From NCBI RefSeq assembly GCF_009914755.1, contig NC_060943.1: DNA of 64,000 bases; one strand, 5' to 3'. Under the pieces are notes generated by a model. It had not been told where the DNA came from, made no database searches, and saw only the letters and a list, made by a program, of their open reading frames with translations. Shown here one piece after another: positions 1-64,000 of the stretch; position 1 is the first letter of the stretch; the number at the start of each line of letters is the position of its first letter. The position numbers and the translations under genes were made by a program. This DNA comes from the human T2T-CHM13v2.0 reference genome, Homo sapiens.

Positions 1-1207
1 CAAAAAAACCTAACAAATTCTGGACTTAAATTTGACACTAGACCTAGACCAATCAGATATAATAGACATCTACAGAATACGTCATCCAAGAACCCCACAT
101 TATGTATTTATCTCATTCACACATGGAACATACTCCAAGATTGACCACATGCTTGGCAATAAGTCAAGTCTAAATGAATTTTTTAAAAAATCAAAATTAT
201 ATCAAGCATACTATTGGACCCCAGTATATTAAAAGTAGCAATCAATACCAAAAGAAACTCTCAAAATCACAAAATTACATGAAATCTAAACAACTTGATC
301 ATTATTGAATTTTGGGCAAACAATGAAATTAAAGCAGAAATGAAGACTTTTTTGAAGCTAATTAGACACAGCAAACCTAAATCTCTGGGAGGCAGCTAAA
401 GCAGTGTTAAGAGGAAAATTTATAGTGCTAAATCCCTTTATGAAAAAGTTAGAAGATCCCCAATAAACGACCTAACAGTGCAACTGAAGGAACTAGAGAA
501 AAAAAAATCCAACCCAAAAGCTAGTAGAAGAAAAGAAATAACTAAAATAAGAGGAGAATGAAATGAGACTGAGATGCAAAAGGCCATACAAAAGATCAAT
601 GAAACCAGGAGCTTGCTTTTGAAAGGAATAGATTGGTACACCATTAGCTAGATTAATCAAGAAAAAAAAAGAATCAAAATAAGCACAATCAGAAATAAAA
701 AAGGTGATATTAAAACTGATCCCGCAGAAATCTGAAAGATCCTCAGAGACTCCAAACCAAATCCAGTAGCAAATTCAAAAGTTAATTCACCATAATCAAG
801 TAGGCTTTATTCCTGGGATACAGGGCTGGCTCAACATATGCAAATCAATAAATAAAATTCACCACATAAACAGGATGAAAACTAAAAACATGATTGTCTC
901 AATAGATTCAGCAAAAACGTTTGATGGATTTCAGCTTCCTTCATGATAGAAACCCTCAACAAAGTAGGCATCGAAGGAATATAACTCAAAAGAATCAGAA
1001 CCCTCTGTGACAAACCTACAGCTAACATTGAAATGATGGGTAAAGCTCAAACCATTCCCCTTGATAACTGGAAGAAGACAAGAATTCAGACTCTCCCAAC
1101 TCCTATTAAACATAGTACTGGAAGTCTTAGCTAGAGCAAACAGCAAGAGAAATAAATAAAAGGTGTCCAAATTGGAAGAGAGGAAGTCAAATTATTCCAT
1201 TTGCTGA
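1..1207 (+). mobile_element. Old LINE-1 ORF2 fragment (endonuclease end to RT), disrupted, with an internal deletion near 750
   Basis: ORF 32..232 (DIYR...HGTYSKIDHMLG) is L1 endonuclease. Downstream RT-region motifs include CATAATCAAGTAGGCTTTATTCCTGGG and GAAGTCAAATTAT. Confidence 0.9.
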
Positions 1208-1209
1208 TG

Positions 1210-4200
1210 GCTTTCTATCCTGGGTTCTCTATTCTGTTCCACTGGTCTTTGGTGTGATTTATTTTGGAGAATATTTCATGTGCAGATGAGAATAATGTAT
1301 ATCCTGCCATTGTGTAAAATGTTCTGAAAATGCCTGTTGGGTTGATTTGGTCTGAAGTCTAATTTAACTGCAATGTTTCTGTGCTGATTTTCTGCCTCAG
1401 CATTGTCAACAGTGTTAATACCCCATTATTATTGCTGTCTATCTGTTCTCTTAGGTCTATCAGTATTTGTTTTATGAATATGGGTGCTCCAGCATTGGGT
1501 GCATATACATTTAGATAGTTATGTCTTCTTGTTGAATTGAGCCCTTTGTTATTATGTAATAATCTTCTTTTTTTAATGCTGTTGATTTAGTCTGTTTTAT
1601 TTCATATAAGTTTGGCTATTTCAGCTCATTTTGGTTTTCCATTTGTGTGGTATATCTTTTCCCACTGGTTTTCTTTGAGGCTTGGCTTTTTACCATTAAA
1701 GCGTGTCTCTTGTAGGCAGCAAATGTTTGGATCTTACTTTTCTTATTTAATTTGCCAGTCTATATCTTGTAAGTGGAATATTTAGGCCAATTACACTCAG
1801 GGGTAATATTGAAATGCAATGTTTTTATTGCTGTCATAATGTTTTTACCTGGTTGTTTTGTAGCAACAATTGTATAATTGCTTTATAGACTCTGTGATCT
1901 TTTTACTTATGTGTGCTTTTATGATGGCAAATTTTGTCCTTTTATTTCTGTCTTTAGAACTCTTTTGAGCATTTCTTGTAAGTCCAGTCAAGAGGTGACA
2001 AATTCCCTTAGCATTTGCTTGTCTGAGAAATACTTTATTTCTCCTTCATTTATGAAGCTTAATTTAGCCAAAGCCAAAGGTTTTGGTTGGCAGTTCTTTG
2101 CTTTAAGAAGACAGAAAATCGAAGCCTGATCTCTTCTGGGTTGTACAGTTTTTGCCAAGAAGTCCACTGTCATTCTGATGAGACAGTCTTTATAGGTGCT
2201 TTGATACTTCTCTCTAGCTGATTTCAGCATTTGTTCCTTTATGTTAACTTTGGTTTGTCTGATGAATATATGCCCTGGTGAGATCCATCTTGCAGAAAAT
2301 CTTTCAGGTGTTATTTGCACTTCTTATATCTGAATGTCTAATTCTGTATCTAGATCAGAAAAGTTTCTTGAGTTAACTAATCAGATACATTTCCCATGCT
2401 TTTTACTGTTTCTTCTTCTCACTCAGAAATGCCCATAGCTTGTAGGTTTGATTACTTTACATAATCCCACATTTCTTGAGGGCTTTTTAAATTTTTTATA
2501 TTCTTTTTTTCCTAATTTTCTTATGACTGGGTTAATTCAAAGGACTGGGCTTTCAGGTCTGAAATTCTCCCTTCTGCTTGTCTGGTTTATTGTTAAAATC
2601 TTCAACTACATTTTATAATTCCTTCAATGAATTTTTCACTTCCAGAAGTTCTGTTTCTTTTTTAAATATCTCTTTAGTAAATTTTGTATTAATATCCTTA
2701 ATTGTTATTCTGATTTCTTTATGTTGGTTTTCAACTTTCTCTTGGATCTCATTGAGCTTCCTTACAATAAAAAAAATTTGAATTTTTTTTTATGTGTCAC
2801 TTTAGTTTTATTTGTTAGAATCCATTGCTTCAGAACTGCTGTGATCCTTTGTGGGTGTCAAAACACTCTGTCTTTCTGTACTGCTGAAGTTCTCACATTA
2901 TTTCTCATTTATAGAAGCTGTCACTTAGTTATTTTCTATTTGCTTTCATTTGAAGAACATTTTCAATTTTCAATTCTTTTCTCTTTTGGGGGTGTGATTA
3001 TATGTTGTGTGTAATCATTTGGCTTCAATTCTGGGTGCCTTCAGGGGGCTAAGGCTCTAGATGAGTTTCTTGGTTATAGATAGTTTTTGTGCAGTGGCTT
3101 TCTCAAATGCTGATTGTTGTACCAATATATTGGGCATATAATTTGACTCACTATCTTTTGCAGGGCTGGGAGTGCAGAAGCCTCAGGAAGATTATCTCAT
3201 TCCCTAGTATCATGCCCTTCTGCCAACAGGTTTTGTATATGGTTATGCAGTTCAGTTTACGGTTTAGTAGTTGGCACTTACTAGCAGACACTGGCTTGTT
3301 GTTTTGACAATTTGATGACTAGCAAAAGCCCCTCCCCTGAAGGGGGTGGTGGGAAAGCTCACTGTGGGATGCACACAGGTCTCTGCCAAGTGGTAGAGGT
3401 GTGAAGGGTGTTGCACTAGCTCCTCATCCTAGGGATGTAACTTACATCCCTATCTACTCCTGTTCAAGGGCTCACAACCTGCAGTTCAGATAGACAATGT
3501 CCTTTATCTCCACGCTGCAATGCAACTAGGTTTCGTAGAAAACATTCATCCTGTGGCTACAGCTGAAAGGGCCTCTGGAAAAAACCTCTTCCCACAGCTT
3601 GAAATAGACAGCTGTAGCTGGTCTATACTCTGTAGCTGGTTCATTCTATGGTGCAGAAATGCTGCTGCTTTGTATGGGGAGGAAGAGATAAGTCCCACCC
3701 TTTGAGCAAGTCCAGGTTGGTGGGGACACTTTCAACTGGGGTGCAGCTGCCCTAAGTGTACTGAAAAGCCTGTTTCCAAGTGCATCCACACAAACCCCCA
3801 GCAGAAAACGTCATGATTGTGTCTGCAGCAGTGATGGAGACAGCAAAAGATGCCTTTTCCATTTCAGTTCCCAGCCAATGGTACCACCTGTCCTTTGGGA
3901 CAAGACAATACTCCTAATTTTCAAAGATCAGCATTGCACCTGTGTCTCTGCTAGGAGAAATACAGCCATTTTCTGGTTATAAGTGGGGAGGGGGGCTCTC
4001 CATCAGGGAAGAATGTGCATTCCAGTTTCCTTTGTCCCAAAATGTGCTCTGGTGGACTACAATCCCCCTTCCCTAGTGAAGGCCTGTATCAAAGGCTAGG
4101 TCTCTAAGGATCTTGCAGCTCCCCAAGGTCCTGCTGGTTCTCTGTGGTTGCCGTAGGCAGAAGAGGTTCTGGGAAATGTTTGTGTGGGATATAGTCATGC

Positions 4201-4690
4201 AGAGAGACACAAGGGCTAAAATTATCTGGACCGAATAGAGGCCCCAAACAGATGTACAGTCTGTATGGTGCTCACCACCTCAGCTCGGGTTTGAGGGGGA
4301 GAGCAAGCAAACCTATGTGAACTCACCACCCAGTGCTCTGCCCTCCAGAAGTTCCCCAATCACTGCCAACAGTGGTGCCTGCGTTTGCAAGGGCAGAGGG
4401 GCTCTCAGACAAATTGGTGGCAATGAGTTGGGTACAAGAGTGAGGATAAAAAGACACACTCCCATCTACACTTTCCATGGGACTCCAAGTTCCTCATGGG
4501 TCAGTCTCTGCCAGACATTTATGCCCTTTTTTTTTCCTGTACCCCCAACTTCTTCCTGTGGGTTCTCCAAAGGTTTCCGACACTTTTCCCTCAGCAGTCC
4601 ACTTGGGCCATGATTATTCACCTGTAAGGTTAAATCTTCTTTCTAAGGAGAACTGGTATCTGATGTCTCTAGTAAGCCATCTTGAAAAAA
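1210..4690 (-). mobile_element. Old LINE-1 (L1PB/L1M-type) 5' half: 5'UTR, ORF1 and start of ORF2, degenerate
   Basis: ORF 1988..2320(-) matches the L1 ORF1p C-terminus (AKLSFINEGEIKYFSDKQMLREFVT). The 5' terminus reads CAAGATGGCT on the minus strand at ~4685. Confidence 0.88.
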
Positions 4691-4737
4691 ATCACGATTT
4701 TCATTCTTTATTCTGTTAATGTGATTTATCACAATTA

Positions 4738-5132
4738 TTTTTATTTAGCTTTATTGAGGCAAAGAAATAAGACAAATAAAATTGCGTATATTTAAAATGT
4801 ACAACATGATGATTTGAAGTAAATATATATTGTGAACTGACTGCTGCAGTCAAGTTAATTATCATATTCACTACTTCAAGGACTTAATTTTTTTCTTTCA
4901 TTTTGATGAGAATGCTTAAGGTCTACTCTTAGAAAATTTCAAAGTATATAATTTAGTATTATTAACTGTAGTCACCATGCTTTACATTATATTCTCAGAA
5001 CTTACTTATCTTAGAATGGTAAGTTTGTATACTTTGGCCTACATCTCCCAATTTGACCCGCCCCTAGACCTTATCAACTACCATTCTACTTTATTTCTAA
5101 GAACTCAATTTTATTGTTTTATATTCCACAGT
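4738..5132 (-). mobile_element. L1M (L1MA/MB-type) 3' UTR end; left piece of the L1 interrupted by the MAN1A2 retrocopy
   Basis: Typical 3'-end sequence (GCTTTATTGAGG...TTAACTGTAGTCACCATGC...ACTACCATTCTAC). It stops at ...TATTCCACAGT and resumes at 14091. Confidence 0.8.
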
Positions 5133-5227
5133 CACTTCTTTTGCTTTAAAATGAATTATGTAAATTACAGCACAGAGAAAAGAGGCAGAAAGAAGGCTAA
5201 AGGGTTTTACACTACTTAATCTTGGGA

Positions 5228-5442
5228 TTGGGGTAAAAATTATGACCTGTGGGTCAAATGCAGTCCTTTACCTGTTTATGTAAATAAAGCTTTATCGGAA
5301 CACAGCTATACTCATTCATTTACATAATATCTGTATCTGTTTTCACACTTCAACAGCAGAACTGAGTAAGAAGAAAGACTGTATAGCTCATATAACCTAA
5401 AATATTTATTATCTGCCCTTTGCAGAAAAGCTTTCTGACTAG
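5228..5442. mobile_element. MER58A-like hAT-Charlie DNA transposon remnant
   Basis: GTAAATAAAGCTTTATCGGAACACAGC...CCTAAAATATTTATTATCTGCCCTTTGCAGAAAAG resembles the MER58 consensus. Confidence 0.75.
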
Positions 5443-5564
5443 TTGTAAATTAAAAAGAGCATCTTCATCATAATCTGAATGAGCTGAAGTAACACAAAAT
5501 CATCTTCACCAATGTTCTTGAGCCAGAGTAAGTGGATTGATATATTTCCATATCATATGTGGTT

Positions 5565-6277
5565 TGTATTAGTCAATATTGTGTTGCTATAAAGGAATAC
5601 TTCGGACTGGGTAATTTATTTTATTTTTATTGATTTATTGTTTTTCCAAGACAGGGTCTCACTATCACCACTGGTATACAGTGGCACAATTTTGGCTCAC
5701 GTAACTGCCACCTTCCAGGTTCAAGCGATTCTCCCACCTCAGTCTCCCATTTGCTGGAACTACAGGAGCACGCCACCATGTCTGGTTAATTTTTGTATTT
5801 TTAGTAGAGGCGGGATTTCACAATATTGGCCAGGCTCAAACTCCTGACCTCAAGTGATCTGCCTGCCTAGGCCTCCCAAAGTGCTGGGATTACAGGCATG
5901 AGCCACCAGGCTCAGCCCCTATTTTTAAAATAGGTTAATTTACCTCACAGTTCTGCAGGCTATACAAGCATAGTGCCACTATCTGCTTTAGGCCAGGACC
6001 TCAGGAAGCTCCCACTCATGGCAGATGGCAAAAGGGAACAGGTTTGTCACACGGTAAGAGAGGGAGCCAGAGAGATGCCATGCTCCTTTAAGCCACCAGC
6101 TCTCATGTGAACTAACAGAGCAGGGACTTGCTCATTACCATAGGGAAGGCAGCACCGAGCCATTCATGAGGGATCCATACCATCACTCAAACACCTTCCA
6201 CCAGGCCTCACCCCTCTGACACTGGGGATCACATTTCAACATGAGATCTGGAGGAGAGAAATATCCCAACCATATCA
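5565..6277 (-). mobile_element. MST-type MaLR solo LTR, interrupted by an Alu
   Basis: Termini TGTATTAGTC...GCTATAAAGGAATAC and TTTCAACATGAGAT...CCATATCA, with GGTT on both flanks. Confidence 0.85.
5630..5918 (-). mobile_element. Alu inside the MST LTR
   Basis: Reverse Alu, ending CCCAAAGTGCTGGGATTACAGGCATGAGCCACC. Confidence 0.95.
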
Positions 6278-6404
6278 GGTTACTCAAACATTCTGCTTAG
6301 AATTTGTGCAGCCAAAACTAGTTACCAACTGTGTTTGTTAAATAAAAAATGGTATTAAAAATTTTTGTGTATAACTAAAAAATTATACAGATAGGTATAG
6401 AGAA

Positions 6405-6422
6405 AGAGAAAGGGAAGAGGGA

Positions 6423-6460
<38 letters not shown>
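6405..6460. repeat. (GA)n microsatellite
   Basis: Directly visible. Confidence 0.95.
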
Positions 6461-6462
<2 letters not shown>

Positions 6463-7827
6463 CTATCCAATTTGAGTGTAAGGAAATCTAAAAAAAAATA
6501 AGAACTTAAAATCCTATTACTAGAAACTGCTTTTTGAAACCTAGAAATATTTTATTATATTTTTCTTTATATTTAACAGCATGGGACTGTTAGTAGGACC
6601 CCTACCAAAGACAATTTACAACTTCAAGTTTTACCCACCAATGATGTGACAAAAGCTTTTTGAATTTAAACTAAGCAGCACTTCTATTAAACATTGATTT
6701 TAATAATATAATTGAAGTGATATAGCAAACTAAAAATGTTTTTATTTCTAAAGTAAATATTTTAGTCAAAGTTGCATCAAAAATCAAGCACTTCTGTGAC
6801 ATTTTTCAAGACTTTAACCACAATTATAGTTAGTACTACATAGTACACATTATTTAAAATGTATTATAAACCTTTTCTCTTTATATGAAATATAAAATTT
6901 AAAATGCTGTAACATGATTCATATTGAAAAACATGTAAAATTGTATACACTGCTCTCATACAGAAAGTGCCACTGGAATCACATAAAACTTTCTAATGCT
7001 TTAAGGTGCCAGGCACAGTGCTTGGCACATATTACATACTTCATAAATGTTTGTTCACTCATTCTCTCATTTACTCATGTACTCAAAGAAATACGGGCTT
7101 AAGGAGAAACTGCATTATAATGAGAACTGAAAGCACAATCTTTTATCAACAAACTTGGAGTTTTGACAAAGACTTTGACAGAGAGTGGAGCAGATGAGAG
7201 GATGATAATCAAGATTTCAAACTCCTTGGTTAAAATCTACTAAGTAAAGCCCTGGGTTCACAAGATGACATCATAGAGAATCAGAGTCAATACTCCACAA
7301 AAAGAATGCATTCTTTCAATACCCAGGTTGGACTTTTATATATAACCATCTGCTTGAAGCTGGGAATAAGTCGTGTTAGAAGTAAAACACACAGTCCACC
7401 GGCAGGTAAGAACCACCTGATGGGGGACTTGTTTTTCTGCGCTGAGACTTCTTTTCAGGTAGGGTCTCATTCTCTTGGTTTTGACAACTTAATACAAGTT
7501 GAATTAAAAAAAAAAACTGGCTTAACCCAAAAAGTTTTATTTTAAAATAAAGATAAATAAATGTAGAAGGTAGAGGGGTGTTTAACATTCCTATTTTTTT
7601 CCTGTTATGCACGAACCAATCCATCTATTCTGCATATTTGTGCCAAAGTCACAATGTGAGGTGTCAACTTTTTGAGGAGCATTTCTGGGCTATTTGCGGA
7701 AGGTCTGATAAATGCAGTATTTTACCAGAGTAATAAGGTCTACAAAATGCAAAAAGCTGTAAAAAAGAGAAGAAAGTATGGGTACTAAGCAGAATATAAG
7801 ATAAAAATTGATCTTGGAGGAAATTTA

Positions 7828-7902
7828 CCTATTTTCTGTTTGCCCCAAGAATACCGTGCTGGCAGCAAGATGCACTTTATTTTTTCCTAAATGGGAAACG
7901 GG
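7828..7902 (+). mobile_element. MER75-family piggyBac miniature element (~75 bp, MER75A-like)
   Basis: CCTATTTTCTGTTTGCCCCAAGAATAC...GCTGGCAGCAAGATGCACTTT...TAAATGGGAAACGGG has imperfect TIRs and is flanked by TTTA/TTAA, the piggyBac target site. Confidence 0.75.
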
Positions 7903-8006
7903 TTAAACATCTGTAACAAAAATAAAACATAACACTGGCAAGTCACTTGCAGCTGGCCTGAATTGTCTTTGGTATTCAGAGAAGGGAAAAAAAAAAAAAA
8001 ATGGAG

Positions 8007-8438
<432 letters not shown>

Positions 8439-10304
8439 TCATCTGAGTAATACAAAGAGAGCCGTTGGAGATACAGGTTGTATCTCCTCATCTCTTGAGA
8501 ATTTCCTGGGAAACCAAGAAGGCCTCTTTACTCTGCATTCTTATAAACAAATTAAGAGTTTGGAGACTTCATTGCCATCTGCACAGCTTCTCTGGGTCTT
8601 TGCCAATTAAACTTTCTTGCCTTTTTTTTTTTTAGTGATTCCTAAGTGGGCTTGTGCTATTTTTAGCAAGGCTTTTTTGAGAACCAAGTACTTTCCCTTT
8701 TCTCTTCTAAAGTTATGGTCATCTACCTTTATCATTTAAACAATTTAAAGGTTTAAGTAGTAAAAAAATTACAATCTCAAAATATGTCCTAAAATTTGAC
8801 TCTCTTAAAGACTTTATTGTAACTGGCTCTACATCCTTATTTTCTATGTTTACTAAAAACTTTTGTAGTGGTTGTCATTTATGCATCATTGGCTGGGCTG
8901 TGAGAACTGTTTAATAATTTGTGGTCTGAGATGATCAACCTTGGAAAATATTTAATTGTATTCATTCATTAAATCTTTTCCCAACTTAAATCTAAAAGCT
9001 AAGTTGAAAAGAAATGTTATCAAATACGGAAATAAGCCTTCAGAATTCCAAGTTGGATTTCTTGTATGAACTTTTTTGTCTCATTAAACTTTGTTTAATG
9101 AGACAAAATCTTTAAATTCAGAGTAAATATCATACTAGTTATACTGTTTCCAATTTTATTAATGTCAATGGACGATGTCTAAATTAAACAATAAAAAGTC
9201 CCTTCAGTTTATGTGACAGAAAATGCGTGAGCATTAGATATTTATCTTACACCATAGTTACTGATAATTTTTTTTGCCAAAATATAAAGAATTAGTAATT
9301 TCTTTAAAAAGAAATAACAATGCAAAACCTACTGATGGTAAGAGAAAATCCCTGAGATACTTACTTCAACACTTTTATCACTGAAAACGATTTTGAAGCT
9401 ATTCTAATTATTTTGATTTCTATAAAGATCAATAGAAAAAATTTTAAAAACATAAAATATTTGTGAATGGCACACTCACCTGATAAGATAATAAAGGATA
9501 TCATCCCAGATAGAATATTTAAGAAAGTTGCACTGTGTTTTGTTTTTGCTTTAATGAGTTGTAAAAGTAATTTAGCTTATCAAGACAAATTCAGAGCTAC
9601 ATAATAGTATCGTGAATTTTGCCAAGTCACATAAATAAAGTTGTGAGTTGGATGACTCTCCTAACGTTATTATGAGATTTAAGTGGATAAAACTTGCTCG
9701 GTAGATTTATTAGTTCAGAAAAATAATCTCCTACCAGCAAAACCAAGAATTTCTTTTAGAACAGGTTTCAAGGCAACAAACTGTGGCATTTTTCCGCACT
9801 TTTTGTCATGCTACCACCACTGACTGAACCACCTGAATTAAGTCTCAAACTCAGGCTTATAGGTAGTGGTTATGACAAATAGCAGTTTTAATGATTTCAT
9901 ATGAAGACAAAGACTTAAAGAGTATTTTTTGTGAGATCATGCCCCTAGAAGAAACTAAACTTAACCATGAAATTTAAATGAAATAGATTTTATTTAAACC
10001 GATTAAACAGGATTTGAAATGGTTGCCAGTCTGGTCATCCAATAGGGAACTTGAAAATTCAGACATGGATTGGCACTTCTGTTTGTTTTTTGAGTCTTCT
10101 TGTCACTGATGCAGTTATACTATATTTTTTCTTTATCTTAGTTCATTACATTACTAAAATGGAGAAAAATGAGACAATGTGGAATATTTGACAGTTGCTC
10201 CACTGTAGGAATATATAATAGGTTCCAAAGGCCATTCTTAACTCCTGCAATGTGCTCTATATTCTTGGCTTTCTCTTAGGAAGTCTAGCCTCCAGACTTC
10301 AGAG

Positions 10305-10315
10305 CTCTACAAACC

Positions 10316-10364
<49 letters not shown>

Positions 10365-10493
10365 AATATATGTAACTCTCTCTAAATATAAAACTCTCTA
10401 TATAACTCTCTATATACATAGAGTTATATAGAGTTTTATATAGTTATATATATATATATATACATATATTTAAAATATATATGGTTTGTAGAG
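10305..10493. repeat. (TG)n/(TA)n simple repeat enclosed in an inverted repeat
   Basis: 10305-10323 is the exact reverse complement of 10475-10493. Confidence 0.9.
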
Positions 10494-10496
10494 TAC

Positions 10497-10530
10497 TTGG
10501 TGGTGTAAAAGTAATTGCGATCTTTGCTGT
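10497..10530 (+). mobile_element. Half of a MADE1 (Hsmar1 mariner MITE) TIR
   Basis: TGGTGTAAAAGTAATTGCGATCTTTGC compared with MADE1 TGGTGCAAAAGTAATTGCGGTTTTTGC. Confidence 0.65.
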
Positions 10531-10655
10531 AACACACATCATTCTTATATGACCACTATCATGTTGACTTAGAGGTCTAGGTTTTCAGACTACATTCTAT
10601 AGTGGTCCACGTAAAACAAAACAGGTGAGACTGGTCCTGGTCCTCGGAACTGCTT

Positions 10656-12847
<2,192 letters not shown>

Positions 12848-13299
12848 CGTTTATGCTCTTGAAGCTTACAGCAAATGCACGATACATTGAACTGTCTTCA
12901 AAATCTTGGCAAAAATGGGAAAACTCAATTTTGCTCCACTTGAAGGACTGCTGCGCTTCTTCACAGGCACCTCTTTGACGCTCCTCCAATTCCATTCAGA
13001 AACGTGAGTGACCCCCCCCCCCACCCCCTTAAACGATCACAAGCTTATGTCCTGCGAGATCTCGTTTGCCCTTTGACTTTCAGGGCCCTATCGGGTTATC
13101 AGAAGACTCTTCATTCCTAGGGGTAGATCAGAGAAGTCACACTGCAAAGGAGCTGCCCCTTGGGGAGGTGCTCAAGGGTGGTCTTCTGCCCCAAAAGGGA
13201 GTCTGGCTAACTCTGAGAATTGCAGAAGGTTCACCATCTCTGGTCCTTCCATTCCAGAATCTCTTAACCTTAGTGGTGGAAAAAATAAGGGTCTCCACC

Positions 13300-14090
13300 G
13301 AAATCTCAAAACAGGGAGGAAGGTTTCCGGCCTCCCGGAGGCCAAGGCAGAGGCGCTGGGGGAAGGAGCAAGAAGGGACCAGCCGCCCGCGCTTCCCGAC
13401 GCTGCCAGGCAGGCTCCCGGGACGGGCAGAGCTCCGAGGCTGCCTCCGGGCAGTCACGTCCAACGTACCTGAGCCCGGCCAGCCGCTGTCGCTGTCGCCG
13501 CCGCACTCGCCTGTCCGGACGCACCTTCCTCCTCCTCCGCGGCCCCCGAGAAGCTGGGCGCGCAGGCAAGGGAGGCGCGGCGGCCCCTGCGGCTGGTCAG
13601 TTCACCAGGTGCCTGCTCCCGAGCGAGTTGCCACCGACCCCGCCGCGCCCGGCCGAGCCCCGCGCTCCGCAGCGTGGGAAGGAGCCGAGCAGAGACCCTT
13701 GCTCCGAGAGCCCGGGGTCGGCGCCTGCTCATTCCTCGCGCAGCCGTGGGGCAGCGGGTGGCCCCGGGCGCGCGCGAGCAGCCTCTTCTCTGGCACGCAG
13801 AGGCCGGCTCCGTGTCCTCGGCCAGCCGCCGTGGGGGCCTCCTCCGCGCTGCCTCGCGTGGTGCCCGGCTCGGCCTAGATGCGGCTGCTGAGAGATGGCG
13901 CCCACGCGCGGGGCTGCGGCCCAGCCTCTGCCTCCCCAGTACTGGTGGGCGCCGAACAGCTGCGGGGCGACACGCGCTGGGCTCACGCACGTTGGAGCCG
14001 GAGGGTGGGGCAGATGGGGCGCTTCCGGAACCCTCCCCGACTCGCGAGTGGGCGGCGCCGGCGGCGGAGCGTGGGGCGCGCTCCCTGGAG
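13300..14090. promoter_or_regulatory. CpG island at the 5' end of the retrocopy
   Basis: Very GC-rich, with dense CpG and CGCG and GC-box-like GGGCGG, in otherwise AT-rich, CpG-poor surroundings. Confidence 0.85.
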
Positions 14091-16180
14091 TCCACAGTTA
14101 AGTGACACAATCCTGGGTTTACCTTTCTCTGTCGGGATCATTTTTCTTAGCATGACGACCTCCAGGTCAGACACAAGGTCACAGGTGGCGGTTTCTGCCT
14201 TCCTCTGGCTGAATATATTTCATTAAATATATATTCCGCATTTTCTGTATCCAGTCATCCCTCTGTGGACTGATAGGTTGTTTCTGTGTCTTGGCTAGTT
14301 TAAATAATGGCGTAATAAACATAAAGTGCAGATTATCTCTTTAAGATACCGATTTCCTTTCCTTCAGACACATACTCAGAAGTGAGTTGTATTTTTAACT
14401 TTTTGAGGAACCTCTGTATGTTAGTTCATATGTCTGCACCAGTTTACATTCCCACCAACAGTGTACAAGGACTTCCCTTTCTCTACATGCTCTGCAACAG
14501 TTGTTCTCTCTTGTGAGGTGTTGGTGACTATTTTTAGTAATAGCCATTGTAACAGAAGTGAGATGGTATCTCATTGTGGTTTTGATTTGAATTTCCCTGA
14601 TAGTGATGTCAAGCATCTTTGTGTATTTATACCTGTTACTGATTTTTTAATTTTCTTGAAAAAAATGCCTATTCGGAAGATATACCTGTTTTTATTTGGG
14701 TGTTTTTTGTTTGTTTGTTTGTTTGCTATTAGGTTGAGTACCATATATATTTTGAATACTAACCTCTCATTAGATTATGGTTTGTAAATATTTCTCCTAT
14801 TCTGTGGGTTACCTTTTCATCTTGTTGATTGCGTCCTTTGCTGTGCAGAAGCTTTTTAGTTTGATATCATACCATTTGTCTATTTTTTATTATTTTGCCC
14901 GTGCTTTGTGGTATATACAAAAAATCTTTGCCAAGACAAATGTCAAGGAGCCTTTCCCTGTTTTCTTCTAGGAGTTTTACAGTTTCAGATCCTACACTTA
15001 AACCTTTAATCCATTTCAAATTGATTTTTGTATATGGCGTAAAATAAACAGTCTAATTTCTTTTTCTTCCTCCTACCTTCCTTTTTTTTCCTTTTATTTC
15101 TTCTTCTCTTTTTTTATTCTTGCATGTGAATATCCAGTTTTCCAAACATCGTTTATTGAAGAGACTATCCTTTTTCCATTGTGTCTCCTAGGCAACTTTG
15201 TCTAAAATAAATTGACCTTAAATGTGTGGGTTTATTTATGGGCTCTTTATTCTGTTCGATTGATTGCTATGTCTTTTCTTATGTCAGTATCATGCTGGTT
15301 TGATAAATATAGCTTAATAATATAATCTAAAAACAGGAAGAGTGTTGCTTCCAACTTTGTTCTCTCTCAAGAGTGCTTTGGCTGTTTAGAGCTTTTTGTG
15401 TTTCCACACATATTTTAGAATTATTTTTATTTATTCAAAAAAAGGTCATTGGAATTTTGATAGGAATTATATTGAATTTGTATGTTGCTGTAGGTAGTAT
15501 GGCAATTTTAACAATATTAATCATGAATGTGATACATATTTTATTTTTGTCTTCAGTATGTTTCATCAATATTTTATAGTGTTGAGTGTCTAGATCCTTC
15601 AAACCCTTGGTTAAATATCTTCCTAAGTGTTTTTTTTTAAATACTATTTAAATTGGATAGTTTTCTTGACTGCTTTTCAGGTAGGTCATTATGATGTAAA
15701 GAAGTGCAACTGATTTTTGTGTTGATGTTGTACCTAAAACTACTGAATTTATTCATTAGTTCTAACATTTTTTTGGGGAATTTGTTTTCTATGTATAGGA
15801 TCTTGCTATTTGCAGGGATAATTTTACTGCTTGTCCTCTGATATGGATGTCTTTTGTTTCTTTCTTTTTTTTTTTCTCTTGCCTAATTGCTCTCGTTACT
15901 ACTTCCAGTACCATGCTGAAAAGAAGTGGTGACAGCGGGCATTCTTGTCTTGTTCCTGACCTTAGAGGAAAAGTTTTAGTTTTCCCTGATTATTATGTTA
16001 ACTGTGAGTTTCTCATAGATGGCCTCTACTATATTGAGGAAATTTTCTTCTATTTCTAATTTGCCAGGAGTGTTAGATTTTTTCAAATGTTTTTTTCTGT
16101 GTCTATTGAGATAACCATGTGGTTTTTATCTTTCATTCTTTTAATGTGCTGTATCATTTGACTGATTTGTCTATGCTGAA
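14091..16180 (-). mobile_element. L1M (L1MA/MB-type) 3' UTR and 3' ORF2; right piece of the interrupted L1
   Basis: ORF 14395..14616(-) contains [14 protein letters not shown] (ORF2 C-terminus). It continues the consensus exactly where 4738-5132 stops. Confidence 0.88.
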
Positions 16181-17399
16181 ATTTTTGCTATAGGAAATGG
16201 AAAGCTATCAAAAGATTTTCATAAAGGATATTTTGGATAAGTCCCCTCAGACCACTGCTAGGCAATGGGTTCTCAAAAACTAAATATGGAGAAAAGAAAG
16301 TTTGAGATGTTGCGGTAGGAATGATGTTGGCTTGTAGGAGAGCCTATGGGTTGGGAGAGAAAGGGATGGATTTAAAAATTATTGGAATGGTAACCTAGCC
16401 TCAAGGAGAGGGGGATTCTCCGTGCTCCTTTCTTTTCTCATGTCTTTGATTTTTGCCACCTTGAAAGTTAATGTGATTGGTTAGATTTCAGGACAGAATA
16501 AAGGAATTATTTCTAGAGATTAATATTTTAAAGTATTCCAATTACACCGGAGTCAGGTTTTCCCCTCTCCTCCTCCTCCTCTCTCTCTTCCTTTTTTCCT
16601 TTTTCTCTTTGTTTCATTGTTTTTATTCCTTTTCTCTATGCATTAACACCACCAAAGAGGCTTGGAGAGTTAGTCTTGTTCTCACCCTCACACTCTGTGT
16701 CTTACAATTTTTTCCCTATGGCACTGTTGGAGGTGCAGACATGAGGTCGATTATATTCAAGAATCATGCTTGGGGAAGGGAGGAGAAACAAGATAAAGGG
16801 GCTTTGACTCAGGACTCCTTCAGTCCACTATCACAAGAAAAAGGAGATTTCCAAAGTATTCAGACCAGATCTCTAGTTTATTCAAACCTGAGTCAAAGCC
16901 TCATCTAATAATAAAGTTACTTTTCTCTGTCTCTTTTTTTTTACCTTTTTGTACCTACAGCTCCTTTAAATTAATTTTATAGAGAAATAATTGGTTTAAA
17001 AATAATTGGTTTGAAAAATAATTCAGATATTTTTGTGTCCTTTGAAACAATATTACCTTAAGAACACCTAAACATTCTTTGCAGCATTGAATTAAATAAT
17101 GCATGCCTTATTCATAACATGTTATAAAACAGCCATTTAAATAAGATTTATATGCATTAAATTGTAAAAGGGCCCAGCAGATATTGTCATTTGACTAAAA
17201 ATTGTAAAGTTAAAGAAATATAAACATTATAAAAGTCCACAAACCTTCACACCAAACTTTGAATGGTCAATAATATTCACTTAGGGGTGAATCCATCACT
17301 GGAAACAGTGATGGATTGTGACAAAGATCATTTTATATTTCACTTTATGGAATTCTTTTGTTTAAGTTATTTTGAGATATTGAAAAAATATTTCATATA

Positions 17400-17675
17400 T
17401 AAAATTTTATGAGGAATATTAATATGATTATTATTAATACAATGTAATAGTAATATTAATATATTTCTAATGTACAAATATGAGAAATATATTAATATAT
17501 TAATATATTTCTAATATACAAATATACAAATATATTAATATATTAATATATTTCTCATATAAATGTTAATATTCACTTTTATGTATAAGAAATATTTTAT
17601 ATAGATTTATATAAAATTTATATATTTATATGCATATAAACGCATATATTTATAAATAGTATAAATATATAAATT
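17400..17675. repeat. AT-rich low-complexity tract containing a perfect 33-bp inverted repeat
   Basis: 17478-17510 is the reverse complement of 17528-17560. Confidence 0.9.
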
Positions 17676-17677
17676 TC

Positions 17678-18565
17678 CATTTTTATTTTAGATTCAGTGG
17701 GTACATGTGCAGGTTTGCTACAAGGGTAAACTGTATGATGCTAAGGGTTTGACTTCTATTGATCCGATCATCCAGACAGTGAACGTAGTACCCAATAGGA
17801 ATTCAGTTCTTGTCCTCATTCCTCCCTCCCTCCTTTTGGATTCTACAGGGTGTGTTGTTCCCATCTTTATGTCCATCTGTATCTAAGATTTGGCTCCCAC
17901 TTATAAATGAGAACATGCAATGTTTGATTTTTTTTTCTGTGTCAATTTGCTTAAGATACTAGCCTCCAGCTTCATCCATATTGCTGCAAATGACATTATT
18001 TCATTTTTTACAGCTGTGTAGTATTTCCTGATGAATATGTACCACATTTGTTTATTTCAATGAGTTTTAGGGTACAGGTAGTTTTTGATTACATAGGTAA
18101 GTTCTTTAGTGGTAATTTTTGAAATTTTAGTGCACATGTCACCTGAGCAGTGTACACTCTATCCAATATGTAGTCTTTTATCCATCACCTCCCTGTCAAC
18201 ATTCCCCACCAAGTCCCCAAATTTCATTATATCACTCTATGCCTTTGCATCCTCATAGCTTAACTCCCACTTATATGTGAGAATATATGATATTTGGTTT
18301 TTCATTCCTGAGTTACTTCATTTGGAATAATGGCCTCCAGCTCCAACTAAGTTGCTGCAAAAGACATTATTTTGTTTCTTTTTATGACTGAGTAGTATTT
18401 CATGCTCTCTCTCTCTATATATATATATATACACACACACATATATGTATATGCACGTATATACATATATACATATATATACAGTCATATACATATATGT
18501 ATATGCACGTATATACATATATACCGTCATATACATATATACTTGCATATACATGTATGTGTGTA

Positions 18566-18603
<38 letters not shown>

Positions 18604-18677
18604 CACATACCACATTTTCTTTATCTACTCATTGATAAGTGAACACTTAGGTTGGTTCTATATCTTTGCAATTGTGG
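17678..18677 (-). mobile_element. Two adjacent L1 3' ends (L1PA15/16-like 17678-18050; L1PB/MA-like 18050-18677) with a TA/CA repeat at 18405-18608
   Basis: Two separate 3' UTR starts: TTTTAGATTCAGTGGGTACATGTGCAGG and TTTATTTCAATGAGTTTTAGGGTACAGG. Confidence 0.8.
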
Positions 18678-18679
18678 AT

Positions 18680-21600
18680 ATTGATCTTTCCTGCACAGAC
18701 TAAAGAACACAGCTGCAAATGCAATGATGCACAAAGGAGCCATGCATCTGAGTAAGAACCTGTCTACTGCCCATGGCTCTCAAGTGCCAAATAATGCAAA
18801 ATAGCCCAAACGACAACACCAAAAATAACTTTACTAATTATCACCTTCTGTAAACCAAAATCAGGAATTCAACAACAAACATTCTGTATGCAGCCTTATC
18901 CCTCTGAAATTTTCCAGGAGTGAAGTAAACTGACTATACTAAACTTAGACCACAGTTAAAGTAATACTGGCTCTCCTAGATGAGAAAGAATAAGCACAAG
19001 AACTCTGGCAGTTTAAAAAGAAAAAAAAAACTGTCTTTTTACCTCAGACAAGCCCACTAACTCCCCAGCAATGCTTCTTAACCAATCAATTGTCTGAAGT
19101 GACAGACATGGAATTCAGAATCTGGATAACAAGAGAGCTCCTTGAGATCAAGGAAAAAGTTGAAACTCAGTTCAAGGAAGACAAGCAATTCAGTAAATTG
19201 ATAAAGAGCTAAAAGACAAAATAGCCCTTTTAAAAGAGACCCAAACTGAACTTCTTGAGGTGAAAAATTAACTACAAGAATTTTATAATACAGTTGGAAG
19301 TATTAACAGTGGAATTGATCATGCTGAGAAAAGAATCTCAGAGCTTGAAGACCAGTTCTTCAAATTAACTCAGTCAGACAAAAATAAAGAAGAATTGAGA
19401 AAAATGAACAAAGTTTTCAAGAACTATAGGATTATGTAAAGAGACCAAATCTATGACTCACTGGCATTCCTGAGAGAGGAGAGAGAATAAGCAACTTGGA
19501 AAATGTGTTTGAGGTTATAGTTCATGAACATTTTCCCTAATCTTGCTAGAGAGGTTGACATGCAAATTCGAGAAATATAGAGAAGCTTCACCACATACTA
19601 TAAAAGATGACCATCTCCAAGGCACATAGTCATTAGATTCATCAAGTTCAATGAAAAAAAAACAAAAACAAACTCAAAAAGCCAAAAATGTAAAAGCAGC
19701 TAGAGGGAAGCGGCAGGGGCAATTCCCGATCAGGCTAGCATCAGACCAATCAGAAGAAACCTTGTAAACCAGAAGAGATTGAGGATCTATTTCCAGTATA
19801 CTTAAAAAAAAAAAAAAATTCCAACCAAGAATTTCATATCCTGACAAGCTAAGCTTCATAAATGACAGAGAAATAAGATCTTCCTCAGACAAGCAAATGT
19901 TGAGGGAATATATTTCAACTAGACTAGCCTTACAAGGGGTTCTTAACAGAAGTGTTAAACATAGATTAGAAAGAACAATACCTACTACCACAAAAGCACA
20001 CTTAAGTGCACAGCTACAGGCACTATAAAACAACTACACAATCAAGTCTACACCACAACCAGCTAACAACAACATCACAGCATCAAAATCATACACCTCA
20101 AGACTAAATTTGAATATACATGGGCTGAACACCCCATTTAAAAGACATAGAGTGGCAGCCTGAATAAAAAGATGAGATCTAACCATCTGTTGTCTTCAAA
20201 AGACCCATTTCACATGCAATAACACCTACAGGCTCAAAGTAAAATGGTAGAGTAAGAACTACCCTGCAAACAGAAAACAAAAAAGAGCCAGATTTCTATT
20301 CTTGTGTCAGATAAAATAGACTTTAAATCAATAAAAATTGAGAAGGACAGTGAATGGCATTACACAATGATAACAATAAATGTATTCAACATTGGAGCAC
20401 CCAGATTCACAAAACAACTTCCTCTTGGCCTATGAACAGACTTAGACTACCACGCAATAATAGTGGAGACTTCAACACCCCATTGACAGTGTTAGCCAGA
20501 TCATATAAGTAAAAAACTAACAAAGAATCTCTGGAATTAAGATTGACAGTTGACAAATTGGACTTCATAGACATCCACAGAACACTCCACTCAACAACCA
20601 CAGAATTATTCTCATCTGCACACGCAGTGTATTCTAAGTTCTCCCACATGCTCAGTCATAAAGCAAGCTTCAATAAATTTTAAAGAAATTGAAATTATAC
20701 CAAGCATAACCTCTAATCACAGTGCAATAAGAATAGAAATGGAAACCAAAAGATCTCTCCAATCTACACAAATACATGGAAATTAAACAGCTTACTTCAA
20801 GTAACTCCTGGGTGGACACTGAAATTAAGGCAGAAATAAAATTCTTTGAAATTAGTAAAAATGGGACACAACTTTCCAAAATCTCTGATATACAGCCAAA
20901 GCTGTGTTAAGAGGAAAGTAGCCTTCAATGCCTTCAACAAAAAGTCAGAAAGATTTGAAATTAATAAGCTAACTTTGTACTTAAAGGAACTAGGAAAGAA
21001 GAACAAACAACTCCAAAGCTAGCAGAAGAAAAGAAATAATGAAAATCTGAAAACACCTTGAGACCAGAAAATCCATACAAAGGCTCAACAAAACCAAAAG
21101 CTGGTTGTTTGAAAGGATAAATGAGATTGATAGACTATAAGCTAGATTAAGAAAAAAAAGAGAGGGGATTCAAATAAACACAATACACCATCAGAAATGA
21201 CACAGGTAACATTACAACCGATCCAAAAGAGATGCAGAACATCATCAAAGACTGTGATGAACCCCTTTGTGTTCATAACACACAAACTAGAAAATCTAAA
21301 AGAAATGGATAATCCCTGGAAATGCCCAACTTCCCAAGACTAAGTCAGGAAGAAATAGAAATCCCAAATATACTAATATCAAGTTTTGAAATTAAATCAG
21401 TAATAAATAACATACCAACCAAAATAGCCCTGGATCAAGTGGATTCACAGCTGAATTCTACCAGATATAGGAAGAAGAACTGACATCAATCCTACTGAAA
21501 TGATTTCAAAAAAAATCAAGGAGGATGGACTTTTTCTGTGAAGCCAGCATCAGCCTGATACCAATATCTGGCAGAGACCCAATGAAAAAAGAAAACTTCA

Positions 21601-24022
21601 GACCAATATAGATTATGAACATAGACACAAAAATCCTCAATGAAATACTAACAAATCTAATCCAGCAGAATAGCAAAAAGTTAATACACCATGATCAAGT
21701 AAGCTTTATTCCTGAAATGTATGGCTGGCTTAACATATGCAAATTGATAAATGTGATTAACCACATAAAAAAATAAAAAGCAAAAACCATATGGCTATCT
21801 CAATAGATGCATAAAAACTTTTGATAAAATCCAACATCCCTTTATGATAAAACCCTCAACAAAGTAGTCATTGAAAGAACACACCTCAAAATAATAAGAG
21901 CCATTTATGACAAACACACAGCCAACATTTTACTGAATGAGCTCGAACCACTCACTTTGAGAACTGGAAAAAGACAAAGATGCCCACTTTCACCACTCCT
22001 ATTCAACATAGTACTAGAAGTTCTTGCCAGGGCAGTCAGGCAAGAGAAAGAAACAAAAGACACCCAAATAAGAAAAGAATAAGTCAAATCGTCTATCTTC
22101 ACTGATATTATCATTCTGCACTTAGAAAATCCTAAAGACTCTTCCAAAAGGCTCCTAGAACTGATAAATAACTTTAGTAAAGTTTCAGGATACAAAAATC
22201 AATGTACAAAGAATTTGTATATACCAAAAATGTCCAGGCTGAGAGTCAAATCAAGAACACAACCCCACTTAGACAATAGCCAGACACACACACACAAATG
22301 CTCAGGAATATAGCTAGCCAAGTAGATGAAAGATCGCTATAAGGAGAAATACAGAACACTGCTGAAAGAAATCAGAGATGACAAAAATAAATGGAAAAGC
22401 ATTCCATGCTCATGGATAAAAAGAATCAATATAAAACTGGCCATATTGCCCAAGGCAATTTACAGATTCAAATGCTGTTTCTATCAAACTACCAATGTCA
22501 TTCTTTACAGAATTAGAAAAAGTACTATTCTAAAATTCAGATAGAACCAAAAAAGAGCCCCAAGAACCAAAGCAATCCCAAGCAAAAAGAACAAAGCATC
22601 ACACTACTCAACTTCAAACTCTACTATAAAGCCATCATAACCAAAGCAGCTTGATACTGCTACAAAAACAGACGCATAGACCAATGTAACAGAATAGAAA
22701 ACTCAGAAATAAAAACACACAGCTAGAAACCATCTAATATTCAAAAAGGCCAACAAAAGCAAGCAATGAAGAAAGGGCCCCCTATCCAATAAATGATGCT
22801 GGATAACTGACTAGCCATATGCAAAAGATTGATGGTGGACTCCTACCATTCACCATGTACAAAAATTAACTCAGAATGGATTAAAGATTTAAATGTAAGA
22901 CCTCAAGTTTTAAAAGTCCTGGAAAAAAACCTAGGAAATACTCTTCTTTATTTGACCTTGGCAGAAAATTGTTTGACTAAGTCCCCAAAAGCAATTGCAA
23001 CAAAACCAAAAATAGACAAGTGGGACCTAATTAAACTAAAGAGCTTCTGCACAGCAAAAGAAAATATAAACAGAGCGAACAGACAGCCTACACAATGGGA
23101 GAAGATATCCTCAAATTATGCATCTAACAAAGGCCTAATTTCCAGAATTTATAGGGAACTTAAATCAACAAGCAAAAATTAATTCCATTAAAAAGTGGGC
23201 AAAGGACATGAGCCTATACTTTTGAAAAGACACGAGTGTCCAAAAAACATGAAAACATGCTCGGCGTTACTAATAATCAGAGAAATGAAAATCCAAACCA
23301 CAATTAGATACCGTCTCATACCAGTCAAAATGGCTATTTATAAAATGTCAAAAAACAACATATACTGGCAAGGCTTTAGAGAAAAGGAAATGCTTATACA
23401 CTGTTGCTGTGAATGTAAATTAATCCAGCTACTCTGGAAAGCAGTCTGGAGATTTCTCAAGTAACTTATAACATAGCTACCATTTGACCTGGAAATCTCA
23501 TGATTGGGTTTATATTCAAAAGAAAATAAATTATTCCACCAAAAAGGCACATGTACTTGTATGTCCATCGCTATGCTATTTGCAATTGCGAAGACATGGA
23601 GTCAACTCAGGTGCCCATTAATTTTAAGTTGGATAAGGAAAATATGATACATATTCTCTATGGAATACTATGTAGACATAAAAACTGAGATCATATCCTT
23701 TAAAGCAACATAGATGGAGCTGGAGATCATAATCTTAAACAAATTAACACAGAAACAGAAAACCAAATACTACATGTTGTCACTTATAAGTGGGAGCTAA
23801 CCCTATAGCACACACAGACATCAATATGGGGACAATTGACACTGTGGACTACTAGAGGGTGGAGGAAGTGGGGGTGGGTTAAAAAACTACCTATTGGGTA
23901 CTATGCTCACTACCTGGGTGATGAGATCCACACTCCAAACCACAGCATTACTCAATATTCCCACGTAACACACTTGCACATTTGCCCTTTGTATCTAAAA
24001 GTTTAAATGTAAAAAAGACAAA
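18680..24022 (+). mobile_element. Near full-length old L1 (L1PA15/16-like), ORF1 and ORF2 disrupted
   Basis: Colinear part of 5'UTR, ORF1 (~19070-19980) and ORF2 (e.g. [18 protein letters not shown] at 22829..23182), then 3'UTR and a short A tail. Confidence 0.92.
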
Positions 24023-24034
24023 TATAAGCATGCT

Positions 24035-28671
<4,637 letters not shown>

Positions 28672-29508
28672 CAGCCCTAGCTGATGGTAATTTTCTTTAT
28701 AGTATTTCTGTTTTCAATTTCATTTATTTCTATTAAAATATTTATTATGTTTTAATTTTTTTCTTCATATTTAATTTAATATTCCCTTTCTAGTTTATTA
28801 AGGTGGGAGCTTAGATTATTGGTTGTATATCTTATTTTTAATGTATGCAATCAATGCTATAAATTTTCCTCTAAGCACTGCTTTGCTGCATCCCACACAT
28901 TTGATAAGTTGTGCTTTTTGTTTCATTAGAAATATTTTTAAATTTTTCTTGAGATTTCTTCTTTGACCTATTAGTTATAAGGGTGTTGTTTATTATCTAA
29001 GTATTTTGAAGTCTTCTTGCTATCTTTTTGTTATTAATTTCTACTGTAATTCCATTGTTGTCTGCAAGTATACATTGTATGATTTTCATTTTTTTATATT
29101 TGTTAATGTGTGTTTTATGGCTCAGAATGTTGTCTATATTGGTAACTCTTCCACGTGAGCTTGATCAGAATGTGTTGGATAAAGTAGTCTATGAATGTTC
29201 ATGATGTTTAGTGGATAGATGATGCTGTTTCACTATGCACTTGATGGTTTTCTTTTTTCTATATCTGTCTATATCTGATGTGAGTGTTAAAGACTTCAAC
29301 TAAAAAAATGGATTAATCTAGTCTCCTTGAAACACTGAGTTTTTACCTCTTGCATTTTGATACTCTGTTCTTTAGGTGCACACACATGAAGAATCCTCAT
29401 GTCTATTCAGAGAATTGACCCCTTTATCATTGTGTAATTGTCCTTATCTTTGGTAATTTCCTTGCACTGAAGTCTGCTCTGTCTGAAATTAATACCACTA
29501 CTCCCACC
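28672..29508 (-). mobile_element. Old L1M ORF2 endonuclease-region fragment
   Basis: GCTATAAATTTTCCTCTAAGCACTGCTTTGCTGCATCCCAC... matches reverse L1 ORF2. Confidence 0.78.
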
Positions 29509-29802
29509 TTTTTTTTTTTTTGAGACGGAGTTTCGCTGTTGTTACCTGGGTTGAAATGCAGTGGCGTGATCTTGGTTCATTGCAACCTCTGCCTTTGGTT
29601 TCAAGCGATTCTCCTGTCTCAGCCTCCCGAGTAGCTGGGATTACAGGCGCCTGCCACCACACCCGGCTAATTTTTCATTTTTTTAGTAGAGACGGGGTTT
29701 CACCATGTTGGCCAGGATGGTCTCGCTCTCTTGACCTCGTGATCTGTCCGCCTTGGCCTCCCAAAGTGCTGGGATTACAGGCATGAGCTACCATGCCTGG
29801 CC
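29508..29802 (-). mobile_element. AluS
   Basis: poly(T) followed by reverse Alu. Confidence 0.95.
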
Positions 29803-30245
29803 ATTAAATTTAGAATTAAGACCAGAAATCAGGACAAATGTCCACTAATTAAAGCTCAGATGGAGCATTCAGATAAGGCATTATGACAAGTTAGGGCACA
29901 GATGATAAGAGATTTTGATCTAATTATTCTCAGAATCTTCTGTCACAGATATAAAATAATTATAACCTACGGAAGACATGAAGACACATTCCTGCCCCCA
30001 CATCCAATAAGTAGGGTCATAACTATTTCATTACCCTTCCCCTCTGTTTCCACCCATAACTCCAATTCCCAGAAATAAAGTAGAAAATAAGAAAAAAACA
30101 GGTTTGGGGGATTTGGAAACAGGAAGGTTAGAACCATGGATGTAAAGAAGGACGCTGGAGAGACTGAACTGGAAAATACCGTGGAAATAATGCAGTCTAG
30201 GCTTAGAGTGTGTTTTCTCTTTCTAGCAATAAAAACCACACTTCT

Positions 30246-30556
<311 letters not shown>

Positions 30557-31169
30557 TTAGTGAAGATCATGCCCATTATTATAAATTTTCCTTTAAAGCA
30601 AGAAAATGTATACCTATTAGAGGATTTAAATTGCTAGAAAAATACCTAGAGATTACACACATTAACCCAGTTATTCTTGTCATAAAACACTTAAAAAGTG
30701 ATCACATTTGTTTATCACTCCAGAGTAAGTTTTGGAAAATACTTGAGAGCAGAGGCAATGCCCAAATCTCCCTGGCCAAGGTAAAAGCTCTTCTAGGCAA
30801 TTTTTTATTCGAGTAGGAAATAAAAACTGTGTTGCTAGTTTATTTAGAAAGTGACAAAAATGTAAGCACTATGCATATAATTCTATGTATTATAGGGAAT
30901 TAGTTACATAGCTAGGACTTTTCTCAAGGGAAAACTCTTGGCATATTTTTAACATTTAATAATTATATGAATATAGATGAAATATTTTAAAATATTAACA
31001 AATAGAACATCAGTATATTAAAAGAGTGGCATGTTATTCTCCAAATCAGAACCATTTTATAATAGTAATACAATAAATACTACTTATTATGCTAAATTTT
31101 TTTCTTACATATGCTGGACACTTGTATATGTACCTCACTTGTATTAATCCATTTAAAATTTAAAAGATT

Positions 31170-31330
31170 GGCCAGACACAGTGGCTTACACCTGTAATCC
31201 CAGAACTTTGGGAAGCGGAGGCAAGAGGATCACTTGAGGCCAGGAGTTTGAGACCAGCCGTTTGAGACCAGCCTGGGCACTATAGCAAGATCCTGTCTCT
31301 CAAAATTTTTTTTTTTAAAAAGAAAAAAAT
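31170..31330 (+). mobile_element. Alu monomer (FLAM/AluJ left arm) with a 14-bp internal duplication
   Basis: Left-arm sequence only; GTTTGAGACCAGCC occurs twice in tandem. Confidence 0.8.
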
Positions 31331-31871
31331 TTTAATGTAAAAGATTCCTAAGTGGAGTTGATGTTATCTCTAATGAACAATGAAATGAACAGAGATACAA
31401 GAGATACAGATAATTTTAATAACTTGTCCACAGGTGCACAGTCCAGGAACATCAGTAATCTAATAAACATTATATAAAGTCAATAGCTGCCCAAAAAGCT
31501 CTTAACAAAACTTTGGCAACTATTCTCAGTGCACTTTATGAGATCACTGTTAGAGGGGCACTTTTATAGAAAACACTGTAAGCTCACACCCAACACTCCG
31601 TGTGTTTTCTATACCTTCCACTTCCCCTTAGTCCAGGCAATGCGATTAAGTAGAAGTAATTTTTAAAAATCCCTTCCAGATTTGGCCCTTAAAATAATCT
31701 ACACATAGGATTCTCTAACTTCTCTAACTTCTTCACTGCCTGATAACCTTTGAGAAGTTGTGTTCCAGGTGATGTAGCTACATGATGGTGAGGAGCTGCG
31801 GGACTGACCTTGGACTGTTTTTGAGTGGGAAATAAACCTTTATTGTGTTAAACCACTGAAATTACAGAAGC

Positions 31872-32178
31872 TTTTCTTTTTTTTCTTTTTTTTTTTTTGA
31901 GACGGAGTCTCGCTCTGTTGCCCAGGCTGGAGTGCAGTGGTGCGATCTCGGCTCACTGCAACCTCTGCCTCCCAGATTCAAGCAATTCTCTGCCTCAGCC
32001 TCCCGAGCAGCTGGGATTACAGGCACCCGCCATCACGCCTAACTAACTTTTGTATTTTTAGTAGAGGCAGGGTTTCACCATCTTGGCCAGGCTGGTCTTG
32101 AATTCCTGACCTTGTGATCCACCCTCCTCGGCCTCCCAAAGTGCTGGGATTACAGGCGTGAGCCACCGCGTCCAGCCT
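31872..32178 (-). mobile_element. AluS
   Basis: poly(T) followed by reverse Alu. Confidence 0.95.
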
Positions 32179-32871
32179 CAAAAGCCTTTTTATTTCAGCA
32201 GTTAGAGCTAATTTCTTGGACAAATACAGTGAAAAACTACATCAATAAAACAAATATAAGAAAAAATTATGACTATCTCAAACTAATATTCAGTAGCATT
32301 ATTAATGAGAATCACAAGATATATATTACTTGACCGGCAGTAACAAAACAGAAATGCCAGCTATTTTTCAGAATACAAAGTAAAATAAACAGAAACATCT
32401 CTAAAGATTTCTTTTGCAATAGTAATAACTATTCAGGAAATATAAAGGAAGAAGAATCCCAATGTATTAACAGTAACATGCATATAGAATATTTAGAAAT
32501 AAGCTAACAAAAATGTTCATGTTGAAGATGGAAAATAATATGACAAGATGTTACTATGCTGAGTATAGGTGAAAGTGGGAAGAAAGAGGTGTACTATATT
32601 AGTCAGGGTCCCAGAGGAAAACAGGTGTCTACGCTAATCGGATAATTAAGAATTTAATGAAAAGACTAATTAAAGTATGGGAAAGTAAGGGGCACAAACA
32701 CAAGTGTAAGAAACAGTGATGCACTCTGGGACTTGCAACACCAGGAAGCTGTTACCAGCTCTAGGCCTGAGGAGCATGGGAAAAACAAACAAACAAAAAA
32801 CAAAAAAAAAACAATTTACAAAACAAGGGGGGCACTGAGAAAAGTGGCTAACAAAACAACCTGTTATCTCA

Positions 32872-33091
32872 GGGGTTCAAGACCACCCTGGCCAACATGG
32901 CGAAACCCCATCTCTACTAAAAATACAAAAATTAGCCGGGTGCAGTGGCTTGCACCTGTAATCCCAGCTACTCCGAAAGCTGAGTCAGGAGAATTGCTTG
33001 AACCCAGGAGACGGTGGTTGCAGTGAACCAAGATTGCGCCATTGCACTTCAGCCTGGGCAACAGAGCAAGACTACATCTCAAAAAAAAAAA
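32872..33091 (+). mobile_element. 5'-truncated AluS
   Basis: Begins at GGTTCAAGACCA and ends in poly(A). Confidence 0.9.
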
Positions 33092-33702
33092 GGCCATTAT
33101 CAGGAAAGCTGGGATATAAATCTCACTTCCCTCCCACCTCCCAGTCCTTGTCAGACCTGTACATGGGCTGCACCTAATTAAGAGTTGGAGGGCAAGGGAA
33201 CTCGTGAGTGTATTAATAAAAACTAGCTTCCTGGACATATAGCAGAATGCAAAAGGGTAAAAAATAAATCTGGGTGGGTAAATGTGATGGAATACTATAC
33301 TGTTTCCCTAAATTAGAAGTTGAATGAAAAAAATGTCAGTAGTCCCACCATCATTTATAGATTTAATATGATTCCTTTTATAATACTAATAAGAAATGGG
33401 GACACATTATGAAATAATCCTTAAGTTCATCTGGAAAAATAAAGAGGTTAAAAATGATAATAATAAAACAAAAGACTGGCAATAATGGGGGAATTATTTT
33501 TACATATACATGCATATAATAATAAAAGTCATTTGTACAAGTTTATACACATACATGTAAATTAATAGGATCAAATGAATGACTTCATCTCCAACACAAT
33601 CATTTGCATGCATGGATAACTACATTTGTGTGTATGAAACAAGAGCTAACCTAGAGACACCTGGGAAGGCTAGACACTTGTCAGATTGTTTTTCAGACCT
33701 AC

Positions 33703-36368
33703 ATACTTAGTCTGTTTCTGTTGCTCTAACAGAATGTTACACACTGAGTAGTATTTAAATATATATATTTAATATATATTAATATAAATATATATATTTG
33801 TAGTTCTAGAAGCTGGGAAGTCCAAGGTCGAGGGTCCACATCTGGTGAGGGCCTTCTTACAGCATCATACATGGTGGAAGGCATCACATTTTCAGAGGGC
33901 AAGAGCAGGCAGGCTAGTTCAGCTCTCTCTCTCTCTTTTTTTTTTTTTTTTTTTTTTTTTGAGATGGAGTCTCTCTGTCTCCCAGGCTGGACTGCAGTGG
34001 CACAATCTTTGCTCACTTCAACCTCCACATCCCAAGCTCAAGTGATTCTCCTACCTCAGCCTCCTGAGTACTTGGGATTACAGGTGTGTGCCACCACATC
34101 CAGCTAAGTTTTGTATTTTTAGTAGAGATGGGGTTTTGCCATGTTGGCCAGGCTGATCTCAAACTCCTGACCTCAGGTGATCTGCCCACTTTGGCCTCCC
34201 ACAATGCTCAGATTACAGGCATGTGTCACCATGCCCAGCCCCTCTCTCCTCTTCTTATAAAGCCACTATGCCATCATGAGGGCCCCACACACATGACCTT
34301 AATTCTAATTACCTCCAAAAGCCCCCACCTGCAAATACCATTAACATACGCATTTGGGGATTAAGTTTCCAGCACATGAACTTTGGGAGGACACATTCAA
34401 ACCATAGCATTTTGCCTCTGGCCCCAAAATCCATGTCTTTCTCACATGCAGAATACATTCATTTCATACCAATAGCCCCAAAGTCTTAACTCATTCCAGC
34501 ACCAACTCAAAAGTCCAAAGTCTCACCTAAATCATGAATGAGTGAGACTGAAAGCACAATTTATTCTGAGATGAATTTCCTTCAGCTGCGAGCCTGGGAA
34601 GTCAAACAAATTATGCTCAAAATACATTAGTGGGACAGGCATGGGATAGAAATTTCCATTCCAAAAGGGAGTAATAAGAAGAAATGAGTAACAGGCTCCA
34701 AGTAAGTCCAAAACCCAACAGGGTGAACAACATTAAATCTCATACCACTTCCTGGTTGGAGTGGGGATGGGCCCCCACTGCCTCAGGCAGCCCTGCCCCT
34801 GTGACTTTGCTGGGTTCAGCCCGTGCTTCCGCTTTCCCAGGGTGGATTTACATGCTGGTAGCTCTATACTTCTTAGGTCCTGGTGGTGGTCCCACTCCGA
34901 TGGCTCCATTTGGCATTTCCCTGGTAGGAACTCAGCATGGCAGCTCTGCCCCTGCAGCAGGTTTCTGCCTGGGCCTGAATGCTTTCTATGACAGGTTTTG
35001 GAATCTAGATGGAGGAAACTGTGTCTCCGTAGCTCTTGCATTCTGCACTCCTGCAGTATTAGCTCCACATGGACACTGCTAAGGCTTATGGCTTAGGCCT
35101 TCTGCAATGGTGGTCTGAACTGCAACTGGGGCTGCCTGAGCCACAGCTGGGGCTAAAAAGTGCTGCACCAGAATGCAGTGAGCAGAGCTCTGAGGTGGCA
35201 CAGGGCAGTGAGACATGGAGGGATCCCCTGGCCAGACCCGCAAAACCATTTTGCCCTCCTAGAGCTCTGGGCCTGTGAGGGGCCATATCAATGATCTCAG
35301 AAATGCCTTCAGGACTGTTTCCCCTTTTTCTCAATGATTAGCACCTGGTCCCTTCTATTCCTGCTCATCTCTAGTGACCAGTCACTCAGCCACACCCTTG
35401 CTGTGTTCTCCCTAACTTGTTTTTCTGTTCTTCACATTGCCAAACTGTGAATTTTCCAAATTTTTATACTTGGCTTCCATTTTAATTATTATTCTGCTTG
35501 AAATCATCTCTTTGCTCCCATATCTCACTGTAAGCATTCAAGAACAGCCATGCAGTATCCGGAACACTTTGTGGCTTAGATTTTTTTTTTTTTTTTTTGG
35601 CCCAGCTCACCACTCTTAGGTTCCACCTTCCATAATGTCCTAGGACATGGACATAATGCAGCCAAGTTCTTTCCTGCTTTATAACAAGGATGACCTTTAT
35701 TTCTATCTGAGACCTTGTTAGAATGGCCTTTCCTGTACACATTTCTACTAGCATTCTGGTCATGACTACTTAAGTGCTCTCTAATAAGTTCCTGACTTTC
35801 CCTCATTTTCTTGTCTCTTATGAATCTTCACAAGAATTACCCCTAATCCTCTGCTTCTGCCACTATGCAACACGCTTTTCTGAGCCTGTTGCTTCACATT
35901 CTTCCATTTTCTACCCATTATCCAATACCAAACTACCTCCAAATATTCAGGAATTTTTATAGTGACAATCCCACATCTCAGTACCAATTTTCTGTCTCAG
36001 TCCATTTTCTGTTGCTATAACTGAATAGCACAGATTGGGTAGTTTATTTTTAAAAATAGATGTTTATTTAGCTCATAGTCTTGTTGTCACCAAGTTCAAA
36101 AGCATGGCACCAGCACCTGGCAAGGGCCTCTGTGCTGCACCATACTATAGCATGAGGTGTTCACATGGTAGGCAGGCATGGGTGCATCTGCTCATGACTT
36201 TATTCCTCTTCTTATAAAGCCACCAGTCTCATCATGGGGTCTCAGCCTAATGACCTTATGTTATCCTAATTGCTGCCCAAAGGCCCCATTTAGTCCCACC
36301 TCTTAATAGTGTCACAAAGACAACTGAATTCCAACATGAGTTTTGGAGAAGGCACTCAAACCATAGCA
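33703..36368 (-). mobile_element. Full-length MaLR element (MLT1A/MST-type): LTR 33703-34389, internal 34390-35990, LTR 35992-36368
   Basis: Both LTRs start (T)CAGT/TAGTC...TTCTGTTGCT and end CAAACCATAGCA. A MaLR-type internal sequence lies between them, ending CAGTACCAATTTTC. Confidence 0.85.
33936..34240 (-). mobile_element. AluS inside the left LTR
   Basis: poly(T) followed by reverse Alu; CT-rich flanks. Confidence 0.95.
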
Positions 36369-37550
36369 GTACTCATACACTCATACCCTTTCATCATATG
36401 TAAGAATATTGCAATTATTTCATCTTTAAATCTGATTGTGGGGAAGATCTATTTCTGACACATGGAAAATCCATGTCCCAGTCTCTAAGATAAGAACCAA
36501 GTCCCAGGGATTTTCTTTTAAGTCAGTGTCTCTGCTCATATTATAATTTCATTCAGTGGATATGTATTCCTAAATCTACTTTCAATTTAACTGATATTCC
36601 CCCAAGATGGATTCAGATAAAAAGCTGGGCCTTATGGGACAGGATTCCTTCATGAATTCAGCACTAATTTTCTCCTCCTGTCACATCTTCTGCAGATATA
36701 AGGAGAGAGCTGTAATATAGCATCCTCCATGCTATCATCTGGGGAAATTCTTAATCAACACACCCTCCCAGACAAATGGGCCATCAAGTGTTTCACAGAT
36801 GGATGGGACAGTCAGGCCGCCCCGAATTAGTGGGCTTGGCTTATCTGTTTTTTTTATCTATTATTTCTGTTCCCCTTTTTGCAGTCTCTTTGCTGTAATT
36901 GAATTATGCTTATAACTCACATCTTTTATGAGCATAGCTCAAACACACCTTACTGGGGACAAAGCTGCTAGTACTCAGCATGAATAGGTGTTTTGAAGCC
37001 AAAGAAGCATGCATTTCTGTCCTTAAAAATTCTTACAGTGCTATTCTGATGGGGAGACAGTCTGAAATATATATAGGTAGGCCAGATTTCAAGAGAGGAG
37101 ATAGAGTAATTTGGAAACTTAAGCATTTTGGTGCCTCTCTAAAAGGGACAAGGATGCCATTCTACACAACTCTGGAGAGCATGGCGACATTTCATTCTAT
37201 GCCCCTAGCAAACTTAGAACATGGCGCCCTGGAGAGGCTCACATTCACTTAGAAAAAAATACAATAGTGAGCATACTTTTAAAATGCTCTTTTTATAAGA
37301 CTCAACATATACTCAGAAAAATTCCAGTTGGGATCTGTGGAAGAGAAAAAGTTTCTGCAAAATTGGAGAAAATGTGTAGCACAGTATTGTCACTATGTGT
37401 GTGCAAGTGAAATGTAAGTGCTTTAGTAAAGTTCTTAAGCTCACCCTCCTCTATGTCTACCTTCAGGACTCAGCCATCTCTGAGCGTAAACACGTGAAAA
37501 TATATGCTAACTTGTATGAAATTCAATATGAATATTTGAGAGCTTTCTGG

Positions 37551-37845
37551 GGCTGGGTGTGGTGGCTCATGCCTGTAATCCCATTACTTTGAGAGGCAGA
37601 GACAGAAGAATGGCTTGAGGCCAGGTATTCCAGACCAACCTGGGCAACATAGCAAGGTCTTGTCTCTACTAAAAATAAAATTAAAAATAAAATTACCTAT
37701 AATTGGTGGCTTGTGCCTCAAGTCCCAGCTGCTTGGGAGGCTAATGTGAGAGAATCACCTGAGCAAAGGAGCTCAAGGCTGTATTAAGCTATGATTGTGC
37801 CACTGTACTCCAGCCTGGGTGTTTTCAAAAAATAAAAATAGAAAA
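37551..37845 (+). mobile_element. AluJ
   Basis: Diverged Alu with J-type motifs. Flanks GAGCTTTCTGG and GAGTTTTCTGG resemble a TSD. Confidence 0.9.
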
Positions 37846-39298
37846 GAGTTTTCTGGGAAGGAAGAGATCCTAAATGAAGCCATCAGAAACAACTAGTTTG
37901 ACTCAGCTGCAAAGGGTTTGCTAACGCAAGTGAGAAATAATTCTGAATACAGAATGAAGTCCAACTCCTGGGAAATTCTTTGGATTCTAGCAAGAGGACA
38001 AAGAGACACAAGTAAACAGAGGTCAATGCCATGAGGATCATGTGAGATACAGGCACGCAAGCAGGATTAAGATGGGGCTAGAGAGGACCACAAAGAAGAT
38101 GAATCCATCCGTTTCTTCACACACCACCCCCAAGACTGGGCTGCATCAGGGACCCAGCCTCCTAGTGATGCAGTTGGGAAGGAGACCACAGTGCCTACTG
38201 AAACTGCAGTAACCGTTAGTGAGAGAAGGAAGAAGCAGGCAAGAGAATGTTGGTGTATTCAAAATAGACAACCTGTCAAAACTCCAAGGACTATGAGGGG
38301 AACTTTTCAAGGAGCTGGGCCATGTGAGCATGTGGCTACCTGAGCTAGGAAGTCCATGCTATTACTGTCATTGTGACCCAATCTGTACCAACTAGCTGGT
38401 CTGACCATGCAAGCACAGGGGATATACTACACAAAGCATTCCTCTTTTTATTGAGCCTCAAAAGAAACTGGAAACCGGTGTCTAGATCTCAATGGTGTGG
38501 AGATGAGAGCCAGATGAGTCCATGTCTCCCATCCCTTAGCCAGCACTGTCCATCTTGGAATGTTAAGCTGCAAGGGCAAATGATATCTTACTGTGGTCTT
38601 CTGACCCAGTATTCCACACCACATTTAAATATTGTCAGTGCCACTATTGATTTAGGCATGCAAAAATGAGATCCTTCAATTACAGAGAACAAACGTGCTG
38701 TATATAATGCATTTCAGAGATATTTATTGCAATTCTCATAGCAGGATCCTGATGGAGAACAAAGAAATTAAAGCTCAGAGCTACTTGAGCACTCTTCTCT
38801 TAAGAAACAGGGGATCTCCTACTTCCTGATGTCACTTGTTCTCTCTTCAGCTTCTTGACCACTGCATAGCCTAATCTGGTTGCCTGACACTTGTTAGATT
38901 CAGAGCTTCCTGCTAGCCACTGTGCAAAAAGAGGGGAACAATCCACACCAAGACAAGAAAACCTTGCTTAGGAGGAGAATGGAATGATTGCAAACACTAT
39001 GAGAATAAAGGCTACACCTGTTATATTTGTTGAAGTATTCCCACCATATGGTCCAGTGCTGAAACATGGCAGGCACTCAATGAGTTTTTAGTTTTTCACT
39101 CAAAATTAAATTAAAATAATGAGATGACCTTTATATCAGAGGTGAAAGGCTTAGTGAGTGGAAAGGAGGGAGAAACTAACTGTCTAGGTTGTGTGCATTG
39201 ATGGAGAGTGGAAGACACTGGCAACTGAGTTGCAGACCTGGGCTGGAGCAAGTTGTCGTGACTCCTAACCAGTTGTCCATTCCCATGCACTGCACCAC

Positions 39299-39473
39299 CC
39301 TGACTATGAACTTGGGTATGGAGGGCATGGGTAGTGGTGGCTCCCCTCAGGTATCTCCAGGCCCTCTGCCCTCTGTGCTGGCAGTCCTGACTGTGAACTC
39401 AGGCATGGAGGGTGTGGGTAATGGTGGCTCCCCTCTGGGTATCTCAAGGCTCTCTGCCCTCCATGCTGGCAGT
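39299..39473. repeat. Tandem duplication, 2 x ~87 bp
   Basis: CCTGACT(A/G)TGAACT...GCTGGCAGT starts at 39299 and 39386. Confidence 0.9.
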
Positions 39474-39582
39474 ATTTGCCAGTGCAGGTGAGGGCATGGT
39501 GAATGAAGCCCCTCATATCAGAGTTTGACTTCAGATGGTAGATTTTGTGTGAGTGATGCAGCAGGCACACATTTTACTCATT

Positions 39583-39747
39583 TTAATTTTTTCAAGCTTT
39601 ACTGAAGCATAATTCATAAATATAAATTATATATATTTAATGTGTACAGAGGGATGTTTTGATATATGTATATACTGTGAAATGATTACTGCCATCAAGC
39701 TAATTAACATAACCATCACCACATAGTTACCGTGTGTGTGTGTGTGT

Positions 39748-39778
<31 letters not shown>

Positions 39779-40035
39779 GTGAGAACACAAGATCTACCCT
39801 CTTAGCAAATTTCCAGGATGCAATACACTATTATACATTATAGTCACCAAGCTAGCTATACATAAGACCTCCAGAATGTATTCATCTCATAGCTGAAAGT
39901 ATGTACCCTTCCACCCAAATCCCCCAATTTCCCTCACCCCCAGTCCCTGTCAACCTATTTTCTACTCTGTTCCTATGAGTTGGACTTCTTTAGATTTTAC
40001 ATATAAATGAGATCATGCAGTATTTGTCTTTCTGG
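39583..40035 (-). mobile_element. L1MA/MB 3' end containing (TG)n at 39732-39778
   Basis: Ends TTAGATTTTACATATAAATGAGATCATGCAGTATTTGTC. Confidence 0.82.
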
Positions 40036-41488
40036 GGAACAGGTTTTAAAACCAACAACCTGTTCCAGTGACTCCCCTCCTTTGAGTGTGATGGTGACAC
40101 CTTGCGTCAGTGACAGTCCTCACAGGGAGGCTGAGGCTGGGCCAGCTGGAAAGTGATGGTCAGTGAGGCACTGCGTGGGACTCCCTGAAACTGATACAAC
40201 AGTTTCATACAGTTTCAACAGTACATACACACCTGGAGTTGCCACCAGATTCTCTTCCTGAACTGTGGCCCCCTTGTGGGTGTGGGTGGTGAAGTCTCCT
40301 GGTCATTAAGCCCCTGCAGCCCCAGGGCAAGCTCCCCTCTGGGTGAGGATGGAGACTCAAGACTCAGTAGGGCAGAAATACATCTCCATTCCTGGGTTCC
40401 TGCAGCTAGCTTTCCCTCCTGGAAATGAGTTTGGGCTTCACCAGTTCACTCTTTGGCCAGCCAGGTTCCCTTGATATCTAACACATTCTCATCACAATGA
40501 CTGAGGTGACAGTGGGACTTAATGTTTTCATCTTCCGTGCCCTTGTGACTGACAGTCATAAAAATGTTCATTCAAAGAAACTAGCCATGTCCTGTGCCTG
40601 ACGAACCATGAGGCCTTCCAAGCCCCACCCAGGCATCACTGACTCCTTCCAGCTTCCTTTGCTCCCCAGGCTGAGCTCAGCCTCTGCCTGTCCTGTATTG
40701 CAGAGCACCTTGTCATCCCTCCTTCATGTAGCCTAGGTCTACCTATTGGGGGCTAGAATTTTCTGGTCCTTATTATCTTTCTTCTTGGTCATAATCCTAT
40801 GACCAAGGTGAAAAAAGCAGTAGGAGAAGTTGAAAATTGAGTACATTGAAGCCTTGACCAGCTGGTAAACAGATTCTATCTTCCTTGATGCAGAATCAAT
40901 AACCTACAACTTTAGCTGAATTTCTCAGGACAGCCTTCTCTGGGACCCATCTCTGTCCCCTAAAAATTTCAGAATGTTCTGTCTTCTAGCCCAGCTGAAC
41001 CTGTGTGTGTGCTTTGCAGCTGTGAGGGCCATTGCCATGAGCACCTACCTGTGAAGGAGGCGTAATGCTGTTCCTTCCATCCTCATGGCCCCAGAATGTT
41101 TTCCCATTGGGCTGAGTTGAGCCCAGTTGAGTGGAACCACTTCTTTTATTCAAGCATCTTGGAATAGAGGTCTGAGGAATCCAGACTCTCTTTACTTGGC
41201 TCTGGGCTGCCTCCTCAGAGCTATTAGCCAAATTAATGGCACATCTATAACTGGCACAGCAGCTTGTGTCTGGGTTCTGGTATATTTATCTAGTAAATGT
41301 TCTGTAAAATCATATTATGAAATTAAAACAAGATCTTAATAAATCACAGTGTATGAGATTTACCAACAGGATTAGGAAGACATTTCTGGAGGCAGGAATT
41401 GCGCTTGTTTCCCAAAGGTATGCTTTGCTTGGTACTGCTAAATGCTGCACTAGAGTCCCTGGAGTGGCCGAGAGCCCTGTGGCTCTAT

Positions 41489-41654
41489 AGCTCAGCAAGG
41501 GTGTCCTGGAGTTGATCCAAGTTGTGAAATGTTCCTTACATCTTGATTGTCAAGCTCTCACTCCTCTCCACAGCTCAGCAAGGGTGTCCTGGGGTTGATC
41601 CAAGTTGTGAAATGTTCCTTACATCCCCTTAGTTGTCAGGCTGTCACTCCTCTC
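41489..41654. repeat. Tandem duplication, 2 x ~83 bp
   Basis: AGCTCAGCAAGGGTGTCCTGG(A/G)GTTGATCCAAGTTGTGAAATGTTCCTTACATC starts at 41489 and 41572. Confidence 0.92.
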
Positions 41655-42232
41655 TGAAATACACCCAGCTCTTGACCACTTCTCCACCTGGTGCTCATGC
41701 TTTAGTTCAGGTCCTCAAAATGGATGATTCCAGCAGCCTCTTTACTCCTCACCTATCACAACATCACACGGGCTCTGATTTATCACACACTCAGCCCTGT
41801 CATGATGTGCTTCCCCAAAGTGCACCCCAGCACCCCCAAGCCAGACACCTTCCAATCAGCCTCCTACCCCCACACTCACCTCCATATTTCTCTCTGTTGC
41901 TAGAGTACGTGAGGCACATCAGAGGTCGCCCTTGTCCTTAGGCTGTAGATTGGATTTAACTAACTGGGAGTTTGAGAGATGCAAGGAGACCAGAATGAGA
42001 AAGGAGGATGAATTCAGTATTTATTTTGCCACTGCTTTTCTGTGAGGCCATCTCAGCCTGGTTGTTTCCCTCCAACAAAGGTCAAAGCTCCTCTTAAAGA
42101 GGCCTGCTCTCCATGATTCTGTCCTTCTGATGCTAGAAATAACTTTCTCCCCAAATCCCTTTGGGCCTGATACGGTCACTAGAACCATGTTACTGCCCTA
42201 CTTATGGGCTTGCTGAACACTCCTTGTTAAAA

Positions 42233-42655
42233 AGTGATAAAAGAAAAACTTCAGCTAAATTAAATTTAAAAGAGTTTAATTGAGCAATGAACAACTCGTG
42301 AATCAGGCAGCCTCCTGAGCCAGAGTAGGCTCTGACACTCCAGAGCAACCACGTGGTGGAAGATTAATGGGCAGCAAAGGAAAGTGATGTAGAGAAAATA
42401 GAAGTGAGGTACAGAGACATTTGGGTTGGTTACAGGTGTTTGCTTTATTTGAACACAGTTTGAACACTCAGCGGTGTATGAGTGGTTGAAGTATGGCTGC
42501 TTGGATTGGCTGAGACTCAGCTATTGTTACAGGTACATACTCCTAAATTAGGTTTTCAATCTCGTCTACCTACTAAGTTAGGTTGTGGTTAGTCCACAGG
42601 GACTCAAATACAGAAGTAGGGAGTCCTTCTCAGGCCACATTTAGTTCGCTTTCAC
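42233..42655 (-). mobile_element. ERV1 solo LTR (MER57-like), apparently nested in an older LTR remnant
   Basis: AAAAGAAAAACTTCAGCTAAATTAAATTTAAAAGAGTTTAATTGAGCAATGAAC...GCCAGAGTAGGCTC resembles MER57. Confidence 0.7.
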
Positions 42656-44537
42656 TATAATAGTCCGTTTATTGAATTGTCCCTTTCTTATTCTAATTAG
42701 AATTGACCATCCTTTTCCTGACCAGCCTTCAACTAGCACACTTATCTTTCTAAAACCATTCAGGGTTTCACATTAAACTCACAAACATTTTTCTCAAAGA
42801 GCAGAGCCAGTCCAGGGAGACTCCCCAGGAAGGGAGCCTCACTCTTTTGGTTCCTGCAAATTTTTTGCCATAGCTCTTTGTTGGTTGAACCCAACTAGAT
42901 GTTGGAAAACAGGGGTTTGTGAATGTCATAGACACAACATCCTTCCTCCTGGAGCAGGGGCAGGGAGAAGAGTGGAGAGGGGGCATGGGGGTGGGAATGA
43001 AAGGTAGCACAGAATGGTTCCTGACAGAGGCTTCAACCTCTGGGTGATGCTGAGGAATCCCCTCTGGGTGTGTCACATACAGCTGCAGGGGGAGGACACG
43101 TCTAGCAAGAGGAAGACATCTGGGATGCCGGACTTGGAGCAGTTATGCTCATGATGCAGGGAAGATTCGCAGAGATTCCATATTCGGTGGGAGGGGTTCC
43201 TTGAGATCTGAGAGAGGAGGACAGGTAGGTTCAGAGGGAGAAACCGTGGCTCACACTTTCATCAACTCGTGAGCTCTCAGTGCCTGAAGGCAGAGCACGT
43301 CTTCCCCATTAGTCATCAGCATTCAGAAGCAGAAAATCAGAGCTCGCCTCCCTCCTAGGTGTGTGATCAGCTGCCAGACCCTGAGAGGAGTGTTTCCTAC
43401 CCAGGCCTTTTCTTCACAGATGTGCCTCCTTCCTTCTCCTTACCTTCCGTCTGTCTCTCTTTCCCTTTCTCTTACTGTGTTTCTTTGTTTTCATTCTTCC
43501 CCTGCTCAGTGTGACTGCTGCGATAGTGATCTCTCCCAAACACAGGTCACTTGGGCCCCTTCCCACTTCTATCTTCACTCCATTCTGCAGAGCAATTCCT
43601 TCCAAAGCATCAAGCATGTTCAAATGCAAATTGCACATCCTAAGAACTCCCTTTTGTTCCTAAGGAATGAGCCCAACACCCCGGGGAGACCCTGAAGGCC
43701 CTTCTCTCCCTGGCTCCAGTCCTTCTTTCTAATCTCCTCCCCACCCCCATATCTCCCTGTGCACATTACACACACCCAAGCAGCTTGTAGGCCCCAGGGA
43801 CGCCCTGTGTTTCCACCCCAAATGCTTTCACCAGGAGATTCCTTCCATAGAACGTCTCTTCCCACTTTTCCTCCTAGCCCAACCACCATTTCCTCTATGT
43901 AATTTTCACTTCACTTCTTTACCGGTGTTTTCCCAGCATTTCATATTAATCATTTTCTCCTCCATAATTTATAATGTCTTCTGTATTCTCTTTATTGGTC
44001 AGGAGTGGCACCATCTTTACAGGACTCTAAGGGGAAAGTGAAAATAGAAAACTGCCTTTGCCTGGTCTCTCCTCCTCCCTCATAACTAATCAGCCATCCA
44101 GATCTCACTGATTTAGCCTCTAAAGATTTCTCAAATCTATTCCTCTCTCCCTTCCTACCGCCATTGCCCTACTTCAGATGCTTGTCATTTCTCTCCCAGA
44201 ACATCGCAACAGCCTTAAAATTGTCTTCCATGCCTCCGGTCTTTCTCCTCTTCAATGTATTTTCCATTCTGCAGTCACTCTGTACTCTTCCAATCTGTCT
44301 AAAACACACATCTGACCTTGTCCCTCCACAGCTTAAAACACCTTCAACTGAGGAATACAGTCTAAGTTCCCCGGCCCAGATATGGCCAGAGCCCCATTCT
44401 CCAGCCTCATGGTTGACACCTGTGCTTCCACTGCTCCCTCCTGAGCACGTGGTGTCCAGTGCAGCCCAGGACATACCTCTCCCATCTGTCCTCTTGGTAT
44501 ATGAGGTCCCTGTGCAGGAAATGCCTCTCACTCTCCA

Positions 44538-44569
<32 letters not shown>

Positions 44570-44677
44570 ATGTTCATTCACACACAGTCTTGTTGGCTTG
44601 GTGAACTCCTTCTCGGCCTTCAAAACTCACTTCCATTCTTGCTCCACAGTCTACTCCTAACTGGCCGTCTGTAGCAT

Positions 44678-45190
44678 AGGGATCTCCAAACTACAGCCCC
44701 CCGGTCAAATCTAGGCTAACTGCTTGTTGTTTTTGTAAATAAAATTTTACTGAAGCCAGGCACAGCGCCTCATCCCTGTAATCCCAGCTTTTTGGGAGGC
44801 CAAGGCAGGAGGATCATTTGAGCCCAGGAGTTTGAGACTGGCCTGGGCAAAAGAACAAGATCCATTTCTACAAAAAAAAAAAAGAAAGAAAGAAAAGAAT
44901 TAGCTGGGCATGTTGGTGTGCACCTGTAGTCCCAGCTACTCGGGAGGCAGAGGACAGAGGATCACTTGAGCTCAGAAGTTCAAGGCTGCAGTGAGCTATG
45001 ATCACACCATTTCACTCCAGCCTTGGTGACAGAATGATTCTGTCTCTTAAAAAAGAAAGTTTTATTGAAACACAGCATGACTTTCATTGGTATATTATCT
45101 GCAGCTGCTTTTGCACTACCCTTGCAGAGTGGAAAAGTCGAGACAGAGACCATAAATATTTATTCTACAGCTGTTTAAGGAAACTTCTCT
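44678..45190. mobile_element. MER58-like DNA transposon split by an AluJ (44755-45055, +)
   Basis: MER58 motifs on both sides of the Alu; TSD-like AAAATTTTACTGAA / AAAGTTTTATTGAA. Confidence 0.8.
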
Positions 45191-45596
45191 TTATATAAAT
45201 ATATTTAACCTTTATATATATATATACACACACACACACACATACATATATACACATATATATACACACATGTATATTTGAATATTTGAAGAAATCTGAG
45301 AAATATAATTTTGAGTGAAAAGCAAATTTCACAGTGATAGTCACAGCACGCACACAGCTTCTGCACATGTGAAAGCATACACAAATCAGCACTTGTAAAT
45401 AAAAACATACATATAATACAAAAATTTACAAATAGACTGAAAGATACACATTAAATACATGGCAATTATTTTCTCTGAAGAGAAGAAAGGAAAAAATTTA
45501 GGCTCGTTGCCAAAGGGCTTTAGCTTTATTTTTAATCTATTTATTTTAAAAAGACTGGATGTAAATATGACAACCTATTAAAAACTGATCATTTGG

Positions 45597-45899
45597 GGCA
45601 GGCACGGTGGCTCATGCCTGTAATCCCAGCACTTTGGGAGGCCGAGGTGGGCAGATCACGAGGTCAGGAGTTCAAGACCAGCCTGCCCAATATGGTGAAA
45701 CCCCCTCTCTACTAAAAAACATAAAAATTAGCCGGGCGTGGTGGCACATGCCTGTAGTCCCAGCTACTCGGGACACTGAGGCAGAAGAATTGCTTAACTC
45801 GGGAGGTGGAGGTTGCAGTGAGCCAAGATCATGCCACTGCACTCCATCCTGGGCGACAGAGTGAGACTCCGTCTCAAAAACAACAACAACAACAAAAAA
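45597..45899 (+). mobile_element. AluS with (CAA)n tail
   Basis: TSD AAAAACTGATCATTTGGG on both sides. Confidence 0.97.
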
Positions 45900-46729
45900 C
45901 TGATCATTTGGGATAGTGAAAATAAGGGCACCTATTGTTTTAGTTTTTTGCTTTCATATTTTCAGAGTTCTCAACATAAAAACAAACCTTTCTTCAGATA
46001 TCACCCCCGTTCAGCCCTTCTCCACCCCTTAATTTCCACATGGAGATACTGGCCCCTCTCCCACACTTTCCTTCATTCCTTCCACACACTGAAGTGTGAT
46101 ATGATCAAGGCAGTTGTCAACATTGTCACTTGTATGATTGTCTTTCTCATTGGAATGAATGTGAGCTCACTGAGGACAAGTACGATTTTGAATTTATGCC
46201 CTAGTGCGTGTCCGAATATGTTTGAGATGAGTTTACCTCTCTTATGCCTGCAACAAAATTTTATTTTGTTTAAAGGGTAGTTATTTTTTTCTTACATCTC
46301 CCTAATTAGCCAAGAGCTCCTTGGGGCCAGGGATATGTTCTTACTGTCCTCTCAGTCCCTGTGGCCCGGCATCCAGCTATCACTCAAGGAAGGTGGAAAT
46401 GCGGGATCAGGACCCAGGGCTTGGCTCCAGACAGCCCATCTCCAGTAGAGGCACAAGCAGTGGGCCCAGCTTTAACTTCCGTAACTGCCCAGGATGAGAA
46501 CAGACAGGGAGCAAACTGAGTAATGGACTAAAAAGCAAGGAACTTGGAGAGAAGGTTAGAGGAGATCAGATTGTTTACCCAAAGCAGAGACTCAAAGGCA
46601 AGTGCACAAATCTCTGCCACATGCCCTTAATTTGTCTACTGCTCTCTGGCCACTGTCTCTGTTTTTTGTTTTTTTTTTTACTGGTTCCCTCTCCATACAT
46701 GACCATGAACCACTAGCATAAGGAGGTGA

Positions 46730-46830
46730 CTGTCAAAGTGTGGTCTCAGATCAGCAGCAGCAGGGTCACCCGGGAGCTTGTCAGAAACGCAAATGCTGGG
46801 GCCGACCCCAGAAACCCTGCTACACAGTTT
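46730..46830. mobile_element. MER5A-like fragment
   Basis: CAAAGTGTGGTC...CAGCAGCA...TCACCCGGGAGCTTGTCAGAAACGCAAATGCT. Confidence 0.65.
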
Positions 46831-47562
46831 GGTCCCCAGCCTTCCCCCTCTATGGCCTACCTTCACCTCTCACCTTGGGCAAATCCACAGTCTCCCAAAT
46901 AATCCATTACTGTCCGGCACTGAGATCTGTAAATTCAGGGCTCTAGCACAGACTCACCCTTGAACTCCGGTCATGCCTGAGCAACCCTCTGCCCCCACTT
47001 AGCATCTCTGCTTAGAGCTCCTGAAGGCCCTGCTGACTACCACGTCCTGGGTGTGAACTACCCCCAAATCTGGCCCTCGATCCAGCTGCGTAACATTGTC
47101 TTCCATCTATATAACTTATCTGGAAAGCTCTACTATTTTCTCACCCTGTTCCCTTCCTTAATCCACCACCAATCCCCGGATATTTTACATTCTACGTGTC
47201 TGTTACATCCACCCACCCCTGTGATAACCATGGCACTTCTGTCTCAGGGATATTTAAACATGAAAAGGGATCCTGTTTTTCCACTTAACATGGCACTACC
47301 AGACCTTGCACAGCCTGACCATGCTCCTCTGACCTCACCGGGCGACAGCCTCTCCCTTGCTCTTTGAGGCCCAGGAACACTGCTCAGCTTCTCAAACAGG
47401 CCATGCTTGTGGGCGTCACGAGGCCTCTATGCGTGCAGCCCCTTCCCTTGGCACTGTCTTTTTACCCCAGCCCACCTTCACCTATATTTATTCCTACTTG
47501 CCTTTCGTAGCTCAGTTGTAGGATCCTCTTGGGGGAGACTTTCTGTCTGGGCATATACTTTT

Positions 47563-48175
47563 TGTTTGTTAGTTTTCTATAGCTGCAAAACAAGTTACCA
47601 CAAACTTAGAGACTTAGAGCGAGACCCATTTACTGGCTCACTCTTATCTTAGGGTAAGAGTTTGGGCACCGCATGGTTGGGTCCTCTGCTTCGGGGTCTC
47701 ACAAGGCTAAAATCAAGGTGCCAGCTGGGTGCTCCTTTCTGGAGACTCTGGGAAGGAATTCACTTCCAAACTCCTTCAGATTGTTGGCCAAATTCAGTTC
47801 CTTGTGATTATTTTTTCTTGTGAGCTGTCAGCCAGGGGCGCTCTCTGCTCCTAGAGGCCATCTCTATTCTTTCCTACCTTGTCCCCTTCATCTTCCAATC
47901 CAGGAACAAACAATCTCCCTCACATCAAATTCCACCCAAGCTTTACATCTCCATCTCCAGGGAGAATCCTGGTTTTTTTTTTAAGTGTTGCCTGGTTAGA
48001 ACAGGTCCACTGAGGATAATTCTTGTATCTTAAGATCAACTGATTTTTGGGAACTTAATTACATCTGTAAAATCTGTGACACCAACACATAGATTCTTGT
48101 TTGACTGAATAACATGGAGAAGGTGTATACATGAGAAGGGGATCTTGGTGGCCACCCGAGAATTCTGCTGATCAC
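47563..48175 (-). mobile_element. MLT1-type MaLR LTR
   Basis: TTAGTTTTCTATAGCTGC...TACCACAAACTTAG...GGCTAAAATCAAGGTG...TTAATTACATCTG. Confidence 0.75.
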
Positions 48176-51100
48176 ACAGTCTTCTGACGTTTGATTCACA
48201 GCAGTCTCCTCCACCACCTTTCTAACTTTATCTCCACTGAGCACCCTTCGCCCACACTGGGCTGGAGGTTTCTGTCTCTGTGCCTTTGCTCACGCTGGCG
48301 CCTCTCTCTGGAATGCCCTCCTCTGTCATCTTTGCTTAACACCACCCCAGTCCCTCCTGTCCCCTCTTCTCTGTGTCCCTGTAGCACTCGTCACATCTAG
48401 GACAAAGCACTAGCACCGTCCAGCATGGAGTCACTGCTGCTGAGCTCATTAGCCCTGGTCAGCCTGGCAGCAGGTGGAGGACAGGAAGTGGTGCTCATTC
48501 CTCGTGGCCTGAGCCCACGGCACCCAGGCCATGGTGGGGTGCAGGTTAGATGCTCCATACGTTACAGAGTGAACTGAAGGAAGTGAAACCTGGAGACCTG
48601 CAGAGTGACTGCTGAGAGGAGGATGAGAGGAGAAAAGGGAGAGGGAAGTGGAGGATAATTACAGGAGAAGGCTCGGGACCTCCCCTACTATCTGCACATG
48701 GCTTTCGCTCCACTCACAAAAGGTCAGTAAAGCCGGTGCCACTGGAAGTCTTGGATAAGCTACCTAGGGTGGGGCTGAGGGGCTGCTTTTAGAGTGGGGG
48801 CCCCATTCTCCATGTCACACTCATTGACCCTCACAAAGGATCAGGCAGTCTGCAGAACAGACACAAGTTTGGATTTTAAAAATATTTATGCACAATAAGG
48901 TTCAAACTTTTAAAGCTGATATATATAGTTTAGCTAAAGTTCAAGTAGCTATGCAGAGAAAGAAAGGACATGATCCATGTCCCAGAAATTATCCAAGAAA
49001 ATGTGAGTGGTGTTTTACATGTTTGGATTTGGGGAGAGATCGTTTGGGTTCAGGATGGGCAGGGCAGTGCCTTTTCTCTGGGAGCCTGCCTGGTGACCCT
49101 GAGGACAGGACCATCTAGAATGCTAAGAGAAACCCTCCTCATACCAGTGGGGATCTGAGGTCTCACAGAACATGAAGACCATGGTGGCAGAGGCTGGGCA
49201 AGCTCCTAGGCTGGGACTTGTCCACACATCCCCTGATAGGAGCATCATCACAAAGCAAAGCAGCTGCACCCACAATAAGTAGTCCCCAGGCATTTGTCCT
49301 GCTTTCCTTTGCTTGTGTGGTTGCAGGAGATATGCAGACTGCACTTTCAGGGAAGAGGGTGAGGTTGAAGGGAAGAGCAGTGCTGGGGTGAAAAGAGCAC
49401 CAGACAGGGAGGAGGCAAGCTGAGGTCCAGCCCTCCCAGTCCTGACTAAGTAACTCAAGGTGAGCAGCTAATAAAATAGTGCAGCCAGCGTTAGAAAAAA
49501 ACCAGACATCTTATTGTGTGAAATTATTTCTATTATCATAGACTAGAATCCATAAGCTTTAAAATTTTTAATTGCCAAAAAATTCTAATGGAAAAGGTAT
49601 AGAAATGCTGAAATGTCTACTTTTGACTGTCATTTACCACTTCAGCATGGCGATGGCAATGGCTTTCGTGTATTTAGTCCCTCAACTCACTGTGCAGTTG
49701 CTTTGCAGAGGCAGCAGTCATCCTGCCAGCTCTTGGCCTTCCCTGCCACCCAGCAGAGTGCCTGCTGCCCAGTCGGGTCATCTGGCAGCCACAGCAGAAC
49801 TCGCTACTCTTGGAAAATTGCTTCCCATACTCTAATGTGCCCTGTTGGCATCTGTGGAGACCTGGACCCCAAAAAACTGTTCAAGACTGACCATAAAAGA
49901 TTTAGAGCTGGAGATATTACTTTGAAAATACTTCCTAATATATAAATTATCCGGAAACGGGCTCCATGCCTGCTCATTAGGGCAATGTTTTAACTTGGCT
50001 TCCATCCTAGAGTATTATCGGTCCCCACAATTAAACTAAAATATAAGTGAGGCTTTCATGGGGTGGGAAAGAAGGGAGTTTGAAATATCAATTGGTTCAG
50101 GATGCCTATGAATATATATTTTCCAGTGGTGGTGCTTGACTCTCAAAGCCAGGTCCTGGCAGCTGAGCCTGGCCAATAGCATTGGCTTTGTTCTGCGATG
50201 GCAGTGGTGAGACTGGTAGGATTCTTTATTTCTTTTATAGAAAATCAAGGTAATGATTAGAGCAGTCACTGGAGTGACTGAATGCTTCTTTGTGCTGGGA
50301 ACTATACTAAATTATTTAAAGGGATTAACTTTTTCAGCTGTCGAAATGAACATATGAAATGGGTCTTATTAACAGACCCAGAAACTGAGGCAAAAAGCTA
50401 AAGACATTTCCTTTAGTCCAGGGCCACAAACCAGCAGCTCAGAGGGAATTTGGACATAGACTTTTCTTTTTTCTTTGGCCAAAATAGAAATGTGTGTGTG
50501 TGTGTGTGTGTTTGTGTGTATGTGTGTTTGTCTGTGTGTGTGTGTATTTTTCTATCTTTATCTCTATTTCTATCTCTTTCAATGTCTTTGGGCAGGGCAT
50601 AAAATGCCCAATTTGCCACAGACCCCACCAGTCCCTAATGTCTTTCACCTTGCACTCTACACATATTTATTCTACCCGTTTGCCCCTTGAAGACACTGAG
50701 TTGTTAACTTCGCGTGGACCAGTCAACAGAGCTAGACTTGGTCAACAGGGTGGGGCGGTGTCTTGGGGAAACAACAGTACCCTAAATTCAGTTCTTCTAC
50801 AGGAGGGGCTCACCTAGCTCCTCTGTCTTTCTTATCTCTTTTCTAGTCCTGTCACTGAAGCCACCTCAGACCTTTTCAGAGCTTTGTTTTTGGAAAGTGT
50901 CTCCTGTTGGGCTCTCCAGAAGCAGGTGCTGAGATAGAGGGGTGAGGGGCACGAGTTGTACGGAGATCAACAGCTAACAGGACTGGGAGAAAGCAGGATT
51001 GGGAAGAGGAGGTGACCGAGTAGTCAAGGGGAGCTGGGCCCAGGGAGTCCTGGCCAGGGGGGAGCAGCAGGTGGAGGACCTGGAGTCCTAAGTCCAGCTT

Positions 51101-52189
51101 CAGACTAAAGAGGTCAGGCCTTTTTAACCAGGCCCTGCTAAGTCCCTGCTAGGTGATATTTAGAAAGTGTGCACCAGACAGGCCCAGAAGCCAGAGGCTG
51201 TCCGCTAACCATACTCCAGTAGCTGGGCAAGTCCCCCCCGAAGGGCCCCTGGGCAGCCGTCTCCACGTCAACCACAGAAGGCATTTCCAACTCCAACTCC
51301 AGTTGGTGTTAAGGTCAGATCTCCTCTCTGGTGTGGCCTATCTGCCGGAGCAGGTGGACTCTCTCTGGGTCTGTGTGTCCTGGGCGGAGCCACCTGGGAT
51401 CCAAAGCACAACTAGGAGAATCTGGAAGGGGGAGGGAGGACTGACCCCACATTTGCATGACAAGAAGCTCTAATGTCAACCTTCCTCAAGGCCATCTTTC
51501 TGTGCCTCAAAGAACCCTTTGTCTAAACCTAATCACCTCCCAAAGGCCCCATCTGTAAATGCCATCACATTGTGGGTAAGGACTTCCACAGATGAATTTG
51601 GGGGAACACAGTTTAGTCCATAGGAACCCTTACTATGAAAGGCATCAGAGAGTAAAGACATCTCTTAGGCTGTCTCTAGGCAGACAAAGATGACTGAGCA
51701 CACCCATTTTCTACCTTCCAAACTGTACCATTTGTTTTCCTTATGGTCCTGTAGAGTGAGGTGACCAGTAGTATTTTGGTTTGATTTCTTAGAAAAAGCT
51801 CAAACCAAAATGAATTTCCTAACATTTTCACCTAAAAGCTGTAAGCCCAGGCTCAGCAGGGATGTGTTTTCACTCTCAGGAGAAAGATGTTAGGGATCTA
51901 GCACAACTTTCTTCCTCCCCAAATTCTCTTTCAGACACTCTGGGAGAACTTGAGCAAGGGTGAGGGCCTCGCCAGCACCCAGCCATGCACCCATGGGCAC
52001 CCTGGCCCTCAGGCCGCCAGCCTCCAGAACAGTGAGAAAATAGAAAAGGGATTTCTGTTGTTTCAGCCAAAAAACATACCTTGCATGCACATTAGTTTTC
52101 TATTCGAGAGCCCTGATATCCCCCTCGGGGTTTCTATGTGAGCACTTGACCATGTGTGAGTAGGAGGGGTCCTTGCTCAGTGCCCAGGT

Positions 52190-52914
<725 letters not shown>

Positions 52915-54884
52915 CCAGGGGCTGTTCGATGCTGCAGAGTGAAAGGCAGTAGCTGCAGTTGGGAACCTCCCTCCCCTCCATCCCCTACCCTGTGTCACTG
53001 ACGAAGACGATGCCACTGACCACATCCCGCATAGGGGGAAGGCTTTCTGGGAATGTCACTCCTCCTTGACAAGGAGCAGGGGGCTCCCGCCATGTCTTGG
53101 GTGTATGTTCCTGAACATTGGGATGATGGGCAATCTTGGGCTGCACTTTTTCCAACTCTGCTCCTGGACCCGCCCTCGTGCTGTGGGTCCCATCCCCAGG
53201 CCCTAAGCAGCTGCTTAAATGGAGCTGCAGAAGAGCCAAAGCTTCCATCACTCTCACCCTCTCTTAGCTTCAGTCTTGACTCCTTCTCTGAGCCCCTGTA
53301 CCCATCTTGTGCTGCCTACGTCCTACCTTGGGCTGCTCGGTATTGGCTGGCACAGGAGACCCAGAGCTCCGTGACATCAGGGACGGGGCTGGCTCTGTGG
53401 AATGATAGCTGCCAACCCAGCCTGGTGCCTGTGTTGTGCAGGATGCAAGAGCCGCAAGCATATGTGCTGCCACTCGGGGCACCTATGTAAGGGCAAGGAC
53501 AGGACAGGCTCTGGGGGCTGCAGGTGATGTTCCCAGTGAAGAAAATGTTGTGGCATAATGTTGTCCCTGGTCATTTCTGGGGACCCACAGAACTACCTAT
53601 TCTGTGTATATGATGTCTCACTTCATTATGCAGGAATTTTGGCCACTATGAATGAGCTATGAGGAAACCAGGTGGCATTTGTAGCATTTCAGAGCCATTC
53701 TCTAGTGCACTAGTTCTATTAGATAGTCTACAAATCAGCGGGGAGGGCACTGGAAGGGTGAGTTTTTAATACATTTGAAAATATTTCATAGTCTTTTTCC
53801 TCTTTGAAATTCTTACAGTAAATAAAACAAGTTTAACTCAGAGCTTCATAAATGTAAGTGGCCATGAAACTCTCCCTTTTGTGGGACAACCTCCTGCCAC
53901 TGACACCCCCTTTCACGGGGGAGGTGGCCTGCAGTCCCCAGAGCCTGCCCTGTGATGTCCATCAGAAGTACCTGGGAAGGGTAGTTTGAGAAGCATCAGT
54001 CTGACTTTCTCTTTAGAAAATCAAGCCCATTCCACAGATATAGTCAGATATCTGTGATGTTATCAACTGGCCTGCCTTCCAATTCAGTGTGATAAACACT
54101 TATTAAGCCCCCACTGGGTATGAAATACTGAGACAGGTGGAGTGCGAAAGACAGATAAAGAATGCTTCTATGAAGCTTAGAGCCTATGACATGACAGAAG
54201 ATAAGTTAGGAAGAAGAATGGCTCTACAACAAGGTAAATTGCTTTTCTTATTGATTAAGGTAAGTGTTATAAAATAGACAGAATGTCATGGGAGTCAAAG
54301 TTAAAAGAGAAAAAATCTGTATCCAGCTGGGACAACCAGAGAAGGCCACTATCCTGAGGTCCTGAAAGATCTTTCCGCCTGCCTGCCTGAGGTCTTGGCT
54401 TGGGTATCTCAAACCAAATTCAAGAGCCTGACCCTATAAACCCGGTGCTTCTCCCCTGTTCTCTCTCTCAGAAGGGTACCAGCCACCTGCTGCATAGGCA
54501 GACACCCTGAAGTCTTCCTTGTCTGACCCTGCCCGGCCATAGAGAAATGTATTCATGGTGTTTTTGTCTTTCTCTCCAGCACTTGTGTCAGCCTGTGGTG
54601 TCAAACCTATGCATGTGTTCATTTAATGAGTGTCTACCTCCCCCACTCTTTGGGAGCACCCCAAGAACACACATGTAATGTTCCTGCTCATCAGTGTAGT
54701 CTCAGAACTGGGTTAATTCCTGGCACCGAGGAGTCTCCAAATAAGTGACGCTGAATAAATGCCTGAAGGAACAAATAAACAAGCGTGTGGACTGATTTCA
54801 GAACTCACCCTTGATTGAGAGTTACAGTGTGTAGAAATGGAGGAAAAGCATTTTCAGGGTGGAAGGAATCAGAGGAGCAAAGTC

Positions 54885-55150
54885 ACTGATGGCAGCATGG
54901 ATCCTTGATAGAATCCTGGAATGGAAACAAGACACTGGCGAAAAAACTGGTGAGATCTAAATAAAGTCTGTAGTTTAGGGGAGAGTGACGTGCTAATGTT
55001 AATTTCTCAGTTTTGGCAGATGTGCCCTGGGAATTTAAGATGTCAACATTATGGAAAGCTGCTGAGGGGTAGATGGGGACTCTCTGTACCATCTTTGCAA
55101 AGCTTCTGCTGTAATCTAAAATTTTTATAAAATTGAACATTTATTTTAAA
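54885..55150 (+). mobile_element. L1MC/MD 3' UTR fragment
   Basis: GAATCCTGGAA...AAACTGGTGAGATCTAAATAAAGTCTGTAGTTTAG...CTCTCTGTACCATCTTTGCAA. Confidence 0.7.
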
Positions 55151-56974
55151 AAAATTAACTTTCTTTTTGCCCCAGAGGAAACAGAGACCATCCCAGTCAA
55201 ATTAAAGAAAGTCTTGGTAGTTATGACCAATATCAGAGCTTTGGTCCTGGAGTCCTTGGAATTAATAAAAGGAACACACTTAAGGGTGTTTTTCTAAAAA
55301 CAAAACAAAACGAAACAAAAAACGGGGTGAGATTCATGGTGGGCCACAGCAGAATGCTGGGGGTGTTCAGGGCATGTCTCTGACAGGTGAGGCACAGACC
55401 AGCAGAGCTCCTTTTCTCCTCCCCAAACTTTTCCTGCTGTTCCCTTGCCAGATACTGGCTTGAGGAAACTGACTCGGAGGTCCTTTTCAGTTGAAGGCTA
55501 GCTCAAACCTCCAGACTCCTGCCCTGGGACCCTGTCCTGCCAAAATCCCCTTAGATCCCTGTCACTAGCTCTGCATGCCAGTCCCACAGCTCTGTTCTTT
55601 GCTGGTCCTTCTTTGGGGGTCGGCCCTAAGATGCTAAAGTGGCCCTGCCCATGGGAAATGCAGGATGGCTCACAGCCAGTGACTGGCTGGTGTGAGGCTG
55701 CACCACACAGCTCCCCGCTAGGCTCAGGACAGACTCTGAGGTCGACTCATGCTCCAGTGCTCCCTGTGGGGTCTGCCTATGTCTGGGGCTTCTCCTGAAA
55801 TCACACTCTTGCTTGGCTTCCTTCTTTCTGTTTTCTGTCCTGCTTCTTCCACACCCTTGGTGGTGGTGTGTGTGTGTGTGTGTATGTGTGCATGCACAGA
55901 CATTTTTCAGAATTTCCGTAATCAGTCCTTGCTTTAAAATCTAATTCTAAAAAATCCAGAACCCAGACACTAAGAATTGGTTTTAGCATCACAAGACCTG
56001 CCCTCAAAATCTAGCTGTAATACCCACCAGCTGTGTGACCTTGGAGACCATCTCCCCGCCCCTCTTACCTATAAAGTGAAGATAATCACATCTGCTTCTT
56101 GGCTGATCGTGGTGCTTACACAGGTTAACTGGTGTCAAGTACCTGGCACCTTTCCTCAGTCCCTGAGTGCACAGTTCCTGAGCATCCTGGGCCCCTCTTC
56201 CATGTGAAGGCTGTGCCCATGGACCTCAGATAAACTCCCTGTGTGTCTCAGTCAATAGAGGATATTAGCAAATGCTTAGCCAAGTGTTCTGGCTGCGTTT
56301 ACTCCCACATCCACCAACATAAAAAGTAAACAGCAGAATAAATTGCCCATCTGCTGCCATCAATCACAAATACAATCTTCGCCCACTGTAACACAAGGCA
56401 AATACAGTAATGACAAAATCCATAGCTGGGGAAATGATAGAGTGGTGGCCAGGATTTTCCTCTCTCCACAGCCCCAGTCCATGTTCTATTATTTAAATGC
56501 ACAGGGAGCAACCACGGCGATCAATATGTTGCCTGCCTTCGCTGTCACAAGGCAGGCTGGTTGCTCGGGCCTCGAACTTAGGGCCTCTGGATGGCATGCT
56601 TCAGGCAGCTCAGTTCTAGGTCAGTGGACCCTGAGAGGAAGAAAAGCAAAGCCCCCAGTCCTCAGAGATGGAAGAAGTCACCAGAAGGAACAAGACAAGA
56701 ATATGTCACAATGGTTCAGTACCTGCACATCTATAGAGTAAGTTTAAAATAAACGTTTCTGGTTTCAAAAGAGATAAGAATGTTCACAAATATGGAAAAA
56801 CCCAAGGAAGAAAATCTTAAAAATGTATGATTTTACCTCTCCCCAAATAGTCACTGTTAAAATATTGCTCTATATCCTTTTAGACATTTTCTCATCCTGG
56901 TAGGCATATGCACACATATATACAAAGTTGAGGTAATGATAGGTGTCCAACTGTGCTCTTCCTACTCTCTCTGT

Positions 56975-57208
<234 letters not shown>

Positions 57209-59289
57209 CTATCTTTTAAAAAAGCCTGCTAGTTTAATAGATAAAAATAATACTTCATTATTCTACCTTGTGTTAAGTAATTTTACTAACAATATAATCT
57301 TAGTTTGTTTGCTATTGGCTCTGTTTGACAGATGAAAAAAATTAAGTTCAGAGAGAATAAGTTGTCAGCCAGCATCACAGAATTTCTGGCAAGACGGCGC
57401 CTGTGAGGGTGAAGTGTGCGCTTCCCGGCTCTAAAATCCCTGTTATGTCAGAATAATTGTTAATAAAATTCTTTATGAAATTGCCACATCATGGCATTTA
57501 CACATCACACATTTGAGTTTAATGAAAGAGATTTGAGCAATGAGTTTGACAAAAGGGGAATGTAAATCTGGCCACAAGAATATGTCTCTTTTGTTCTTAG
57601 TGAAACCCTTGGTTGTTCAAGGAGGGGCAGGCCGTGTACATGTGTGCACATGTGGATGTGCACACATGCATATATGTGACTGTGTGTTTTAGGGGGTGCT
57701 GGTGTGAGCTCAGAGCACAAGAAGGGGTCCTGCCTTTTCCCACTGCTCACTGGTGTTTTTTTGCATAATTATAAAACAGAGCCTGCCATGTCACATAGGG
57801 ACCGCTGCTGGAGCAACCAATATCCCTGGGATTGATGGCATTCATTCTACAGACATTTCTTAAACAGATGTGCTTGTCATTGAATGAAACTATGAACACA
57901 ATAGGAATAGTCTCTTCCCTCACTGGGCTTCTGTCTAGTTGAACAAAGCAGAAAGACCAGCCACTGATAGATCACGACTCATGTACAACCTTGGGTAATC
58001 AGTAAAAGATCACTGATGTGGACAGATATTTACATGGACCAAACGCAAGTAAGCCAAACAACTATCTTAAAGTGGGTGTCTGGGCCTCATTAGCATGCTG
58101 AAACTAATCAAATGAGTGAGAAAATAATATATCTCCTGGGTTGAATTCAGCAAGGTCTTCTAGGGTCAATTACAAGTACAATTAGCAAATAAACTCATAG
58201 ATTATTTCCTGTTTACACTTCAAACAAACCTGACTTTGCTGATTTACACGGCAGGTTGCACCTTGATTATAAATTATTAAGTGGTCAATAATGAATGGCA
58301 TTACTGTTTTAATTTCCCCAAGTATGTTTGAATATCACAGCAAAGAGATGAGATCAGTCAACACATTTGCATATCGTCCAGAAAGACATAAAGCAGAATT
58401 AACCGTACTTTGGAAATAGATGGCTGAAGAGAAAGCTCACCCCTGAGTTTACATTGCAATCCTGATAAATCTCTCCCCAGTAACGCTGGCAATGAACCCT
58501 GAGAGGAAGGAGAGATCGGGTTTGTTAAATTGCATTGAGTCTCCAGCTCTCAGATATGGATGAGTAACAAAAGTTCCATGTATGATTCTTATCATGTGTG
58601 GGTCATTACAGCCATCCATTCACAGATGTAAGAGCTGTGCTGGGAATCTGGTGTATGACACTGAAATCCCTCCAGTCAGTTCTCATGGAGAGCTGGTTTC
58701 TTATTGAAGATCAGCAGATCCCGAAGACACTGTGGAGCCTCCTGGAGATTCAGACTCAAGGCTTCTGCCCACTCACATGTCCTCCTGCTCTCCCTTCAGC
58801 CCCCTCATTCCTTGGAAGCTCACTCCCCTCCTCCCACATCCCGTCTGTCCCTCCATGCTGCCCCAGAGCACTCTCTGAACAGGTGCACCCTGCTGGAGTC
58901 TGAGCACTGACCCAGCAAGGCAAGGGCTCCTCGGAGAGACACAAACGGACTGAGTGAGGCTGGCAGGAAGCCCTTTCACCCCCCAATTATTCTGGTGCTT
59001 GCTGTTTCTATCAAAGTAGCTACACTGAGGAAAGAGACTTGCCCTGTGTGTGCACTCCGGGGGACAGGCAGGCCACTGTCACATGCCCCCATGCTTGCCC
59101 TGGGCTTGTTGTGTGCAGCAAGCACTCAGTTTATTTCTGTTGAATGAGTGAATGATTGAATGAGAGCCTCCACTGCAGCTCTGGGCTCTCAGGAAACTGC
59201 GGTGGCCTCTGTCCTCCAGACACCCCTCATTCAGTGTTGGTTGTCATAGCCATTCCAGCCACTCTTGAAAAACATAATTTTGACCCTCA

Positions 59290-59502
59290 TTTTATCTTCA
59301 TGGGGTGCATGTGCAGGTTTGTTACATGGGTATATGTGTGATGCTGGGGCTTGGGACACAAATGATCCTGTGACCCATGTAGTGAGCATGGTATCTAACA
59401 GGTGGTTTTCCATCCCTTGTCCCCACCCTTTCTTTCTCTAGCAGTCCCTGGTGTCTGGTTCCCATCTTTGTGTCCACGGGTACCTGATGCTTAGCCCCCA
59501 CT
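59290..59502 (-). mobile_element. Short old L1PA 3' end fragment
   Basis: CATGTGCAGGTTTGTTACATGGGTATATG...CCCATCTTTGTGTCCA. Confidence 0.8.
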
Positions 59503-61759
59503 GATACACAGCTACTTTCATAAGCACCTCAACTTGGAAGCAACGGGATGCTGGGCTCCCAGTGGAGGGCATGACTTAAGTTTACAGAAGAGATTCACTT
59601 GTTGAAGGGACCTGCCGTCTTCTAAATTTGAAGTCCAATTTGAAAAACTGAAGTGCTCTTAGACATGTGCAGCCTTCCAGTAATTTCCCGCTGAGTTCCA
59701 CTGCACTTCCCAGAGTCAGGCTCCTCCTCTCATCAGGCCTAAGCATTTAAGCACCAAGTGAGGAAGGAATTCAAGCAGCTTCGGGACATGTAGGGAGGAT
59801 GACGAGAAAAGGAGGAGTGTGAAATGCCTCCCAAATATGTAACAACTTGCCAGGTTTTTCCAGAAAATAAGCAATTCCCTCTGTCCCCCAGCTTCTAGGT
59901 GCAAAAAGAAAACAGCTGGATTTCCAAAATACAAAAGGCTCCTGCCTCCCAGTTCCCAGATTTGGGCAGCAGAGGGATCATATGTCCCCAGCTTTCTCCA
60001 AGATAGAGGCTTAGTTTGGGGATGTTTCATGTAAATGGGGACTAGCGCACCCGAGACGCCAAGGAACAGGATGGGAAATGTACGAGTGGCAAAGAACCCT
60101 GGTTCTGTGATTTACTGGACATGTGACTTGGGAAAATTGCTTCCTCTCTCTAAGCAATTTTTTTTTTAGTTCATAAGCTGTAGATATGAATACTGATCTC
60201 TTGTTGCTATAAATTATCTCACATATTAAAGCACTTGGCACATGGAAGTCTCCCAAAGATTTCACAGTCACTCTGGCTCAGGGTTTACTCCTGGAGGAAG
60301 GACTTTCTTCCCTTCATTTGCTCTCAAGTCCACTTGACTCCCTTGGTCCCACTGGCCTCCCTCTTGCACCTCTGCCCCTGTGCAGGCCATGAGCTTCACG
60401 AGGGTGAGGAAGAAGGCGCAGGTGTGTCTGTTCACAGCCTTGCCCTGCATGGCCCAATCCTGGCACATGATGGACGCTCACTGAATACGTATTGGGCGAC
60501 TGACTCAACAAATCCTAGAGGCCATCGCAGGGCACAGGCGTCCTCTCTTTTTTTCTGCAGAACTATTCCACACTTTATGCTGTTCCTTGGGCTTCCTTAA
60601 GCTTCTGGTGATGAGATGAAAGCTTATTATATTTCAATCTATTCTCTTTCTACCTTTAAATATTGGCATTTTACTGTAAGAAAAGCAGACTTTATTTTCA
60701 ATTCATATAAAATTCATTTTTTAAAATAAAAAACCCTAAGAATTTAAAGAAAGAGTAATCAGCCACCAGGACTTCTTTGTTTTTGTGATATGTGCCTCCC
60801 GGGCCCATGCCACGCATTCTTCAACTCTCTCATCTCTAACACAACTGAAATTCCGCTCCCCATGTGGCTGCTCTTGCAGTAAAATGACAATTGACTGCCA
60901 ACTTTCCTGAGTCTTCAGCTTTTCTCTTACATTCAACAAGATAAAGAAGCATTGGACCAGGGGCCCAGAGTCTCTGAGCTGCTTTCTCCTCACCTGTATG
61001 TCTCCTAAGCCCTCATAGGAGCAGCTTCAGTCATGGAGGGCACCATGCTCAGGTTGTCCACAGCTCCCAGGTCATCAGCAACCGTCTGTGACTCTGTGCA
61101 AAGCTGAAGGGTGACGATCCTTCCAAGACAGTCACCAGAACACTGTGTGTGTGGGGAGAAGGTGGACAGAGGAAGGAAGAGCCCTCCTGGCATTCAAGGC
61201 TTCTGACCACAACCTCTCCCTCTGTCCAGAGGAGGCGGGGTCTCCAAGCCACAGGGACTGCATGCTCAGATAGGCAGTTTTGATGATGCTGCCTCCCCTA
61301 CTCCACAGCTCCTCATCCTTCCTTCCCTCCAGGCCTTTCACACTGGGGAAGGGGGTGTTTTGCTTGATGCCTTTTGAAGCCTGACCTCAAAGCCAAGCCT
61401 CAATCCCCTTCTTCAAAAAGCCTTTCCTGGCCTTCCTGAGGCCTCCCCCACACCCCTCACCACAGTGAGTTTCACTGTCTGTCAGTGAGGTTGCACGCCT
61501 ATGACACTTCTGTTTTCACAGTTTCCCTGCACAGAGCAGTGGGTAAGTCACAGAATCAGTGTCCCATCACTTACCGGCTATGGAACCTTAGCCATAAAAA
61601 AGGTCTTCATGAACTTCAGTTTCCACATCGGCCAAAAGGATGATAACACCTAACACATGGGGTTCTTGTGAGGGTTGAATTAGAATAATTCCTGTGGGCA
61701 GATGGCCTCTGAAAGTGTGCAATGAGATTTACAAGGATGTCAATGGCAGTATTGCTTTA

Positions 61760-62372
<613 letters not shown>

Positions 62373-62715
62373 AGTATTGTTTTTAAGAGCCAAAAATTCA
62401 GGAAAACTTTTTAAATGCCACCAAAACAGAATTGATTAAATAGATTTTGATTACATCCCGAAGTGAAATATTATGCAGCTATTAAAAAGAATAATCTTCC
62501 TTCTCAGTCTTCCTCATGGTCCAAATTGAACTGCATTTCATAATAGGAAACAGATTGAGAAGATAATCGTAGTCTTCAAGATAGACAAACAGTAGGGTTT
62601 TCTAAATGTCAAACTCACTGTGAGAAATCCTAAGCTCCTATATACTATATATGAGTGAAGCATTTTGCTCAGTCATCAACTGACAATTTTTCTTCTAAGA
62701 AAGAGGCTGGGTTGG

Positions 62716-63019
62716 GGGGCTCAGTGGCTCACACCTGTAATCCCAGCAGTCTGGGAGGCTGAGGCAGGCAGATCACCTGAGGTCAGGAGTTCGAGACCAG
62801 CCTGGCCAACATGATGAAATCCCATCTCTACTAAAAAATACAAAAATTAGCCAGGCATGGTGGCACGCACCTGTAATCGCAGCTACTCAGGAGGCTGAGG
62901 CAGAAGAATCACTTGAACCCAAGAGGCGGAGGCTGCAGTGAGCCGAGATTGCACCACTACACTCCAGCCTGGGTGACAGAGTGAAACTCCATCTCAAAAA
63001 AAAAAAAAAAAAAAAAAAA
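62716..63019 (+). mobile_element. AluSx-like
   Basis: Alu consensus, long poly(A), AAAGAGGC on both flanks. Confidence 0.95.
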
Positions 63020-64000
63020 GAGGCCAGCGCACTGTCCATTGGATCCATAGTTCTCAGACTTTGTACTGGATGCTTGAGAATTGCTGGGATCCCCTGGGAA
63101 GCTGAGAGAATCCCACCATAAGGCTCCTCAACTTACTTACACTCTGACCTCATCTGCAAAATTCCTTCTGAAGCCTGTTCTTTTACCTTGAACCTTGGAA
63201 TTGTTCCATAATTTTCACCCTCTGTATTTCCCCCAAATGCATTCAGAGGCTTCTCCTCACACAAGTGTCTGCCATTTATTGGCGGAGCATTTGCTGTGCT
63301 CTAACAGGGACTTAAGATAGGAATAATAATGAAAGTATAGGACCAGAGCCTGCTGCGTTGTGCAGAGCCATTCAATGCCAGCCTGCCGCAGAGAGGCATC
63401 ATTGTGTCTGATTGGGGGAAATGATTATTTTTTGCCTTGTCTTCCACTATCACCTATGAAAGCCTCCTAGAGTGTCTTTGTCTTCCCCACACACATACCT
63501 CACACATCTGACTCACTGCTCTTACTATGTTTCGGGCTTTGGGAACTCAGTCCATTCAAATTCCATATAAACACTGATGAACCAGGGCCCAAGTGAGGGT
63601 GGACTGTGAGTGAGAAGCCTCTGATCCGGGCCTCTGGCTCTACAGGAGCTCATGGAGCTGAAGTGGCAATGCCTCCAGCTCTGCTGCTGGACAGACCTGA
63701 ATGCAAATCTGAACCCTCTGCCACCCTGTTTGCTCATTTACAGAATGGTGTGGTATCACCCATCTCTTTGGCTGCTTGTGAGAATTAAGAGAAATGAGGC
63801 GTGTAAAGTCCCTGGAGCATGGGAAGTCCTCCCAAGAAAGCATTTCTTGAGCTGCTGGAAAAACATCTCCTAAGTCTGAAAGAACTTCGAGCAGTCAGGT
63901 GGTAAATTTTGTCAGTAAATTATTACAGAATAAAAGCATATGCGTGTACATTGCTATAAAGCATATCAGAGATTTCAATTATTAAAGCTTTTAAACTTCT

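What the first reader, a model, noticed from the sequence alone, without database searches (positions are those of the whole stretch)
13300..14090. CpG island survives on an ancient, dead retrocopy: candidate co-opted orphan promoter
Seen: the MAN1A2 retrocopy CDS is heavily decayed, CpG-poor and carries an AluJ-like insertion, yet its 5' leader is still densely CpG-rich. Established: AluJ is the oldest dimeric Alu class, and methylated CpGs decay quickly by deamination. Inference: the island has stayed unmethylated in the germline for tens of millions of years. Retroposition may therefore have delivered a working promoter or Polycomb-type island into an L1-rich region, driving the pseudogene (-) and/or a divergent lncRNA (+).
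Basis: partly seen in the sequence, partly recalled or inferred. Interest (0 to 1): 0.8.

Follow-up and report, generated by a model that had tools for sequence, protein, structure and literature searches.

The report
Parental promoter island on dead retrocopy
The CpG island is a copy of the MAN1A2 gene's own promoter region, carried to chromosome 19 on an ancient processed pseudogene and kept CpG-rich ever since; this kind of event is known, and nothing here shows the island was co-opted.

Summary
Window 13300-14090 is a true CpG island: GC 0.75, CpG o/e 0.89, 98 CpGs, and the only island in the 64 kb.

It belongs to an 8,959-bp MAN1A2 retrocopy on the minus strand (5132-14090). The retrocopy is flanked by a 7-bp target-site duplication and splits one old L1.

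About 570 bp of the island match parental DNA upstream of the RefSeq MAN1A2 start, not the annotated leader. The template RNA therefore began about 640 nt or more upstream and carried the parental promoter island with it.

Island CpGs survived about as well as other dinucleotides: 41/69 against 297/446. In CDS plus 3'UTR only 5/36 survived (Fisher p=8e-6). Identity to the parent is about 81%, so there was no recent gene conversion. The CDS never shows coding constraint.

Long germline hypomethylation is therefore supported. Promoter activity or co-option is not shown: RefSeq lists no transcript, and dense CpG DNA can stay unmethylated on its own. One paper lists the MAN1A2P1 island among the islands most hypermethylated in colorectal tumours, which fits a Polycomb-type orphan island.

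This is a new member of a known kind, of modest interest.

The parts
13300..14090 (-). CpG island; the retro-copied MAN1A2 promoter island
   Evidence: GC 0.747, o/e 0.89, 98 CpGs. It is the only island in the window. It aligns to the parental locus L001 at about 1358-2230.
13519..14090 (-). Part of the island homologous to parental DNA upstream of the RefSeq MAN1A2 gene start (L001 about 1358-2000; start = L001 2001 = chr1:117376496)
   Evidence: Pairwise alignment gives 543 aligned columns at identity 0.808. BLAST and genome search place it at chr1:117375857-117376279.
13300..13518 (-). Part of the island homologous to the first about 230 nt of the RefSeq 5'UTR
   Evidence: The ATG is at L001 2736, so the RefSeq 5'UTR is 735 nt.
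5132..14090 (-). Whole MAN1A2 processed retrocopy (8,959 bp): upstream/promoter homolog, 5'UTR, all 13 exons without introns, and 3'UTR to parental locus index about 162398
   Evidence: BLAST against the 166-kb parental locus; end alignments. RefSeq annotates only 10586-13047.
5125..5131 (.). Target-site duplication TCCACAG, left copy
   Evidence: In 3 of 4 uninterrupted L1 copies, the left flank ends at copy position 506-507 and the right flank starts at 498-501.
14091..14097 (.). Target-site duplication TCCACAG, right copy
12165..12468 (.). Old Alu inserted into exon 2 of the retrocopy. It serves as an internal control for methylated decay.
   Evidence: Matches Alus in the parental locus at 70-76%. 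It has 0 CpGs in 304 bp at GC 0.52.
12668..13093 (-). Second, low-density zone of CpG protection (distal 5'UTR and first codons)
   Evidence: 9 of 11 parental CpGs are kept, against 2/30 in exons 2-13 plus 3'UTR (Fisher p=7.7e-6). The shoulder between it and the island (13178-13381) keeps 1/16.
14041..14048 (.). CTCGCGAG palindrome conserved with the parent (L001 1396-1403)
   Evidence: Motif scan; alignment. Its link to the BANP motif TCTCGCGAGA rests on recall and a search listing.
14098..14480 (+). Right half of the old L1 that the retrocopy split. The left half is about 4750-5124.
   Evidence: The genome search listed 40 matches (1 self, 39 elsewhere) from 1227 first-look candidates, at 67-77% identity. 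Flank contiguity is shown.

Best explanation
The island is the CpG-island promoter region of MAN1A2. It was copied to chr19q12 as the 5' end of a roughly 9-kb L1-mediated processed retrocopy.

The template RNA started at least about 640 nt upstream of today's RefSeq start, inside the upstream half of the parental island. The cDNA therefore carried the parental core-promoter DNA (shown).

Since insertion the dense CpG stretch has stayed unmethylated in the germline. Its CpGs have been lost and gained at roughly the rate of any dinucleotide, while the retrocopy body and an Alu about 830 bp away decayed as methylated DNA (shown). The insertion is tens of millions of years old by divergence, and predates an old Alu.

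The most likely reason is an autonomous property of dense unmethylated CpG DNA, perhaps helped by a few retained sites (SP1 boxes, a CTCGCGAG palindrome). Selection for a new function is less likely (inferred).

Today it is most likely a weakly transcribed or silent orphan island of the poised, Polycomb type. It appears unmethylated in normal tissue and prone to tumour hypermethylation (inferred from one paper).
For: Origin:
- Homology runs uninterrupted from the CDS through the 5'UTR into L001 about 1358-2000, upstream of the RefSeq gene start.
- The genome holds only the parent and this copy.
- All 13 exons are joined without introns.
- The 7-bp TSD and the two flanks are contiguous in 3 of 4 other L1 copies.

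Hypomethylation:
- Island CpGs are kept 41/69, against non-CpG dinucleotides 297/446 (binomial p=0.20).
- The CDS keeps 5/23 against 1461/1822 (p=3e-9), and the 3'UTR keeps 0/13.
- Island against body gives Fisher p=8.4e-6.
- Turnover is symmetric: 25 of 66 retro CpGs are absent from the parent.
- A MAFFT re-alignment gives 47/92 against 365/671 (p=0.53).
- The Alu at 12165-12468 has 0 CpGs.

No conversion or constraint:
- Non-CpG identity is 0.866, 0.862 and 0.866 across the island, shoulder and distal 5'UTR.
- K2P non-CpG distance is 0.153 in the island and 0.164 in the 3'UTR.

Never a coding retrogene: differences by codon position are 74/619, 63/621 and 75/620.

Autonomy:
- GC-rich DNA, even from E. 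coli, recruits PRC2 in ES cells (PMC3000368 abstract).

Polycomb type:
- The MAN1A2P1 CGI is among the top five CGIs hypermethylated in colorectal primary tumour against normal adjacent tissue (PMC7564781 passages).
- About 75% of cancer-hypermethylated genes are PcG-marked and bivalent in stem cells (PMC3337430 abstract).
Against:
- CpGs are kept somewhat less well than GpC: 41/69 against 66/89 (p=0.06), and 47/92 against 80/119 in the MAFFT alignment (p=0.023). Some methylation at some time is therefore possible.
- CpG protection is bipartite, with a decayed shoulder (1/16) between the island and a second protected patch (9/11). A simple autonomous-island model does not predict this.
- The transgenic GFP island of PMC4509998 was hypermethylated in soma. 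This island seems unmethylated in normal colon, which hints at extra protection such as bound factors, Polycomb or transcription.
- No poly(A) tail is visible at the 3' junction, which is atypical for L1-mediated retroposition.
- An upstream parental TSS at about -650 is required but not annotated in RefSeq.
Confidence: 0.7

Rival explanations
1. Co-opted active promoter. The inherited island now drives a functional transcript, either the pseudogene RNA on the minus strand or a divergent lncRNA on the plus strand, and is kept by selection.
For: - The parental promoter DNA is present.
- Promoter inheritance by retrocopies is documented: 16 of 29 functional human retrogenes (PMC2386082 section 8) and about 3% of expressed retrocopies (PMC4772013 passages).
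- The island appears unmethylated in normal colon.
- CpG protection extends about 1.4 kb in the minus-strand downstream direction (9/11 kept at 12668-13093). H3K4me3 spreading downstream of a minus-strand TSS could produce this pattern.
Against: - RefSeq lists MAN1A2P1 as a non-transcribed pseudogene, with no other transcript or functional element within 50 kb on either side of the island.
- Non-CpG divergence in the island (K2P 0.153) equals that of the 3'UTR (0.164), so no constraint is seen.
- GC skew shows no directional signal.
- Few activator motifs are present: 2 SP1 boxes against 5 in the parent, and 0 NRF1, CRE, E-box or NFY (motifs recalled).
- Rfam finds nothing in 4000-16000.
- Two papers mention the locus and neither reports a transcript.
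Confidence: 0.15
2. Germline differentially methylated island. The island would be methylated in oocytes and unmethylated in sperm, like the islands of imprinted retrogenes or the PPP1R26P1 pseudogene in RB1.
For: - Pseudogene-borne islands can be gametic DMRs and promoters (PMC4537222, abstract start in the listing; PMC4509998 discussion passage).
- There is a mild CpG deficit relative to GpC.
Against: Known cases sit inside a host transcription unit, which is needed for oocyte methylation (recalled). RefSeq shows no host gene here. Nothing else was testable.
Confidence: 0.07
3. The island was refreshed by recent or partial gene conversion from MAN1A2, so its CpG richness says nothing about methylation history.
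For: None found.
Against: - Identity is 0.808 in the island, lower than the CDS (0.888) and 3'UTR (0.847).
- Non-CpG identity is flat along exon 1.
- 25 of 66 island CpGs are private to the retrocopy.
- The parental (GGA)n tract is absent from the retrocopy.
Confidence: 0.01
4. The island pre-existed at the chr19 site, or arose de novo there, and the retrocopy merely landed next to it.
For: Most retrocopy-associated CpG-island promoters are not parent-derived (about 86% novel; PMC4772013 passages).
Against: - The island aligns to the parental island along its whole length.
- It ends exactly at the target-site duplication at 14090/14091.
- The two flanks are adjacent parts of one L1.
Confidence: 0.01

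Closest known systems
Type I promoter-inheriting retrogenes (Okamura & Nakai 2008, PMC2386082; e.g. PABPC3 from PABPC1)
   Same: [quoted passage not shown] Both involve a CpG-island promoter with dispersed start sites (abstract and section 8).
   Different: Those are expressed, protein-coding retrogenes with capped-clone TSS evidence. Here the CDS is dead and no transcript is annotated. The carried upstream stretch (about 640 bp) is much longer than the TSS scatter they report (SD 66-108 bp).
Parent-inherited retrocopy promoters in Carelli et al. 2016 (PMC4772013; 6 human, 7 mouse, about 3% of expressed retrocopies)
   Same: The model is the same: a parental transcript from an upstream start carries a downstream promoter (Fig. 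2A legend passage).
   Different: Their set is defined by CAGE TSSs of robustly expressed retrocopies.
PPP1R26P1 pseudogene island CpG85 in RB1 intron 2 (PMC4537222)
   Same: A processed pseudogene delivered a CpG island that outlived the coding capacity of the copy (abstract start).
   Different: CpG85 is intragenic, a gametic DMR, and a proven alternative promoter. The island here is intergenic, with no function shown.
Retrotransposed marker CpG island and 'sloping shores' (Grandi et al. 2015, PMC4509998)
   Same: [quoted passage not shown] CpG retention beyond the island here resembles such a shore.
   Different: That marker was hypermethylated in soma, whereas this island seems unmethylated in normal colon. 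The decayed shoulder between the two protected zones is not a monotonic slope.
Orphan CpG islands / Polycomb-recruiting GC-rich DNA (PMC2944787, listing only; PMC3000368 abstract)
   Same: The island lies far from any annotated active gene start. It is GC-rich with few recognised activator motifs.
   Different: Chromatin marks and initiation, which define these classes, could not be examined.

Membership tests
CpG island (Gardiner-Garden/Frommer, Takai/Jones sequence criteria, recalled) | Length >=500 bp, GC >=0.55, CpG obs/exp >=0.65 | tested here: met
   791 bp, GC 0.747, o/e 0.89. The scan merges 13251-14230.
L1-mediated processed pseudogene | All exons of a multi-exon parent joined without introns, on another chromosome | tested here: met
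   13 exon matches in order, with the parent on chr1.
L1-mediated processed pseudogene | Target-site duplication flanking the insert | tested here: met
   TCCACAG at 5125-5131 and 14091-14097. The flanks overlap by 6-9 bp on 3 of 4 intact L1 copies.
L1-mediated processed pseudogene | 3' poly(A) tail next to the duplication | tested here: not met
   Parental homology runs to the junction. At most one A is present, and the copy ends about 1.4 kb before the RefSeq gene end.
Promoter-inheriting retrocopy (type I) | Homology to the parent extends upstream of the parent's start site | tested here: met
   About 640 bp upstream of the RefSeq gene start is aligned at identity 0.81. Only the RefSeq gene start was available as the TSS.
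Promoter-inheriting retrocopy (type I) | The retrocopy is transcribed from start sites inside the inherited sequence | not testable with these tools
   No CAGE or RNA data were available. RefSeq type is 'pseudogene' with no transcript.
Orphan CpG-island promoter | Unmethylated island away from annotated gene starts | tested here: inconclusive
   No active gene start lies within 50 kb on either side. The germline unmethylated state is inferred from CpG retention. The somatic state is inferred from one paper.
Orphan CpG-island promoter | Transcription initiation / H3K4me3 at the island | not testable with these tools
Polycomb-target (bivalent) CpG island | PRC2/H3K27me3 occupancy in ES cells | not testable with these tools
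   Only indirect evidence: tumour hypermethylation and the general association.
Polycomb-target (bivalent) CpG island | Depletion of activating transcription-factor motifs | tested here: inconclusive
   The island has 2 SP1, 1 ETS and 1 YY1-like motif, and 0 NRF1, CRE, E-box or NFY. The active parent is similarly sparse (motifs recalled).
Imprinted retrogene island (gametic DMR) | Lies within a host transcription unit | tested here: not met
   No RefSeq gene overlaps the site.

The most novel reading that the evidence does not exclude
The inherited MAN1A2 promoter island was exapted in the 19q12 gene desert as a real regulatory element, either a promoter of an unannotated minus-strand RNA or a Polycomb nucleation site. 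The two-part CpG protection (island plus a patch about 1 kb downstream on the minus strand) would then be the evolutionary footprint of germline initiation and H3K4me3 spreading. That would make it a retrocopy whose only surviving function is its promoter.
Probability: 0.15. Interest if true: 0.5.

Novelty: new member of a known kind. Interest (0 to 1): 0.3.

Why it matters
The locus is a clean natural experiment. One dated insertion put a gene's promoter island into an L1 in a gene desert, with the rest of the insert and a nearby Alu serving as built-in methylated controls. It shows that an island can stay CpG-rich for tens of millions of years with no detectable sequence constraint and no coding function. 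This bears on whether orphan islands need selection to persist. It also explains the origin of an island that turns up in cancer methylation screens. It shows that the RefSeq pseudogene model covers about a quarter of the real retrocopy. It implies an old or unannotated MAN1A2 start site about 650 nt upstream of the annotated one.

Tried and rejected
- GC skew along the island and the parent: values lie mostly between -0.23 and +0.13, with no directional switch. It gives no clue to a TSS or strand.
- Rfam at gathering threshold on 4000-16000: 0 matches.
- Recalled activator motifs: too few to discriminate, and the ETS and YY1-like sites are not shared with the parent.
- Flank BLAST against L1 pieces already in hand: no copy matched both flanks cleanly. 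I therefore used a genome search and four fetched copies. One of the four (L019) did not place the left flank.
- Exon-border search for the parental CDS: 528 open solutions. The best gives 633 codons with at least one mis-set border (a 16-nt unmatched stretch), so the codon-position counts are approximate.
- Primate orthologues, methylomes, CAGE and chromatin marks: no tool reaches them.
- Cohen, Kenigsberg & Tanay 2011 (Cell) is not held. Its title was seen only in a reference list, and its content is recalled.
- A genome-wide rate of island retention on old retrocopies was considered and dropped, because the fetch caps are too small for it.
- Supplementary tables of PMC7564781 (island coordinates and methylation values) and PMC4772013 (list of inheriting retrocopies) were closed. 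I infer that the paper's island is this one because it is the only island in the window and lies within the paper's 1.5-kb rule.

Full report
**1. The observation**

Window 13300-14090 is 791 bp with GC 0.747, CpG obs/exp 0.89 and 98 CpGs. The whole 64-kb window has obs/exp 0.21. A sliding scan finds this as the only island-like stretch in the window (13251-14230 once window-edge effects are merged). Bins on either side fall to 0-5 CpGs per 200 bp. The feature is real, sharply bounded on its high-coordinate side, and far beyond background.

**2. What it is attached to**

I fetched the 166-kb MAN1A2 locus from chr1. BLAST of the minus strand of window 1-16000 against it shows an intronless copy of all 13 exons. 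The 3'UTR follows, down to window about 5139.

Three Alu insertions interrupt the copy, at about 12165-12468, 7994-8305 and 5620-5942. RefSeq's MAN1A2P1 model (10586-13047) covers only about a quarter of this.

Upstream, homology does not stop at the parental start. Window 13518-12842 aligns to the 735-nt RefSeq 5'UTR. Window 14088-13519 aligns to L001 1358-2000, which is about 640 bp upstream of the RefSeq gene start (L001 2001 = chr1:117376496). MAFFT confirms this. A genome search with the island finds only itself and the parent.

**3. Boundaries of the insertion**

The 7-mer TCCACAG occurs at 5125-5131 and at 14091-14097, directly outside the two ends of parental homology. The outer flanks are two halves of one old L1. 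The right flank matched L1 copies elsewhere in the genome at 67-77% identity; 40 matches were listed, one of them the query itself.

I fetched four uninterrupted L1 copies. In three of them (L018, L020, L021) the left flank ends at copy position 506-507 and the right flank begins at 498-501. The fourth (L019) did not place the left flank.

The retrocopy is therefore one insertion, 5132-14090 (8,959 bp), into an L1. The island is its 5' end, and the island stops exactly at the duplication. This excludes a pre-existing island.

One hallmark is missing. There is no poly(A) at the 3' junction, and the copy ends about 1.4 kb short of the RefSeq 3' end.

**4. CpG history**

| Region | Parental CpGs kept | Comparison |
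|---|---|---|
| Island, upstream part | 41/69 (59%) | all other dinucleotides 297/446 (67%), binomial p=0.20 |
| 5'UTR | 21/42 | |
| CDS | 5/23 | other dinucleotides 1461/1822, p=3e-9 |
| 3'UTR | 0/13 | |

These counts come from gapped pairwise alignments with statistics.

- Island against CDS plus 3'UTR gives Fisher p=8.4e-6.
- Lost CpGs became TG or CA in 10/28 island cases, against 23/31 in the body (p=0.004).
- Turnover is symmetric: 25 of 66 aligned retrocopy CpGs are not CpG in the parent.
- An independent MAFFT alignment gives 47/92 against 365/671 (p=0.53).
- CpG is kept somewhat less well than GpC: 41/69 against 66/89 (p=0.06), and 47/92 against 80/119 (p=0.023). Protection may not have been perfect.
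- The Alu about 830 bp from the island's lower edge has 0 CpGs in 304 bp at GC 0.52.

The island has behaved as unmethylated germline DNA, and its neighbours as methylated DNA.

**5. Age and alternatives**

Identity to the parent is 0.808 (island), 0.817 (5'UTR), 0.888 (CDS) and 0.847 (3'UTR). K2P distance at non-CpG sites is 0.153, 0.180, 0.108 and 0.164 respectively.

With recalled neutral rates of about 1-2.2e-9 per site per year, this gives roughly 40-100 million years. That is consistent with an old Alu having inserted later.

Non-CpG identity is flat along exon 1 (0.866, 0.862, 0.866). This rules out a refreshed or converted tract. It also shows no detectable sequence constraint on the island.

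Differences are spread evenly over codon positions (74/619, 63/621, 75/620). Among single-difference codons, 45 are synonymous and 110 nonsynonymous. There are 7 premature stops and 16 frameshifting indels (the CDS reconstruction is approximate). The copy was never a working coding retrogene.

**6. Function**

No tool here reads methylomes, CAGE or chromatin. RefSeq types the locus as a plain pseudogene. It lists no transcript or functional element within 50 kb on either side of the island. Rfam finds nothing. GC skew and recalled activator motifs are uninformative. A CTCGCGAG palindrome and one SP1 box are shared with the parent.

Two papers mention MAN1A2P1.
- One places its island among the five most hypermethylated islands in colorectal primary tumours against normal adjacent tissue, with islands assigned to genes within 1.5 kb (PMC7564781 passages). 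This implies low methylation in normal colon.
- The other names it only as a neighbour of an association signal (PMC13364668 passage).

Tumour-hypermethylated islands are mostly Polycomb-marked and bivalent in stem cells (PMC3337430 abstract). GC-rich DNA lacking activator motifs suffices to recruit PRC2 (PMC3000368 abstract). [quoted passage not shown] CpG survival therefore does not require promoter use or selection.

**7. An unexplained detail**

Protection is bipartite.

| Zone (window) | Parental CpGs kept |
|---|---|
| Island, upstream part (14088-13519) | 41/69 |
| Shoulder (13381-13178) | 1/16 |
| Distal 5'UTR and first codons (13093-12668) | 9/11 |
| Exons 2-13 plus 3'UTR | 2/30 |

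The 9/11 against 2/30 comparison gives p=7.7e-6. A sperm-type sloping shore, or H3K4me3 spreading downstream of a minus-strand start, could explain the distal patch. Neither explains the decayed gap.

**8. Comparison with the known**

Retrocopies that carry the parental core promoter, because start sites are dispersed or an upstream start was used, are documented.
- 16 of 29 functional human retrogenes (PMC2386082 abstract and section 8).
- About 3% of expressed retrocopies (PMC4772013 passages).

A pseudogene-borne island with a life of its own is also known: PPP1R26P1 in RB1 (PMC4537222, abstract start).

This locus differs in three ways. The copy is dead, it is intergenic, and it carries an unusually long upstream stretch. 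I found no paper describing its origin.

**9. Verdict**

The origin and the long germline hypomethylation are well supported. Co-option as a promoter is not shown. The locus is a new member of a known kind, with interest 0.3.

Noticed in passing
window 5132-14090 against RefSeq 10586-13047: The RefSeq MAN1A2P1 model covers only the CDS and part of the 5'UTR. The retrocopy really spans 8,959 bp, including about 5 kb of 3'UTR and the promoter homolog.
   Followed up: yes
window 5125-5150: The retrocopy's 3' end abuts the target-site duplication with no poly(A) tail. It ends about 1.4 kb before the RefSeq gene end. Possible causes are internal priming, an alternative 3' end or tail loss.
   Followed up: partly
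window 12668-13381: CpG retention is bipartite: 1/16 kept at 13178-13381, then 9/11 kept at 12668-13093, with flat non-CpG identity.
   Followed up: partly
L001 about 1858-1910 (chr1, parental promoter): A (GGA)n-type purine repeat sits just upstream of the RefSeq MAN1A2 start and has no counterpart in the retrocopy. It probably expanded in the parent after the copy was made.
   Followed up: no
window about 13012-13028: A run of C on the + strand (G-run in the retrocopy's sense) is an insertion relative to the parental 5'UTR.
   Followed up: no
window 7994-8305 and 5620-5942: Two further Alu insertions lie in the retrocopy's 3'UTR. The first keeps 12 CpGs and matches other Alus at up to 84%, so it is much younger than the CpG-free Alu at 12165-12468.
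   Followed up: partly
window 14041-14048 and L001 1396-1403: The CTCGCGAG palindrome is conserved between the retrocopy island and the parental promoter. It resembles the core of the BANP/Kaiso-type motif TCTCGCGAGA (recalled; search listing). Its flanking bases differ from that motif.
   Followed up: partly
window about 4750-5124 and 14098-14480: The host of the insertion is an old L1 3' region, with copies elsewhere at 67-77% identity. I compared it as it stands only, to prove that the flanks are contiguous.
   Followed up: yes
chr19q12 around the window: A 2026 paper names MAN1A2P1 only as a neighbour of an association signal, which it links to methylation of UQCRFS1 (PMC13364668 passage). 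No connection to the island is shown.
   Followed up: no
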